From a virus, in IMG/VR virus record IMGVR_UViG_3300042309_002578, positions 64,001 to 128,000 of that record: a stretch of DNA of 64,000 nt, one strand, 5' to 3'. Under the pieces are notes generated by a model. The model saw nothing but the letters and a program-made list of their open reading frames with translations, ran no database searches and had not been told where the DNA came from. Below are positions 1-64,000 of this stretch, one piece after another. The stretch's first letter is position 1. Each line of letters begins with the position of its first letter. Position numbers and translations under genes: made by a program.

Positions 1-93
1 ACTATCATTTTAAAAGTGCAGTCGAAAATATGAGCAAGTTAGACATTTTTAGCTTCACAAAAGATGTTGTTTGTAATAAATCAAGGAAAAACA

Positions 94-387
94 ATGAGTA
101 AGAATATTTTGACCCACAGGGAAGCAGCGCACGTTCTTTCAGATATGTTAATTGCATCTGGATTCAAAAAAGCCAACGTATGGGACAAAGAAAAAGATGA
201 AACACAAATAAACATTAAAAATGGGTTTATAATAGTTTCTCCAAGAACGCGATCAAAGGGTCAGGTTCGTGTTTTTGGCGATGATATAGAAAATTTTAAA
301 AAAGTCATTGAAGACTTTAATTTTCGTTTTACCGTAGTAGGGGTAGCGAAGAGAGAAATGGTTTTACAGCGAGGGCTAATCTATTAA
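94..387 (+). CDS. hypothetical protein
   Basis: ORF with AAGGA upstream of ATG 94 (track start 64). Confidence 0.6.
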   Translation: MSKNILTHREAAHVLSDMLIASGFKKANVWDKEKDETQINIKNGFIIVSPRTRSKGQVRVFGDDIENFKKVIEDFNFRFTVVGVAKREMVLQRGLIY

Positions 388-944
388 ATTGGATTAAAAA
401 ACGGAGCGATCTCATTTTATTTTTTTGTGTGATCACTCTGTTTTTAGGCAGAATTAATATCAATAGATATGTTTATAAAATTGGGAGACTAGAAATGGAT
501 AACACAGGTTTAAGTTGCAGAGGTGGGGACACTGCGGTAGTAATTACACCAGATTCAAAGGCTATAGAGAACAAGCGTTGTGGCGCGAAAATCTACACTC
601 ACTGCGTAATTACAAAACACATTAATTTACCGGGTTGGGGCTGGTTCAAATGGTGTACTTCTCTTCTCTGGAAGAAGCTAAATATTGCGTAACAGAAGAA
701 ATCCCCAAGAGCGAGGCTGCATAGGGATTTACAGATATTAAAATTGCAGAATGTAAAATGGTATCTCCATTTTAACTATAGTACCAAAATCAAAAGTGCT
801 TAGTTGCACGTTTTTTAGTTTCCTCTTCTATCGTGGAGTAGTAAAACTGCTTGGGATAGAAGCAAATATTGTTTTTATCTGCGAATAATGATGCCCTTTT
901 GGGCAGTTAAATATATGAAAGTAGCAGTTGTGATCTCCATTGAC

Positions 945-1122
945 CGAAAAGACGGGACACAAGCCCCGTCCTTCTAGGACGGCTTTATGTTAAAATTTGG
1001 TCATAGTCGCCTTATGGCATTGGGAGACTTTAAACGGACATGGAGGGACGATAAGACCACTTGTGGCGTGTTTCATTGAAGTGTCAAGAATCACCGCACC
1101 TTCAGATCGGTGAGTATGTCAA
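945..1122 (+). mobile_element. IS200/IS605-family non-autonomous mini-element (no tnpA/tnpB) with omegaRNA-like region
   Basis: TTGAC at 940-944 on the left, left hairpin GCCCCGTCCTTCTAGGACGGC, -10-like TGTTAAAAT, right hairpin TCACCG..CGGTGA ending in TCAA at 1119-1122. Confidence 0.75.
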
Positions 1123-1264
1123 GAGTCCCATATCGGAACTTCCTCAATATTTATAAGTGCTGCTTTGATTGTGTTTTGTGTTTTGTTCATTTTTTAAATC
1201 CTTGTAAATTCCGATAACAAAATAATCTTCGGTGATAGGTCGAGAATAGACCTATCACCAAAGA

Positions 1265-1654
1265 TTATTTTTGGTTGTGATAATCTTTTCCTGTCCAGTA
1301 GTGGTCTTTGTAAGTATCGAAGTATCTCCCTTCCATTTGAGAGAGGATGCTGTCCACTCTATCCTTAATTTCAGGAATACAATCTATTAGGGTATTGTAT
1401 GATTCTCCTCGTAATCCCGCAAAAGAGCCAGGAGCGCAGTTTCCATGTTGACAGTCAAGCATTTTTCCTTCGTCGTCCAGTGTGTGAATGTAAGCCCCAA
1501 CTCCTGGCGGATGCTTCCACTCTTGGACTTCCATACATACATAAATACTCTGAGGAAAATAGTGAAGTTTTCTCTCAACTTCAATAACCGATCTCTCTGG
1601 GGCAGCCGGAACAAATCCGTTCCAAAATCCAATGTTTAATTTTACTTGTGGCAT
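1265..1654 (-). CDS. hypothetical protein
   Basis: 129-aa ORF downstream of motif promoter 1686-1714 and followed by hairpin 1226-1264. Confidence 0.7.
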   Translation of the reverse strand: MPQVKLNIGFWNGFVPAAPERSVIEVERKLHYFPQSIYVCMEVQEWKHPPGVGAYIHTLDDEGKMLDCQHGNCAPGSFAGLRGESYNTLIDCIPEIKDRVDSILSQMEGRYFDTYKDHYWTGKDYHNQK

Positions 1655-1685
1655 ATCTGTTTTTTGCGTTTTTGTCTATGTGTCT

Positions 1686-1714
1686 ATAATACTGCGGTTA
1701 ACGAACAAAGTCAA
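1686..1714 (-). promoter_or_regulatory. phage sigma70-type promoter with GTTAACC spacer motif
   Basis: TTGACT-17-TATTAT on minus strand. Confidence 0.7.
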
Positions 1715-1722
1715 CTCTGTTT

Positions 1723-1852
1723 TCAAATTATTTTGTTGCCACCCTGAATATCAGGGTGATGCACTTTCGCTAATGCTTTATACTCCTTTTTTAGATCTTC
1801 TCTCTATTGGCGCATTCACACCAAGAACCCTAAATGCCGTTTTGTAATCCAT
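1723..1852 (-). pseudogene. J-domain (DnaJ-type) fragment, frameshifted and truncated
   Basis: MDYKTAFRVLGVNAPIE / frameshift in GAGAGA / EDLKKEYKALAKVHHPDIQGGNKII*; HPD motif. Confidence 0.65.
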
Positions 1853-1878
1853 GTCTTTGTGTTATTTTTGCTTATTAT

Positions 1879-1907
1879 ATAGTACATCGGATAACACAAA
1901 AAATCAA
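1879..1907 (-). promoter_or_regulatory. motif promoter
   Basis: TTGATT-17(GTTATCC)-TACTAT. Confidence 0.6.
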
Positions 1908-1929
1908 CTAAATTTCAAAAATTTATGTA

Positions 1930-2547
1930 CTACCAGTTTAAATCACTTGTGTTTATTCTGTCTGGCTTTCTTCTGCGAGTAAAATTTCTCGACAAAGAGC
2001 TTAATTCTGCGATTCTTATTAATTCCTCTATCTCTTCATCCAAGTATTCAATAAACTCAACTATTTTTATTAGCTTGATGCAAATGGTGTAGGTTTTATT
2101 CAACTCTTGAACCCTAACATCTATTAAAGATGTTAATCCGTCAACATCTTTAATTTTTTCTCGTAGCTCCTTTATTTCTTTGTCTTGGGAATTATTAATC
2201 CCATTCATGTCACGTCTTGCAGTATTTATAGCTTGATTTAGCTGCGTTTCTATCTCTTCCGCCCCCTTTATTCTTGTGTTTTTAATTGTCTGTATCCAAC
2301 TCCAAAAAATTATCGCAACTGAAGACATCGAAAAAAATGCTGTTGTAATAAATGACCCCGTGCGATCGTTAAAAATTGACGACAACAAAAACGGAACAGA
2401 TAAAGATGCTTCAACCAACCCAACAATTAATAACAAAGAAAGCAAAAGATCACCATTGTTTTTTTGCTTTCTGCTTTTACTTATTTTTTTAAGAGTGCTG
2501 CGATTATTCTTAAATATGCCGGCTCGTGTCATTTTCTTTTGCCTCAA
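1930..2547 (-). CDS. membrane protein (2 TM) with coiled-coil C-terminus
   Basis: two hydrophobic stretches then heptad-rich region; overlaps FHA gene end. Confidence 0.6.
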   Translation of the reverse strand: MRQKKMTRAGIFKNNRSTLKKISKSRKQKNNGDLLLSLLLIVGLVEASLSVPFLLSSIFNDRTGSFITTAFFSMSSVAIIFWSWIQTIKNTRIKGAEEIETQLNQAINTARRDMNGINNSQDKEIKELREKIKDVDGLTSLIDVRVQELNKTYTICIKLIKIVEFIEYLDEEIEELIRIAELSSLSRNFTRRRKPDRINTSDLNW

Positions 2548-2902
2548 AGCTATTGTTAAAAATTATGTTTGGATACTCCTGATGAGAAAATATAATGCAG
2601 TCTCCATTGGATAGCTTTGCATCACGAAAATCTAAATAAGTTTGTCCATTGATCATTGTCGGGTATTTTGGCAATATTATTTTCCCGTCTGTGCCAAAAT
2701 ACCCATCTAAAATGATCCAATCGAATATTACACTTTTGTGCGATCTATACCTGCGAATATCGCATTGTTTTCTGCTTATGGTTGGAATAGGCAAAACAAC
2801 GTCCCTGTCTTTTCTGCTGCCTATTGTAATTATTGATTTGTCCGTTATATCAAGTACGCTTTTCTGTGCGTTCGATATGTTTATTTCTAACCATACTTGC
2901 AT
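2510..2902 (-). CDS. FHA-domain protein (degenerate)
   Basis: IITIGSR..DVVLPIPTISRKQC..IILDG..TMING..LSNGDCIIF pattern of cyanobacterial FHA proteins. Confidence 0.75.
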   Translation of the reverse strand: MQVWLEINISNAQKSVLDITDKSIITIGSRKDRDVVLPIPTISRKQCDIRRYRSHKSVIFDWIILDGYFGTDGKIILPKYPTMINGQTYLDFRDAKLSNGDCIIFSHQEYPNIIFNNSFEAKENDTSRHI

Positions 2903-3021
2903 ATTTCAATAACAAAATTTTTGTCCATATAAACTTTATCACACTTCTGTTGCTATTGTATAGTACAATTATCTAGTTGTTGGCACTAGGTGTCACAACC
3001 ATTTAAATATTGTGAGGTCTT

Positions 3022-3174
3022 ATGAAAATTAACCAAGATTTAGCAACAACTGTTGTTGGAACTGTCTCTTTGATTTTTGCAACATTGGGAGCTTTAGATT
3101 TTATCCCACTCCCAAACGCCTTATTTGCTTGTGGTGTATGCACACAAATAATTTCTTATTTCGTGAAAAAATAG
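3022..3174 (+). CDS. small 50-aa two-TM protein, holin-like candidate (not in ORF track)
   Basis: GAGG RBS; MKINQDLATTVVGTVSLIFATLGALDFIPLPNALFACGVCTQIISYFVKK. Confidence 0.5.
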   Translation: MKINQDLATTVVGTVSLIFATLGALDFIPLPNALFACGVCTQIISYFVKK

Positions 3175-3177
3175 TCA

Positions 3178-4095
3178 TCAATTCCCTAGTGGAGTTTGAC
3201 TATAGTTTAAATAATCTTGCCCAGGCTTCAATTTTAAAGATGTTATCCCAGTTCCACCAACGATTTTTTTGCCATTGCTCTGAACAATTGACCCTAGGTT
3301 TGCTCCATTTGAATAAAAACTTGCGACACCAGTATTTTTGTCTACTTTAATTTCATAATTTCCGTTTTTAAATGGGGAAACAATCGAAGATTGATCAAGC
3401 CTTGGGAGCATTTTTACAATATATTCCTTCGCTGCTTTCATAATATCGTTTTGTTCTCTAACGGATAATGGTAGCGGGGGACTTCCTTTTTTGATATTGC
3501 TACTCACAACATCATTTCTTCTCTTTTGGTCAGATTGTTCTTGTTGAAATTTGGTAACTGGTTTCGGCACTTTTAATAAAGTCATCGACATCGTGATCTT
3601 TGCTGCCTCGCCACCCAAGGATGTGTCGCGGTTATATTTTACTTGCTGCATAACACAAGGTTCAAATCTTTCTGAACCCATTCTGAATGATAGAATTTTT
3701 GGCGCATAGATATTGTTCTCTGTCTCTGCTTTTGTTAGCGCGATCGCCCCTTCGATAATCGGTCGCAGCGATTTACCAAAATAATACGAAGAGAGAGTCA
3801 TATCACTAATTACCAGAGTCCCATCGTTACTGTGATTGAAGACTTGATTCGGTGTCTTGTTTGATAATGTAGGAATTTCTGTGTAATCTGCTGCGTATGG
3901 ACCAAAATCAACTTGGCAAGGATTCATTAAAAAAGTATAGACAACGCTCTCTTCTGCCCCTACGGTATTGTAATCAAGCAATACTGCCTCTATCTCCTCT
4001 TCTGCCTCATTCTTGGGTACGTCGGGCAAACTATCCCAAGCAGTTTTATTGTAGCCGTATGGCAAATAACTCAAAGAAACAACATTTTCTGGCAT
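3178..4095 (-). CDS. tail tube initiator / CIS tube-like baseplate protein
   Basis: FLMNPCQV..ADYTEIPTL..PKILSFRMG..CVMQQVKY..ITMSMTL, typical CIS_tube-like pattern. Confidence 0.6.
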   Translation of the reverse strand: MPENVVSLSYLPYGYNKTAWDSLPDVPKNEAEEEIEAVLLDYNTVGAEESVVYTFLMNPCQVDFGPYAADYTEIPTLSNKTPNQVFNHSNDGTLVISDMTLSSYYFGKSLRPIIEGAIALTKAETENNIYAPKILSFRMGSERFEPCVMQQVKYNRDTSLGGEAAKITMSMTLLKVPKPVTKFQQEQSDQKRRNDVVSSNIKKGSPPLPLSVREQNDIMKAAKEYIVKMLPRLDQSSIVSPFKNGNYEIKVDKNTGVASFYSNGANLGSIVQSNGKKIVGGTGITSLKLKPGQDYLNYSQTPLGN

Positions 4096-4195
4096 ATTTT
4101 CACAATATTAATTATGTCGTTGACAATATTGTATTTATATCGTATACTAAATACAGAGCAAAACATATACATAGTAACACAAAAAACGCACAAAA

Positions 4196-4696
4196 ATGAC
4201 CTCTTTATTTAGTAGAACAGCAGAGATTAACGTCAGCCTAGCAAAGAAGTTTGAGAAATGCGGATGGGCATCGGGAGTTTTTAACTTCCTGTGTTTAATT
4301 ATGTACTTCTGGAATGTTTATTCCAAGGCGAACATTATTTACCGATTCGCCGGTAGTTTTGTGGCGAGTGCCGTAATAATTGCCATTGAATTTGCTGCAA
4401 TGTCAATCATCTTTGACCCCTCGGTTTTGGATGATTTTATGGCGCAAACAAAGTCAGAAAACGAATTTAGCAAATTAGTGGGTGTGTTGTCTGTAATATT
4501 TTTAAGCTGTCTTGCCGCTGCGACCTTTTATTATGATTACACAATCAATATCGCTCAAATGCGGATGGGAAAAACCATTGACTCTCAGATATTGGCAGTA
4601 GTAATGGTTTTAATATCGGAAGTATTCTTTTGGACATCTGCCGTATTGTCTTCCGCTGCAAAAAATAACGCCGGCAACACCGGAAGCAGACGATAA
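4196..4696 (+). CDS. four-TM membrane protein
   Basis: four hydrophobic segments in 166 aa. Confidence 0.7.
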   Translation: MTSLFSRTAEINVSLAKKFEKCGWASGVFNFLCLIMYFWNVYSKANIIYRFAGSFVASAVIIAIEFAAMSIIFDPSVLDDFMAQTKSENEFSKLVGVLSVIFLSCLAAATFYYDYTINIAQMRMGKTIDSQILAVVMVLISEVFFWTSAVLSSAAKNNAGNTGSRR

Positions 4697-4763
4697 TAAG
4701 TATAGTATCTTTATTTAAATAAAAATACTTGTCACACAAAAACAACAACATAGGAGCATTACA

Positions 4764-4952
4764 ATGTCTTTGCCGCAGAAATTAAAACTAAATGGAATCG
4801 TTGTCTTTATGTCATTTATGTCAGCACTTATTGTCTTGGCGATAATAATACTTATGCTTGTACAACAAGGAATAGGTCTTGATGGTTTCATAATTATAAT
4901 TTTTTGTGCGATAGTTATTTTTATGTTGGTGACTCGCCCTAGAACAAAATGA
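4764..4952 (+). CDS. small two-TM protein
   Basis: AGGAG RBS, hydrophobic 62 aa. Confidence 0.6.
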   Translation: MSLPQKLKLNGIVVFMSFMSALIVLAIIILMLVQQGIGLDGFIIIIFCAIVIFMLVTRPRTK

Positions 4953-5178
4953 TAGAAGAAATAAACCAAAAAACAATAAACGCACTGTTTTTCTTTGTCT
5001 TGTTTGTTTTGACTCTCTTTTTCTTGGTAGGGGCGACAGCAAAAATATCTGGAATCATTGCACTATATAGCAATTAAATTAAAAAAATATCAAGACAATA
5101 TCACATAAATTGTCTTGATATTTTTTTAATTTGTGTATTATAATTTTTAATAAGGCAAGTATATTGATGGAGCTTATT

Positions 5179-6027
5179 ATGTCAGTCTTGGGCAACAAAG
5201 ATTTAGGTCAGAACAATTTTTTTCAAGCCGTTGGTGTTATATCTGGGGACGTTCAATTTGAGTCCACTAGTGCCTCTATAAAAATAGGGAATAATAAATA
5301 TAAATTATGTTTCAGTAAAGTTGGAATGTTCCAGCAACTTAAAAAAGCAGCAAAATCCAATAACATCAAGAGATTGGTTGTCTACCCAATATTGACACAT
5401 TTCCCAGGACAGACAGCGCACAAAATAAGCTTTGATGTTATTGGATTTAGAGGCTCTAAGGAAAACAGCAACACAACTGATTTAGACAAGAGACTAGACG
5501 ATCTGGAGTTTAAAATCTGTGGGATTTGGCAATATATACCTGTGTGCAAAACCCCATGTATTTCTGTTTTTAGAAATTTCACAGATAACCTTGTCGCCAC
5601 TCTTGGTAAATGCACAGCAATAGAGAAGGCTTTGTTAACAAAAACAAATCATGTACCAGTAAATGTATATGGCAGCAATTTGAGTTTTTTACCTAAAGCC
5701 TATCGTTTTATAAAGCCAAGAGAAGGAGAAAAACAAAATGTCTATAGCCCATTTTTCGTATCAACAAAAGTAAGGTTTGATCCACAAAATGATGGATTTA
5801 CGTTTGTTGAGCTTTTGTGTCCACCAAGCACTAAAAGTCCCAAATATATAAAACTCCAGAAAGAGGAAAAGGCTGCGGCAGCAAAAGCAAGGCTTGAGAA
5901 AAAACGCGAAACTAGCACAGATACCGCAAAAACAGATGTTGTTTTTGCGCCTCCAATAAAGCCACGAAAAAAAGCGTATACATCACCACAAAAACCAATA
6001 CTCAAAAAACATCTTAATGTATGTTAG
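5179..6027 (+). CDS. hypothetical protein of a type seen on cyanobacterial plasmids
   Basis: long ORF; RLVVYP..GIWQYIPVCKTPCISVFRNF motif; GGAG before ATG 5179. Confidence 0.7.
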   Translation: MSVLGNKDLGQNNFFQAVGVISGDVQFESTSASIKIGNNKYKLCFSKVGMFQQLKKAAKSNNIKRLVVYPILTHFPGQTAHKISFDVIGFRGSKENSNTTDLDKRLDDLEFKICGIWQYIPVCKTPCISVFRNFTDNLVATLGKCTAIEKALLTKTNHVPVNVYGSNLSFLPKAYRFIKPREGEKQNVYSPFFVSTKVRFDPQNDGFTFVELLCPPSTKSPKYIKLQKEEKAAAAKARLEKKRETSTDTAKTDVVFAPPIKPRKKAYTSPQKPILKKHLNVC

Positions 6028-6060
6028 AGTATTTTTGAGATTCCGTTGTGTGCGCCTATT

Positions 6061-6310
6061 TTTTGGGCATTTAAAGGGCGTTCTAGTTTCTACCTCAGAA
6101 AAGAATTTCCCCAATTAAAAAAACTACCGTCTCTTTGGACAAGTAGTTATTTTGTAAGCACCGCAGGGAATGTTAGTGGTGAATCGGTGAGGAAATATAT
6201 TGAAGATCCGCATCACGGATAATACAGAAAATACCACAGCGGTTAAAACCGCTCGCGCCGCTTCCCTCTCAGGTCTAAAGACGCTGAGTTTCCCACTTAC
6301 CGTGAGGTGT
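6061..6310 (+). pseudogene. tnpA: IS200-family TnpA C-terminal remnant plus adjacent IS end
   Basis: FKGRSSFYLRKEFPQLKKLPSLWTSSYFVSTAGNVSGESVRKYIEDPHHG* (6070-6222), then GCGGTTAAAACCGC and CTCAG..CTGAG hairpins. Confidence 0.8.
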
Positions 6311-6408
6311 ATGAGTGACAAACCAATGGGGTGAATCGTACCTACCAAAATCATGGTGCTTCGTGGTTGGTTTTGATTCTGGTACGGGGAAATCTAAAGT
6401 CACTCGGT

Positions 6409-7056
6409 TCATCTGCTCCTAATTCTTGCTGGCGAATATGTGGTTTTGTCTTTTGCATATTCTCTGATTGCTTCGCAATATCTCACAGCCGATTTAGGGC
6501 TGTGAGAATAAATAAGTTTCATCTGGTGAATTTGTCCGGCGGACAGTCCTTGAAATTGTGACAAAATTTCATTAATCCCAATCTTGGCTTTTTTCCCCTT
6601 CAAAACGTCGTTTCCAGGGGTCCATGTTGGTTCTACGGGTTGTTTATCACTAACAAAATTTATCAGCGATTTAGTTGGTGTAGATGCCGGTGATGGCAGT
6701 AATGGCACTGAAGTCCGTGCGTTAAAATACTTATAATCAATTTTCAGTAGCTCTCTCCTGCGTCGTCTAGCAGTTGAAACGGAAACTCCCAGCTTTTCCG
6801 CTGCTTGGCGAGGACACCCTTGTAAACAAACCTCTTTTTCCCCTTCTGCGAGGGTTTTACGCTGCTTCAGTTTCTTCGGAGAAACGCCAAGAATTTTGCA
6901 CCTATGGTCTATTTGGGTCCTAGACGCTTTAAGCACTTCCTGCAACTCTGGATAAGTTGAGTCATTCCCGAAAGAAAGTAAATAATTGTCCTCTTCTTGA
7001 GTCCATTTCTTGTAGCCTGTTTTGTCTTTTAGTTGTTTCACACTCTTCCCCTCCAT
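6409..7056 (-). CDS. Myb/SANT-like and HTH DNA-binding protein
   Basis: KKWTQEEDNYL..TYPELQEVLKASRTQIDHR and RQAAEKLGVSVSTARRRR. Confidence 0.6.
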   Translation of the reverse strand: MEGKSVKQLKDKTGYKKWTQEEDNYLLSFGNDSTYPELQEVLKASRTQIDHRCKILGVSPKKLKQRKTLAEGEKEVCLQGCPRQAAEKLGVSVSTARRRRRELLKIDYKYFNARTSVPLLPSPASTPTKSLINFVSDKQPVEPTWTPGNDVLKGKKAKIGINEILSQFQGLSAGQIHQMKLIYSHSPKSAVRYCEAIREYAKDKTTYSPARIRSR

Positions 7057-7319
7057 TCTTTGTTTGTGATAATGAATTCAAGAATGTTATGTTTTTGAAT
7101 TATTTCTTTGGCGAAGAACGGCTGGGGATGTGTGGATTCATCTAAATCTATGTAATAAAGCCACTCGTTTAATGATTTGCACTTTTTGAGTCCGGTGCAA
7201 ATTCCCCATCCTCTGGTCGTTAATAATCTGTCACCAAACCAGTATTTGGGTTCTGTTGTGGAGCGGGGGATTTGTAGCTCTTGTGGGATTAGTCTTAGGG
7301 GTGGAATGCTAGTTTGCAT
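7038..7319 (-). CDS. DUF1392-like cyanobacterial small protein
   Basis: PKYWFGDRL..GICTGL..WLYYIDLD. Confidence 0.45.
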   Translation of the reverse strand: MQTSIPPLRLIPQELQIPRSTTEPKYWFGDRLLTTRGWGICTGLKKCKSLNEWLYYIDLDESTHPQPFFAKEIIQKHNILEFIITNKEWRGRV

Positions 7320-7661
7320 GGTATTTTACGTTTAATTTGTTTCCTTTACTCTAATTGCCTGATGCAAATAGATATTGCACTTAGCGAAGCTGAATTTCGT
7401 TGTTTAACATTGTTTTGGCAATAGCGATCGCCTCGTCTTCCGACTTAAATCCAGGATGGCTATCCTGATCAATGTCGACACTGTGATAACAGTTATAGAA
7501 AGGCATAATTTATCTCTTATTAAGGTAAAATCGATTGTCTATTGAGAATAGAGTCATTAATTGACCAAATTTGGTATCACCAATACCAATGCACAACTTG
7601 GACCAATCCTCAAAATCTTAACATTCAACACTCCTGCATTCTTAGATATATCTTTCATTAG

Positions 7662-7919
7662 TTACTCATTATCTCGAATGCCACAATACGGTGGGTATTC
7701 CTGCATTTGTTCGGCAGCGCCCGAATACCATCCGTCCATATATTGGGTAATCCACTCACTTGCCCAATGAGGTGGAAGCCACGCTTTCGCGTCGTTAAAT
7801 CCTTGCTCAAATAAACTCCCTGGCAGTTGTTTAACTGCCTCTTGAGAGAGAATAAAGGCAGCCTCCAACCTTTGAGTAACTCCAATAGGATATTGCCCCT
7901 CAGCATTAAGTTTTTCCAA
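7662..7919 (-). CDS. hypothetical protein
   Basis: 85-aa ORF in minus-strand cluster. Confidence 0.4.
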   Translation of the reverse strand: MEKLNAEGQYPIGVTQRLEAAFILSQEAVKQLPGSLFEQGFNDAKAWLPPHWASEWITQYMDGWYSGAAEQMQEYPPYCGIRDNE

Positions 7920-8157
7920 AGCTTCTATTACTTAAACCTCTGTGTATCGCCCTTCAAAGTAATGAATTAATTCTGGTAAGGTAAACATACATTATCCTCA
8001 ATTAACATTTTTGTAAATCGTTCTTGTTCCTTTTGCGTCATGATCTTGGCAATAAAAACTTTTATTAGCCCGTCTTTTAGCAGCATCAATATCAAATTTA
8101 TATTTTACTGCAAAACTTTGGAGTTTCATTGGCAACCAGGTGGTGATCTCTCTCTCG

Positions 8158-8298
8158 TGCTGGTTGGCAGCACAGTATTTTCAGCTGGTCCGCATTTGCA
8201 CTGGGAAACATATAGAGGGAGTTGGGGCAAACCCTAATAAAACCCAGCGACATTGGGTACAGTTTGCCCAGACCAACTGGACCAGCTTACGGCGCGTG
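8158..8298 (+). pseudogene. inverted, frameshifted copy of the M23 C-terminus of the hub-lysin gene
   Basis: LVGSTVFSAGPHLHWETYRG / -1 shift / LGQTLIKPSDIGYSLPRPTGPAYGA*; matches reverse complement of 10700-10842. Confidence 0.8.
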
Positions 8299-8299
8299 A

Positions 8300-8880
8300 A
8301 CAAATTATTTTTATATTACAACCGTGTTACAAGAATTTTAGATATAGGTGCGTACTTGCACAACATATTGATTAAACCCAAAAATAAAGTTGGGAAGACG
8401 ATCACTCTTTATAAGGAAACTGCCATTTTTTCTTTGCATCTTCCCTTTACTTTTGACACACCTTGTGTTATACTCCGCTTTCGGTTTCATCACGAGAGAA
8501 TGAGGGTTTGCGGCGTGTTACAAGATTGGGTTTTGGCGGTATTAGACCAAGCCGAAAACAAATGTCCGTTTGGCAGTTTTGGGGGACGGCTGCGGGGGAA
8601 TATTGCCAAAAACTGAAACCCTTGCTACGTGGGGATTGCAATATGTTTTTGCCACCAAAGTTAGAGCAGACTTTGGGCTTTTAGCCGGTGGCACGGGCGT
8701 TAACGAGGTGTTGGTACAAATGTCCGTTTTATGATTTTGGGGATGGCTGCGGGGGAATATTGCTAAAAACACAAAACCATTGCTGTGTGGGGATTGCAAT
8801 ATGTTTTTGCCACCAAAGTTAGAGCAGACTTTGGGCTTTTAGCCGGTGGCACGGGCGTTAACGAGGTGTTGGTACAATTG
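8300..8880 (+). repeat. dispersed element copy A: conserved head + ~2 x 158-bp units
   Basis: head homologous to 51905-52180 and to reverse complement of 17520-17795; GGGGATTGCAATATG at 8631 and 8789 (158 apart); promoter TTTACT-17-TGnTATACT at 8446-8474. Confidence 0.9.
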
Positions 8881-9128
8881 GGGCGATAGATACTGGGGAA
8901 GAGATACAGATGGCAATGGGGAAAACCATCTTGGTAAGCTTTTGATGAAACTGCGCGAAGAGTATAGGAACGATAATCCTGTAGCTTAAGAATATTGATC
9001 AAATAAATTGCAAAAGATAACTATATTGCAATTTATTTGATCAATATTAATTCTATTAAAACCAATATTTGCACTATTTTTAGCGCGAAATAACAAACGG
9101 GAGATCAAAAATATATTTTGATTTTTGC

Positions 9129-9157
9129 TTGACTTTTTTAGTTATCCAGAGTAATAT
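9129..9157 (+). promoter_or_regulatory. motif promoter
   Basis: TTGACT-17(GTTATCC)-TAATAT. Confidence 0.7.
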
Positions 9158-9190
9158 AAATATAGAGAAAAACAGTATAACAACAAAACA

Positions 9191-9421
9191 ATGGCTAACG
9201 GAATATTCGACAAAAAGAGTATAAATTTTGAACTGATTGATGGACTTCCTGACGATCACGGCACTTATTTGTTCTTATTTGAAGATGGAACAATAAGAGA
9301 GGGATATTATAGCTCTTTCCCCCATCCAGATTGTGAGAAAGGAACGGTTAAATGGTGCGACAAAGAAAACGAGTGGTTTTATTACGAAATCGCTGTGGGT
9401 TGGTTCAAGCGTATTGAATAA
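9191..9421 (+). CDS. hypothetical protein
   Basis: ORF immediately behind motif promoter. Confidence 0.7.
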   Translation: MANGIFDKKSINFELIDGLPDDHGTYLFLFEDGTIREGYYSSFPHPDCEKGTVKWCDKENEWFYYEIAVGWFKRIE

Positions 9422-9531
9422 AGTGGTTTGTTTAAGCGTATTGAATAAATCCAAGTTAGTTGATGCTGCTAAAAACGGTCGGCTAATAAACGTTTTTCAC
9501 TGCCAAGAAGTTAAAGAAGTTGGAGGTATTT

Positions 9532-9783
9532 ATGTCACAAAAAAAACCTGTATTTGTAGGTGTTTTTAATCCAAACATTGGTGAAAGGTACATTAACTTA
9601 AGTCAAGTAATTGCATGGACTTTGGATGATTCAAAGTTACTGGTTACGTTACCAGGTACTTATTCTCAAAATGAGGAAGGTCAGGGAGACTGTGAATTTC
9701 TCTATTTCAGAGATACAGATATGGGGTTTGATGCTTTAGTTGAAAGGCTCAAATCTATGTCAGAAAAACTTTGGGAGGAGTAG
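9532..9783 (+). CDS. hypothetical protein
   Basis: GGAGG RBS before ATG 9532. Confidence 0.65.
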   Translation: MSQKKPVFVGVFNPNIGERYINLSQVIAWTLDDSKLLVTLPGTYSQNEEGQGDCEFLYFRDTDMGFDALVERLKSMSEKLWEE

Positions 9784-9903
9784 TTGTAGTATGTGACGGG
9801 TTTGGGAATACTGGGGTAATTGTCAAAATAGACAAAACTCCAGTAGTAAGAGAAATGGCTGTTACTGACAATCAAAGTGATGTATTTTCGTGGAGTGCTG
9901 GGT

Positions 9904-10467
9904 ATGAACAATAAATTGCTGGTTTCGCTCTTAGTTTTAAGCTCTTGTTTTGGTGAAGTTACACAAGAAAGTTTTGCAGTACCATCAGGATTAGATCCAA
10001 TATTAAATTTAAACGCAGTTAGAGACGGTAAAAAAATACTTTATTGTGAGCCTGACCGTGATTTTTCTAGCTGTTTTGTGTTTAACAAAACCAAAAACAA
10101 TGTAGTTGGTTTATTCTTTATGCCTGGGAATTTTAATTACAGTACCTGTTTTTACGGTCAAATCTCTAAAAAATATTCAAACATTTTAGTCGGGACTGGA
10201 TATGAAGAAGCTGAGTACGAAGAATTATTCTCTAGGAACACTTTTAAGCCAAGCATTCAGTCAGATCGATTAAAATTTAGCTATAAAAAATTTGTTATTG
10301 ACAAAACAAGAAAAAAGGTAAAATTTCTCGGTGCTACAATTAATTTCGATGCTTGGGATTCGGATCGGAGACTAAAAGAAACGCCAAGCGACTCGTATTT
10401 TTACAAAAAGAATAACTTGAAAGACTTGACTCCAGATCCAATTAATTGCTCAAAAATAAAATTTTAG
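9904..10467 (+). CDS. secreted/lipoprotein-like hypothetical protein
   Basis: MNNKLLVSLLVLSSC signal-like N-terminus. Confidence 0.6.
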   Translation: MNNKLLVSLLVLSSCFGEVTQESFAVPSGLDPILNLNAVRDGKKILYCEPDRDFSSCFVFNKTKNNVVGLFFMPGNFNYSTCFYGQISKKYSNILVGTGYEEAEYEELFSRNTFKPSIQSDRLKFSYKKFVIDKTRKKVKFLGATINFDAWDSDRRLKETPSDSYFYKKNNLKDLTPDPINCSKIKF

Positions 10468-10469
10468 GA

Positions 10470-10699
10470 TTAAACAAATATTGTAATCCTCGCGCAGCAA
10501 GGCTTTTGTGTTTTAGCGATCGCTCCCCGCAGCCGTCTCCCCACCATAAACCAAATATTTGTACCAGCACCCTATCAACGCCTCGCACCATCGGTAAAAT
10601 CGACCTCCCTTTATTTTTTATTAAATAAAATATATTGTGCAAATACGCACCTGTATTAAAAAATCCCGTAATACAGGTGTAATACGAAAAATAATTTGC
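10470..10699 (-). repeat. dispersed element copy B: truncated head + one degenerate unit
   Basis: reverse complement contains GGTGCGTATTTGCACAA, GTGCTGGTACAAAT, GACGGCTGCGGGGA, GGATTACAATATT. Confidence 0.8.
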
Positions 10700-13600
10700 T
10701 CACACACCGAAAGGTGCTTTAGGTGGTCTGGGCAGCCTGTACCCAATATCGCTGGGTTTTATTAGGGTTTGCCCCAACCCCCCTCTATATGTTTCCCAGT
10801 GCAAATGCGGTCCATTTGAAAGTCCTGTGCTGCCAACCAGCATTAAAGTTTGCCCTTTGGTTACTTGCTGTCCAGCCCTGACCTTGAAGCTTCCATTCCG
10901 CCCATGACTAAATGTCATAAATACAGTTTCACCTGTGTTTGGGAGTTTTAGAGCGATCGCCACCTGATTTCCATATCCGCCAATAAACTTGGTGTAAATC
11001 ACAGTCGCATTGCCTGGTGCAACTATCGGTGAACCATTTCTAGCACCAATGTCTACACCTTTGTGCATCCTTCTAACGCCTGTAACTGGATGTACCCTGT
11101 CGCCTATCCCGCTAGTTGTTGGTCCGTCTGCTGGCAAAATCAGTGAATTATTGCCAGCAGACGAAGCTTTAGGCGTGGCTTTAGGCGTGGCTTTAGGATT
11201 AATGGCATCACCTAGTGTTTGTCCTTGTATATCAGTAATTTTTGTATTCTGTACAAGATTGGGCGTTTCTGGTTCATTCATTAATGGGATATAGAATCGG
11301 ATCTTTGTCCGACCATCTTTAAAGCTGTGGCTTATCTCCTCGATTCTTAATTCAGTTGCAAACTCTTGATTAAATATTCTTGGTGATAGGGCAATTATCT
11401 CTCCAGGAACTAACAACAATGTGTCTTTCACTGTTCGCAAAGTTAAGCTTCCTTCATATCCCTTAATTCTAGAGTTTTCATTTAATAAAACATCTTGTTC
11501 TGCACCACCGTCAATTAAATCAATTGCTCCGGGGGCTACTTTGGGTAATCCGGTCGCATCATTTATATCTATTCCTGCATTTAAAGTTCCTATATTTATG
11601 CTTGAAGATAGATTTCTTGTTGTAAATATCTCATTGTTTGTTTTTTGGTTTTGGATTTTTTCTGAAAATGTAGCACCATTTTTATCTGTTTCTTCTGTTT
11701 CAATTATTGTTATTCCATCTGTGTAAGTTGTTGTAGTTTTCTTAATAGTTTTTTCTATTGCAGTCCCCATTGTGATTGTTGTCGTTTTTGTCTCAACATC
11801 TGTTATTTTCAGATACTCTTTTGTGCGTTGAGTTCTGTTTTCAACATTAACAGTTGTATTATTTGGTCTTGTAAATGTTTTTGATGTAACTTTTTCTGGC
11901 TCAACAATTTTTGACTCTCTTGGGGCTTTCTTCTGCTTGTCTAGTGCTTGACTTAATTGATTTAATTTAACAATACCAACTTTGGGTGCTGATTTGTTTG
12001 GTTTTATTATCCCACCAGAAGGTGGTGCAGACTTACCTGTAACACCGTTTGACATTGCTCCAGTCTTGTTTTCTACATTATGTTGATCAACAACACCTGT
12101 TTGTCTATTTATTGAAACCTTGTTACTTGCTCCATTCTGCTCTAATTGCGACTCCAAAACGCCTGGGATATATCTTGGTGACGCTGTTGCCTTATCTGAA
12201 AAATTGCAGCTTATAAAAAGCTCTTCATCTACAACAAATCCGGTAAACTTTGGTCTGGCATAAGGTTCAATAATTAGCTCATTTGACCTTGGGCTATCGC
12301 TGATTTTGAATCCAATTCTTCGCGCTTCTCTTTCTAAAACTTGATATACAGTCTGACCATCTTGCGGTAAATAATGGTATGACAAACCTTGCCCTTCCAT
12401 AACTAATTTAAGGTTATATTCTTCTGCAACTCTTTGTGCAAATTCTCTAAGGGTTATATTTTGAAAGCTTTGTGTTTGGGGTATTCTTGATAATTTCCAT
12501 CGCACTGACTTGCCAGAGAACGACGTTTTTTCAACACCATACTCCTTGGAGCAACTGGCTTCTGTGTGGATAAAATGAAAAGCAATTAACTGCGTAAAAC
12601 TATTAGAGCCGACCATCATTTCAATAATTAATTCAGTCCCTTTTCTGGTATCTTCCTCTGGCTGTGCCGAAGTTTTCAGTCTTTTTGTATCGTCAGAGTT
12701 TTTAGTCCCCTGCATAGTTTTCGCAAACTGCTTTAATCCCGATTTTGATTTATTTTCGGCATTTGGTGTTATTGGTGTTATTGAGCTTAATGCTTTGACA
12801 ATCCTTTGTGCATAGGGCAATAAAGCCTGTTTTAATGCTGTAAAATTATTATTCGCCACACCGCTTACAACTAAGTTTGTGAGATTGCTATTCAGTGCAT
12901 CAATTTCTAAAATTGTTAAACCTTTTGCAATAGAGCCAAGTTTCTCGTCTGGAAATCTGCGGATATCTTTCCCTGCCAGTCCCCAATAAAAACTAAAAAA
13001 ACCGAATTCTTTGGCTAGGGCTACATCCATCTCGCTCAAACTTTTACCACTTACATCGTATTTTGAGCCAGCAATAACGCCTGGTTTCCCACCACCTGGC
13101 TGGTCAAAATGCAACTCAAGAGAATATGCGCCTGTTGATTCTTTTAGTTGTTGCACACTTGTGGTGTATGCTTTCCTGGCATTATCGCCTCTTGCTGACG
13201 GTAATGGTGGTGGTGCGATTACTGTAAATCCGGCTTTTGTTAATTCGGAGCTTACCACCTGTGCTGCAATCTCAGTGGCAACAGACTCCTTTGTTCTGGT
13301 TTCGCCACCATAATTTACCGAGGTGTTGGTTGTTCCGCTTGTTCCGCTATTAATATCAAGCCGATGCCCAGATGTGACAATTATTTTCTTTGTTGCTGCA
13401 ACTTTTGGATATGGCCAATCACCAACCTTGGATTGATTTACTGTAGTTTTGGGTGAGGCATTTTTTGCCGCTGCTTTTACTCCCCCACCTTCACTTGATG
13501 CAGACTTGATCAGTTCATCAACATTGCTTAATTGCTGTCCGCGAATCTTCTCAAAACCTCCTCCGGCTCTATAAATCCTGACAGCTTCCATGTACTGTTT

Positions 13601-14449
13601 CATTTGATCTTCTCTGATGCCATTAACCATTCTTCTGGCATTGCGAAAATCCGGTTTATCCGTCAAAAGTCCAAATTGATTAATGTTTTTGTATCCAGTT
13701 GGTGGTCTACTCTTTAGAAGATAGACCGCAATTTTAGCCGCAGTGTCTGGGTTTTGCGCCAATTCTGGATTATTAACTAGGTCTAGTCCCACAGCTTTCC
13801 CTGTGGTTTCATAAACTCCGCGCCCAGTTATTTGTAGATATCCGCGTCCCTTGTATTTCACTGCCCAGTCTCTTCTGCCGTTGTTGCCGATACCCGAAAC
13901 ATTGGCGTATCGTGCAAGATAACTATCTGATCCTTGTTCCGCTAAAAAGCGGGTATCACCAACTGGATATTTTGTGGCCGCATCACCTGTTTCGTGTGAT
14001 GCGGTCGCCAATAAAAAGATTATTTGATTCTTGTTCCATCCTGCTTTTAGTGCTTCACGGACTAAAAGCATTTCATTGTCTTTCCAAGTTAATTTTGTTC
14101 CATTAGGTATTGACGATGCTGTTGGTGATACTGTTGGTGTTGTCCCATCTATTGATGTGTTTGGTACATTGTCCGGTTTCTGATCATTAATTACTTTTGA
14201 ATTAAGTAATTCACTATCTACTATAATTCCGCCAAACTTTATACTCAACGCTCTGTACTTTGCAGCAATTTTTAACCCAGGATCGTATAAAGTAAAGCTT
14301 CCGGTGCTTGATGCTTTGTTTTCGCTAAGATTTACGTTTATATCTGCTGTCAATATACCATCTCCAGATTGCCAAACATCGTCACCTATTCTTACGCGAG
14401 CTATTTTAGATGTAAATTCGTAAAAAGTCATATATTTTAATACCTTCAT
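10700..14449 (-). CDS. baseplate hub (GpD/gp27-like) fused to GH19 glycosidase, Amidase_3 and M23 peptidase
   Basis: GH19: LATASHETG..YKGRGYLQITGR; amidase: VTSGH..E..LELHFD..ILEID; hub: NITLREFAQRVA..QDGQTVYQVLEREARRIG; M23: HKGVD..GGYGN..SHG..GPHLHWE. Confidence 0.85.
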   Translation of the reverse strand: MKVLKYMTFYEFTSKIARVRIGDDVWQSGDGILTADINVNLSENKASSTGSFTLYDPGLKIAAKYRALSIKFGGIIVDSELLNSKVINDQKPDNVPNTSIDGTTPTVSPTASSIPNGTKLTWKDNEMLLVREALKAGWNKNQIIFLLATASHETGDAATKYPVGDTRFLAEQGSDSYLARYANVSGIGNNGRRDWAVKYKGRGYLQITGRGVYETTGKAVGLDLVNNPELAQNPDTAAKIAVYLLKSRPPTGYKNINQFGLLTDKPDFRNARRMVNGIREDQMKQYMEAVRIYRAGGGFEKIRGQQLSNVDELIKSASSEGGGVKAAAKNASPKTTVNQSKVGDWPYPKVAATKKIIVTSGHRLDINSGTSGTTNTSVNYGGETRTKESVATEIAAQVVSSELTKAGFTVIAPPPLPSARGDNARKAYTTSVQQLKESTGAYSLELHFDQPGGGKPGVIAGSKYDVSGKSLSEMDVALAKEFGFFSFYWGLAGKDIRRFPDEKLGSIAKGLTILEIDALNSNLTNLVVSGVANNNFTALKQALLPYAQRIVKALSSITPITPNAENKSKSGLKQFAKTMQGTKNSDDTKRLKTSAQPEEDTRKGTELIIEMMVGSNSFTQLIAFHFIHTEASCSKEYGVEKTSFSGKSVRWKLSRIPQTQSFQNITLREFAQRVAEEYNLKLVMEGQGLSYHYLPQDGQTVYQVLEREARRIGFKISDSPRSNELIIEPYARPKFTGFVVDEELFISCNFSDKATASPRYIPGVLESQLEQNGASNKVSINRQTGVVDQHNVENKTGAMSNGVTGKSAPPSGGIIKPNKSAPKVGIVKLNQLSQALDKQKKAPRESKIVEPEKVTSKTFTRPNNTTVNVENRTQRTKEYLKITDVETKTTTITMGTAIEKTIKKTTTTYTDGITIIETEETDKNGATFSEKIQNQKTNNEIFTTRNLSSSINIGTLNAGIDINDATGLPKVAPGAIDLIDGGAEQDVLLNENSRIKGYEGSLTLRTVKDTLLLVPGEIIALSPRIFNQEFATELRIEEISHSFKDGRTKIRFYIPLMNEPETPNLVQNTKITDIQGQTLGDAINPKATPKATPKASSAGNNSLILPADGPTTSGIGDRVHPVTGVRRMHKGVDIGARNGSPIVAPGNATVIYTKFIGGYGNQVAIALKLPNTGETVFMTFSHGRNGSFKVRAGQQVTKGQTLMLVGSTGLSNGPHLHWETYRGGLGQTLIKPSDIGYRLPRPPKAPFGV

Positions 14450-14827
14450 TGAGATAATTTTATCATCAAAAATAGTGTTTGACTTTAAGTGTTATCGCCC
14501 GAACAAAAACTATTTCCATATTTCAGCATTAACACCGAAAGAAATAAACTATGAGAGCAAAATTTACTTCATTTAATCAAAACAGAACAAAATGGGAATA
14601 AATATAAACCCAGAGTCTTTTGTGGGGGACGAAATTATCTATTTATTGCAGTCAAGAGCCAATAATGCAGTCGTTGTTGTGAGCGAAAATGATGGAACTA
14701 CGCTTATTGACAATAGGCAACTTAAAATCATTCCACAAATTACTTAAAATATTTCAACATTAATATTGCATTAATATTGAAGGCGTGGTATGCTGGTTAC
14801 AGAAGAAAAACACAGGAATCAAAAACA

Positions 14828-15199
14828 ATGACTTTAGATTTTTTGACAAAACAATTCTACCAAGAAGAGTATTTAGCAGAGTGGGAAAAATATTCACGGG
14901 CTGCAATTAATAACTGGGAGTTAGACATTAAATATTTATCAACTTTTGGGCTTAATATAGAAGACGTAAAAAAACTTTTAAAAGAGCCACTAAACTTTGA
15001 TGATTGGTGTAAGGCTGCCATCAGGATTGACAAATACACAAAACTAATAGAGCAGAGAGAAAAGATTCTTCATAGGCTAGATAATGTGTGCTCTAGAAAA
15101 TTAAATCCAGATGAAGAAATGCTAATGAATAAGCACAGCGCAAAAATATTAAAGCTTTACAAAAGAATGCTTAAGTATGAAATAATGACTCTTTGTTAA
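14828..15199 (+). CDS. hypothetical protein
   Basis: ORF followed by long palindrome 15199-15240. Confidence 0.6.
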   Translation: MTLDFLTKQFYQEEYLAEWEKYSRAAINNWELDIKYLSTFGLNIEDVKKLLKEPLNFDDWCKAAIRIDKYTKLIEQREKILHRLDNVCSRKLNPDEEMLMNKHSAKILKLYKRMLKYEIMTLC

Positions 15200-15395
15200 A
15201 ATATTTTGTAGTGACTTAATTTAAGTCACTACAAAATATTAATAATTTAGCACAATTAATTAATGATCACCAAAGAAAAAGGAATAGATCTAGCTAAAAT
15301 ACACTTAGGCGAATTAATAAGTTGACGGCGATTAAAACTATAATTTTATAGTTAGCACAATGTGTTTAAATTCAATCAACAACAAGGAAGATACT

Positions 15396-15827
15396 GTGAC
15401 TACCGCATCAAAATTCTACATAGTTACACAAACAAAAGAAGTTTTTCCAGTGATCGCAGCACTGGAAAAATGTATAAGACATTTAATTCTTGCAGATCAA
15501 TCATTTTATAATCAGTTGCCTGGATTTCCAAGGTTCGAGATAACGCCATCTCTAAAAATGGTAAATGTCATTTTTAACTATTTGGGGCTTACAAAGAACC
15601 TTATGATTCAGTTTCATTCTGACGAGGACGAGATTAACGGTGATAATTACCCGAAGATATTTTTTACTTTACACCACAATTATTCTGAAGGCGGAGAACT
15701 AGAATGCCTTAAAAAAATTTGCACCCTTATCTGCAACAGCCACAACTTGTTTGATTGGGTGGAAAGCGTCTGGTTCTGCGAAAGTGACGTTGATGGCGAA
15801 GAATACACTAAAGTGTTCGACAATTGA
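15396..15827 (+). CDS. hypothetical protein
   Basis: AAGGAAG before GTG 15396 (track start 15360). Confidence 0.6.
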   Translation: MTTASKFYIVTQTKEVFPVIAALEKCIRHLILADQSFYNQLPGFPRFEITPSLKMVNVIFNYLGLTKNLMIQFHSDEDEINGDNYPKIFFTLHHNYSEGGELECLKKICTLICNSHNLFDWVESVWFCESDVDGEEYTKVFDN

Positions 15828-15852
15828 GGCGTTTATTCTGCAAAAGTAACGC

Positions 15853-15881
15853 TTGACCTTGTTTGTTAGCCGTAGTAATAT
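15853..15881 (+). promoter_or_regulatory. motif promoter
   Basis: TTGACC-17(GTTAGCC)-TAATAT. Confidence 0.65.
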
Positions 15882-16013
15882 TAAAATACAGAAAACAAAA
15901 AACCACGACTAAGACTTTTACAATCCTCAGAGGCTTTACAGGCAATGGCAAATTAGTACATAGAACATATAAAAAAGCTATCTAAACATTTGTAAGGGTA
16001 GCTTTTTATATGC

Positions 16014-16042
16014 TTGACTTTTTTTGTTAGCTACAGTAATAT
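16014..16042 (+). promoter_or_regulatory. motif promoter
   Basis: TTGACT-17(GTTAGCT)-TAATAT. Confidence 0.7.
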
Positions 16043-16071
16043 GTTTAAAAAACCAATAAAAAAAGGCAACA

Positions 16072-16611
16072 ATGTCTACGCCCAAAATAACTGTAATTGA
16101 CGAACATGACTGCTTTGGTCAGATTAAAGAATTTGTATCCGCAAATCCACAAATCATAAAACCAAAATACTTTATTGCACCGAATAAAAATTTTTTACAG
16201 TCAATGACGGAAATTTGTCTTCAATCTAATCTCGTTATTATCCACCGTCACATTTGGTTGGACGACTGTCACAAAAACGATAAGCCTTGTCAACAAATAG
16301 TGGCAGAACTAAAAAAACAAATTGCACCAATTCCAATTATTGAAGTTGGCGGAGATGCAGTAGATGCAAAACGGTGTCCAAGTGATATGCTTGCTGCATT
16401 TACTCAAATTGCGATCGCAGTTAAAAACCTGGGAACACTGATAGGGGCGCAAGTGTCGCACCCAAGCCCAGCTTACAACGGCGGATTGATGACTGTCTCT
16501 AAAATAGAGATGTTAGGAAACGGAACAATTGGTGCTACCCTCAAAAACAACACTGGAGAAGAAAGAAAATATTACTCGCTGCAAAACCTGTCGGCTTACG
16601 CCACTAATTGA
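16072..16611 (+). CDS. hypothetical protein, possible degenerate receiver-like N-terminus
   Basis: KITVIDE..NLVIIH..IVAELKKQIAPIPIIEVG. Confidence 0.55.
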   Translation: MSTPKITVIDEHDCFGQIKEFVSANPQIIKPKYFIAPNKNFLQSMTEICLQSNLVIIHRHIWLDDCHKNDKPCQQIVAELKKQIAPIPIIEVGGDAVDAKRCPSDMLAAFTQIAIAVKNLGTLIGAQVSHPSPAYNGGLMTVSKIEMLGNGTIGATLKNNTGEERKYYSLQNLSAYATN

Positions 16612-16623
16612 TACTTTCGCTTA

Positions 16624-16678
16624 TTTAATATAAAAACAGGGATGCCAATACACACTAGCATCCCTGTTTTTATATTAA
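16624..16678. terminator. long bidirectional hairpin bounding the tandem array
   Basis: TTAATATAAAAACAGGGATGC..GCATCCCTGTTTTTATATTAA. Confidence 0.7.
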
Positions 16679-16680
16679 AT

Positions 16681-17795
16681 AACATATTGCAATCCCCACA
16701 CAACAAGGGTTTCGTGTTTTTGGCAATATTCCCCGCAGCCGTTCCCCCCAAGCCGCAAACCAACCATTTGCACCAACGCCCTAACAACGCCCGTGCCACC
16801 GGCTAAAAACCTAAAATCTGCCCAGTCTTGTCGGTAAAAACATATTGCAATCCCCGCACAGCAAGGGTTTCGTGTTTTTGGCAATATTCCCCCGCAGCCG
16901 TTCCCCCAAGCCGCAAACCAACCATTTGCACCAACGCCCTAACAACGCCCGTGCCACCAGCTAAAAACCTAAAATCTGCCCAGTCTTGTCGGTAAAAACA
17001 TATTGCAATCCCCGCACAGCAAGGGTTTCGTGTTTTTGGCAATATTCCCCCGCAGCCGTTCCCCCCAAGCCGCAAACCAACCATTTGCACCAACGCCCTA
17101 ACAACGCCCGTGCCACCGGCTTAAAAACCTAAAATCTGTCCAGCCTTGGCGACAAAAAACATATTGCAATCCCCGCACAGCAAGGGTTTCGTGTTTTTGG
17201 CAATATTCCCCCGCAGCCGTCCCCAAAATCCACGAACCAAACATTTGTACCAACACCCCACTAACACCCGTGCCACCGGCTAAAAACCCAAAATCTGCCC
17301 TAGCTTTGTCGGTAAAAACATATTGCAATCCCTATGTAGCAAGGACTTTGTGTTTTTGGCAATATTCCCCCGCAGCCGTCCCATTTGTACCAACACCTCA
17401 CTAACACCCGTGCCACCGGCTAAAAAACCTAAAATCTGCACCAACTTTGGTGACAAAACATATTGCAATCCCCGCGCAGTAAGGCTTCCAGCTTTGTCGG
17501 TATTTCCCCCGCAGCCGTCTCCAAACCGGCAAAACAGACATTCATTCCCAGCCTGGACTAACGCCGATAAAATCAAAATCTTGTAACACGCCTCAAACCC
17601 GCATTCTCTCGTTAAAAAATCTGTGGCGGATTATAACATAAGGTGTGTCAAAAGTAAAGGGAAGATACAAAGAAAAAAGGGCAATTTCCTATAAGAAAGT
17701 GATCATCTTCCCAATTTTATTTTTGATTAAAATCAAAAAATTATGCAAGTACGCACCTATGTCTAAAATTCTTGTAATACGTTTGTAATATAAAA
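16681..17795 (-). repeat. dispersed element copy C: head (17520-17795) + six ~158-bp tandem units
   Basis: CATATTGCAATCC at 16683, 16841, 16999, 17160, 17319, 17459; promoter TTTACT-17-TGnTATAAT at 17658-17630 (minus). Confidence 0.95.
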
Positions 17796-17813
17796 ATGAT
17801 TTTGAAAGCAGGG

Positions 17814-17842
17814 TTGACTTTATTTGTTAACCATAGCAATAT
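17814..17842 (+). promoter_or_regulatory. motif promoter
   Basis: TTGACT-17(GTTAACC)-CAATAT. Confidence 0.65.
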
Positions 17843-17879
17843 ATATTCAGTAAAGAAAAACAAAAAAGCGAAGAAAAAC

Positions 17880-18212
17880 ATGGATGCTACAAAAGTAGAA
17901 AAAATTGTAACCCTGATAAAAGAGTTTATTGACCATGCCAACATAACAATTTGGGAAGAAGAAAGTTATATAACTCTTATTACTTATTCAGGGAGAAATA
18001 TGTTTGGGCAGTTTTGCTACGCGATAGTAGCACCAGGAAGCGAACAATATCAAGATTTTGTAAGCGACCTTGAAGATTACGCTAACGAGAAAGAAATAGA
18101 AATTGACAAGAAGGATTTAAGAGAATTGAGAAAACCAGGAAGAGACACCCTTGGGTGTAGCAGTGTTTTTTATCTTCCCATACTTAAAAAAATTGACGGA
18201 CTTGAGCCTTAG
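17880..18212 (+). CDS. hypothetical protein
   Basis: ATG 17880 behind motif promoter; YSGRNMFG..C. Confidence 0.65.
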   Translation: MDATKVEKIVTLIKEFIDHANITIWEEESYITLITYSGRNMFGQFCYAIVAPGSEQYQDFVSDLEDYANEKEIEIDKKDLRELRKPGRDTLGCSSVFYLPILKKIDGLEP

Positions 18213-18288
18213 TAATAATTTTTAATTTTGGCAAATAATAAACCGACAAGATTAAATCTTGTCGGTTTATTATTCATTGTTAAAAATT

Positions 18289-19008
18289 TTATGTTTGTGC
18301 GCTTTTTTCCGTGGATTTCTTTTTTCTTCTTTCTCGCATATAATTCCTCATATATTCAGTCCTATCTCTTGCTCTATCTCTCTCGCGCTGCCTTTCCTGC
18401 ACTTCAGGTCTAGCTTTGTATTTTTTCATGTACCTTTTTTTCGCTTCTTTTCCTTTCTCAGTTGCAAAATATTTTTTAATTGCTTTGTTTGTAGCATCTC
18501 TACCTTTTTTGCTCATTCTATACTTCCTTAATGCTTCTTTACCTTTTTCAGTTGCAAGATATTTTCTAGAAGAATTAGATTGTTTGGCTCTTTTTATGTC
18601 TTCGTTTTCTTCTGCATCATTAAAAAATATTGCTTTCCCAAAATGATGGATAGATATAGCGATATATCGTGAATAATATATTGTTATATCCTCTTTCTCA
18701 CTTTTATCTTTTTTATTAAGTTGGCACACCCAAAATCCGTCTGGCAATTTTTCTGCAATTGACAAAATGTTACCAAATTCATCAAAAAATCCCATTCCAA
18801 TTTCTATTTCTTTGGCAATATTTTCTATAGATTTTTGACTAGTATCATCTGTGCTGTCTTTTACGCTTGAAGATATTTTTATAGATGAAAATATAACAAC
18901 CTCAAGTGGATCATTTGTATTTACACACTTCCATGATCTTTTATTTAGCTCTACTGTTTTCCATGTTTTGCCGTCAGCCTTGAAAACAAGATTTTTTTGT
19001 ATTTTCAC
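18289..19008 (-). CDS. hypothetical protein with basic KY(L/F)ATEKGKEA repeats
   Basis: repeated motif and Arg/Lys-rich tail. Confidence 0.65.
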   Translation of the reverse strand: MKIQKNLVFKADGKTWKTVELNKRSWKCVNTNDPLEVVIFSSIKISSSVKDSTDDTSQKSIENIAKEIEIGMGFFDEFGNILSIAEKLPDGFWVCQLNKKDKSEKEDITIYYSRYIAISIHHFGKAIFFNDAEENEDIKRAKQSNSSRKYLATEKGKEALRKYRMSKKGRDATNKAIKKYFATEKGKEAKKRYMKKYKARPEVQERQRERDRARDRTEYMRNYMRERRKKKSTEKSAQT

Positions 19009-19640
19009 TTTTCACTCCTCGTCGTTAATATTTTAATTCCAATAGCTATAACCCATATTATTAGTAATGGAGCAAATCCATCAAGATTAAATGTCGGTTT
19101 ATACCCCTCTGAATACTGTTGATATTGATCCCTTTCAAGTTTATATTTTCCCAGATCTCTTTCTGTTCTTCCTTGTGATTGCCACAGAGGAATAATGGTG
19201 CTTGCAGTAGACGTAATTATAATACCGCCAACCAGTGAGCATCCCATTGAATCATTGTATTCTTTGTTTAAAAAGTGCGATACTGATTTTACTCCACAGT
19301 ACACAATTCCAATCCCAGGTAGCACAAACCCTGCACCTAATGATGCAGTAGTCAAAACTGAAACTTTTATAATTCCAGAAGTCAAGTACCAAGTTCCAAA
19401 TGCCGAAGAAATTACAGAAAAATTCCTCCAGTTTCTTTGTGTTGAGGTTTCCGCCTCTTTCTCAATTATTCCGTAGTCAAAAATTTGCCTAACTTCTGGT
19501 GATTTGTACTCTTTCCTTGGCAAATACAAATCATTGGTAACCAAATTTTTAGTTGCCGATTTTAACCCTTGCACCAAGGCTGAATTAACTTGTTGTGCCG
19601 ACACAACAATATCTTGTTGTTGTTCAAATTCATCTTTCAT
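19005..19640 (-). CDS. membrane protein
   Basis: several TM segments; likely start ATG 19640. Confidence 0.65.
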   Translation of the reverse strand: MKDEFEQQQDIVVSAQQVNSALVQGLKSATKNLVTNDLYLPRKEYKSPEVRQIFDYGIIEKEAETSTQRNWRNFSVISSAFGTWYLTSGIIKVSVLTTASLGAGFVLPGIGIVYCGVKSVSHFLNKEYNDSMGCSLVGGIIITSTASTIIPLWQSQGRTERDLGKYKLERDQYQQYSEGYKPTFNLDGFAPLLIIWVIAIGIKILTTRSEK

Positions 19641-19814
19641 TTTTGTTATTACTAGCAAAATAATATTATATATTACTTGGTAAACATCTGTCAAGTGTTT
19701 GTTGTCTGTAGATAGTCGCACCAAGCTTAAACTAAATATCAATATTGCACAATAATATTGAGTTTATATTGTGTTATAATTAATTTGTGACCAAACACAA
19801 AGAACATTACAGCT

Positions 19815-20111
19815 ATGTCATCACACTTCGTTATTGAAAAACAAGGTATAGAATACACAGTTTCTTGTAATAATACGCACACAAACATAACCGTTGTAAT
19901 TATAAACGGCAATATTGTTGGTGAATTTACAAAACTGGACGATGGTAGCTACGCTGCAAAAGTAATTAACGGATCTGACTCTGTGCCAAAAGATACGTAT
20001 AGGATGGCAGAGCAGTATATTATAGATCAGTATTTTTCTGTATTCAGAAATGCCAGGGGCTTATTTAAAAAGCAAAAACAGACAAAAAGAAGATACGGCA
20101 CACCAGCTTAA
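19815..20111 (+). CDS. hypothetical protein
   Basis: 98-aa ORF with upstream TGTTATAAT. Confidence 0.6.
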   Translation: MSSHFVIEKQGIEYTVSCNNTHTNITVVIINGNIVGEFTKLDDGSYAAKVINGSDSVPKDTYRMAEQYIIDQYFSVFRNARGLFKKQKQTKRRYGTPA

Positions 20112-20190
20112 AATTCAAAATATTATAGCAATATTGTTTTTTTATTTAAAAATATTGCTATAATATTGTAACAAAATATGAGAGGATAAA

Positions 20191-21186
20191 ATGCTTACGA
20201 TTGCGGAAACTTCGAGTAATTCTTGTGGTGACAATTCAGAGAATGAAACGATAAGAGAAAATATTTTTAATGTTGTAGATGACATATTTAGAGTAATTTC
20301 CTACAAGGAGGCTGCCGTTCTGGTTTCGGCATCTGTATACGAAAAGTCTGGGATAAAATATGGTTATCTCCCTGGCGATGGAATTAATGAGGTTGTTTTG
20401 AGATCAAGCGATCGCGCTCTTGAAATGTATAACGAGATGTGCGAAAGATACAAAATCAAAAAAGTAGAGAATCCCCTCTCCACACAGATAATTCGTAAGT
20501 TACACCTATTGGCTTTTGGTGAAGAGTTCTCAAAAAAAGCCAAGCAACGGAATGGCGAGTATTTATCCCATACCGTTAAGCTGTGTTCACCAATTAGGGC
20601 ATACAAAGCCTTGTACAAAACTGTGACTCATGATGTCCCTGTAAATTTTGATGAAATTGAATCAGATACAGAAATTGATGAAAAACACGAACAAGAAAAA
20701 TTATGCGAATTTAGCCTTGTAGGTGAACAATTTTTGTATCAAAAATATAAAATCACTTTAGAGAACAAACCTATCGGCACTGTATTTAAGCGCATTTACT
20801 ATGTATGTGATAAAAATATGCGAACAAGAAAGAAATCATCATTACAGGCAGAAATATCTATGAATATTGATGGGCGAGTAATTAATTTAAGCTCCCCCAA
20901 TAAAAAGGTGCTGACCAATATTAGGGAGTGGCTAACAAATAAACTCTCCAATACTCTCAAGGGTATGTCAAAGTCAGTAATTGAGTATAAATCCGATAAC
21001 AGAGGTATTGTTTTTGCAGCAATGCCAATGATTACAAAACTAGCACAGATGAATGGACTTTTAGCAAGATCGCCAGCAGGACGAGACTCTGATTTAATCA
21101 ACTGGATAGATAGACAAGAGTTTGACGATCAAGGTATTCCATCGTTCCCAAATAGAGAGCTTTTATCAAATTTGATAATTACCTAG
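20191..21186 (+). CDS. hypothetical protein
   Basis: 331-aa ORF, GAGG RBS. Confidence 0.75.
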   Translation: MLTIAETSSNSCGDNSENETIRENIFNVVDDIFRVISYKEAAVLVSASVYEKSGIKYGYLPGDGINEVVLRSSDRALEMYNEMCERYKIKKVENPLSTQIIRKLHLLAFGEEFSKKAKQRNGEYLSHTVKLCSPIRAYKALYKTVTHDVPVNFDEIESDTEIDEKHEQEKLCEFSLVGEQFLYQKYKITLENKPIGTVFKRIYYVCDKNMRTRKKSSLQAEISMNIDGRVINLSSPNKKVLTNIREWLTNKLSNTLKGMSKSVIEYKSDNRGIVFAAMPMITKLAQMNGLLARSPAGRDSDLINWIDRQEFDDQGIPSFPNRELLSNLIIT

Positions 21187-21339
21187 TTTTACGTATGGAG
21201 CATTCGGATTTTGTTACACCTGTTTGGCTTTCTCTATCCAAAGAAAGCCAAAATTATTAAAAATATTATGCCAATATTGTTGAAAATATTAAAATATCGT
21301 GTTAATATCGTATCTATATTAAACAACAACAAGGCAATT

Positions 21340-22026
21340 ATGACAAAAGTAAAAGCTATAGCCGACAAATTCTTCGGCGGAAATGTTGAAAATTTTTTGA
21401 CTGAAATGGCTGGGACAGGCTTCAAAGTTGATGGATGGTCAGATACGACTGAATTACCTCTAGATGCAGAAGGTTTCAGATCCAAGGTTTTTGTAGTCTT
21501 GACAAAATCGGGCGTAACAGAGAAAGCTTTTAGGGCAGCACTGTCATCATGGAGCGTTCAGTCTGCGACCGAGAACATAAATGATGAACCCATAAATAGT
21601 GTCCAGCCCGGTGCAATTGAAAAGATAGAAGATACTGTTATTGATGCGATCGCTGTTCAAAACGCAGGAATCCAACAACTTAGTGAAATTCAGCTTGATC
21701 AACAAATTTCGGAAGCAAGAACGTCTGGGGTAACAGAGGGGATAGTTTTAGAACTTGCCAAACTTGACGGCAAGTTTGAAACTCAAGTGCAAATTCGAGA
21801 CATTTTGACGAATGTAAATAAAACAATGCACGAAGACCAAAAAACAAAAGCATTATCATTGGCTGGCGGTTTGTTAACTAAAATACAAGGAAGCTATTCA
21901 AGAAGCAGTGAAGCAAGTAGAGCATCAAAAGTAAACCAAGAAGCTACAGAAGGTCTGGTTGCCACCATATTTGAAAGATTGGCGGGACTAAACAATCCTC
22001 CGTCCCAGTCGTCCGAGGGAAAATAG
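21340..22026 (+). CDS. hypothetical alpha-helical protein
   Basis: likely start ATG 21340. Confidence 0.7.
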   Translation: MTKVKAIADKFFGGNVENFLTEMAGTGFKVDGWSDTTELPLDAEGFRSKVFVVLTKSGVTEKAFRAALSSWSVQSATENINDEPINSVQPGAIEKIEDTVIDAIAVQNAGIQQLSEIQLDQQISEARTSGVTEGIVLELAKLDGKFETQVQIRDILTNVNKTMHEDQKTKALSLAGGLLTKIQGSYSRSSEASRASKVNQEATEGLVATIFERLAGLNNPPSQSSEGK

Positions 22027-22079
22027 AGAAGGTACTGGTTGACGCGATAGAAATTCTTGCACAAGAAGAAAAAAGCCGA

Positions 22080-22367
22080 GTGCAAGAATTATACCTCAGT
22101 GCCTTGGTTTATGTAACTGTCGCGTTTTTACAGGCAGAAGAACAAAGAAAAAAGGAGATGATACAGATGATACCTATGATTGCAGCTTTACTAGAAAACT
22201 TTGAAAATGATCCGATAGAAACAGGCAAGAACCTCTATGCCGCTGGTTTTTTTGCTGGTGCGATACTGTTTGGTGCTGCCGTTGGTAGTCCAATGGTTTT
22301 GCCAGTAGTATCCTGTGTTTCGCTTGCTTTGGGTATTGCGACTTTTATGGATAATCACAGACGTTAA
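22080..22367 (+). CDS. small membrane protein (start possibly ~22158)
   Basis: hydrophobic C-terminus; AAGGAG before internal Met. Confidence 0.5.
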   Translation: MQELYLSALVYVTVAFLQAEEQRKKEMIQMIPMIAALLENFENDPIETGKNLYAAGFFAGAILFGAAVGSPMVLPVVSCVSLALGIATFMDNHRR

Positions 22368-22400
22368 AAGCAATTCTCGGTTTTATAGAGAACAAAATTT

Positions 22401-22664
22401 ATGTCACACGCAACAGAGAACGACTCGCCACAAATTTTAATTGTCCCGAAAGAAGTGGGCGGACTATCAATGCCAATCTTATGTTTCCTAGTTGGGACGC
22501 TTAGTTTTGCGCTGCTTGCTAATGCGGTAACAAGTTTTAAAATGGCACAGCAGCAACAAAAAGATGCAAGCCCAACGGATGGTGTGCAGCAAGAATTAAC
22601 AGCAAAAAGATTGCCAATACGCGGGCATATTCGTGCAAAACGATACAGAAAACAAATTAAATAA
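22401..22664 (+). CDS. small single-TM protein
   Basis: hydrophobic segment, basic tail. Confidence 0.55.
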   Translation: MSHATENDSPQILIVPKEVGGLSMPILCFLVGTLSFALLANAVTSFKMAQQQQKDASPTDGVQQELTAKRLPIRGHIRAKRYRKQIK

Positions 22665-22844
22665 AAACCTCGCATTATTTTAAATAAAAATCAACACTTA
22701 GTGCCAAAATTTGACGGGAATAGACTGATTGAATCAAAATTAATAACTTTTATTGATTTTGTTGATTTAGCGTTAATTAATAGTCGCATTAAATCAGATT
22801 TGCTAGAAATAATCAGTTTGCAAAACTATAAACAGCAGAATTAG

Positions 22845-22873
22845 TTGACTTTGTCTGTTAGCCATAGTATTAT
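22845..22873 (+). promoter_or_regulatory. motif promoter
   Basis: TTGACT-17(GTTAGCC)-TATTAT. Confidence 0.7.
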
Positions 22874-22901
22874 ATATTTAATTCAGTAATTTAAAAAGAC
22901 T

Positions 22902-23273
22902 ATGGCTATTGATTTTAATGCTTTGACAAGAGAGTTGGAGGACAAGAAAGGCAGATGTTTGATTCCCACAACATTCTATGATTGGGTTAGTGGATACAGA
23001 GTTGATTGCATAACCGACGAAAGAACTCCGGTGAAAGTCTACTATTTAATAGAAGAAGGGGCGCATGGTTACTCTATCAAGTTTTTAAATGGTGTAACTG
23101 GATTTGAATCCTATTATGTCCATGATTTGTTAGCGAACAAGCAAGATCATCCTACGGGTTATTGGGCTGCTTGTTCGCTAACAATAGGAAGATGGGACGG
23201 TCTATACGTTGACGCAAAACAGGTAGATGAAAAACTCAGAAAATTACCATTTGATGTCAATACACAACAATAA
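22902..23273 (+). CDS. hypothetical protein
   Basis: ORF between motif promoter and palindrome 23274-23314. Confidence 0.7.
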   Translation: MAIDFNALTRELEDKKGRCLIPTTFYDWVSGYRVDCITDERTPVKVYYLIEEGAHGYSIKFLNGVTGFESYYVHDLLANKQDHPTGYWAACSLTIGRWDGLYVDAKQVDEKLRKLPFDVNTQQ

Positions 23274-23409
23274 CTAAGTGCGACAGATTTTATTGTAAAA
23301 TCTGTCGCACTTAGGTAAAATTACATAGAATAATCTCAGGTAACAAACCCATTCCTTATGTCAACATTTCATAATACCATATTTCGCAGAAACTTGTTAC
23401 AAAAGATTC

Positions 23410-23439
23410 TTGACATCTATGTGTTAGCTGTAGTATTAT
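23410..23439 (+). promoter_or_regulatory. motif promoter
   Basis: TTGACA-18(GTTAGCT)-TATTAT. Confidence 0.65.
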
Positions 23440-23469
23440 ATATTAATATGTGTAGCACAATTAAAAACA

Positions 23470-24594
23470 ATGGATATTAAATTTAGTTCACATTTTAGTG
23501 GGTGTGGTGGATTTGCATCTGGGGCAAAAAAAGCTGGATTTGATGTTATCAGTGGCATTGAGTGGGATGAAAAACGCCCAGAAATAGCAGAACTATATAG
23601 AACAAACGTCAACAGAGATCATCTGATCTATAAAAATATTACAGAGGTTGATTTTAATGAGCTAAACATTCCACTCCCCACAGAAAGGAAACAGAATGGA
23701 TTAGTTTTAGTTCACCAAACATCCCCACCATGTCAAGATCACACCACACTAAACAAAAAAAGAGATGCAAAATCATCACGAGCTAACATATTGGGCAATA
23801 CTCACGATTTTTACAAAATATTTATGCCGGAGTACGTTGTGCTTGAGAACGTCAAGCTTTACAGAAAAAGTGGAGTTTATAAAAACTTTAAGCTCTTTCT
23901 CTCAACCCTTGGCTACAAAATCGAAGAGCATATTTTAAACGCCGCAGATTTTGGCGTACCTCAAACAAGAACCCGGTTGTTCATGATTGCTGCTGCGCCA
24001 AACTATAATCTGCCAACAATAGAAACAACGCACACTGAATGTCTAGGCGATCAACTCCATTTATTTAAAAACCGGTGGGTTGGCTGGTATGAGGCGATCG
24101 CCGATATTATTGACAAGCTAGAGCCATCAAAATTGACTAATAAACAAATAGAGTTTGTCCAGTTGCAACAAAAAAGTTATGCAACAAGGGACTCTGAAAC
24201 CCCATCTTTCGCTATTACAGCCTCAATAGGAGAACATAATGTAATCCCGAAGGTGCTATTACCTAAGAATGCGTTTTTGGTGCAGAGAATTGGGTATTTT
24301 AAAATTCCAAAAATAAAAGATTCGCTACAGCCGTGTTGGACTTTGGTTTCTTCGCTGTGTGACGATGGCAAAGGTGGCACAAGAAATAAAGTCATTGACG
24401 TACTAATTGATGATTGCGATACTAAAAATTTAAATACAGACGCTTTGGCAAGGTTACAGGGATTTGACAAAGATTATAAATGGAGTGGCAACAAGAAAAT
24501 AGATGTGCATGGTCTGGGTAACAGTGTCTGTCCACCTGTATCGGAGGCAATCTGCAATTCCATTAAAAAAGCTATTTTGGCTAGGGACAATTAA
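23470..24594 (+). CDS. C5-cytosine DNA methyltransferase (orphan)
   Basis: motifs FSGCGG, SPPCQ, ENV, QTRTR, GNSV. Confidence 0.95.
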   Translation: MDIKFSSHFSGCGGFASGAKKAGFDVISGIEWDEKRPEIAELYRTNVNRDHLIYKNITEVDFNELNIPLPTERKQNGLVLVHQTSPPCQDHTTLNKKRDAKSSRANILGNTHDFYKIFMPEYVVLENVKLYRKSGVYKNFKLFLSTLGYKIEEHILNAADFGVPQTRTRLFMIAAAPNYNLPTIETTHTECLGDQLHLFKNRWVGWYEAIADIIDKLEPSKLTNKQIEFVQLQQKSYATRDSETPSFAITASIGEHNVIPKVLLPKNAFLVQRIGYFKIPKIKDSLQPCWTLVSSLCDDGKGGTRNKVIDVLIDDCDTKNLNTDALARLQGFDKDYKWSGNKKIDVHGLGNSVCPPVSEAICNSIKKAILARDN

Positions 24595-24767
24595 AATATT
24601 GTGCTAATATTAATATTATTAGTTTTAATATCTAATCAATATTGACAACCGAAAAGGAGTTTTAATGCAATATCGAGTCGTGTACCAGGGCTATGGGCAG
24701 TGGATTGGTGAAAATGCCACCAATTAACGGCAGAAAGCTTCCTCGTAAATTTACATAAGGAGTTGAT

Positions 24768-25103
24768 TTGATGTTTAACTTTGAGACTATTAAGCCACAA
24801 TACGATGTATTAGCCTGGATGTCAGAAAATAGTGTATCTTTTTATTTAGAATTTTCTGATCCAACTCTTCAAAAAAGTGTTCAGGAGGAGTTGGAGTCAA
24901 AAGGCTTTTCAACAATATATGAGTTTACTGTGAGGCGGTTAATTCAATTGCAACCACCGTCAGGAATGGACACACTACAAATTTTGGAAAGAATTTGTAC
25001 GACGTTGGAATTGGAGCATTACAAAGTTCAAAGAAAAATAGCTCCAAGATGGAAGCTATTAAAAGATGTCTTACCAATACAAAGTTTCATTTTAGGGAGT
25101 TAG
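24768..25103 (+). CDS. hypothetical protein
   Basis: AAGGAG RBS. Confidence 0.6.
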   Translation: MMFNFETIKPQYDVLAWMSENSVSFYLEFSDPTLQKSVQEELESKGFSTIYEFTVRRLIQLQPPSGMDTLQILERICTTLELEHYKVQRKIAPRWKLLKDVLPIQSFILGS

Positions 25104-25105
25104 TT

Positions 25106-25615
25106 ATGTATTGCGACATCCAAGGAAAATCTGTAGAGCGAATAATTGAAAATTGGAGCGTCTTGATTGACATTTCTCCTGGCAAATTTATGCAGTTTTA
25201 CGTGCTAACTGACAGTTTGGAGAAATTTAATCTCTATTACTCCCTTTTGTCTGCTAAGTTAAATTTGATTGACGGTGGCGAACTTGTACTGCGCCCACAG
25301 TCATTAAGTTTATACCAAGAAATAATGTTAAAATTGCCTTTAACCGCACAGAATTACAGCTTTGCAGTTAAAACTTTTAACGAATCATGGAATGCAAAGC
25401 CTGAGCAAGACAAAGACTATTTTAATAATAGATGGAGATTTGGACACGACTACGATCAAGAATTAATGGAAGATAAAGTTTTAAAAGAGGCTTTGAAGGA
25501 CTTTGAGGGAAAAATAGTTATCTTCACGTGGGTAGATGACACTAATCCCAAAATCACTAGAGTCGCAATGGCTTCGCAGTTCAAAAGTGGTGCAATAAAA
25601 CCAGTGGAAAAGTAA
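25106..25615 (+). CDS. hypothetical protein
   Basis: GGGAG RBS before ATG 25106; terminator AGCCCC..GGGGCTTTTTT follows. Confidence 0.65.
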   Translation: MYCDIQGKSVERIIENWSVLIDISPGKFMQFYVLTDSLEKFNLYYSLLSAKLNLIDGGELVLRPQSLSLYQEIMLKLPLTAQNYSFAVKTFNESWNAKPEQDKDYFNNRWRFGHDYDQELMEDKVLKEALKDFEGKIVIFTWVDDTNPKITRVAMASQFKSGAIKPVEK

Positions 25616-26075
25616 ATTTAGCCCCGTAACAGGGGCTTTTTTTATTGGCAAAACCAATTTCTTTCGCTAGGGCATTTTTTAACCTTTTTGCAGGGTAGTA
25701 AATACCCTGAAATATGTCCAGTCCAATTACCATATTCATCTACTAAAGTTCCACTAAAATCAGCACCAAGTAGTTGGTACGGTCTTATGTCTATTCCACA
25801 ACCAGGGCAACGAGTACCACCCCAGGAAGCCATAAAAAGATTGTAGTTTCTATGGATTTGGTTTTCAGCAATACTGTCTAGTTCTCTTAGCCGCTGTTTT
25901 AATTGATATCGCTTACGTCGCTTTTGTCTTTTTATGTTTCCGGTTAAATGATAAAGTATCCATAATTCAAATTGTTAGAGTTGTAGCGCGATCGCCCATC
26001 AAAAGAGCGATCTTTATGTGACTGTTATGTGATTAAATGCGATCGCCCAACAAAAAGAGACGACCGCTTGTTAAT

Positions 26076-26270
26076 TCAAACTGAAATCTGTGATCCATTC
26101 TTTAGCTCTCTAATCAGGGATGGATAACTTGCTAGATAATCACTTTCGTCAGAGAGAAAATTACCGTCTACTCCAGATTGTCTAATTTTTAAAGAGCGAT
26201 ATGTTTTCCCTTCCCTGACAAGCACTTTTATTTTCTCATTGTTAATCAAAAGGTATCCAGTATATTGCAT
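26076..26270 (-). CDS. small hypothetical protein
   Basis: AAGGAAG RBS; flanked by HIP1 hairpins. Confidence 0.55.
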   Translation of the reverse strand: MQYTGYLLINNEKIKVLVREGKTYRSLKIRQSGVDGNFLSDESDYLASYPSLIRELKNGSQISV

Positions 26271-26465
26271 GATCTTCCTTGGTGATTGTGAGTGCGATCG
26301 CCCTAAAAGAGGCGACCGCGTAAATTAGCTACTTGAAAACTTCAATCAAAACTGATTCAGGGTACAGCCCGACGCAACCAAAGCGCGGATCATAAATCTG
26401 TTCAATGTCTATTTCCCGTTTACGGCACAAAACAGATGCTTGTCCACCATTTTGACTTGCAAACA

Positions 26466-27014
26466 TTAAATTTTTGTATTTCTTGCAGACAGATATTTTC
26501 TTAGTTTCCACTCAGCAATCAAGGCAGCATCTGCACGCCCATCACAAATTTTTACACCATTTTTGTATTTTGAATTTTTTTCATATACCAAGTCTTTTAT
26601 TTGTGGTATTAATTCCACAGCGACTTTATCGCCATTGTATTGACCGCTTGTTTTGCCGTTAACACCCAAAAGTGACATCCATTGAACGGATTGAACCTCT
26701 GTGCATGATATCTGCTTCATAAAAATGCACATCTGCAAAGCCCCAAGACCACGCCCATATTTAAGCATTGATGCAACACTCTGACTTCTTTTTTCTCCGC
26801 CTTTTTTCTCGTCTTTTTGGCTCATGGCTTTCGCAACTTCTATGGCCGCAAAACTATTGTTAGGGTCAAAATCACTAAATATTTTAGCAACACCCCTCAT
26901 TGAGATTTGCCCATCCATAAACGGCATATCGGCGCACATAATTAACTCTCTGTTTTCGTTTATAGCGACAATAGCACCCTTAGATCCTGGATCAACCCCG
27001 ATAAATACTTTCAT
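26466..27014 (-). CDS. RuvC-like Holliday junction resolvase
   Basis: IGVDPG, AIE, DGRADAALIA acidic motifs. Confidence 0.85.
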   Translation of the reverse strand: MKVFIGVDPGSKGAIVAINENRELIMCADMPFMDGQISMRGVAKIFSDFDPNNSFAAIEVAKAMSQKDEKKGGEKRSQSVASMLKYGRGLGALQMCIFMKQISCTEVQSVQWMSLLGVNGKTSGQYNGDKVAVELIPQIKDLVYEKNSKYKNGVKICDGRADAALIAEWKLRKYLSARNTKI

Positions 27015-27104
27015 GATTTAGCCTAAAATGTTATTGCAATATTGATGCTATATTAACATTGTTTGTGGTAAAATGTGTTAACAAGTATCAAGAAATTTAA
27101 AGCC

Positions 27105-27395
27105 ATGCAGTTAAGTACAGAAAAAATAAATACCCAAGAAACAAAGCCAGAAGTTGAGGCAATTTTACATTCAAGCGAATGGGTAAAACCAGAGGACAAG
27201 CTCCCGCAACCTTATGAGTTTGTTTTAGTAATGATAGCAGAATGCAATATTCCAATATATTGCCTCTATCAATGCGACGATTTTTATGTTGTCAGTGTGT
27301 CGCTGGTTCGCAATAATGTGAATACAAGAATTAAACTTCTAAAAAAAGAAGTCTTGGTGTGGCGAGGAAATCTTGGAATAAAACTTCCACAATAA
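27105..27395 (+). CDS. hypothetical protein (DUF551-like W-x-K-P-E-D-K-L-P)
   Basis: EWVKPEDKLP..VLV..VLVW. Confidence 0.5.
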   Translation: MQLSTEKINTQETKPEVEAILHSSEWVKPEDKLPQPYEFVLVMIAECNIPIYCLYQCDDFYVVSVSLVRNNVNTRIKLLKKEVLVWRGNLGIKLPQ

Positions 27396-27408
27396 AATCA
27401 AAAACTGG

Positions 27409-27437
27409 TTGACTTTTGTGGTTAACCAATGTAATAT
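27409..27437 (+). promoter_or_regulatory. motif promoter
   Basis: TTGACT-17(GTTAACC)-TAATAT. Confidence 0.7.
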
Positions 27438-27472
27438 AGATATATAGACAAAAACCACAAACACAAAAAACA

Positions 27473-28069
27473 ATGACAATTTTCATAAACAACAACAAGA
27501 CAATGAAAGAACTCGCTGCAAAAGTATTTAATTACAGCGGTAGAAAATATAAAGTAGTGCCACAACTTAACTATTGTCTCAACAATTATTGGGACGGTGG
27601 CAGCAAAGAAAGATGCGTTCTCGTAAATAGAGAAAATGGCGAATTTCACGCACCTAGCGATGATACAAAAAACCCATTTAAGGTAGTCGCTCATAAAAGC
27701 TTCGAGATTCCAAAAGGGTATTTTATAATTACCCACACAATAAGCATGGGAAAAGACGCTGGGATAACTTTTTATGTAAGACCCGAAGAAATGCCCAAGG
27801 ATTTAGCTAGTGGCGACTACGATTTAACCTTTGAGCAAAAAGTTGTTCTATCCTGCTTTTTTAGTTTTAAATCGAGCTACGCCGGCATTAAAGATTATCG
27901 CAAAAGCAATGGTTTAGCTTTAATATCATCTCAAGAATGGGATAACGCCAAAGCTTCATTAATCGAAGCGGAGTATATAAACGCACGAAATGCTATTACC
28001 ACAAAGGGTAAAAATGCGGCTCTAAAGTTTAGCTTCAGCAGCCTTCACAGCGAAGTAAAAAAGCAGTAA
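27473..28069 (+). CDS. hypothetical protein
   Basis: 198-aa ORF behind motif promoter, hairpin 28082-28122 follows. Confidence 0.75.
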   Translation: MTIFINNNKTMKELAAKVFNYSGRKYKVVPQLNYCLNNYWDGGSKERCVLVNRENGEFHAPSDDTKNPFKVVAHKSFEIPKGYFIITHTISMGKDAGITFYVRPEEMPKDLASGDYDLTFEQKVVLSCFFSFKSSYAGIKDYRKSNGLALISSQEWDNAKASLIEAEYINARNAITTKGKNAALKFSFSSLHSEVKKQ

Positions 28070-28207
28070 ACTGATTTAATAAACCATTTTGCATTTTGAT
28101 TCCGATAAAATGCAAAATGGTTAAAAATCGGTGTAATAAAATAATACAAAGCGCGATACCGACACCTATCAATAGACAACAAAATTGCGATCGCAACAAC
28201 AAAAAAT

Positions 28208-28468
28208 ATGCTAGTTAAAGACTTTTTAGAATTTGCCGAACAGGTTAGACAATCTAGTGAGAAAGACCAATCTGTGCTAGACCTAGAGCTAAATTTTTAT
28301 GATGGAAGCGAGTCATGGGACATAGACAAATTAGAAATAACTATGCCTGACGCAGAAACAGAAGAACCAGGTTATGTTGTCTTTGAGTTAAAAACAAGTA
28401 TTGACATAGAAGATGACCGGTTTGACAGAAGTCACCCAGAAATACGCCATGAAGTAGTAGCCCCATAA
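28208..28468 (+). CDS. acidic hypothetical protein
   Basis: 86-aa ORF. Confidence 0.6.
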   Translation: MLVKDFLEFAEQVRQSSEKDQSVLDLELNFYDGSESWDIDKLEITMPDAETEEPGYVVFELKTSIDIEDDRFDRSHPEIRHEVVAP

Positions 28469-28671
28469 GTGCAGCGAAACCTTTTAAGGACTAACAGCTA
28501 CTGGAAGTTAGCCCTTAAAGAAAAAAGCATAATATTTAAGATTATGCAATTTTTTCTGTCAAATGGATTTTGTGAGCGAATCCCACGAAGCGGGTATTTT
28601 GCTTCTTGCTAAATTTCAAGAATTTAGACAGCTAACCCTAGCTCTATATTTATATTTCTTTCTTAGTTGTA

Positions 28672-28700
28672 TTGCATATTTTTTCTTCTCGTGCTATAAT
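28672..28700 (+). promoter_or_regulatory. near-consensus sigma70 promoter driving a non-coding region
   Basis: TTGCAT-17-TATAAT with extended TG at 28692-28693. Confidence 0.75.
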
Positions 28701-28706
28701 TATATT

Positions 28707-29195
28707 AACGAGAGTAAATCCTTAGATCAAGCGTACTGCGTTTTGGTTTTAAACTGTTCTCGTTCGGGTCTTGTTCGCAAGGAGACAAGATATCCAGGGA
28801 AATTCCCCCGTTACTATACGTATGCGGTTTTAAAAAGCCTATACCTGGAAGGCAACTCGTACCTCGGATGCGAGACAACCTCAAAAAGCTGACAGGACGC
28901 GAGGCAGATGGTTACTGCCAAGATTGAAGAAACATAAGAACCTTCGCCTCATCGATCCTAACGGATTAAACATCAGATCCTTGAAGAAACTGGTGAGCCT
29001 ATAGAGGTGCTATAGGCACGTTGGTGAAAACTAACAAGATTTTGAAGGGAGCTTGAGCCAGTAACTGTCCTGGATTAAAGTGCATTACAAAAGCACACCA
29101 AGCTTCGGTCATGCTTTTTGGTTTTCAAGCAACAAAATTATGATCTAACCTTGGGTTTCCAACCGTGTGGACTAAATCACCGCACAAAAGCACAC
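28707..29195 (+). ncRNA. candidate large structured non-coding RNA (~490 nt), family not recognised
   Basis: many nested helices, GCAA and GAAA tetraloops, long-range 5'-3' pairing; see findings. Confidence 0.6.
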
Positions 29196-29594
29196 TAAGT
29201 ATTAGACATAATTATTCTCATTGTTTTTTATTCCGCAAAAACCTAACGCCAAGTGTGTATGCGCTTATTTTAAGCGTTTATATTATTTTGGTATTTAAAA
29301 CTGCGATTTTGTCGTTGCTAGAATCTTTTTATCTTTTTCTGGACAAATAAAAATCGTTAGCTTTAGTTTATCGTCCTAAATTCTGTGAATTTAGGACAAA
29401 TTGTCATGCTTATTTTTATTAAAGCCAGATATGCACAGGCGTAAATATAGGCGCATAGAATACATTTGTTCTGTGCTTCGCTGAAAACGGTGATTTTTGG
29501 CGGCAAAAAACTACAAGCGTGTTACATGATTTTTGGCAATGACAACGACTGAAATGCCTATTCTATCGTAAGGTTGGACACCAAATTTTCAAAT

Positions 29595-29722
29595 TACATA
29601 TAATACCATAAAGTGGGTACAAAAGTCAAGGGAAGATACAAAGAAAAAAGGGTAGTTTCCTGTAAGAAAGTGATCATCTTCCCAGCTTTATTTTTCAGTG
29701 AAATTATAAATGTATTACAAGC
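29595..29722 (-). repeat. dispersed element copy D: partial head
   Basis: AAAAGTCAAGGGAAGATACAAAGAAAAAAGGG..AAGAAAGTGATCATCTTCCCA matches 17650-17713. Confidence 0.85.
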
Positions 29723-29840
29723 ACCCTCTTATTATGGCTATTGCAACGGAGGCGCATTTGTTGAAAGAAAGGAAAGATGGTGGGAAGGTGATAGTTTAGC
29801 GATCTAACAAAGAAATTGTGGAGATTTTATTCCGATAGCT

Positions 29841-29884
29841 TGGTAAGCGTAAAACTCAGTGGATAAAGCCACTGAGAGTGTCAA
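29841..29884 (+). mobile_element. IS605-family micro-scar (fused left and right ends)
   Basis: TGGTAAGCGTAAAACTCAG + hairpin CTCAGTGG..CCACTGAG + GTGTCAA. Confidence 0.55.
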
Positions 29885-30100
29885 TTCCTCGTTCGCACCC
29901 TGATGCAAACAATAATGATCCGAACAACTTCAAAAGGTGCTAATTAGAGCTTTTGTGTAACCAAAGTGGCGATCGCCACATTAGCTAAAACCTAAAAGGA
30001 TCAATACCGGGGTTGGAGTAGAGCAAGAAAGCTGCTTGAGCAGCACGGAAAAGACGCAGACAATTTTGCTTATGAATTCCAAATAAGTGAAATAAAGCTA

Positions 30101-30376
30101 ATGCAGCTTGACGGTGGCTTTGCAGTTCCTATGTTCGCTCTAAATGGAGTGTCAGGCTACAGACTGGTAATTAAGAATGATCTGCCAACCGTAATGTCTA
30201 ATTATTTTCAATTCGCCATAGAAGAGGACGAGTTGAAGGTCAGAGAATGGGCAGAATCTAACTACAAGAAACTATTCGACTGTGCCAGCATGGGTGACAT
30301 TTCCCGACTAGTAGAATCAACTCCCAAGCTGAAGAAAAAAGTTAGGAGTGGTTTAATATGCAATAATTTTAGTTGA
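30101..30376 (+). CDS. hypothetical protein
   Basis: 91-aa ORF. Confidence 0.45.
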   Translation: MQLDGGFAVPMFALNGVSGYRLVIKNDLPTVMSNYFQFAIEEDELKVREWAESNYKKLFDCASMGDISRLVESTPKLKKKVRSGLICNNFS

Positions 30377-30400
30377 CTTTTTTGTTGACCATAGTATTAT
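30373..30400 (+). promoter_or_regulatory. motif promoter
   Basis: TTGACT-16(GTTGACC)-TATTAT. Confidence 0.65.
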
Positions 30401-30438
30401 AGATATATAGACAAAAACCAAAAACAAAAAAGAAAACA

Positions 30439-31044
30439 ATGCAAAACTTCATTAACCTAAAAACACACCATAGAGAGGGAATTAAGGCACATTTAGCGAT
30501 TGTAGGTATGCCAAACTTCGGAATTTTGCAATATTACGGCACATCGTTTGATGATTCAGAAAGAGGGAAAGACATTGCATATCACGGCGGATGTCACATA
30601 AGCAAGATAATGGTAGACAATTTAGAAGATGGATTCTACCGATTTACTGAAGCAGTGAAGCAGCATAGTATAGAAACAAATGTTGGTTTCTTGAAAATAA
30701 TTGGTGGAAAAATTATTAATAAATCTGCGGATTTAGAATCACTGATTTTGTCAGACCAAGACAAATCAATGTTTGAAGCGCAAAAACTTCGCGGACAAGA
30801 AATATTAAAAGATTGGGAAGAAAAAGAGAGGGTGGCGAAAATAGCGAAAGAACAGGAAGATGTAAAAAAAGCGGTAAAAAATAACAATAAAAAATTAGAA
30901 AAAATAAAAAACCAGATTGGAGAATCTACCGCATTAGATATTGAAGCCTTCAGAAAGCTAACAGTAGAGCAACTGATGGATATTATTATTGATCAGCAGA
31001 CAATAATAGCGTCGCTAAATTCTAGAGAAAAAACAGAAAACTAA
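30439..31044 (+). CDS. hypothetical protein with coiled-coil C-terminus
   Basis: 201-aa ORF behind motif promoter. Confidence 0.75.
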   Translation: MQNFINLKTHHREGIKAHLAIVGMPNFGILQYYGTSFDDSERGKDIAYHGGCHISKIMVDNLEDGFYRFTEAVKQHSIETNVGFLKIIGGKIINKSADLESLILSDQDKSMFEAQKLRGQEILKDWEEKERVAKIAKEQEDVKKAVKNNNKKLEKIKNQIGESTALDIEAFRKLTVEQLMDIIIDQQTIIASLNSREKTEN

Positions 31045-31057
31045 AAGGGATAGGAAC

Positions 31058-31447
31058 ATGAGTCAAACGATGAAGACATACTTAATGCTTGGCGTTAGAA
31101 TTCCTTGCTCGGAAATGCCAGAAGATATTTTTTTAAATTATTGTGAAACTGAAGAGACGTTTTTTGATAAAAACGCAAAAATCAAAATCATACAAACAGG
31201 TGTGGGTACGTTTTTTGATAAAAACACAAAAATCAAAATCATACAAACAGGTGTGGGTAACGATGATGATGACTATGTGGTTGGCTATGTTATCGGCAAT
31301 TATGAAGAAATGTCCGATGATTCAATCATCGAAAAAGAAATCAGTTTTATTGAAGATTTTGCTTCAATAGTTGGAAATGCAATTAAGAAAAAATTGGACA
31401 TCAAAATGCAAAAAGTAAGGTTGATAATGTTCACTAGCCTTATCTAA
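31058..31447 (+). CDS. hypothetical protein with 51-bp internal tandem duplication (31157-31258)
   Basis: TFFDKN(A/T)KIKIIQTGVG x2. Confidence 0.7.
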   Translation: MSQTMKTYLMLGVRIPCSEMPEDIFLNYCETEETFFDKNAKIKIIQTGVGTFFDKNTKIKIIQTGVGNDDDDYVVGYVIGNYEEMSDDSIIEKEISFIEDFASIVGNAIKKKLDIKMQKVRLIMFTSLI

Positions 31448-31465
31448 TTTTCAATTCAGGATATT

Positions 31466-32039
31466 TTACTGGAAGTAGAAAATTTCGTAACATTTCCTGT
31501 ATTTTTTTTGAATTATATTTTTATCTGCGTTTCCGTCTATTCGCACAATTCTGTATGGGTTGAGTTTGTGCAATTCCATATAGCCATGCTGCACACGCCG
31601 ATGAAATTCTATAGTTTCCTGCTCAATTCTGTCTGGTGCAGATTGCCCACGTTTACGCGAAAGTCCAACTTCTACATCTACATCTAGCCAAATAGTTAAA
31701 TCGCTTTCCAATCCGCCTGTAGCAATTTGATTTAGTTGATTTATTAAATTAAAGCTTAAACCTCTGCCGTAGCCTTGGTACGCAATTGTCGAGTCGGTGT
31801 AGCGATCGCATAAAATAAACTTATTTGCTGCTAAATTTGGTTTTAGTTTTTCTGCGATGTGTTGCGCTCTGTCTGCCGCATACAGCAAGAGTTCTGTAAT
31901 TTCGCCAATTGGATTGTTGTGAGACTTTTCTAGTAACAACTTCCGCAAATCTGTCCCCAATTCTGTTCCTCCTGGCTCACGAGTGAGTATTGGGGACATA
32001 TTTAAACTTTCTAGCCATTGATAACACATCTGTATCTGT
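31466..32039 (-). pseudogene. tmk: thymidylate kinase lacking its N-terminal P-loop
   Basis: TREPGG, YAADR, LCDRYTDSTIAYQG, DRIEQE; sequence breaks at ..QIQMC, where GKTT should precede, against an IS end. Confidence 0.85.
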
Positions 32040-32336
32040 TTGACACTCTGCGCTCTAAAGAGACGCAGATTCTATAGAGGGTTTCAGTCTATGTCCCTCA
32101 GTTATCCCAGTTTCAGACATTGCCTTAATATTGGGTTCTTGCCCTGACTTCGTTTGCCCAAAGGGCGAAATCATATCTGACAAGCGTATACTTTCCGAGA
32201 GTCCCCCGGTAGGTTTTTATGTCTTGTACTGACAACTTAATTATAACACAATATTGAAGGCGAATCAATTCGCCCGTGTGCGTTTTCCCCTTCGGTCTGA
32301 AGACGCGAAGCTCCCAACGCTACCGCTTTCCTCTTG
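32040..32336 (-). mobile_element. IS605-family mini-element with omegaRNA-like region
   Basis: minus strand: left-end hairpins, TGTTATAAT, tnpB-3'-like ACCGGGGGACTCTCGGAAAGTATACGCTTGT, right hairpin TCTGCG..CGCAGA + GTGTCAA. Confidence 0.75.
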
Positions 32337-32428
32337 GTGGAAATTTATCAGTAAAGGAGTCCTCAAAATCAAGGAAAGAATATCAAGATCTTTTTGAAGA
32401 GATATTATCATTTTTGAATCATAAATAA
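32333..32428 (+). pseudogene. ParA C-terminal remnant
   Basis: GNLSVKESSKSRKEYQDLFEEILSFLNHK* directly upstream of a ParA-partner RHH gene. Confidence 0.5.
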
Positions 32429-32744
32429 AACTAGAAAACCGCTAGACGAGTCCATTGTCAAAGAGTTTGTTTTTGGAAAAGAACAAAATATCAACGACAA
32501 TGATTTAGTTCCGAGTAAAACGGTGGAGTTGTATACCACAAAAGAAGCCCCAACAAGTACAATCAAAACAACTATACAGAAAATAAACGAAATTCCCACA
32601 CAAAAGGAAGCTGTGATTCGTTTCACGGTAGATCTGCCAGAATCTTTGCACACAAAATTATCTATTTTGGCAGCAAAAACTAAGCGCAAAAAATCTGAGA
32701 TTGTTAGGATTTTAATATCTGATGCACTTGAGAATTCGGATTGA
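32421..32744 (+). CDS. CopG/ParG-like ribbon-helix-helix plasmid partition partner (start uncertain, ATA at 32421)
   Basis: RKPLDESIVKEFVFG..IRFTVDLPESLHTKLSILAAKTKRKKSEIVRILISDAL. Confidence 0.7.
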   Translation: MNKTRKPLDESIVKEFVFGKEQNINDNDLVPSKTVELYTTKEAPTSTIKTTIQKINEIPTQKEAVIRFTVDLPESLHTKLSILAAKTKRKKSEIVRILISDALENSD

Positions 32745-33018
32745 TATTTTGAGAAAACATGGGTTGGTGTTTCTATAGTTGTATCTATTGATGCAAACCA
32801 CCGCACTTCGCGCAAAGTGCGGTGGTTTGCTGGGGTGGTCATAAAAATTCGATATATAAAGACGGGAGATATAGGATTATTATAGCATAGATATCCTGAC
32901 TCTAAACATCATTAATAATATTCAAAATTTCCTACTTATCTTCCTTATTGACGCTTAAATACTGTCTTTGTAAATATTCTTTTGCGAAAAATTAAAAATT
33001 TAATTTTTTGCAAAAGCC

Positions 33019-33047
33019 TTGACTTTCTTCGTTAACCACAGTAATAT
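33019..33047 (+). promoter_or_regulatory. motif promoter
   Basis: TTGACT-17(GTTAACC)-TAATAT. Confidence 0.7.
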
Positions 33048-33080
33048 AGTTGTATACAAAAACATCAAAACCAGAAAACA

Positions 33081-34022
33081 ATGAGAATAATCAAAAAAAC
33101 AAATTCATCGAAACAAGTCAGACATCCATTGACACATTCTAATTTTTGTAAATTAGCTGAGACGCTTTATGATGATTACGACGATAAAGAGTACGCCCAA
33201 AATTTTCGCGGTAATTTAGAAGTTGAGGTTGGCGATTTTTTGATTTTTGTGGAAGAGGATAACTCTGGTGAATTAACTGGGCGCGAAATAGAAACAATAA
33301 TTTCTCGCGTAGAAGAAAAAACATACGATTATCTGCGATACCCTTATCCACCAGGGGCAATAGGACCACTAGAACGAGAAATATACTGTGAGTACAGACT
33401 AAATATGTACGAATGGGTGCTAAGAGAAATAATAGAAGAAAATATCCTCAAAGGAAAAGAGGAGATCAAAATAAATGTTTCGGACATCCCTCAAATGTCT
33501 GAACATCCTAAAACCAAAATTGAGGTAGAGTGGTGCAATTTAGAAGAAAAAATCAAAATTTTTGTTGAATGCAATGGGCTTAAACTTAATTCCGATTATT
33601 TTCGAGGATGGGGAAGTGAGTGGGGGGAATACCAGCAAAGACAATATATAGAATACTGTATTAGGGGTGGAGTTTATTGCAGGGATATTTTATTGAATTT
33701 TCCTGGTTTAATAAAAAGTGGCGACAACTTTGGAGATGGTATTAGAGGTGATTTCGTTGTTGTTGACGGTTTACAAAGATTAATTGCTGTCAGAAAGTTT
33801 ATTTCTAATGATTTGTCTGTATTTGATGGCTGCTATCTTAGTAATTTTGATGAGCCAGAAAAAATACTAAAAAGATGTAAACTCTTCTTTTATGTAAACA
33901 ACCTAAAAACACTCGCTGAAGTTATGCAATGGCATTTAGATTTGAATACGCCCACAGGTGGTATTCATTATTCCAAAGATGGAATAAATCGCATCAAGAA
34001 GTTAATACGCGAATCTAATTAA
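33081..34022 (+). CDS. ASCH/PUA (DUF3850)-like + DUF262 (GmrSD N-terminal/ParB-like) fusion
   Basis: VEVGDFLIFVE..TGREIETIIS; LNSDYFRG..W..QQRQYIE..VVDGLQRLIAV. Confidence 0.65.
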   Translation: MRIIKKTNSSKQVRHPLTHSNFCKLAETLYDDYDDKEYAQNFRGNLEVEVGDFLIFVEEDNSGELTGREIETIISRVEEKTYDYLRYPYPPGAIGPLEREIYCEYRLNMYEWVLREIIEENILKGKEEIKINVSDIPQMSEHPKTKIEVEWCNLEEKIKIFVECNGLKLNSDYFRGWGSEWGEYQQRQYIEYCIRGGVYCRDILLNFPGLIKSGDNFGDGIRGDFVVVDGLQRLIAVRKFISNDLSVFDGCYLSNFDEPEKILKRCKLFFYVNNLKTLAEVMQWHLDLNTPTGGIHYSKDGINRIKKLIRESN

Positions 34023-34138
34023 ATTTCTGGCGACGACAAACTATATTGAGAGAGTATTTTAATCTCAATATAGTTGCAATATTAACTCACTTGGGTTACA
34101 GTGGTAGAAGTAAAACAAATAACAAAAACAACACAAAA

Positions 34139-37100
34139 ATGCCATTTATACACTTACATAATCATACCACAGAAGGTAGCGTACTTGATGCTACCCAAAG
34201 CGTAAAAAACATGGTTGCTACCATAAAAGGAATAGGGCAAAGTGCTGTTGCGCTGACAGATCACGGTACAATGTCCGGTGCGATAAAATTGTTGAATGCC
34301 TGTAAGCAGCATGGTGTAAAACCAATTATCGGAAACGAGATGTACATTCTTGTTGATGGGAAAAAATACCACCTTACGGTTTTGGCAAAAAACATTGCAG
34401 GTTACAAGAACCTTTGTAAGCTGACGAATTATAGCCATGTACATGGCTGGCACGGTAACAAGCTATTTGGCAGACCAACAATCTCCAGAGATATGTTGGC
34501 AGAAAATAGCGAAGGCTTGATAATCCTTTCTGGGTGTGCTGCCGGAGAGTTACCAAGATATATTTTGGCTGGTGACATTGAAAAAGCAAAAGTAACGGCA
34601 GAATGGTTTAAGAGCGTTTTTGGCGACGACTATTATTTAGAAATCCAAGATCATGGATTTAGAGGAAACGGTAGCCAAGACATTAATGGTGATAAAATAG
34701 AAAACAATACCAAGAAGTCACCCTTGAACGATGTAACCGTCAACCAAACGCTGCATCGTTTTTCAATAGAATTGTCAATCAAATTAATAGCAACAAACGA
34801 CGCGCACTTTAGCTGTGCGGACGACTGGGAGGCACAAACTGCGCTCCTTTGTATCAATACTAAAACCACCATTGAATCCCCATCTATGAAATACACTGGG
34901 ACGGAATATCTCAAAACGGAACAAGAGATGTTGGCATTATTTGCCGATCACCTGCCCCAAGATGTTGTCACTCAAGCTGTCAATAACTCCCAGGAAATAG
35001 CAGACAAAGTTGAAGGTTACGAAGGGCTGATATTGAAAGAGGGTGACACCTCAAGAATGCCTAAGTTCGCTGCGCCTTTGGGTGAAGGATCGGCAGAGGA
35101 TTATCTTCGCAAAGTCGCTCACGATGGTTTGGTAGAAAGGTTCAAGGGTCTGGACGTTGAGGAGAGATATAGCGATCGCTTAAACCTCGAACTCGATGTA
35201 ATCTGCTCGAAAGAATTCGCGGATTACTTCCTAGTGGTTTGGGATTATTGCAAATATTGTTTTGACAACAATATAGCCATCGGGGCAGGGAGAGGAAGTG
35301 CGGCAGGGTCTTTGGTTGCTTACTCCCTAAGAATTACCAACATCGATCCCATTCACCACGGACTATTGTTTGAGAGATTTTTAAACCCTGAACGGATGTC
35401 AATGCCGGATATAGATATAGATTTTGAGCCGTCACGACGGCATGAAGTAGTAGATTATGTGTCAAAAAAATACATAAACGTCTGCCAAATCGGAACATTC
35501 GGAACGCTGGGGTCTAAGTCTGCCCTAAAAGACGTTTTTAAGGTTTGCGGTTTGCCTTACTCCGAGTCAGATAGGTTGTCAAAATTAATCCCAATCAGCC
35601 GAGGTAAGCCTACAGACTTGAAGGTGATGATTGGGGAGGCAACGCCCGTCCCCGCATTTCGTGAAATTTACCTGCAAGACGAAGGCGTTAAAAAAGCCTT
35701 AGATTTAGCCATCAAACTTGATGGCGTTACCAAAAGTCGAGGTGTCCACGCCGCGGGTGTTGTAATTTCTCCCGTCTCACTGGATGAACTCGTGCCAGTA
35801 ATGAGAGCCGCTGGCGACGACGGAGACACCACGATAGTTTCCCAGTATGAAATGGCGGACATTGAAAGCCTGGGGTTATTAAAGATGGATTTTCTGGGTC
35901 TGAAAAATTTGACGGCCATTCAAAAAACCATAAACCTGTTGTCCGCTAGGGGCATTAATATTAGTGCCGATGAGATTGCTGCCAAGGACAAGCAATCACA
36001 CCCAGAGTGGGGAGATAAATTACCAATGGACGTTGAGCGCACATACAAAATGCTCACCCAAGGGAAAACCTACGGTGTTTTCCAACTTGGTAACAAGGGC
36101 ATCACCGACAAGGTAAAACGACTAAAACCCGACAGCATTGAAAGCATCAGTGCGATTTCCGCACTTTACCGACCTGGACCGCTTGACGCTGGTGTGGTTG
36201 ATGACTATATCTCCCGTAAAAACGGGGAGACACCCATAACATACCCTCTGCCGATACTTCAACCAATCCTTGAGTTAACCTACGGCTGCATGGTTTACCA
36301 AGAGCAGATCATGAAGATTGCCCAGGTAATGGCGGGATACTCTTTGGGTGAAGCTGATTTGCTGCGCCGAGCTATGGGTAAGAAAAAACCAGCAGAAATG
36401 GCAAAGCAGCGCGATCGCTTTGTGTCCGGTTCAATAAGCGCAGGAATTGAATCAGATATCTCTAACAAGATTTTTGATGATATGTCAAAGTATGCAGAGT
36501 ATTGTTTCAACGCTTCGCACTCAGTCGCATACAGCTATATTTCTTGGACAACTGCATACCTAAAGGCGAATTACGCAGCAGACTTTACAGCAGCATTATT
36601 AAGCTGCGATGCTAACAACATGGATGAAATAAAAGTTGCAATCCCCGCAGCCAAAGACATCGGCATAAACGTTATTCATCCAAGTATCAATGAGTCCGAC
36701 TCTGACTTTAGAAGGATTGACGAAAAAACCGTAAGATTCGGTTTGTCGGCCATCAAAGGACTGGGAATTGATGTAGTCCAATCCATAATTTCGGAGCGCA
36801 ATAAATCTGGCGAATTTAAAAGTTTCCCGGATTTGGCGAAAAGAGTGCAACTTACTAAAAGAGCTACGGATGGGCTGATATATTCGGGTGCGCTTGACTC
36901 CTTTAACACCAACAGGCAGCAGCTAATAAAGGATGCTGACCTTTTGCTGGACTGGTCTAGAGATTTAGTAAAAAGTAAAAACTCTGGTCAGATGTCGCTT
37001 TTCGACATAACCACAAGCGTTTCTTTTGATCCGCCAAAAGCACCCAATATTGATGACCTTGATTTAGACTCTCGCAACTTTAAGGAGAGCGAATATTTGG

Positions 37101-37864
37101 GGATTTGCCTTAACAAAAAATACAGCGACTCGGAGAGCGAGATATTAGGTGGGATTTGCAATGAAAATATTGAATCAATAAAGGATTTACCTGTAAACCA
37201 AAATGTTGCATTTTTGGCAAGAATCCCAGATATCCTGAACACGAAAGTTAAGAACGGCGCACAGAGTGGCAAAACTATGGCTTTCTTGAAGCTCGCCGAC
37301 AACTCTGGCGAAATTGAAGCCGTTATGTTCCCCAATTCCTACGATATTTATGGGGAAAAATTAAGAACGGATTGCCAATTTCTAATCAACGGTATTGTCT
37401 CCGAGAAAAACGGCGACAAACAGATAGTAGTCAACAATATTTGCGCTCCAGAGGCTGTTAAATTTGTTGTCGCATACATCAATGATGAAGAGAAAGACAG
37501 GCTGACTGTTAAAACGGCGATCGCATTTTCCAGAGGCGATTTACCTCTGATTTTATGGTACAAGGGTCAACAAATTAGAACAGGAAAATGGGTCAACAAT
37601 GACGCTGTTGAAAACCTTAAAAAACTGGGGATTACAGCAGCAGAATGTAAGTACGGAGAAATAAAAACCCATTTTGAGATTTATGATTCTGTGGATATGC
37701 TGGCGAATGCAAAAGACTGGCAAACTGTATCCGAACTTTCGCTTTGTTTCAGACTGATAGATAAAGATTACGGTGCTACTGTTTGGAAGCACGCACCATC
37801 TTCTGTAAAATCTCACGTCAACAGCCTAAAAGCAGCACCCAAACCTGAACTTGTCGCCAGCTAA
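34139..37864 (+). CDS. dnaE: DNA polymerase III alpha subunit, unsplit, intein-free
   Basis: PHP HLHNHT/TDHG, GRGSAAGSLV, MPDIDIDF, LKMDFLGL, EYCFNASH, OB fold. Confidence 0.97.
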   Translation: MPFIHLHNHTTEGSVLDATQSVKNMVATIKGIGQSAVALTDHGTMSGAIKLLNACKQHGVKPIIGNEMYILVDGKKYHLTVLAKNIAGYKNLCKLTNYSHVHGWHGNKLFGRPTISRDMLAENSEGLIILSGCAAGELPRYILAGDIEKAKVTAEWFKSVFGDDYYLEIQDHGFRGNGSQDINGDKIENNTKKSPLNDVTVNQTLHRFSIELSIKLIATNDAHFSCADDWEAQTALLCINTKTTIESPSMKYTGTEYLKTEQEMLALFADHLPQDVVTQAVNNSQEIADKVEGYEGLILKEGDTSRMPKFAAPLGEGSAEDYLRKVAHDGLVERFKGLDVEERYSDRLNLELDVICSKEFADYFLVVWDYCKYCFDNNIAIGAGRGSAAGSLVAYSLRITNIDPIHHGLLFERFLNPERMSMPDIDIDFEPSRRHEVVDYVSKKYINVCQIGTFGTLGSKSALKDVFKVCGLPYSESDRLSKLIPISRGKPTDLKVMIGEATPVPAFREIYLQDEGVKKALDLAIKLDGVTKSRGVHAAGVVISPVSLDELVPVMRAAGDDGDTTIVSQYEMADIESLGLLKMDFLGLKNLTAIQKTINLLSARGINISADEIAAKDKQSHPEWGDKLPMDVERTYKMLTQGKTYGVFQLGNKGITDKVKRLKPDSIESISAISALYRPGPLDAGVVDDYISRKNGETPITYPLPILQPILELTYGCMVYQEQIMKIAQVMAGYSLGEADLLRRAMGKKKPAEMAKQRDRFVSGSISAGIESDISNKIFDDMSKYAEYCFNASHSVAYSYISWTTAYLKANYAADFTAALLSCDANNMDEIKVAIPAAKDIGINVIHPSINESDSDFRRIDEKTVRFGLSAIKGLGIDVVQSIISERNKSGEFKSFPDLAKRVQLTKRATDGLIYSGALDSFNTNRQQLIKDADLLLDWSRDLVKSKNSGQMSLFDITTSVSFDPPKAPNIDDLDLDSRNFKESEYLGICLNKKYSDSESEILGGICNENIESIKDLPVNQNVAFLARIPDILNTKVKNGAQSGKTMAFLKLADNSGEIEAVMFPNSYDIYGEKLRTDCQFLINGIVSEKNGDKQIVVNNICAPEAVKFVVAYINDEEKDRLTVKTAIAFSRGDLPLILWYKGQQIRTGKWVNNDAVENLKKLGITAAECKYGEIKTHFEIYDSVDMLANAKDWQTVSELSLCFRLIDKDYGATVWKHAPSSVKSHVNSLKAAPKPELVAS

Positions 37865-37965
37865 AGGCAAACTATTAGCACGATATTGGTTGACATAAAA
37901 TCAATATCGTGTTAATATTGTAGAAAGCAACAAGAAACACGCAGCGTTAAAATTTAAAAAATAAG

Positions 37966-38583
37966 ATGTCAGCTACACAAAAAGAATTGTTTGAATCAGA
38001 AAATTACGAAGCTAGATCCCCCGATTTGCCAACCAATCACTGGTACACAAAAAAATTTATGGTTGATCTAGTCCGCGAATCTCTTGGTGGTGTTATTGGG
38101 TTAGATCCGTTTGCAGATCCAGGGAAAAGGATCGAGACAGTACATGGGCATTACACTTATGAAGATAACGGGCTTGCACTGCCTTGGGGCTGTGGAAGGG
38201 AGACGGACACTGTTTTTATAAACCCTGGGTATTCGCATGGCGAACCCAGGTCGGCTATAGAAAAGCTAGTTGAGCAAAAAAACGCTGGTAATATTGTCGG
38301 TGGCGTTGCATTGCTCAAAGCAGGTGTTTTAAGCAATAAAGGCACACAGGATTTAATTGAGCAAAATGCAGCATCTATTTGCCTATGGAAAGGTCGCATC
38401 CAATTTGACCCAGGCGAACCGTTATTAAAATGGCGTGAAGAACAGCGTATTCTTGGTAAAAAAATCCCAGAAAAATTAAGTGCAAATAATTTTGATATCT
38501 GCTTTATTAATTTTTTCAACGAGAAAAATAGATATTTTTATGGGACTTTCTGTCAATACGGAATGGTTTTAAAAATTGACTAG
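37966..38583 (+). CDS. phage Dam-type N6-adenine DNA methyltransferase
   Basis: WYT, LDPFA, NGLALPW, VFINPGYS. Confidence 0.75.
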   Translation: MSATQKELFESENYEARSPDLPTNHWYTKKFMVDLVRESLGGVIGLDPFADPGKRIETVHGHYTYEDNGLALPWGCGRETDTVFINPGYSHGEPRSAIEKLVEQKNAGNIVGGVALLKAGVLSNKGTQDLIEQNAASICLWKGRIQFDPGEPLLKWREEQRILGKKIPEKLSANNFDICFINFFNEKNRYFYGTFCQYGMVLKID

Positions 38584-38592
38584 AAAATAGTG

Positions 38593-38621
38593 TTGACTTT
38601 AATTGTTAACCATTGTAAAAT
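38593..38621 (+). promoter_or_regulatory. motif promoter
   Basis: TTGACT-17(GTTAACC)-TAAAAT. Confidence 0.7.
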
Positions 38622-38667
38622 ACAGTATAGTCAACAAACACAAAACAAAAACACAACTGCAAAAATT

Positions 38668-40104
38668 ATGTCTCAAACAGCATACCAACCACTGCATTTG
38701 AAATATCGCCCACAAACCCTATCACAACTTGTGGGACAGGAACACATCAAAAAAACTTTAATTAATGCCATAAATACTGGCAAAATAGCGTCTGCATACC
38801 TGTTTTCAGGTGCGCGAGGCACGGGTAAAACTTCCACTGGTCGCATTTTAGCGAAAAGCCTAAATTGTGATACTGGCATAACCTCAGACCCTTGCGGTGT
38901 TTGTGAATCCTGCAAAGGAATAACGTCTGGGTATTCCCTGGATGTTATTGAAATAGATGCGGCCAGCAACAATGGCGTGGATAATGTCCGCGACTTAATT
39001 TCAAAGCTGCAATTTGCCCCAGTCGGTCGCTATAAAGTTGTCATCTTGGACGAGGTTCACATGATGACAACCGCAGCTTTTAACGCCCTGCTTAAAACCC
39101 TGGAAGAACCGCCAAAAAACGTTGTATTTATTCTTGCAACAACAGATCCACAAAAGGTTCTCCCCACAATTATTTCTCGCTGCCAAACCTATGACTTTAG
39201 ACGTATTGGCGTTCCTGCAATGTTTCAACACTTAAAGGAAATTGCAGCGAAGGAAACTATTGAGATAGATGACGATGCTATATTTGCAATATGCAGTGCC
39301 GTTGCCGGTGGTATGCGCGATGCTCAAGCAAAGCTAGATCAACTCTCGCTCTACCCAGTGAGAATTACAAAGGCTTTAATTTATGAGAATCTTGGTAGAG
39401 TTTCGGAATCTATGCTCAAGGAACTTGCACTGAAAATTATCGGCGACAATCCGAGCGAAATTGTTGGTGCTGTTGGTGAAATCCTGAACGCTGGCAAAGA
39501 ACCAATTATAGTTATCCAGGATTTAGCAAATTTTTACATGAATTTGCTGCTATACAAGACATCTGGAATCTTAGATCCCGCATACAGCGAAGATGACTTT
39601 GACGTTGAGATTTACGAGGATCAGATCAAAGAAAATATCTCCAAACTCAAGGGAAGTGAGTGGACAATCAAAACAACAAACCAAAGCAAACTATGGCTTG
39701 AGGTCACACTTGTTGGATTGTCTGGAAATAGTAGCCAACCCGCGACACAACAAAAAGTTGTCACATCAGTCTTGCCATTAGAGCAACGGATTAAAATAGC
39801 AAATCGCCACAAAGACTTATCCGATGAAATTGGATGGGAAACAATTTATATTGGTCGCGGCACACCATTCGGTAACGAGTATGAGGTCGGCGTTTACGGC
39901 ACTGCCGATGAATGTGTAAAAGCTTTTAAATCAAGTTCTTGGATAAAATTTAAGGATGAAGCAAGCGATTTTAGAGTCGCAATTAACGATCTATTGGCTA
40001 GGCTAAGGGCTGGAAGTAAAATCCGGCTGATGTGCAGTTGTTCCAACGTTTGTCACGGCGAGGTTGTGCGATCGCTTCTAATCTGGGCACACAAAAACGT
40101 TTAA
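38668..40104 (+). CDS. dnaX: DNA polymerase III gamma/tau with C-terminal DUF4326-like domain
   Basis: KYRPQT, GARGTGKTS, Zn Cys, EIDAAS, DEVH, SRC; tail YIGRGTPFGN..LMCSC..CHGEV. Confidence 0.92.
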   Translation: MSQTAYQPLHLKYRPQTLSQLVGQEHIKKTLINAINTGKIASAYLFSGARGTGKTSTGRILAKSLNCDTGITSDPCGVCESCKGITSGYSLDVIEIDAASNNGVDNVRDLISKLQFAPVGRYKVVILDEVHMMTTAAFNALLKTLEEPPKNVVFILATTDPQKVLPTIISRCQTYDFRRIGVPAMFQHLKEIAAKETIEIDDDAIFAICSAVAGGMRDAQAKLDQLSLYPVRITKALIYENLGRVSESMLKELALKIIGDNPSEIVGAVGEILNAGKEPIIVIQDLANFYMNLLLYKTSGILDPAYSEDDFDVEIYEDQIKENISKLKGSEWTIKTTNQSKLWLEVTLVGLSGNSSQPATQQKVVTSVLPLEQRIKIANRHKDLSDEIGWETIYIGRGTPFGNEYEVGVYGTADECVKAFKSSSWIKFKDEASDFRVAINDLLARLRAGSKIRLMCSCSNVCHGEVVRSLLIWAHKNV

Positions 40105-40160
40105 TCAAATATTTTTACATCGGTCTGGAAATTCAATAATCATTGTTTGAGGAAAAATAT

Positions 40161-40793
40161 ATGGCGAGGTCTTATGACATAGCTGATGTAAAAGTCGGCT
40201 ATGTGATAGATGGATTGGGAAAAGTAGAGGAAATATATAGCAACGGAAATGCGCTTCAGTTTAAAATAGATGGTAATTACTACCACGAAAGAGTTGTTAC
40301 AGGTACGTTAAAACTTGCGTACAATAAAAAAGAAATTACCCCAGGAAAACTAGCAAAAATCGTTAATAGTTTCACCAATAGCGACGACATAAAAAATTCT
40401 GGGGACAGCCGACTAATTAAGGCTAAAAAATTAATTGATGTTTATTTTGAGATTAAGGGAAACACCCAAACCTATGTCAAACATTTGGGGTGGGGACTGT
40501 CTAGTGTCAATGCAGAATTTAAGTTTTTGTACGACCAGGGATTTTACAGAGAGGCTGTTGGAGGCTTTGTCCCTAAAAATGCTTTTTTTAAATGCTGGGC
40601 TGATTTACTCAAAAGAGCAAATAGAAAAGGAATTATCTGCAAGGGAAGGATAAAAACTTGGTTTTTCATGTCGCAATATTTAAAAATGCTCAAAACAATT
40701 AGCTTTGTTTTGAGCATTTTTAAATATCAAGCAGATAGTTTTATTCTGGTATTTCCCAGCCAATTTTCCAGTCTATCGCCAAAATTCTTGTGA
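40161..40793 (+). CDS. hypothetical protein (3' end uncertain)
   Basis: GAGG before ATG 40161; runs through a hairpin into the convergent gene. Confidence 0.5.
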   Translation: MARSYDIADVKVGYVIDGLGKVEEIYSNGNALQFKIDGNYYHERVVTGTLKLAYNKKEITPGKLAKIVNSFTNSDDIKNSGDSRLIKAKKLIDVYFEIKGNTQTYVKHLGWGLSSVNAEFKFLYDQGFYREAVGGFVPKNAFFKCWADLLKRANRKGIICKGRIKTWFFMSQYLKMLKTISFVLSIFKYQADSFILVFPSQFSSLSPKFL

Positions 40794-41481
40794 TAGCGTC
40801 TTGTTCGGTTTCTTCGTCGAATTTGACGAATTCGCTAATAGTGTCAGTCCATTTACCTCTAGTCCCAATTATGTGATTAGATATTTTGATCAGTTCAGCG
40901 TTTTTTGCAATTATTGTGTTGCATAAAGATTTTAAAGAATCTGTGAATTCTTGAGAAGATGTGTCTGTAATTCCTGATCTAACAATTTGTTGCGCTACTA
41001 AATTTTGTGAATTTTTGATATTATTTGTTGCCAGATAAGATTCTGCTTCTGGGAGTGTCGTAGAAGCCCATCTATCTCTTTCAGCAGTAGCATACTTGTT
41101 AACTAATTTGTCTGTAAGTTGAGCAGCATAACTGTAAATATTTTTAACTACTTGAGTTTTGGCAGCTATTAAAGTTTGAGGCAACAAAGCAGCCGCTTCT
41201 TTATCTTTAATAACTTGTTCTAATTGTTGATAAACAGCAATTTTGCTAATGTAAACATTGTACTCTTCTACATTTAAATCTAAAGATTCAATAGTACCAT
41301 TATGGTGTATGGTTTGGTGTAGAATCCCTTTGTAGTAATCCAACTGTTTTACATTAACAGGTAAAGTAAAGCTAGGTTCAAACTGCTTAAATAAGTCTAC
41401 AGATAACTTGTGTAAAGTAGTGTTATCGTTAAGGCTTACTTCTTGAGCATCTTGAAAAGGTCTGATAATAAAGTATTGCAT
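40741..41481 (-). CDS. tail fibre assembly chaperone-like protein
   Basis: immediately downstream of fibre gene; YATAERDRW..EA..Y and terminal IDWKIGW pattern. Confidence 0.6.
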   Translation of the reverse strand: MQYFIIRPFQDAQEVSLNDNTTLHKLSVDLFKQFEPSFTLPVNVKQLDYYKGILHQTIHHNGTIESLDLNVEEYNVYISKIAVYQQLEQVIKDKEAAALLPQTLIAAKTQVVKNIYSYAAQLTDKLVNKYATAERDRWASTTLPEAESYLATNNIKNSQNLVAQQIVRSGITDTSSQEFTDSLKSLCNTIIAKNAELIKISNHIIGTRGKWTDTISEFVKFDEETEQDAITRILAIDWKIGWEIPE

Positions 41482-41483
41482 TT

Positions 41484-44400
41484 TTATTTTACTTTTATGA
41501 TGAAATTAGACGCTAAAAATGGCTGCATATTGTTGTGAGGTTGACTATCCCCTGTAGGATTCACTGATACTGCAATACCATAATTTATACTTGTTTCAGT
41601 AATATTTGAGCCTCCCCAATCAGTTGTATGTCTTCCCCAAGCATAATCATTTCTAGATCCAGCCCCTCCTGGTTGATATCCGTCACTTCCATCAGGATAT
41701 CCTGGAAAATTAATTTGAACTTGAGTTAAAGTATGGGAATGCCCAGGATCACTAATAGTATGAATATGCGCTCCTGTGGTGCTAGTGTGTCCATGACTAG
41801 GCATTTCATTAGTAGTCAAAGTATGAGTAGCCGCACCCCCAGTAGCTCCTAGTGCGTAATCTCCTCCCGCGCCAAGGAAAACTCTTCCTCGACTATCTGG
41901 CAGACGAACAGTTGTTGTTCCATTACCGCTGTACGGCGCACCTAGCGCGACAAGATCGGCAACAAGTTCTGTGCTAATTTCAGAGCGCAGAACTTCCTGC
42001 CCATGCGCCCATTTCCAGCGAGAGGAAGGGAGTGTGCTTCGGAAATATTTCTCAATCTTGCCAACAGGGATAGCTGCGTCAACCATATCCCGCAATTCTG
42101 CTGTTGTTATTTTATTTTGTTTTAAATCCAAAGCAGATTTTAGAGATTTTGGTGTTATTGCTCTTTTGTCGTCAAGCCCGTCTATCGCTTCTTCATCTGT
42201 TGTCAGTTCCACAAATCCAGGGCTTTCAGTTGTGGCATAAACGCCAGAATCTGTTGGTATTGGGGCTAAAAACCTCGATCTGGTATCAAAATTGAGTTGC
42301 GCCGATCTTAAATCTAGGGTTGAATTTGGGTATAAGAACAGCCTTTCCGTGACAGTAAGCCTCTTAAAAACCTTAGAGTCGCTTTCACCAGAATTTAAGT
42401 TTGTTTCGTCCCCTGTCTTTGTGTCAATTATCTTGTCACCAATAAAATAATTTCCATCCTGATCCATCCCACAGGAATAAACGCGCCCACCATTAGTCTC
42501 TCGTTTCATCTTGGCAACGCTTTCAGCTAGAGTTAAGACCCTAGTATGAAATTTTGGCAATGCTGATGAGTAGTTGTTGTACCCAACCCACTCCCAAGTA
42601 TGTCCAGACGCTCTAATTAATGACGGCTTTATAAACTCAGGATAAATATTCACCTGTTGATTATCTTTTCTGATTAATCTTTCGTTACTGGATGTTTCTA
42701 GTAACTGGATTGTCTGTTCTTCGGGTATTGTTAATGCTAACAATACCGTTTTGGCAGCGATATATGACCTACTTAAAACTGAGTTCGGATCAGGCATATC
42801 CACATTTAGTTGTGGATATAGATCGTCATTTTTGTCGTTGATGCCGTCTGCATTTAAAAGCGAGATATAGTAACTACCAGATGGCAGGACATTTCCTGCG
42901 CTGTCCACACTTTTTACAGACGAAATAAACAGATTTTTATTAATCTGTAAATTTGGCATTTCGTCTGCATTAAATTTTAAAATATAGTTTTCTTGTGGAT
43001 TTCTATTCACACCATCAACTCTAAACCAAAATATTCTATCGTCTGGTTTTCTTTCGTCTGGGTTTCTTTTTATAATAACTGGAAGCGTGTCAATAAGATT
43101 TCTGTTTGTGTAAATATCATTATTAGTATCTAACACATTAAAATAGTGTCCATTGCTATCTGTTCCCACTAAATTCACCGAAGAAACAAGGCGTGCTGAG
43201 TATTCTACATTATCAGCACCAACTACATAAATTAATTCATTTTGTAAAAGCGAGAATGGCGAGATTCTTTGAGGGTTAAATGGTCCATCTATATATATTT
43301 TTGTCGCTGTTGACAAAGATGAAACAAAGCCAGAAATAGCATAATTTAAAACATTGCTAACTATCGGCTTTGGTGGCACTATTTTTGTGATCGTCCCGCC
43401 TGAATCTTGTGGCAGGGCATGATTGCTGTATCCATCAGCAAAGAGCGAAATATCGCCAAAATTTGAACAACTATTTGTGACGCTTAATTCGCCACCGCTT
43501 AAAGTTTTAAAGTGTGTGCCAGCGCAAACAACAAAGCAGGAAACTATCTGCATATAACCATTGTTTATTGCACTAAAGGAAAAATGTCTCCATGTGTCTT
43601 TATATGATTTGCCACCTGGGCTATTAAGATTGACGACAAAAGCTCTTGGATCTGACTGTAAGCTAACATTCGTGAACTGGGATGCAACTATTGATTTTAG
43701 ACCCTGCAACTTGCTGCCGTCGCAGGATATTCCGCACATTCCAAAACGCGATCGCAGAGAACAATTAAATACGTATACAGAACTTCCATTGACGCTATTA
43801 ATGTCTAAAAATCCATCATCGTCTACTGATGTATTGTCTGTTGCCAATGCTGTTATTATTGTCTCCTCGCTGACTGCATCTAGTTCTCCAGCGTTCATTG
43901 GTGGATTTAATGTGTTAGAAAATGCTCTCTCTATTTTTGGGTAATAGCCATAGGATTCATCTGAAAGCTCAAGTGTTGATGCTGGCTCAGTTGCGCTACA
44001 CAGGTGGTGTGTGGTTTTTATGCTTTTGTTGTCGAAAAAAGTTAACCCTGTGATAAGAGAACCGCCTGTCGCCTTAAATATTGCTGTTCTTCCGATACTT
44101 GAATTGTCTGGGGAACACTCGCATTGCAAATTAGGATCGTATGGATTATTTAGCTCCCAGGTTGCTACATCGCCAACGTAGCGCGGAATAATTTTAGTTT
44201 TTCTAAGGTCTGAGGCAACTATAGAGCATCCCCTTGGAATAACAACACCACCTGTTGGCGGATTAAAATACGAATATTTGGTGACAACAACAATGTCGCC
44301 TACCCCACTCCAACTGCCAACAATATTTTTAATCCTGTAACTGCCAGTATTATTAATTGCAGTATCAATTATTGCTCTGCTGCCGTTACCACCAAATATT

Positions 44401-45389
44401 TGCTGCCCAGGCTTTAGTTCTTCGTAGGTCGCATTAGATGTGTTCGCTAAAGTTAAAACCTTAGTTTCTGTGTTGTAAGTTTGTATATTCCCAACTTGAA
44501 GTGGTTGAACAATTTCTGTTTCTAGCGACAGAGGCTGTATCTGTACAAAATCAGAAACACCTGGACGATTATCAACAATATAATTCCCAGGTGCTAAATA
44601 CACAGTAGCTTCATCATAGACATCTATTTGATTATTTGTGTTTGGTCTGTAGCTTCTTCTGGCTACCTCCAGCATAGCCCTTTCTATGGTTCTGAATGGG
44701 CTATATTGATCTGTGCCAGGATTAAGCAATGAATCGTCAGCTTTACCGTTTTTTTCATCAACATAAAAAATGTTACCTCCCGGTTTTGATGAAACTAAAT
44801 TATTGTATCTTTTCCAAAGTTCAAGTTTTAGGGATGATAATGCTTTTGTGTCATCTTCGCCAGCGAAGACATTCTCTTGTGTCGCAATTTTTAGTAACCC
44901 TCCTGTTGATTCATCACCAGAAAAAATATGTCTTAATATTTTAAAAGTTTTTCTGTCTCTGTAGTCATCTACTGTAGTTACTGCGTTTGCAAATGTCGTA
45001 ACTTTTGCCATCACGATTACATTGTTTGGGTATCCAACAGAGTAAGATACAACGCCATTATCACCAACATAAATCCACACTGTCGCGTTGTTTGGCAAAG
45101 CTAAACTACCAGCAACAACATTTATTTTTGTGTTGTTAAGTAATTCAATAGTCCCACCGCTAAATAATATATTTAGTCCAGAACCTGCGGTCACTCGTAA
45201 CGCATTCTCAAAGCTTCTAAAATCTGGCTTTATGTTCCCTGCTTCATTACTTAGAGAACTATCTGACAATCTTTGTAAATGTCCTGGATATTCATCCTCG
45301 TTAGGATCTCTGTCAAATCTTGGTCGTATAAAAGCGTTAAATTCGTCTGGTGTTGGGATAGTCCCGTATTGATAATTTGGTAATGGCAT
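41484..45389 (-). CDS. tail fibre protein with C-terminal collar domain
   Basis: cyanophage-fibre-like PFRTIERA, VIPRGCSIV; collar IPVG..W..HGQ..RLPDSRGRV..GATGGAATHTLT..HNNMQP. Confidence 0.85.
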   Translation of the reverse strand: MPLPNYQYGTIPTPDEFNAFIRPRFDRDPNEDEYPGHLQRLSDSSLSNEAGNIKPDFRSFENALRVTAGSGLNILFSGGTIELLNNTKINVVAGSLALPNNATVWIYVGDNGVVSYSVGYPNNVIVMAKVTTFANAVTTVDDYRDRKTFKILRHIFSGDESTGGLLKIATQENVFAGEDDTKALSSLKLELWKRYNNLVSSKPGGNIFYVDEKNGKADDSLLNPGTDQYSPFRTIERAMLEVARRSYRPNTNNQIDVYDEATVYLAPGNYIVDNRPGVSDFVQIQPLSLETEIVQPLQVGNIQTYNTETKVLTLANTSNATYEELKPGQQIFGGNGSRAIIDTAINNTGSYRIKNIVGSWSGVGDIVVVTKYSYFNPPTGGVVIPRGCSIVASDLRKTKIIPRYVGDVATWELNNPYDPNLQCECSPDNSSIGRTAIFKATGGSLITGLTFFDNKSIKTTHHLCSATEPASTLELSDESYGYYPKIERAFSNTLNPPMNAGELDAVSEETIITALATDNTSVDDDGFLDINSVNGSSVYVFNCSLRSRFGMCGISCDGSKLQGLKSIVASQFTNVSLQSDPRAFVVNLNSPGGKSYKDTWRHFSFSAINNGYMQIVSCFVVCAGTHFKTLSGGELSVTNSCSNFGDISLFADGYSNHALPQDSGGTITKIVPPKPIVSNVLNYAISGFVSSLSTATKIYIDGPFNPQRISPFSLLQNELIYVVGADNVEYSARLVSSVNLVGTDSNGHYFNVLDTNNDIYTNRNLIDTLPVIIKRNPDERKPDDRIFWFRVDGVNRNPQENYILKFNADEMPNLQINKNLFISSVKSVDSAGNVLPSGSYYISLLNADGINDKNDDLYPQLNVDMPDPNSVLSRSYIAAKTVLLALTIPEEQTIQLLETSSNERLIRKDNQQVNIYPEFIKPSLIRASGHTWEWVGYNNYSSALPKFHTRVLTLAESVAKMKRETNGGRVYSCGMDQDGNYFIGDKIIDTKTGDETNLNSGESDSKVFKRLTVTERLFLYPNSTLDLRSAQLNFDTRSRFLAPIPTDSGVYATTESPGFVELTTDEEAIDGLDDKRAITPKSLKSALDLKQNKITTAELRDMVDAAIPVGKIEKYFRSTLPSSRWKWAHGQEVLRSEISTELVADLVALGAPYSGNGTTTVRLPDSRGRVFLGAGGDYALGATGGAATHTLTTNEMPSHGHTSTTGAHIHTISDPGHSHTLTQVQINFPGYPDGSDGYQPGGAGSRNDYAWGRHTTDWGGSNITETSINYGIAVSVNPTGDSQPHNNMQPFLASNFIIKVK

Positions 45390-45401
45390 AATAATAAATT
45401 C

Positions 45402-45839
45402 CTACTCTTGTGTAAAACTCTTTTTGGGTAGTTTCCCAATAAATCTTGTTAATGACTCTTCTGCAATTTTTATGACTTGATCGTTTTTCGGCGCAAAAAT
45501 AAAATTTCTTTTGGGTATTCTATATGTACCACTTATATGGTATATCATGTGGTCTTCAAATTTGATAAAAATTTTACGCCCATCTATATAGAATTTAATT
45601 GAATTTTTACCAGCAAAAGTCTCTTGAAGCTTTCTACTAGTTTTCTTTCTTTTCCAAGTGCCAGATGTTAAGTCACTCCACGGCGATGAATTGTCCAGGT
45701 CTTGCTCCAAATTAAAGGCTTCATCAGTGTTTTTTTTGGCATTGATTGCTACACTATTTAATATGTCTCTTGGATTTGACAACATTGAATCAATTTTCAA
45801 GAGAGACACTAAAACATCTTCTTCTAGCTTAATTTCCAT
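45402..45839 (-). CDS. virion morphogenesis / tail completion protein (Mu gpG, P2 gpS-like)
   Basis: AF..EQD..PWSDL..T..RK..LQET..HISGT..IPKRNF; start ATG at 45839. Confidence 0.75.
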   Translation of the reverse strand: MEIKLEEDVLVSLLKIDSMLSNPRDILNSVAINAKKNTDEAFNLEQDLDNSSPWSDLTSGTWKRKKTSRKLQETFAGKNSIKFYIDGRKIFIKFEDHMIYHISGTYRIPKRNFIFAPKNDQVIKIAEESLTRFIGKLPKKSFTQE

Positions 45840-47067
45840 GTCTAATTTTGTACCTGTAGAAGCACCTAGTATATACCCAGAGAGTCCGCTGTCTTTGTTG
45901 GCGTACATGGAGCAACGCCAAAGAGACGTAAGTGAAGGCATAATTAATGATTTTAACCCATCTTCACCAATTACGGCATTTAATGAGGGAGTTCTTTGGG
46001 CAATATTAGAAATGTTGGCCTATGCAGACAGGATTCCTTTGGCTGCATCTATATTTCATCTGCGAACTGCGGCGATCGCTAGAAGGTTGGGCGAAAAAGC
46101 TCGCGTAACACTAACAATTCAGCTAACAACAACAGTTGCATATTGGGAGCTAAACAAGGGTTATCGAGTAGCAACAAACAGCGCACTTCAGTACGAAACA
46201 GATGAGGCACTTTTTATATATAACGGTGACACCGGAACAGTCAGTGCTACTGCTGTGGGCGACGGAACTCAATACAATCAACCAATTTTAACTGTCAACG
46301 TAATTATAGAAACAAGAGCTTTTTTGCAAAGTATTACAAACTATGAACCTGCTGCTGGCGGCATAGATGCGGAGACTGATCAAGAAGTATTTTCTAGGGG
46401 CTTTGCATCTCTAAGAAGACATAACACTCTTGTTACTGAAGACGACTTTAAACAATATATTGAATTTGAGTTAGGTGATGGGTCTGTTGTCAAAGTTATT
46501 GGTAGATTGGGAGCAGACAAGGCTTCATATATTGCGGGTGCGATACACATCTTCGTTTTAAATCAAGATGGATCTCAAACAAATGATGCCCAAAGAACTG
46601 CGCTTCTAAATAAAATTAGTCCAAGTTTGCCGAGTTTTTTGCAAAACACAGTTTTACCGTCCGTTGGGACTGGGGTATTTGTTTCAAGTATTGAATTTTA
46701 TGATGTTGAATTTGAGATGACGGGAACAATTGTTGCTGGAGATGATCCAGCAACAAGAGCCGCGCAAATTTGGGAAGATTTAACTCTGTATTTAGATCCC
46801 AGAAACTTAAAACCTGGGGAAACCGTAATTTTGTACAATCTTATCTCTATTTGCATAAATGCTGGCATCAAGGATGTGCAAAATTTTAGAGCGTACAATT
46901 ACACGCTTAACGATAGCGGGACTGAAGATTTACAAATATTAGACAGCAATATACCAATGCCAAACGAATGGACATTAATAAGAATGCTTGAAGTTCGGAT
47001 CACATTAATAGACAAAGATGGTAATATTCATGAGTATTTTTACGGCAATGGTGGGAGTCCAGATTAA
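45838..47067 (+). CDS. baseplate wedge J-like protein
   Basis: DFNPSSP, R..G.KA, N..PAAGGIDAETD, TLVTEDDF; start ATG at 45838. Confidence 0.85.
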   Translation: MSNFVPVEAPSIYPESPLSLLAYMEQRQRDVSEGIINDFNPSSPITAFNEGVLWAILEMLAYADRIPLAASIFHLRTAAIARRLGEKARVTLTIQLTTTVAYWELNKGYRVATNSALQYETDEALFIYNGDTGTVSATAVGDGTQYNQPILTVNVIIETRAFLQSITNYEPAAGGIDAETDQEVFSRGFASLRRHNTLVTEDDFKQYIEFELGDGSVVKVIGRLGADKASYIAGAIHIFVLNQDGSQTNDAQRTALLNKISPSLPSFLQNTVLPSVGTGVFVSSIEFYDVEFEMTGTIVAGDDPATRAAQIWEDLTLYLDPRNLKPGETVILYNLISICINAGIKDVQNFRAYNYTLNDSGTEDLQILDSNIPMPNEWTLIRMLEVRITLIDKDGNIHEYFYGNGGSPD

Positions 47068-48305
47068 TGTCTGAAAAATCGTGGCAATTAAATCGTCCTA
47101 TATATTTGCGATTGCCTAATGAAAGTGGTGCTTATCAGGGCAACGAAATTGTTGATGCAATCACAACTCCGTGGGATGAGCAACTTGTAGACATTAAAAA
47201 TACATTATTGAATTTCAACAATGATTTTATCAACCCCGATACAGCAAGGGTTGATGCCCTTGATTGGTTAGCACAGCTATCTGGTTTTACAGGAGAGTAT
47301 TGGGACACGAACTGGACTGCAGCCATTAAACGAGAACTTATTAAAAATTCTCATACTAAAATTTGGTCGCATAAAGGTACTGTAATGCTTTTGCAGTACC
47401 TACTTGATTTATTTGGGCTTGACGCAGTAGTTTATGCTGAAAACGTATGGTTTATAGGAATTACCGCTATTGGTTCACCTGTTGGGGGTAGAACCCTATA
47501 TTACGCAATAAAATTGTTTATCCCTGGTGCAGAAAATCGGCAATTTTACACGAGGAACTCAAAAGAATGGAAATTTATTGAGCGTTTAAATCGTCTGTAT
47601 ATGCCGTGTTGGTGTGGCAGTATACCAACAAACGGAAACTTTATTCATTATGAAAAATTTATTATTGGTGTTAGTGCTGTCGGAGATCCGATTTGGTCTG
47701 GATCAATTAACAAGAATCCCATAATCACAGTGAATTTTGGGTCGGGAATTGCAATTAATTCGTCTATGCAAATTGGTGCTAATTTCAGTATTGGTTCTGG
47801 TTTTGATACCAGAATTATTCGACCAATTATTGCCAATTTTGGTATTGGTAATTCTACCAATACAACAAAAGTAATAACCTCTAACTTTGGTATTGGTAGT
47901 GGTTTTGATGCCGCAAAAGTAATAACTTCTAATTTCGGTATTGGTTCTGGTTTTGATGCCGCAAAAGTAATAACTTCTAATTTCGGTATTGGTTCTGGTT
48001 TTGATGCCAGAATTATTCGACCAATTATTGCCAACTTTGGTATTGGTAATTCTACCAATACAACAAAAGTAATAACCTCTAACTTTGGTATTGGTTCTGG
48101 TTTTGATGCCGCAAAAGTAATAACTTCTAATTTCGGTATTGGTTCTGGTTTTAATTCATCAAAAGTTATAGTTACTGACTTTGGTATTGGTGGTGGACTT
48201 AGTTCATCAATAACTATAGTTGCTGACTTTGGTATTGGTAATGCCGACAATACAACTAAAGTTATACTTACCAACTTTGGTATTGGTTCTGGCTTTGATT
48301 TATGA
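47067..48305 (+). CDS. baseplate wedge (P2 gpI-like) with repetitive C-terminus
   Basis: LDWLAQLSG..W..KRELIK..KGT; (V/I)ITSNFGIGSGFDAAK repeats from ~47780. Confidence 0.8.
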   Translation: MSEKSWQLNRPIYLRLPNESGAYQGNEIVDAITTPWDEQLVDIKNTLLNFNNDFINPDTARVDALDWLAQLSGFTGEYWDTNWTAAIKRELIKNSHTKIWSHKGTVMLLQYLLDLFGLDAVVYAENVWFIGITAIGSPVGGRTLYYAIKLFIPGAENRQFYTRNSKEWKFIERLNRLYMPCWCGSIPTNGNFIHYEKFIIGVSAVGDPIWSGSINKNPIITVNFGSGIAINSSMQIGANFSIGSGFDTRIIRPIIANFGIGNSTNTTKVITSNFGIGSGFDAAKVITSNFGIGSGFDAAKVITSNFGIGSGFDARIIRPIIANFGIGNSTNTTKVITSNFGIGSGFDAAKVITSNFGIGSGFNSSKVIVTDFGIGGGLSSSITIVADFGIGNADNTTKVILTNFGIGSGFDL

Positions 48306-48408
48306 ACAACTACTTCCGTGTAGCCTTAAATATGTTTTTGTGCTATTTGTTCGGTATGTAAATAAATTTGATACAATTTTTATATTGAGGGAAAAATAGG
48401 TAAAAATT

Positions 48409-48870
48409 ATGCCAACAAGACAATTATTTGATTCATGGGTAAAGCTAGTAGCGGACACAATGTTTGTAGGAGTAACTGCCCCAGACCCCACAAAGTTTTA
48501 TGCAATTTTATCTAACTCAAACGCAATAAGTCGTGATATGACGATGGCTCAAGTTATTGCACTTGAGTTGCCCACAACAAACGGGTACTCAAGGCAGCCA
48601 TTAGTCTTTACTACTGGCTTTTACAGCAGCGCAAATAAACGCTATGAATTACCAAATTTAAATATAAATTTCGCAGCAAATAATAGCGGGTCATTTCAGT
48701 TTAGAACTCTTGTTATTGTTGCTGATGCAATTTCTACTGTGGGCAATACAACCGGTAAATTGGTTGGATTTAGCACGGAGGACGCAATAGTGACTGTGGC
48801 AGCAAACCAAACACAGCCGTTTGTGATTCCAATCGCAACACTGAACACAGGGTACGTTAATGGAGTGTAG
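48409..48870 (+). CDS. putative virion structural protein
   Basis: ELPTTNGYSRQ motif; follows baseplate genes. Confidence 0.6.
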   Translation: MPTRQLFDSWVKLVADTMFVGVTAPDPTKFYAILSNSNAISRDMTMAQVIALELPTTNGYSRQPLVFTTGFYSSANKRYELPNLNINFAANNSGSFQFRTLVIVADAISTVGNTTGKLVGFSTEDAIVTVAANQTQPFVIPIATLNTGYVNGV

Positions 48871-49243
48871 CCAATCAAGTTGATATTGCTATACGTATGG
48901 CGTATAGTTTATGCCAAAAACAATCGCATTATTATTGCCACAACAGACCTTTAATCAAGTATCCTTTTTGTTGCAATCCGTCAATTATACAACAGGGCTT
49001 ACAGCAATAATGTTGGAGAATTAATTAGGCTAACTCAAAATTATGCGTATAATTACACAAAAACGCCATATTCAAAATTTTGAATATGGCGTTTTATTTA
49101 CCTGAGTATTTGTATTATACATAAATTTAGGCATTATTGAGTTTTGCGTAACATTAGACAATGGCGAGAACGAATATCCGTTTTGCAAATCTAAAAACAT
49201 ATAAAATAACACAAATATAAAAAATAAAAATAACAATTTATGC

Positions 49244-49272
49244 CTGACTTTGTGTGTCATCCAGTGTAATAT
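49244..49272 (+). promoter_or_regulatory. motif promoter (variant)
   Basis: CTGACT-17(GTCATCC)-TAATAT. Confidence 0.5.
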
Positions 49273-49298
49273 AGATTTACAAACAAAAAATCAACATC

Positions 49299-49565
49299 AT
49301 GCAAACATCCATTGTATTCATGTCGTCTCCAGTTATTCCTGTAAAAAATCTTTTTAATTTTAGTGCAGTTCCTAGTGACTATTTATTAGCCTGTACGTCA
49401 GATTCTTGTTTTCACAGAGGAAACTTTAATAAAATTGTTGAGCAGTTTAAGTCTATCGCACCTCAAGAATCTGATGTGATTACAGTAAATACGATCCTTT
49501 TTGTTTCGCCAGCGATCGCTAAAATGATTAATGAAAATCCAGAATTAGCACCACAAAGAATTTAA
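49299..49565 (+). CDS. hypothetical protein
   Basis: ORF behind motif promoter. Confidence 0.55.
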   Translation: MQTSIVFMSSPVIPVKNLFNFSAVPSDYLLACTSDSCFHRGNFNKIVEQFKSIAPQESDVITVNTILFVSPAIAKMINENPELAPQRI

Positions 49566-49732
49566 AATCCCATGCTAAATATCGAAAAAACAACAATTGT
49601 CAGGATAGCAAAGATTCTGTGGATCTAATAAATGTGAAATTTGAAAGTGGAACTTTCAAACAAATTAGACCCCATTTTTGGGCGGAGAAGAATACGTACA
49701 AGCGACTTTCCCAGATCAAAAATATGAAGTTG

Positions 49733-50173
49733 TCACGGTAAATTAATTTTCTTAGGCTTCTCTTTGAAGCCTTTTTTCATTTTTTCTATAAAATTAGGCG
49801 TATTGCAACTGTCTAATTTTGGTGGTGGCATTTTTCCAAATGTCCAATTTCTGCCATTATGCGCCATAACATGATGGCGCATACACAACGGAAAAATATG
49901 CTCACCAATTATTTCCCGTCCAGCGATCGCGCCTTTCTCATTTTGATAAACTGCGTGGTGCGCCTCCTTGGCGTTGTTTTTGCAATTTGGGTAACAACAT
50001 TTACCATTGAGAGAGTCTTTACATTTCTTGCTTAATATGCCCCAGTTCTCGCCATATCTCATGTCGTAAACTTGATTTTTTGGTGCATTTTTACGGATAT
50101 TCAATATTTCTTGGTGATATTTTGTAATTCTTTTTTTAGGCTTAAGACTCCCAGGTTTTTTGGTGGTAGCCAT
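49733..50173 (-). CDS. HNH-like endonuclease
   Basis: CCYPNC..AHH..Y..IFPLCMRHH..AH. Confidence 0.65.
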   Translation of the reverse strand: MATTKKPGSLKPKKRITKYHQEILNIRKNAPKNQVYDMRYGENWGILSKKCKDSLNGKCCYPNCKNNAKEAHHAVYQNEKGAIAGREIIGEHIFPLCMRHHVMAHNGRNWTFGKMPPPKLDSCNTPNFIEKMKKGFKEKPKKINLP

Positions 50174-50625
50174 ATTGATTAATTTGTAATATTTGTAATA
50201 TAGATTATATTACAAAAACTGGGCTTTAAAATTTTAACACTCAGCTTTTTGGTTTTAAATGATGATCATTTTTATTCGTGAATTATTCTATCTAAAATTA
50301 TTGCTTCTTGGTGGTGGGGTGTTTAATATTCCCCCAATTACATCATTTGTCAAATCTTCTAAATCTTTCTGGCTTATTTTTGTAAACCCAGTCTCGTTAT
50401 TTATCAAGAAGTTTATATCCTCCTCCTTCCCAATCAGCACATAGTCATTCCCGCTTTCAATCATTGCAGATAGACCAAATTTCTGAACAAGTTCGCAGCC
50501 TATTAAAACGTCAGCTTTGACAATGTTGTTGTCGCTAAAAACTGTGCATTTTTTTAAATTGGAACTCGCAAAATAACAAAAAAGCGCGTTAAGCCTTGAC
50601 GGGCTTTTTTGTTGTAAATTATTTT

Positions 50626-51159
50626 TTATTCAAGGTCAACACCAGGTAGATAAAAATCTGTTAAAATTTTTGCCACTTCTTGGGGTATTTCTTCCAGGTC
50701 AGACAAATTTAGGAATATTATCTTTCCTATTGCCATTGTTTTGTTTTTCTCGGTTGCACAATAAAATGTGTCCTCAGTATAAAATGTATCTTCGCCATCG
50801 CTGTTTTTTTGTTTTGTCACTACCACTTCTAAATCTAAATGCTCTAACGTGAAAGATTCGGTCACGTCTGCTTGATTGTCTTTGTTTTGTTCAAAGTTAA
50901 TACCAGGAAGATAAAATTCTGTCAAAAATTTTGCTACCTCTTGGGGTATTTCTTTCAAATCAGACAAAGTATGAAATATTATTTTTCCTATTGCCATTGT
51001 TTTGTTTTTCTCGGTTATGCCATAAATTGTGTCGTCAGCATAAAATGTATTTTCGCCATCGCTGTTTTTTTGTTTTGTCACTGCCACTTCCCAATCTAAA
51101 TGCTCTAACATAAAAGATTCGGTCACGTCTGCTTGATTGTCTTTGTTTTGTTCAGTCAT
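50626..51159 (-). CDS. hypothetical protein made of two ~87-aa tandem copies
   Basis: EQNKDNQADVTESF..FYLPG twice (261-bp period). Confidence 0.75.
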   Translation of the reverse strand: MTEQNKDNQADVTESFMLEHLDWEVAVTKQKNSDGENTFYADDTIYGITEKNKTMAIGKIIFHTLSDLKEIPQEVAKFLTEFYLPGINFEQNKDNQADVTESFTLEHLDLEVVVTKQKNSDGEDTFYTEDTFYCATEKNKTMAIGKIIFLNLSDLEEIPQEVAKILTDFYLPGVDLE

Positions 51160-51190
51160 TATCTTTTTTTTGTTTTTCTCTACTGCATCC

Positions 51191-51219
51191 ATAATACTGT
51201 GGTTAACAAATAAAGTCAA
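51191..51219 (-). promoter_or_regulatory. motif promoter
   Basis: TTGACT-17(GTTAACC)-TATTAT. Confidence 0.7.
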
Positions 51220-51330
51220 GCCATTTTTAATTTATTTTTCTGAATTAATAATTGAACAATTTTTATCGGTAATAGTTAGATTTTGGCAACTATTACCGAT
51301 AAATTAATAGCGGTTAGCTTTCACTCCGCT

Positions 51331-51819
51331 TCAGACACTTTCTAAATACTCCTTTTTAGACATTAATTTTGTCCAATATCTGTCTTCGCTATCTTTCTTG
51401 AAAAAGCTGTAAACCGCTTCGCCTTCCAGATTGTGTGTGTATGCTTCGCCACAAGCAAATACACCATTCTTGTGGTAAGCAGGAGGAAGTGCCTCTAAAC
51501 AATCCCAGTAATAATCTTTGGAGACTTCTACCCACTCTTTGATATTTTCGTAAAAGTGCCAGACCGATACATCTCTAGGGTCTATTGTCCATGATAAATA
51601 ATTCCCCAAACAATGATGCAGGAAATCCCAGTCCATTTCATCTACGTGAGATCCATCTTTGCCTCGGAAAATTACCTCTAGCGGATTTGGATTGTTTGTG
51701 CCGTAGCTATTTCCTATCTGTAACTTTACTTGAGATTGATCGTTTAGGACGGCAGTAACCATTATTTGTTTGTAAGGCAGTCTGCTTAGAAATTTTTTGA
51801 TATCTGCTAATGTTTTCAT
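51331..51819 (-). CDS. DUF1419-like protein
   Basis: WVEVSKDYYWDCLEALPP..FACGE. Confidence 0.65.
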   Translation of the reverse strand: MKTLADIKKFLSRLPYKQIMVTAVLNDQSQVKLQIGNSYGTNNPNPLEVIFRGKDGSHVDEMDWDFLHHCLGNYLSWTIDPRDVSVWHFYENIKEWVEVSKDYYWDCLEALPPAYHKNGVFACGEAYTHNLEGEAVYSFFKKDSEDRYWTKLMSKKEYLESV

Positions 51820-51862
51820 TGTTTTTTCGTGTGTTAATTGCTTGTGTTTTTTCTATATATCT

Positions 51863-51891
51863 ATATTACTATGGTTAACAAATAAAGTCAA
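51863..51891 (-). promoter_or_regulatory. motif promoter
   Basis: TTGACT-17(GTTAACC)-TAATAT. Confidence 0.7.
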
Positions 51892-51904
51892 GCGCATTTT
51901 TAAT

Positions 51905-52252
51905 TTATTTTTATATTACAAACGTATTACAGAAATTTTGGATATAGGTGCGTACTTGCATAATTTTTTGATTTTAATCAAAAATAAAATTGGGAAGATG
52001 ATCACTTTCTTATAGGAAACTGCCCTTTTTTCTTTGTATCTTCCCTTTACTTTTGACACGCCTTATGTTATAATCCGCCACAGATTTTTTAACGAGAGAA
52101 TGCGGGTTTGAGGCGTGTTACAAGATTTTGATTTTGGCGACATTGGTCTAGGTTGAGAACGAATGCCTGTCTGGCAGTTTTGGAAAAGGCTGTGGGGGGA
52201 ATATCCTTAAAACACCAAAGCCTTGCTACGTGGGGATTACAATATGTTTTTA
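51905..52252 (+). repeat. dispersed element copy E: full head + partial unit
   Basis: near-identical to reverse complement of 17460-17795; promoter TTTACT-17-TGnTATAAT at 52046-52074. Confidence 0.9.
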
Positions 52253-52268
52253 TTGCAACATTACGTTA

Positions 52269-52760
52269 TTAAAATGAGTTAGACCATTTGAGTAGTCTTT
52301 GCCATTTTTGATCCGTCGTATGACCATCCCATTGTCCAAAATATTTAGGTAAAAAGAAGAACATCTCCACCTCTGTATTGTGAATATGAAAACTGACTTG
52401 CCCGGTAGGCAATTCGATGTAAATAACATTCATCCATTCATCCTCCCAATCTTCACCTTCGTGCTTTCCAATCGCAGCGGTTAGCCCTTTTTGTAAAGCA
52501 AGGTGGCATAAAGTCAAGAGCATTTTATCTCTTTCAGAGTATGCCAAGTTTTTTGATTCAATGGCATCTTGTGTTGATTTTGTGTGGGGATGGTAATATT
52601 CGGAATTAATTATTTTTTCGCAGCCATAGGTGTGGCGCATTTCTTTAGATGAAACCTTTCTCCATCCAATATGGTTTGATGCCGTATTGCGAACTAAAAT
52701 CCATTCTTCACCACGAAGTCGGCGATACCAATTAAATTCTGAAAAAAGTAAATCAAGCAT
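52269..52760 (-). CDS. WDGH-motif protein
   Basis: IELPTGQVSFH..WDGHT. Confidence 0.65.
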   Translation of the reverse strand: MLDLLFSEFNWYRRLRGEEWILVRNTASNHIGWRKVSSKEMRHTYGCEKIINSEYYHPHTKSTQDAIESKNLAYSERDKMLLTLCHLALQKGLTAAIGKHEGEDWEDEWMNVIYIELPTGQVSFHIHNTEVEMFFFLPKYFGQWDGHTTDQKWQRLLKWSNSF

Positions 52761-52872
52761 AATATATTAGTGTTTTTTTAATTATACACCTCGCAAATAT
52801 TGTTGTCTATACTATTAATTTGTGTGATGCAATATTGTTGTAGTTAACTAAATTTTTGCAATATTGCCAACT

Positions 52873-53412
52873 ATGGATAAAATAAATCCAGAATCAAATT
52901 TTCACCACAATGAAGATAGAGTAGATCCATCAAGACTGGGAAATATTATATATTTTACTGGGGAAATAACAGAAACTAGCTCTTACAAATTTATTTATCT
53001 CGAAGGAGAAAAAAGTAAAACATCAGATAAAGACTGTGCTATTCGCATTAATAGCGTTGGTGGTAGTTGCACATCTGGATTGTTAATGTACGATGCGCTG
53101 CGTAGTAGCTCTATTGATATATCTATCATTGCTTCTGGTTTTATTGCAAGTAGCGCAACAATTGTTTTGTTGGGTGCAGAAAAACGCTTTTGTACACAAA
53201 ACACTAACTTTTTAGTTCATCCTGTGCCTTCTTTTATGTTTGGCAGACTACCAGACGTGAAAAATCAATTAGCTTACGGTGAAATATTGGAAAGCCAGTT
53301 TGTCAATATATATCAAAAACATACGAAAATCACCAAAGAGATGATGCAGCAAGAAACATATTTTGATTCAGAGAAAGCGTTAAATCTACAATTAATTTCA
53401 AAAATAATTTAG
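52873..53412 (+). CDS. ClpP-like serine protease
   Basis: INSVGG, IASSAT (Ser), FLVH (His), ETYFDSEKAL. Confidence 0.8.
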   Translation: MDKINPESNFHHNEDRVDPSRLGNIIYFTGEITETSSYKFIYLEGEKSKTSDKDCAIRINSVGGSCTSGLLMYDALRSSSIDISIIASGFIASSATIVLLGAEKRFCTQNTNFLVHPVPSFMFGRLPDVKNQLAYGEILESQFVNIYQKHTKITKEMMQQETYFDSEKALNLQLISKII

Positions 53413-53498
53413 TTTTTGTTTTAAATTGTACTAAAATGATATTTGCCTGGATAGATGTTGTTGTTAAAAAAGGATGCCACAACTAAAGGCATCCTTTT

Positions 53499-54914
53499 TT
53501 ATGCCGGCGCATCTGCATTAGTCTCGACATTTTCTGTGTCTACCGCACTGCCTTCTTCATTTGTGGTCTGTTCTGTAGTGTCTTGTTCTTGGGAATCTTC
53601 TGTCCCGAACTGATCTAAGATAGTTTCTTCTTTTTGGAATGACCAACCCTTACCAAACGTCTTTTCTATTAGTTCTGGCTCTGGTGTTAGTCCAACTTGA
53701 TTAATCATTACATTCCACCAGTCAGCTTTTGCTTTTAGCACCGTAATTTTGTGCGTTTCTTCTGCTTGCCTCTCCTCCTCCTGTTTCCTCTCTTCTTCTT
53801 TTGCGCTTCTGGTAATTTCCTTTTTAATTTCTTCGTTTGTTGTCCAGATTCTTATATCTGGGGAATTTGAGCCAGGATAATTATATTCTTTAACTTTTTT
53901 CCAAATATTTTTAGTAAGACAATCATTCAGCAAGATGCAGTGTGCATCTATTACATTAGACTCTCTGTCATCATTTTGTGATACTTGTGCATTGTAACTC
54001 CCGTGATCTGTAGCTGAAAGTGGCACTTCACTAAGCGCAGCCTTAGATATTTCTTTTGATGCTAGTTCTATAAGGTATTCAGAATTTGTTAAAACCTCTT
54101 GTGGGAAAAGACTCTCTGCTTTATATCCTGGTGGACCAGTAAAATATCCATTGGGGGAAACGAGTCTTAAAAAGTTGCACCATTTTACAAATCGTGGATC
54201 ATTCTCTGCTACGCCTTCAGGGTTCTCGCCAACAATGGGTGGCGAACCAACTCTACCTGTTTGACGAATTATGTTATCTCTAGCCGCATTTTTTGTAATC
54301 CACCAAGGGTAAAATCTCCATCCAAGCCCAAGCCCGTATGGATAATACGAAGAGCCAAATGAATAAACAATAACGTCTCCATCTAGCAATCTTTCTCCTG
54401 TGACTGGCCTACGTTTTGTTAGTATTCTGATTTCATAACCCATGTGGGTTGCTATTTTTGTGTTTTTTTTAATTGGGCGATCGCTCTTATATATTGGAAT
54501 GTCTTTGTTTGGGTTGGTGTTTGGCTGTACAAATATAAACCTCCACCAGGGTATAGACACAAATTCTGGATAAAGAACTGAGTCCTCATTTACCCACTCT
54601 TTTACACATAAAAATGCTACACCTATATAATGTGCATCTAGCAAGTCTGAACAAATTTTTGAATAATTAATTTTAGATAATATTTTTTTTGCTATTTCTG
54701 CATTGTCCTTGTCTTTTTGGTCGTCGCTAAACGAATCTACTAATACTTGTCTGCCTGTTATAGTATTGTTAAGCTTGTTTAGTGTGCTTAGTATATGACA
54801 ATCTCTTCGCATCTCTTCGTAATTTATTCTTAGGGAGATGTCCTGGGAATGAAGTAGCAAGGACGGGAAATAACCTGGATCGTCAGATGGTAATATTATT
54901 GGAGTTTGGTACAT
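53499..54914 (-). CDS. portal protein (DUF935 / Mu gp29-like)
   Basis: YEEMRRD.HI..L, LLDA..G, PYGLGLG..YPWW, G.P. Confidence 0.8.
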   Translation of the reverse strand: MYQTPIILPSDDPGYFPSLLLHSQDISLRINYEEMRRDCHILSTLNKLNNTITGRQVLVDSFSDDQKDKDNAEIAKKILSKINYSKICSDLLDAHYIGVAFLCVKEWVNEDSVLYPEFVSIPWWRFIFVQPNTNPNKDIPIYKSDRPIKKNTKIATHMGYEIRILTKRRPVTGERLLDGDVIVYSFGSSYYPYGLGLGWRFYPWWITKNAARDNIIRQTGRVGSPPIVGENPEGVAENDPRFVKWCNFLRLVSPNGYFTGPPGYKAESLFPQEVLTNSEYLIELASKEISKAALSEVPLSATDHGSYNAQVSQNDDRESNVIDAHCILLNDCLTKNIWKKVKEYNYPGSNSPDIRIWTTNEEIKKEITRSAKEEERKQEEERQAEETHKITVLKAKADWWNVMINQVGLTPEPELIEKTFGKGWSFQKEETILDQFGTEDSQEQDTTEQTTNEEGSAVDTENVETNADAPA

Positions 54915-55024
54915 ATTGCAAAAAATATTTTCTGTTTAAAAATATCATTACATCAATTAATGACAAATTATTGCTATGTGTGATATAAAGAGAAAATAAA
55001 TTCTAATTATAGTAGCATTTAACA

Positions 55025-56647
55025 ATGCAAACCTCACAAACATTAGATAAAAAAGCGCAACAAGAAGAATATCAAATAGAGATATTTGAGTCCGGTTCAC
55101 ACTTATCCGGAAATCACATCTCTAGGAATTATTCACGAGGCGATCTGCAAGATGTCGTTGACTCTTATGATCCGACATACTTCAAAGCTCCGCTTATATT
55201 TAACTACTACGCTGAAGACCCGCATTCCCCTATGGGATATAGCGACAGAGAGCTAGTAAAATCTCCGTTTGCGTTTGGATATCCTGAAAAATTATCTTTA
55301 AATGGGCAGAGACTTGTAGCTCATTTTAAAAATATCGCACCAGAATTTGTTGAAATGGTCAAAGAGCATAAAATCTTGGCTGTGTCTGCCAGTTTTTATC
55401 CAGAAAACAACCCATTTAATCCCACTCCAGGCAAACTTAGCTTGAGGCACGTTGCAGGTCTTGGTAGTGAGCCACCAGCCGTAAAAGGAATGCCTCTTGA
55501 GTTTAGCGAAGACTCGGATCTTTTGAGTTTTTCTAATTTTGCGGAGCATTCCTATGAACCATGCGAAGAAGAGACGCTTGACTATAACTGCGCCTGTGAC
55601 AAACTTAATTTATCTTTGCCTCCATTGCTGAATTTAATGACCAGGCAGAGAGAGCTTTTAATTGAGAGAATGGGTATAGATGAGGCTGACAAATATTTAC
55701 CAAGGCTTTTGATTGACTCTTTGTCTGTTGCTCTTTCTGAGGATGAAGAATCTAGCGAGGATGAAGAATTCAGGGAGGAAGATTCCTTGGGTGAAGATCC
55801 AGAAGATTCTCCACCTCCTGTGATTGATTCTGGGGCTATTTCTGATGTGTACTCGATATTGGTTGACCACACAGAAAAAGTCGCTGCTATATCTAACGGA
55901 TTAAAGTATTCAATGAGTCAGATAATAGGAGTTAAGGGAGGATTAGACTCTTTGAACTCTGATTTTGAGTCTTTGGTTGATATAGTAGATCAATCGTTTG
56001 AACAACTAAATAATCGTGTAGAATCTTTAATAGAGTTAGTATCAAGTTTATTCACAATAACTGAAGCTAAACAAAACGAAGTCAATAATTATCAGCCAGA
56101 TATTAACGACAATTTGTCTAGTGGTTATTATCACCCTTATGTAGCCCCAAGTCCATCTGAAACTTTAGGATATAGCAAAGAAATGACAACTCAAACCGGA
56201 GCTTTAGAATCTACTGTTGCTGCTCTAAAGTTAGAGCGAGATCAAGAAAAAAGAAAGAACTATGTTCGCAGTTTAATGAATTTTATGGAGACTCAGTGCA
56301 ACGTACACCATAGGATTTTGCCAGCACAATTAGAAGAAGAAAAAGCATTTGTTTTAAGCTTGCTTGAATCTCAAGAAAAAGAGCCTATTGAATTTAGCGA
56401 AAACGCTGTTCTGCCTATCATTGAAAAATTCAAGAAAAATATTCAAAATCGCCAAGCAGTTTGGACACCAGAGCCAAGTGTTGTGATTGACAACGAAGAT
56501 ATTGTTCCTCGGAATTATTCTGAGGCAGAACTTTCTGCAAAAGCTCGACAACTAAAAGAGCAATACAAGAAGAAAGGTAAAACAATCTCGTTGCACGAGG
56601 CTATTGATATGGTTGCTGGTGGAGAAATGCCGGAGTCAGAAGAATAA
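55025..56647 (+). CDS. prohead protease-scaffold
   Basis: IEIFESGSH, VSASFY, LRHVAGLG..PPAVKGM then acidic/coiled scaffold. Confidence 0.85.
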   Translation: MQTSQTLDKKAQQEEYQIEIFESGSHLSGNHISRNYSRGDLQDVVDSYDPTYFKAPLIFNYYAEDPHSPMGYSDRELVKSPFAFGYPEKLSLNGQRLVAHFKNIAPEFVEMVKEHKILAVSASFYPENNPFNPTPGKLSLRHVAGLGSEPPAVKGMPLEFSEDSDLLSFSNFAEHSYEPCEEETLDYNCACDKLNLSLPPLLNLMTRQRELLIERMGIDEADKYLPRLLIDSLSVALSEDEESSEDEEFREEDSLGEDPEDSPPPVIDSGAISDVYSILVDHTEKVAAISNGLKYSMSQIIGVKGGLDSLNSDFESLVDIVDQSFEQLNNRVESLIELVSSLFTITEAKQNEVNNYQPDINDNLSSGYYHPYVAPSPSETLGYSKEMTTQTGALESTVAALKLERDQEKRKNYVRSLMNFMETQCNVHHRILPAQLEEEKAFVLSLLESQEKEPIEFSENAVLPIIEKFKKNIQNRQAVWTPEPSVVIDNEDIVPRNYSEAELSAKARQLKEQYKKKGKTISLHEAIDMVAGGEMPESEE

Positions 56648-56715
56648 AAAGATTTTGGCATAGTGTTTCTTGTTCTCTCGTCTTGTTGAAAATTTATTTA
56701 ATTTGGTTGAAAATT

Positions 56716-57519
56716 ATGGCAGCAGATAGAATTGACAGTCTAATTATTAGTCGCCGAGCTAGTGGCGCAATAACCCCAAATCGTATTCTTAGGTTTGACC
56801 CTGCGAATCAGTCTGCTGTTTTACAGGCAACATCTGCAAAAGATGTGTTGGTTGGTGTTTCTTATTTTATGGGTAGATCGTACAGACGATATCAATATAA
56901 CTCACAGAGTGATTTTGTTCCAAGTAGCACACCTGGAGATATTAGCATACGTGGTGATGCTCCGCCAGATGCAATAATTGGGGACATGATTGATGTTGTG
57001 TGTGGTGGTGTTGCGCCTGTCGAATTTGGTAGCACCGTCACAATCGGACAGTGGGTAACTTCAGATGCTTTAGGTAGAGCAGTTCCTGCATATTATGGTG
57101 CAAGCGTTGTTGGTGTCGCAACAACAGGCGGAACTGTTGGGTCACTTGGCAGTATTATAGTTGCGGCTGGTTCTGCATACACTAACGCATCAGTTCCTTC
57201 AACTCTCATTGATGCTGCAACGATTGTCATTGACTCTGCTGTTGCCTCTGATTTCAATGTTATTCTTGCTGGGAATAGAACTTTAGGTGTCCCTGCAAAC
57301 CCCATAAACGGGGCAGAAATCAGGCTCTTTATCAAGCAAGATGCAACAGGATCAAGAACTCTTACACTGCCAACTGGTGCTGGTGGGTTTACACTTGGTG
57401 CTGATATTGCAAATACAACGTTGTCTACCGCAGCAAACGCTACAGATTTTATATCTGCAAGATACAGTTCTGTTGTTGGGAAGTGGCTTGTCACCAACTT
57501 CAAGAAAGGTTACGTCTAA
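56716..57519 (+). CDS. capsid decoration/cement (DUF2190-like) with fibre-like C-terminal domain
   Basis: VDVV..G.APVE.G..V..G..VTSDALGRAV; C-term LAGNRTL..QDATGSRTL..LSTAANATD. Confidence 0.7.
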   Translation: MAADRIDSLIISRRASGAITPNRILRFDPANQSAVLQATSAKDVLVGVSYFMGRSYRRYQYNSQSDFVPSSTPGDISIRGDAPPDAIIGDMIDVVCGGVAPVEFGSTVTIGQWVTSDALGRAVPAYYGASVVGVATTGGTVGSLGSIIVAAGSAYTNASVPSTLIDAATIVIDSAVASDFNVILAGNRTLGVPANPINGAEIRLFIKQDATGSRTLTLPTGAGGFTLGADIANTTLSTAANATDFISARYSSVVGKWLVTNFKKGYV

Positions 57520-57578
57520 AATTTAAAGACGCTTTCATCTTTTTCTAATTTTCTATTTATTTACCAAGGATTAAATTT

Positions 57579-58553
57579 ATGGCCATTTCCCCAGGACAGA
57601 TCGTATTACCAGGAAATTATAGCCCAGACAGCCGATTGCAAGCGATCGCAATCGGCTATGTTCCTGGTGAAGATGACGGTGAAGAACTTATTCATGAACT
57701 TGTTTTCCCAACAGTTGACCTGAAAGGAAAAAAAGATTACGAGTACCAAAAATATAGAATTTCCGATGCTTTTGATGTGCCTAGCACAGAAGTTTCTAGA
57801 CTTGGTACAGTGAATAGGATTGAATTTGGTTATGACGTTGTTACCAGCACCACCAAAGATTACGGTCTTGAGGATGCTATTCCCAAGAAAGAGTATGAAA
57901 ACTCAAATGGGGTCACGACTGGACCAGTTGGAGAACAACTGATGCGGTTGGTGAAAATGGATCGTGAACAACGAGCAGCCAGAATTGCATTTAATCCCAA
58001 CACCTATTCCCCATCTCAAGTTGTTGCACTTTCCGGGACTTCGCAATTTACAGACAAAGTAAATAGCGATCCTATTTCTGTAATAACTGGTGCCTTAGAT
58101 GGGATGCTTGCCACTGCAAACACTATGATAATTGGGCGTGGTGCTGCAACTGCTTTGTTGACTCATCCTCAAATAGTTGCAAGTTACCAAGCCAGTTCTG
58201 GATTAGGCAGTAAGCAGGGTGGTATTATCCCAGCAAGTTATTTAAGTTCTTTGTTTCCACAAATTAAAAAGGTGGGAATAGGGGCAGCATTCATAAATAC
58301 TGGTTCCTCGTCCAGAGGAAGTGTGAATTTGCGTCGGATGTGGGGGAACAACATCGCTCTCCTAAGAAATGAAACTGTTAAGTTACCATATTCCAGAACT
58401 TTCGGTTTTACTGCTTATACTGGTGCGGTGTCTGGCGTTTATTTTGACAAGAGTGTTGGGCTTGAAGGTGGTTATGTCGTAAGAATGGGTGAGCAACTCG
58501 AAGAAGTAGTTGCTGAACCAGCTTATGGCTACTTAATTCAAAACGTAGCGTAA
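57579..58553 (+). CDS. major capsid protein
   Basis: LQAIAIGY..VFP.V..DYGLED.IP..REQRAA..SDPI..GYLIQN; position after scaffold/decoration. Confidence 0.85.
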   Translation: MAISPGQIVLPGNYSPDSRLQAIAIGYVPGEDDGEELIHELVFPTVDLKGKKDYEYQKYRISDAFDVPSTEVSRLGTVNRIEFGYDVVTSTTKDYGLEDAIPKKEYENSNGVTTGPVGEQLMRLVKMDREQRAARIAFNPNTYSPSQVVALSGTSQFTDKVNSDPISVITGALDGMLATANTMIIGRGAATALLTHPQIVASYQASSGLGSKQGGIIPASYLSSLFPQIKKVGIGAAFINTGSSSRGSVNLRRMWGNNIALLRNETVKLPYSRTFGFTAYTGAVSGVYFDKSVGLEGGYVVRMGEQLEEVVAEPAYGYLIQNVA

Positions 58554-58590
58554 TCAATCCGCTGCTAATTAGCAAAATTATTGGAGTATT

Positions 58591-59046
58591 ATGTCTCAAT
58601 TCTATAAAGTAGTTCGTGGACGAGTGATACACGACGGCGAAGCGAAAAACGTCGGTGACTTTATTTTCGCTTCGCCAAAAGAAATGGAGGGTATTGCTGG
58701 CGTTGGCAGTGTTGTACGAGTTGAGCAAGGTGAAGTTTCATTCTCGTTTTTACAAGAAAATGGACTACTTCCTGCTACTCTCCCAACTGTTGTTTCTAAA
58801 CCTGAAATACCGACAATCCCAACTGTTGTTTCTAAACCTGAAATACCGACAATCCCAACTGTTGTTTCTAAACCCGAAATACCGACAATCCCAACTGTTG
58901 TTTCTAAACCCGAAACTCCCGAAGCACCTACAATCCCCCCTGTTATTTCAGATATAAACGAGCCTGATCTTGGTTTGTCTCTTGGGATTGATCCAGTTGT
59001 CAAAACGGAAGCAGTCGGAAAAAGAAATCGCAGCGCAACAGCTTAG
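58591..59046 (+). CDS. head-associated hypothetical protein with 36-bp PTVVSKPEIPTI repeats
   Basis: ~4 tandem units at 58782-58915. Confidence 0.65.
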   Translation: MSQFYKVVRGRVIHDGEAKNVGDFIFASPKEMEGIAGVGSVVRVEQGEVSFSFLQENGLLPATLPTVVSKPEIPTIPTVVSKPEIPTIPTVVSKPEIPTIPTVVSKPETPEAPTIPPVISDINEPDLGLSLGIDPVVKTEAVGKRNRSATA

Positions 59047-59078
59047 TAGCAATGCCACTTTAGAGTGGCATTAAAAAA

Positions 59079-59513
59079 ATGTCATACGCCACCCCACAAG
59101 AGTTTATAGCTTCATTTCCTCCTACTGAATCACAAGAATTAAGTAACCTAGATGGATTCTCTACGTCTTCGCCAAATTTAGACACACAAAGAATTCAGCT
59201 TGCTCTTGATAAAGCACAGGGAGAGATTAATTCATATTTAGCAGCAAGGGGTGAAGTATTCCCTTTTATTGATGTATCTGGTAGATTACGAGATATTGAA
59301 ATAATAATAGCGAGAAAAAATCTAAATTCATATTCTTGGGAAGAAAACGATCCTAGATACAGAGACTATAAAGATGTTCTTGAGTGGCTTAAAAACTACT
59401 CAAAAGGGATTGTTTCGTTGCCAAAAGTCGATGCTGGTAGCCCATCATCTGCCGTTGCCGTTTTTATTCCTCAGCCAAATTATTTTGAATCTCGAATATT
59501 TTATGGTTTTTAA
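59079..59513 (+). CDS. head-tail adaptor (DUF1320 / Mu gp36-like)
   Basis: MSYAT..AL..AQGEINSYL..IAR..Y..V..WL..G.VSL. Confidence 0.85.
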   Translation: MSYATPQEFIASFPPTESQELSNLDGFSTSSPNLDTQRIQLALDKAQGEINSYLAARGEVFPFIDVSGRLRDIEIIIARKNLNSYSWEENDPRYRDYKDVLEWLKNYSKGIVSLPKVDAGSPSSAVAVFIPQPNYFESRIFYGF

Positions 59514-59518
59514 AAATA

Positions 59519-60130
59519 ATGCTGATAAATCCATTGCTTGTAGAATTTGAAATAGAAAAAAGACTAAGGGCTTTTAATTTACCTGTCAGAATTAGGAGAA
59601 CTCCTGCTGAAAACGCTAACGCTCCAGTAAACAAAACAGAACTCTGGGTTAGGTATGTTGATTCTGATTATGATGCAATAGCAAATGCAAACGATTTAAC
59701 GGCAAAAAGTTATAATAGAAAAATGCTGTTTCATGTAATGACTGAAGTTGTTAGTTTGCAAAATCATGAAAGGGCGTTGACATTACACAATAATGCGATC
59801 GCATTATTGACTGGGTGGCGACCAAAAATAAAAGTTGACTCAAATTCTACAAGCTGTGTAAATGGATTCGCAGATATTGTTAAGTGTTTTGACCCAATAA
59901 AGGATAGATTTGAAAGATATGCAGAGGGAAAATATCAATACAGACTTGATTTAACCATTACTGTTCCTCACTCTAGAATTGAACAGGTTGACTTAACTCC
60001 TTTTAATTTGGACTGGACATACAATAATTATTATGCAGATCCTGGAAATCCAGTAAACGATATAGGAAGTCCAGAAAATTCCATTAGTTTTACACAAATT
60101 GTCCCTGAAATTCACATAGGGCATGGCTAA
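59519..60130 (+). CDS. neck/tail terminator (Mu gp37-like)
   Basis: synteny; LLTGWRP motif. Confidence 0.6.
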   Translation: MLINPLLVEFEIEKRLRAFNLPVRIRRTPAENANAPVNKTELWVRYVDSDYDAIANANDLTAKSYNRKMLFHVMTEVVSLQNHERALTLHNNAIALLTGWRPKIKVDSNSTSCVNGFADIVKCFDPIKDRFERYAEGKYQYRLDLTITVPHSRIEQVDLTPFNLDWTYNNYYADPGNPVNDIGSPENSISFTQIVPEIHIGHG

Positions 60131-60162
60131 TATTAAATCGCCACGAAAAGGAAATAAATAAA

Positions 60163-61641
60163 ATGTCTATCAGAGTTTTACCTTCGCGTCCAGGTGTATA
60201 TATATCCGAACAAAGTGCTGGGACCCCGCCAATTAGTACGGCCTTATTTCAGCGCACATACCTTCTTGGAACTTCAACACAGGGGACTTTAGAGCCTTTT
60301 CAGTTAGGAAGTTACGATGATTTTATAAATTACTTTGGCAACAGTGAAACAGTTACCAAGAACACAATTAACACATATTTACAAAATACAAAGTTGGGGT
60401 TGTTTTTTGTAAAAGTTCCAGTTGCTTACACATCAGAAGTTACTCTTAGTGCCAAAACTACTGGCACAATATACAGCTTTAAGATTGGAGACATTACATT
60501 TACAAGAACCGCGACTGAAACCGACACAATTGATAAAATAATTGACTATTTTATTGATGCCATAAACAATAGTTATGCCATCAATAATGAAGTAATGGGG
60601 CATCATTTAAAAGATTCGCTTGGTGCTAACGATTATTCAGATAGTTCATTCATTGTCAGATCAATAAATGAACAAATATTTACAATTACCGATCTGTCTG
60701 AGTATACGTCTCCATCTCTTCCCTCAACCACGAATATAAATTATTGGGATTATGTTGGGGCGACACAAAGAATTGCAAACTCGTATAAAAACGAAAGACA
60801 AGGCTTTCTGGTCTGCCCAGAAGCATTTTATAACATAGAAAGTTTACCCCAAAGAAATATAGTCGCTAATTCTATGGAGGTTGCAGCCCGTAATTTGGGT
60901 TGGATGGCGTTTATTGATGCTGGCTCTCCAGATATTGTGACTAGACCAAGCCAATTAACCGCAGAATTTGAAAACGTTACGTCTCCCACTGGGAATACCG
61001 CAGCGTACTATCCTTGGTTGATAGACCTAAATGACAACCACGTCAGTTTAGCCGCTATGACCGCTGGATATGCCTTGCAAAGATTTGAGAAAGAGGGGAT
61101 ACAACACCCACCTGCCGGGAATTCATACCCGTTTGTAAATGTTTCTGGTGCGGCATTTAAGTTGTCAGACCCACAAAGAGATTTTATGGCAGATATTCGC
61201 GTTAATCCGTGTATATTTCGCAGAGGATTTGGTTACGTCCCCTATGATGTAAAAACACTTTCATTAAATACAGATTTTCGATTTATAAACCACCGCGTTA
61301 TTTTTTCTTGCATTGAAAGAACAATTTTTGACACCATAGAAAACAGTAATACGCTACTTAGGGCTAATGGTGGTGCTGGAGCGTTTTATTTAACGCTCCG
61401 AAACATAATAATAGACATCCTTGACACTTTTTATAATGCTGGTGCATTATATGGATTAACAGCAAGAGATGCCTATAATTGCCGATGTGATGCGGGTATT
61501 CAAACTTCTGAAGCACTTGAAAGAGGTGTTGTGACTGCGTTAATTTACATAGTTCCAGCAAGCACGGTGAGACAAATAGATGCTGTTGCTTACCGTGTGA
61601 AAATTGGTGGTATTGCCCAGGCTATTTTACAAACTCTATAA
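60163..61641 (+). CDS. tail sheath protein
   Basis: RPGVYISE, AAYYPWL, PPAG, VNP, RFINHR. Confidence 0.9.
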   Translation: MSIRVLPSRPGVYISEQSAGTPPISTALFQRTYLLGTSTQGTLEPFQLGSYDDFINYFGNSETVTKNTINTYLQNTKLGLFFVKVPVAYTSEVTLSAKTTGTIYSFKIGDITFTRTATETDTIDKIIDYFIDAINNSYAINNEVMGHHLKDSLGANDYSDSSFIVRSINEQIFTITDLSEYTSPSLPSTTNINYWDYVGATQRIANSYKNERQGFLVCPEAFYNIESLPQRNIVANSMEVAARNLGWMAFIDAGSPDIVTRPSQLTAEFENVTSPTGNTAAYYPWLIDLNDNHVSLAAMTAGYALQRFEKEGIQHPPAGNSYPFVNVSGAAFKLSDPQRDFMADIRVNPCIFRRGFGYVPYDVKTLSLNTDFRFINHRVIFSCIERTIFDTIENSNTLLRANGGAGAFYLTLRNIIIDILDTFYNAGALYGLTARDAYNCRCDAGIQTSEALERGVVTALIYIVPASTVRQIDAVAYRVKIGGIAQAILQTL

Positions 61642-61655
61642 TTTCGGTAATTTTT

Positions 61656-62072
61656 ATGTCAATTCAAAATGAGTCAGATTTTATTGTTCAAATAGGGGGA
61701 CCATTCCTCCAGTTAGCAGTCACAGAAAAGAGCGGGGGGGAGGTGTCGAGGGAAACAGCAAAATATCCAGACGCACTAAAGGACAAAAGCTATTTCACCA
61801 CCGGAAGGCGAATGATTAGTGACTTGGTTTTGCGTTTACCATACGATGCCGCTGATCATGAAATTTTGATTGAGGAAATTGAAAGCAGCTGTCAAGATCC
61901 ATTTTCGATTGTTGTTCAAGCGGTAAAAAACTGCCCAGACGTAGAAAATTATGGTCCACCAGTTGTTTACAAAGGCTGCATTCTTTCTAAAATTAAGCGC
62001 CCAGATGTTAAGCGTGGTAGTGGTAGCGGAGTGGCAATGCTTGAACTTGAGTTTGCTGTTGGAGATTTATAA
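61656..62072 (+). CDS. tail tube protein
   Basis: 138 aa after sheath; VYKGC..P.V.R.S..VAMLELEF. Confidence 0.75.
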   Translation: MSIQNESDFIVQIGGPFLQLAVTEKSGGEVSRETAKYPDALKDKSYFTTGRRMISDLVLRLPYDAADHEILIEEIESSCQDPFSIVVQAVKNCPDVENYGPPVVYKGCILSKIKRPDVKRGSGSGVAMLELEFAVGDL

Positions 62073-62082
62073 GTAAATCAAT

Positions 62083-62155
62083 GCGGTTAAAACCGCGCGT
62101 GTCGTTTCCCTCTCGGCACTAAAGTGACTGAGTTTCATACTTACCAGGAGTTCTT
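62083..62155 (-). mobile_element. isolated IS605-family end remnant
   Basis: GCGGTTAAAACCGC..CCCTCTCGGCACTAAAGTGACTGAGTTTC..CTTACC, homologous to 6239-6301. Confidence 0.7.
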
Positions 62156-63757
62156 GTGATATTTTCAAGTAAGCATCTTGAAGAAAAATTTAAAAACTTA
62201 GACACAGATGGTTTGACACCATTTGTGTCTGCTTTGGTTTTTGATATAGTAGATGAAAATTATGGGGGCGTAATTGAGAATTTAAATATAACCCATATAG
62301 AATTGCCAAATATTTCTGGATATTTTCACTCTCCAAGAGTAGGGAACAGGCGATTAAAAATAGATTTTTTAATCAATGGGAGCAACATAGTATTAACGCC
62401 ACAAAACCTAGAAATAATTGACGACGATATAGAGAAAATATATCTTGCTGTAAGATCACTATCTTTTGGCAACATAAACAAAACTAATTATCTTCCAATA
62501 GAATTCTTCAGTTTTGCTCAAAAGCAAATGAATTGCACAGTCGGGTGGTCTTGTAAGGGGCAAAATGGTTATGCTTGTCTGTCTAAATCAAAGAAAAATT
62601 GTAACAATGAGTTGAATCCAACTCACTCACAATATATGCAGTGGTTAGCAAAAAATGCTAGTGCCGAATCTGATTTATTTAAAGACTTAGAAAAAGCCGT
62701 AACTAAACCCGCAACTAAACCCGCAACTAAACCTGCAATTAAACCCACAACTAAACCTGCAACTAAACCTGCAACTAACCCCGCAACTAACCCCGCAACT
62801 AAACCTGCAACTAAATCTAAAGCAACAGTAAATTTACTTAGGAAAACAGGTAGAGGTGAGAAGTTGTTACAACCAGAAAATGACGAAGATAAAAAATTGT
62901 TTAAGGATAATATAGACAAAGCAAGAAAAGAATTAAATTCTGAATTATCAGAAAATAAAGAAAAGTTAAAAAATAATCCAAACAGCAAATATGCAACCAG
63001 GAAAATAAAAGAAATATCGGACAAACAAGATAGACTTGATGCCTACGAAAAGTCTGATAAAAACATCTCATTGCCGTCTGATTACAGATTGTATAAAGTA
63101 TCAGACATGGAATCAAAGGAGTATGAAGGTAGGCTTCTGTCTCAGCCAAACAGCAGGAGAGTGGTTGCGCTAAGTAGTGTTTCTGATGACTTACAGAAAC
63201 AATACCCCAACATGACAAAAGCTGAATTAGCCTCTTTAAAAGTTTACACGCAAACAAGCTTTGATCACATGAACACGTATTTGCGAAATAACGAAGATTC
63301 TGAGGCTATTTATAAAATAGACATTATGAAATCTGCTGGAGAATATAGATCTAAGCATCAGCTAGAAAATGACACGATTGCCGACATCAGGATGACGACA
63401 TCCGCACTCAATAAATTGCCTGATTTTATTGGCACAGTTCTTCGAGGGACTAAAATGCCAAAAAATATGAGTAACTCAGATATAGAAAATACGTACAAAC
63501 CCGGTAGTATAATTACAGAAAAAAGTTTCACAAGTACATCTAGTTCCGGCGATCGCAAGTTTAGAGGAGAATTGCAGTATGTAATTGAATCTAAAACAGG
63601 GAAAGATATATCAAATATTTCAGATAGTAGGCAAGAAAAAGAGGTTTTATTCAGACCAGGCACCAGTTTTAATGTGACTAGCTTTAAAAAATCTGATAGC
63701 GGGTATGAAATACACTTAAAAGAGGTTGACCCTGTAACTAAACCTGCAACCACCTGA
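62156..63757 (+). CDS. VIP2/ADPrib_exo_Tox-type ADP-ribosyltransferase with Cys motif and TKPA linker
   Basis: YT..MN.YLR, SALNKLP, VLRG (R), FTSTS, QEKEVLF (ExE). Confidence 0.88.
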   Translation: MIFSSKHLEEKFKNLDTDGLTPFVSALVFDIVDENYGGVIENLNITHIELPNISGYFHSPRVGNRRLKIDFLINGSNIVLTPQNLEIIDDDIEKIYLAVRSLSFGNINKTNYLPIEFFSFAQKQMNCTVGWSCKGQNGYACLSKSKKNCNNELNPTHSQYMQWLAKNASAESDLFKDLEKAVTKPATKPATKPAIKPTTKPATKPATNPATNPATKPATKSKATVNLLRKTGRGEKLLQPENDEDKKLFKDNIDKARKELNSELSENKEKLKNNPNSKYATRKIKEISDKQDRLDAYEKSDKNISLPSDYRLYKVSDMESKEYEGRLLSQPNSRRVVALSSVSDDLQKQYPNMTKAELASLKVYTQTSFDHMNTYLRNNEDSEAIYKIDIMKSAGEYRSKHQLENDTIADIRMTTSALNKLPDFIGTVLRGTKMPKNMSNSDIENTYKPGSIITEKSFTSTSSSGDRKFRGELQYVIESKTGKDISNISDSRQEKEVLFRPGTSFNVTSFKKSDSGYEIHLKEVDPVTKPATT

Positions 63758-63914
63758 GTTCGACGTAAGAAAATCCGCTAGAAAGCAAGTGGGAAGAGAG
63801 TTAGAGAGTTAGAGACTTTTAGCCAAAGAAATTTTATTCTCAATAATTACTAATTATTGAGAAAAGTCTTACTATTACTCACTTTGAGCTTTTTAATTTA
63901 GGTCGAACTCAGGT
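63752..63914. mobile_element. 163-bp MITE with 13-14 bp perfect terminal inverted repeats
   Basis: ACCTGAGTTCGAC (63752-63764) / GTCGAACTCAGGT (63902-63914). Confidence 0.8.
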
Positions 63915-64000
63915 GAATCCGCAGAAAATTTACTTAAAAAAACAGGGAAAACTCAATGAAAAACCAGAATAAATCAATAGAAATTAATTCTTTTTTGCAA

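What the first reader, a model, noticed from the sequence alone, without database searches (positions are those of the whole stretch)
28672..29195. Candidate novel large structured ncRNA (~490 nt) with its own promoter
Seen: TTGCAT-17-TGcTATAAT puts +1 near 28707, at the start of helix AACGAGA/TCTCGTT (28707/28758). Further pairings: GCAA-capped hairpin 28769-28790; TCCAGG/CCTGGA (28793/28844); hairpin 28856-28874; long-range CAAAAAGC-TGAC/GTCA-GCTTTTTG (28882/29108-29120) enclosing CAGGAC/GTCCTG (28893/29067), GAGGC/GCCTC (28901/28946), ACTGGT/GCCAGT (28989/29057), GCCTATAG/CTATAGGC (28997/29010) and GTTGGT-GAAA-ACTAAC (29020-29035); pseudoknot-like TTAGATCA/TGATCTAA (28722/29141); 3' hairpin GTGTGG/CCGCAC (~29165-29185). 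AGAT..TTGAAG recurs three times and ACAAAAGCACAC twice. No credible ORF. Known: phages encode large RNAs (GOLLD, ROOL) with GNRA loops and pseudoknots. I could not match this one by eye to those, tmRNA, RNase P or group I/II introns. Inference: a new ribozyme-, scaffold- or cage-type RNA.
Basis: partly seen in the sequence, partly recalled or inferred. Interest (0 to 1): 0.85.

Follow-up and report, generated by a model that had tools for sequence, protein, structure and literature searches.

The report
Cyanophage RNA carrying a transposon-RNA domain
A virus of bloom-forming freshwater cyanobacteria has a promoter-driven, gene-free stretch of about 500-580 bases that looks like a folded RNA of no catalogued family, and one of its domains was borrowed from a jumping-gene RNA of the host.

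Summary
The stretch lies in a 1.6-kb gene-free gap of a 138-kb uncultured phage. The phage's thymidylate kinase is 73-78% identical to those of Dolichospermum, Aphanizomenon and Anabaena.

- **Promoter and coding:** there is a perfect extended -10 promoter (TGCTATAAT, 28692-28700), raised G+C and poor codon usage.
- **Known families:** no Rfam family matches, even at E<=10.
- **Expression:** six metatranscriptome runs from five studies hold 78-87% of the stretch's sampled words. I could not lay reads.
- **New result:** window 29048-29106 is homologous to a domain found just 3' of the HEARO (IscB omega RNA) core in protein-less ISC transposon copies of Nostocaceae (nhmmer E 5e-10; blastn 93% over about 41 nt).
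- **Structure of that domain:** it shows strong covariation. The phage keeps 13 of 13 pairs of its three inner helices.
only 4 of 13 are favoured thermodynamically, and two clash with the conserved hairpin.
- **The remaining 400 or so nt:** no homologue was found.

Verdict: probably a real, new phage non-coding RNA built around a captured transposon-RNA module. Its function is unknown. The ribozyme or cage reading is untested. The scan noted this same stretch before in other windows of this genome, and on no other DNA.

The parts
28533..28631 (+). Remnant (33 codons) of a small gene that is whole (65-66 aa) in related contigs. It marks a rearrangement joint just upstream of the promoter.
   Evidence: tblastn of P0016/P0017 residues 29-61 against the genome gives 97% and 91% identity.
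28672..28700 (+). Sigma-70-type promoter: TTGCAT, 17 nt, then the extended -10 TGC-TATAAT.
   Evidence: Read. It is one of 8 TGNTATAAT sites in the window, all intergenic.
28707..28764 (+). Inferred 5' end (+1 near 28707) and 5' terminal stem-loop (28708-28716 with 28755-28763).
   Evidence: MFE. Mean pair probability 0.79. The start is inferred from the promoter spacing and was not measured.
28765..29019 (+). Central part with no homologue found. Robust local hairpins lie at 28856-28874 and 28997-29017. Two copies of TTGAAGAAAC lie at 28924 and 28981.
   Evidence: Pair probabilities 0.97 and 1.00. Repeats. G+C is 0.44-0.46, against 0.29-0.35 in the flanking non-coding DNA.
29020..29133 (+). 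Long stem tipped by a three-way junction. The junction core 29048-29106 is homologous to the 3' domain of protein-less ISC/HEARO elements of Nostocaceae. Its helices are 29048-55/29099-106, 29058-61/29070-73 (loop UAACUGUC) and 29080-83/29093-96 (loop AUUACAAAA).
   Evidence: nhmmer 32.8 bits, E 5e-10. blastn up to 93% over about 41 nt, E 7e-9. Covariation. The phage keeps 13 of 13 pairs. Pair probabilities 0.93-0.99.
29134..29213 (+). 3' part with hairpin 29165-29185 and a second copy of ACAAAAGCACAC (29184-29195).
   Evidence: Pair probability 0.99. 12-mer repeat.
29261..29290 (+). Candidate intrinsic terminator (7-pair hairpin followed by a T-rich tail). It would make the RNA about 580 nt long.
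   Evidence: Terminator scan. Pair probability 0.88. The end was not measured.
29600..29695 (-). Partial 'head' of the phage's dispersed promoter module, with a promoter (TTGACT, 18 nt, TG-n-TATTAT) that fires towards the RNA's 3' end.
   Evidence: A 76-nt match (86-95% identical) to 7 other copies in the genome. Promoter scan. Sequence read.

Best explanation
Window 28707 to about 29200-29290 (+) is a phage gene for a non-coding, folded RNA of about 0.5 kb. It is transcribed by host RNA polymerase from its own extended -10 promoter and belongs to no catalogued family.

It is a mosaic. Its 3' third carries a three-way-junction domain copied from the RNA of protein-less ISC (IS200/IS605-superfamily, IscB-type) transposon derivatives, which are multi-copy in its Nostocaceae hosts. 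In those elements the domain sits directly 3' of the HEARO/omega-RNA core, where the nuclease gene would otherwise be.

I infer that the RNA acts in trans during infection as a binding platform or decoy. The conserved loops of the borrowed domain (UAAYUGUC and AUUACAAAA) would engage whatever host factor or RNA they engage in the transposon RNA. The repeated AGAU..UUGAAG motifs may add further sites.

Shown:
- promoter sequence
- lack of coding signal
- absence from Rfam
- homology and covarying structure of the domain
- presence in metatranscriptome assemblies

Inferred:
- the transcript ends
- that the whole RNA is one unit
- trans action
- the partner
For: (1) Promoter. A perfect extended -10 lies at 28692-28700. 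All 8 such sites in the window are intergenic.

(2) Non-coding. No ORF in the stretch reaches the codon-usage scores of the flanking genes. The gene callers behind the protein collection left it almost uncalled: of 8 ORF translations looked up, only a 124-aa variant (P0015) of one spurious ORF is on record, on 2 contigs.

(3) Composition and strand. G+C is 0.44-0.46 inside against 0.29-0.35 in the flanks. The + strand has z -2.69 and the - strand z -0.88.

(4) Expression. 6 RNA-seq metatranscriptome runs from 5 studies hold 78-87% of the 60 sampled words of 28660-29260. One of these runs has only 46 million letters. A contig covering only about 28707-29200 would give roughly 0.8.

(5) Domain homology.
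- The nhmmer profile of 20 host copies hits genome 93053-93105 (window 29053-29105) at E 5e-10, on the same strand as the promoter.
- blastn against 121 Nostocaceae-family genomes gives about 40 of 75 listed places, in at least 18 genomes, all on this one segment. The best is 93% over about 41 nt.
- 16 of the 20 host loci examined carry an Rfam HEARO match of 110-158 bits immediately 5' of the segment.

(6) Structure of the domain.
- 93.7% of cells are paired, against 35-45% when partners are slid.
- 16 pairs have changes on both sides, against 3-7 when slid.
- 0 of 500 shuffles reach the observed values.
- G-U pairs are frequent at two positions, so the fold is strand-specific.
- The phage copy keeps 13 of 13 pairs of the three inner helices, with two both-sided changes in the closing helix and consensus loops. 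The host's outer helices are replaced by a phage-specific long stem.
- Similarity is therefore confined to a structural unit, which is what selection on an RNA would leave.

(7) The unconstrained MFE and ensemble predict these same three helices.

(8) A natural variant (P0015) differs at 28876, in a predicted linker, and at 28892 (A to G), which keeps the pair as G-U in both fold models. This is weak evidence, n = 2.
Against: - No reads were laid. The strand, the ends, and the level relative to neighbouring genes are unknown, and RNA libraries can hold DNA.
- No homologue of the 5' two-thirds was found in any accessible collection, so there is no covariation test for about 400 of about 500 nt.
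- Energy evidence is modest. The tile at 28700 is not an outlier in the window.
- The locus lies in a rearranged region: a gene remnant at 28533-28631 and a partial dispersed module at 29600-29695. The phage also carries other ISC debris. The domain could therefore be a recent passive capture.
- The function of the donor domain in the host element is itself unknown.
- The terminator is weak, and the 3' end could lie anywhere from about 29120 to about 29290.
Confidence: 0.5

Rival explanations
1. Passive mosaic. The stretch is debris left by recombination with host ISC elements and the phage's own dispersed modules. It happens to lie behind a promoter, and the transcript has no function of its own.
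For: - The phage holds 6-7 copies of the ISC right-end 'leader' and a 64-codon fragment of a Y1 transposase.
- A truncated small gene abuts the promoter.
- A partial, inverted dispersed module lies 400 nt downstream.
- No homologue of the rest of the RNA was found.
Against: - Similarity to the host element stops exactly at the borders of a three-helix unit.
- The closing helix differs by compensatory changes while the loops are at consensus.
- No ISC ends or HEARO core lie anywhere near.
- G+C is raised over the whole 28700-29100, not only over the borrowed 60 nt.
- The sequence is nearly invariant in 14 DNA runs from 11 studies, 2016-2024. This last point may only reflect one young phage population.
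Confidence: 0.22
2. Cis-acting element. The transcript or the DNA serves locally. It could be a structured leader or terminator zone managing convergent transcription with the module promoter at 29600 (-), or a primer or origin transcript next to the replication genes.
For: - There are convergent promoters at 28672 (+) and 29629 (-), with hairpins at 29261-29277 and 29373-29397 between them.
- The neighbours are a Holliday-junction resolvase, thymidylate kinase and a DnaE polymerase.
- The sign of the GC skew changes near 27000.
- The 500-nt tile at 29000 is the second most stable of 424.
Against: - No + strand gene follows for 900 nt, so it is not a leader of an mRNA.
- Nothing in the stretch looks like iterons or an AT-rich unwinding element.
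- The borrowed domain is an RNA-type, strand-specific structure.
Confidence: 0.13
3. Guide or anti-guide RNA of the OMEGA system. The RNA either loads into host IscB as a phage-supplied omega RNA or traps host IscB/omega RNPs.
For: - The only homologue of any part of it is an element that carries the IscB omega RNA.
- The hosts carry 10-43 IscB matches per genome.
- Other phages of cyanobacteria in this scan carry IscB systems (unchecked notes).
Against: - The HEARO scaffold that IscB binds is absent from the phage RNA: there is no hit at E<=10, and the host profile matches only positions 453-504.
- The borrowed domain is absent from all 10 IscB-encoding host loci examined, so IscB does not need it.
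- The phage record has no IscB and no TnpB above cut-off.
- A crude duplex test gave no excess complementarity to host elements (z -0.7 to +0.8).
Confidence: 0.07
4. Unannotated small protein genes.
For: ORFs exist: 109 aa at 28563-28892 (+), 59 aa at 28705-28884 (-) and 61 aa at 29165-29350 (+).
Against: - Codon scores are at or below 0.08, against 0.14-0.37 for the neighbours.
- There are no Pfam hits for the 109-aa ORF.
- The only database relatives of the 109-aa ORF are a read-through variant of itself and proteins that match only its first 21 residues, upstream of the promoter.
- A natural variant turns its stop codon into Trp and extends it, which is not how a conserved gene behaves.
Confidence: 0.03

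Closest known systems
3' domain of protein-less ISC (IscB-type, IS200/IS605 superfamily) elements of Nostocaceae. These are PATE-like copies made of a HEARO core, a domain of about 100 nt, a right-end hairpin, and an insertion site before ATGA.
   Same: - A three-way junction with the same two loops (UAAYUGUC, AUUACAAAA).
- The same order and strand.
- 77-93% identity over 40-57 nt.
- All 13 inner pairs kept.
- In both, the junction sits at the tip of a long irregular stem.
   Different: - The phage has no HEARO core, no ISC ends and no ATGA-type insertion context.
- The host's two outer helices are not conserved: 5 of 7 and 1 of 4 pairs.
- I found no description of this domain in print. Kapitonov et al. 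2016 (PMC4810608; passages read) describe ISC ends and the N|ATGA target, but the passages I saw do not mention this domain.
HEARO RNA / IscB omega RNA (Rfam RF02033).
   Same: It is the neighbour of the donor domain in the host element. Like the phage stretch, it is a structured non-coding RNA of mobile DNA.
   Different: The phage RNA does not match the model at all, whereas host copies score 110-158 bits. There is no nuclease gene beside it.
GOLLD and ROOL, large ornate RNAs often found in phages and prophages.
   Same: Size class (about 0.5 kb), phage location, own promoter and no ORF.
   Different: - There is no match to either Rfam model.
- There is no evidence of multimer or cage formation.
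- There is no family of homologues on which an ornate fold could be shown.
- That these RNAs form cages comes from the abstract of bioRxiv 10.1101/2024.12.08.627333 seen in a search listing.
The phage's own dispersed promoter modules (head plus 158-bp repeats; earlier notes e1-6169257 and e1-6169269).
   Same: - An extended -10 promoter followed by the same 10-mer TTAACGAGAG. That 10-mer occurs 6 times in the genome: 5 in modules and 1 at the RNA's start.
- A shared 12-mer ACAAGATTTTGA.
   Different: There is no other similarity between the RNA and the module leader or repeats. The promoters are not homologous outside the consensus.

Membership tests
HEARO / IscB omega RNA (RF02033) | Match to the Rfam covariance model at or above its gathering score (83 bits) | tested here: not met
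   There is no HEARO hit in the window at gathering score, nor at E<=10 in 28400-29700. Positive control: host copies score 110-158 bits.
HEARO / IscB omega RNA (RF02033) | Lies at the 5' end of an ISC element (5' GTCA ... right-end hairpin | ATGA), usually before iscB | tested here: not met
   The host-element profile matches only positions 453-504 here, with no left or right end nearby. The phage record has no RRXRR/IscB match.
3' domain of protein-less ISC/HEARO elements (defined here) | Significant match to a profile of the host copies, on the transcribed strand | tested here: met
   nhmmer 32.8 bits, E 5e-10, + strand. blastn E 7e-9.
3' domain of protein-less ISC/HEARO elements (defined here) | Three inner helices (closing helix plus two hairpins) with conserved loops | tested here: met
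   13 of 13 pairs are kept in the phage. The family shows covariation: 0 of 500 shuffles reach the observed values, and slid controls are far lower.
3' domain of protein-less ISC/HEARO elements (defined here) | Outer helices 1 and 2, and the position between a HEARO core and an ISC right end | tested here: not met
   5 of 7 and 1 of 4 pairs are kept. No core or right end is adjacent. The phage therefore holds a copy of the inner module, not a member element.
GOLLD / ROOL | Match to the Rfam models | tested here: not met
   cmscan against all 4227 Rfam 15 families gave none at gathering score and none at E<=10.
GOLLD / ROOL | Homo-oligomeric RNA-only assembly | not testable with these tools
   This needs native gels or cryo-EM.
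tmRNA, RNase P RNA, group I and group II introns | Match to the Rfam models. For tmRNA, detection by ARAGORN as well. | tested here: not met
   The - strand begins with GUGCG at 29185, but there is no domain V and no Rfam hit.
Independent bacterial-type sRNA gene | Own promoter and own terminator bracketing an ORF-free transcript | tested here: inconclusive
   The promoter is convincing. The terminator candidate at 29261-29277 is weak. Transcript ends were not measured.

The most novel reading that the evidence does not exclude
A phage of bloom-forming Nostocales has built a large trans-acting RNA around a structured module taken from the RNA of its host's IscB-type transposons. It uses this RNA to capture the host factor (or RNA) that this module normally engages. 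This would be an RNA decoy that ties phage infection to the host's OMEGA/ISC mobile-element machinery. It would also be the first function for an undescribed domain that replaces the nuclease gene in protein-less HEARO elements.
Probability: 0.15. Interest if true: 0.8.

Novelty: new variant of a known kind. Interest (0 to 1): 0.55.

Why it matters
If the RNA is real and functional, it adds a large phage-encoded non-coding RNA in an ecologically important system: viruses of toxic-bloom Dolichospermum/Aphanizomenon. It would also show that RNA domains move between host transposons and phage RNAs as modules, much as protein domains do.

It also exposes, on the host side, a covarying RNA domain of about 100 nt that takes the place of iscB in multi-copy protein-less HEARO elements. 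I could not find this domain described. Its conserved loops offer a concrete handle, by pull-down or mutagenesis, on what these orphan omega-RNA elements do.

If the stretch is only recombination debris, the finding is a modest note on how heavily ISC elements litter this phage.

Tried and rejected
**Searches for homologues of the whole RNA that found nothing**
- blastn of 28470-29610 against 50,697 phage records.
- DNA search of four phage records whose DnaE is 40-44% identical.
- nhmmer over 57 and then 174 fetched loci.
- IMG/VR pattern TTGAAGAAAC..TTGAAGAAAC gave 118 loci, all chance.
- A 23-mer from the RNA against GTDB genome contigs gave 0 hits.
- Flanking-protein searches of IMG/VR with the 198-aa, 201-aa and resolvase genes gave none. 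The 198-aa family profile gave only 26-36% relatives in IMG/VR and metagenomes.
- P0016 in IMG/VR gave none.
- An IMG/VR pattern for the borrowed module gave 3 contigs, all full host-type HEARO elements rather than the phage RNA type.
- Scan notes on relatives: 0 windows.
Protein hits P0002-P0007 (50-87% identical to the upstream gene) show that relatives do exist.

**Considered and rejected**
- Other weak host blastn hits (29008-29049, 29144-29165, 29202-29249) fall in unrelated host coding DNA and look like chance.
- Units U1-U3, as tandem duplicates of the module, share only the short AGAU..UUGAAG motif, so duplication is not shown.
- An RNA-RNA duplex test against host elements was uninformative.
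- The group II intron reading of the - strand was rejected: no Rfam hit, too short, and the - strand folds no better than shuffles.
- The idea that the RNA is an insertion into a dispersed-module leader was rejected, because the promoter regions are not homologous.
- The look-up of ORF translations for natural variants gave only P0015.

**Literature**
- The supplements of PMC10690425 (over ten thousand candidate viral RNAs; search listing only) were closed and may list this RNA.
- HEARO's original description is recalled, not read. PMC2864571 holds no mention of it.

Full report
**Setting.** The window is bases 64001-128000 of a 138-kb IMG/VR virus record, 83% complete by CheckV. Near the finding lie a Holliday-junction resolvase, a DNA methyltransferase, a thymidylate kinase and a DnaE-type polymerase. 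The thymidylate kinase is 73-78% identical to those of Dolichospermum, Aphanizomenon, Anabaena and Cuspidothrix. The host is therefore very probably a bloom-forming member of the Nostocales. No cultured phage is close: DnaE is under 40% identical to anything in the phage records searched, and the upstream gene has no match there.

**The observation.** The stretch lies in a gap of about 1.6 kb (28469-30100) without a convincing gene.
- The promoter is real as a sequence: TTGCAT, 17 nt, TGC-TATAAT. The -35 is poor, but the extended -10 is perfect.
- All eight TGNTATAAT sites of the window lie between ORFs of 100 aa or more. Chance would give about 4.5 sites, placed anywhere.
- G+C rises to 0.44-0.46 in 28700-29100, against 0.29-0.35 in the non-coding flanks.
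- ORFs of 25 aa or more in 28560-29620 score -0.14 to +0.08 on a codon log-odds, apart from one at +0.14 (29613-29807) that lies outside the RNA. The six neighbouring genes score 0.14-0.37.

**Energy.** The evidence is only moderate. The + strand has z -2.69 and the - strand z -0.88. In a regression over 424 tiles of the window, the tile at 28700 is ordinary (z -0.99) and the tile at 29000 is the second most stable (z -2.93).

**Known families.** Rfam 15 gives nothing in the whole window at gathering score. In 28400-29700 at E<=10 it gives only two chance hits, both upstream of the promoter. ARAGORN finds no tRNA or tmRNA. GOLLD, ROOL, RNase P, tmRNA, group I/II introns and HEARO are therefore all excluded as memberships at this sensitivity.

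**Expression.** An index of public runs lists 20 runs that hold at least half of the 60 sampled words of 28660-29260.
- Fourteen are DNA runs (shares 0.87-1.00, eleven studies, 2016-2024).
- Six are metatranscriptome RNA-seq runs from five studies (shares 0.78-0.87), one of only 46 million letters.
- A contig limited to about 28707-29200 would hold about 0.80 of the words, so the RNA shares fit a transcript without the promoter and far 3' flank. Single-base variants would lower the shares in the same way.
- I could not lay reads.
- Strand, ends and level relative to neighbours are therefore not shown.

**The new result.** A DNA search of four host-lineage genomes gave weak hits that recurred on one segment, about 29053-29099.
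- In 121 genomes of the same family this segment accounts for about 40 of the 75 listed places, in at least 18 genomes. It is often multi-copy, and the best match is 93% over about 41 nt (E 7e-9). The other hits look like chance.
- Of the 20 host loci I examined, 16 carry an Rfam HEARO match of 110-158 bits directly 5' of the segment on the same strand, one has a sub-threshold match, and three have none.
- A profile of the 20 copies shows a conserved unit: HEARO core, then a 3' domain of about 130 nt, then a hairpin and a 'leader' ending just before ATGA.
- This agrees with the termini (5' GTCA ... | ATGA) that Kapitonov et al. describe for cyanobacterial ISC transposons (PMC4810608, passages read).
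- In ten host loci that do encode IscB, the profile matches only the core, never the 3' domain. The domain therefore belongs to the protein-less derivatives and stands where iscB would be.
- In the phage genome the profile matches the RNA only at positions 453-504 (window 29053-29105; 32.8 bits, E 5e-10).

**Structure of the shared domain.** I aligned the phage segment with 19 host copies. RNAalifold gives five helices.
- Counting pairs gives 93.7% of cells paired, against 35-45% when partners are slid by 1-3 columns.
- There are 16 pairs with changes on both sides, against 3-7 when slid.
- None of 500 shuffles reaches any observed measure.
- G-U pairs are common at two positions, so the fold belongs to this strand.
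- The phage keeps 13 of 13 pairs of the three inner helices: 29050-55/29099-104, 29059-61/29070-73 and 29080-83/29093-96. It has two both-sided changes in the closing helix, and both loops are at the host consensus.
- The host's outer helices are not kept. In their place a phage-specific stem (29025-34 with 29118-27) carries the junction.
- The unconstrained fold predicts the same three helices with probability 0.97-0.99.

**What it is.** The phage stretch is not a HEARO RNA and not an ISC element. It has no core, no ends and no nuclease, and the record has no IscB or TnpB. It is a promoter-driven non-coding stretch that contains an intact, structure-preserving copy of one module of a host transposon RNA. 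Similarity stops at the borders of a structural unit, and the closing helix has drifted in a compensatory way. For these reasons I favour selection on an RNA over a passive fragment.

The case for passive capture is real, however.
- The phage carries 6-7 copies of the ISC right-end leader and a Y1 transposase fragment.
- The promoter abuts the remnant of a small gene that is whole in other contigs.
- A partial, inverted copy of the phage's dispersed promoter module lies 400 nt downstream, firing back towards the RNA.

**How it may work.** I commit, at about even odds, to a trans-acting RNA whose borrowed loops engage the same partner as in the host element, acting as a platform or decoy. The partner is unknown.
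- A role as an IscB guide is unlikely, because the scaffold is missing and IscB-encoding elements lack the domain.
- The ribozyme and cage ideas were not testable.
- The shared 10-mer TTAACGAGAG lies right after the promoter both here and in five dispersed modules. This hints at a common early-transcribed signal, but I could not take it further.

**Limits.** The relatives needed for covariation over the whole RNA exist: proteins P0002-P0007 are 50-87% identical to the upstream gene. The scan's earlier notes on this stretch come from other windows of the same genome and are not independent.

Noticed in passing
window 6227-6321, 32240-32315, 62076-62175 (also genome 21110-21206, 25741-25840 and 51395-51471, outside the window): There are six to seven copies of a host-like ISC right-end unit (short hairpin, then TTTCCCTCTCAGG..CTGAGTTTCCC..CTTACC, then ATG/GTG) in front of phage genes. 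It is the same unit that ends the host's protein-less HEARO elements before their ATGA target. It may be the 'shared leader' of the effector genes noted earlier in this genome.
   Followed up: partly
window 6067-6207 (+): A fragment of an IS200/IS605 Y1 transposase (Pfam Y1_Tnp positions 71-120, 43.5 bits, 64-codon open frame) lies directly upstream of one right-end unit.
   Followed up: no
host loci L257-L280 (for example L264:1440-1580, L257:1600-1470 on the - strand): Protein-less HEARO elements of Nostocaceae carry a strongly covarying domain of about 100 nt 3' of the Rfam model. It was absent from the 10 IscB-encoding loci examined. I found no description of it.
   Followed up: partly
window 28705-28714, 17606-17615 (-), 52089-52098; genome 26516, 42673 (-), 54144 (-): TTAACGAGAG occurs six times in the genome, always 6-17 nt downstream of an extended -10 promoter: five times in the dispersed promoter modules and once at the RNA's start.
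   Followed up: partly
window 28533-28631: This is the remnant of a 65-aa gene (residues 29-61 of P0016), cut at both ends. The AT-rich hairpin at 28527-28549 that looks like the upstream operon's terminator overlaps its left joint.
   Followed up: partly
window 29508-29545 (+) and 29600-29695 (-): A partial copy of the dispersed module lies here. Its head and promoter are on the - strand, while a leader-like GCGTGTTACATGATTTTTGG motif is on the + strand, inverted relative to full modules.
   Followed up: partly
window 29087-29105 and 29184-29202: A 19-nt imperfect direct repeat (ACAAAAGCACAC, C or T, AAG..) suggests that the 3' half of the borrowed module's second hairpin is duplicated 96 nt downstream.
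   Followed up: no
window 29373-29397: A perfect 11-bp palindrome (GTCCTAAATTC nnn GAATTTAGGAC) lies between the convergent promoters. A related imperfect copy is at 28609-28627.
   Followed up: no
window 29966-29979: The cyanobacterial HIP1 palindrome GCGATCGC sits within a hairpin, in keeping with the host assignment.
   Followed up: no
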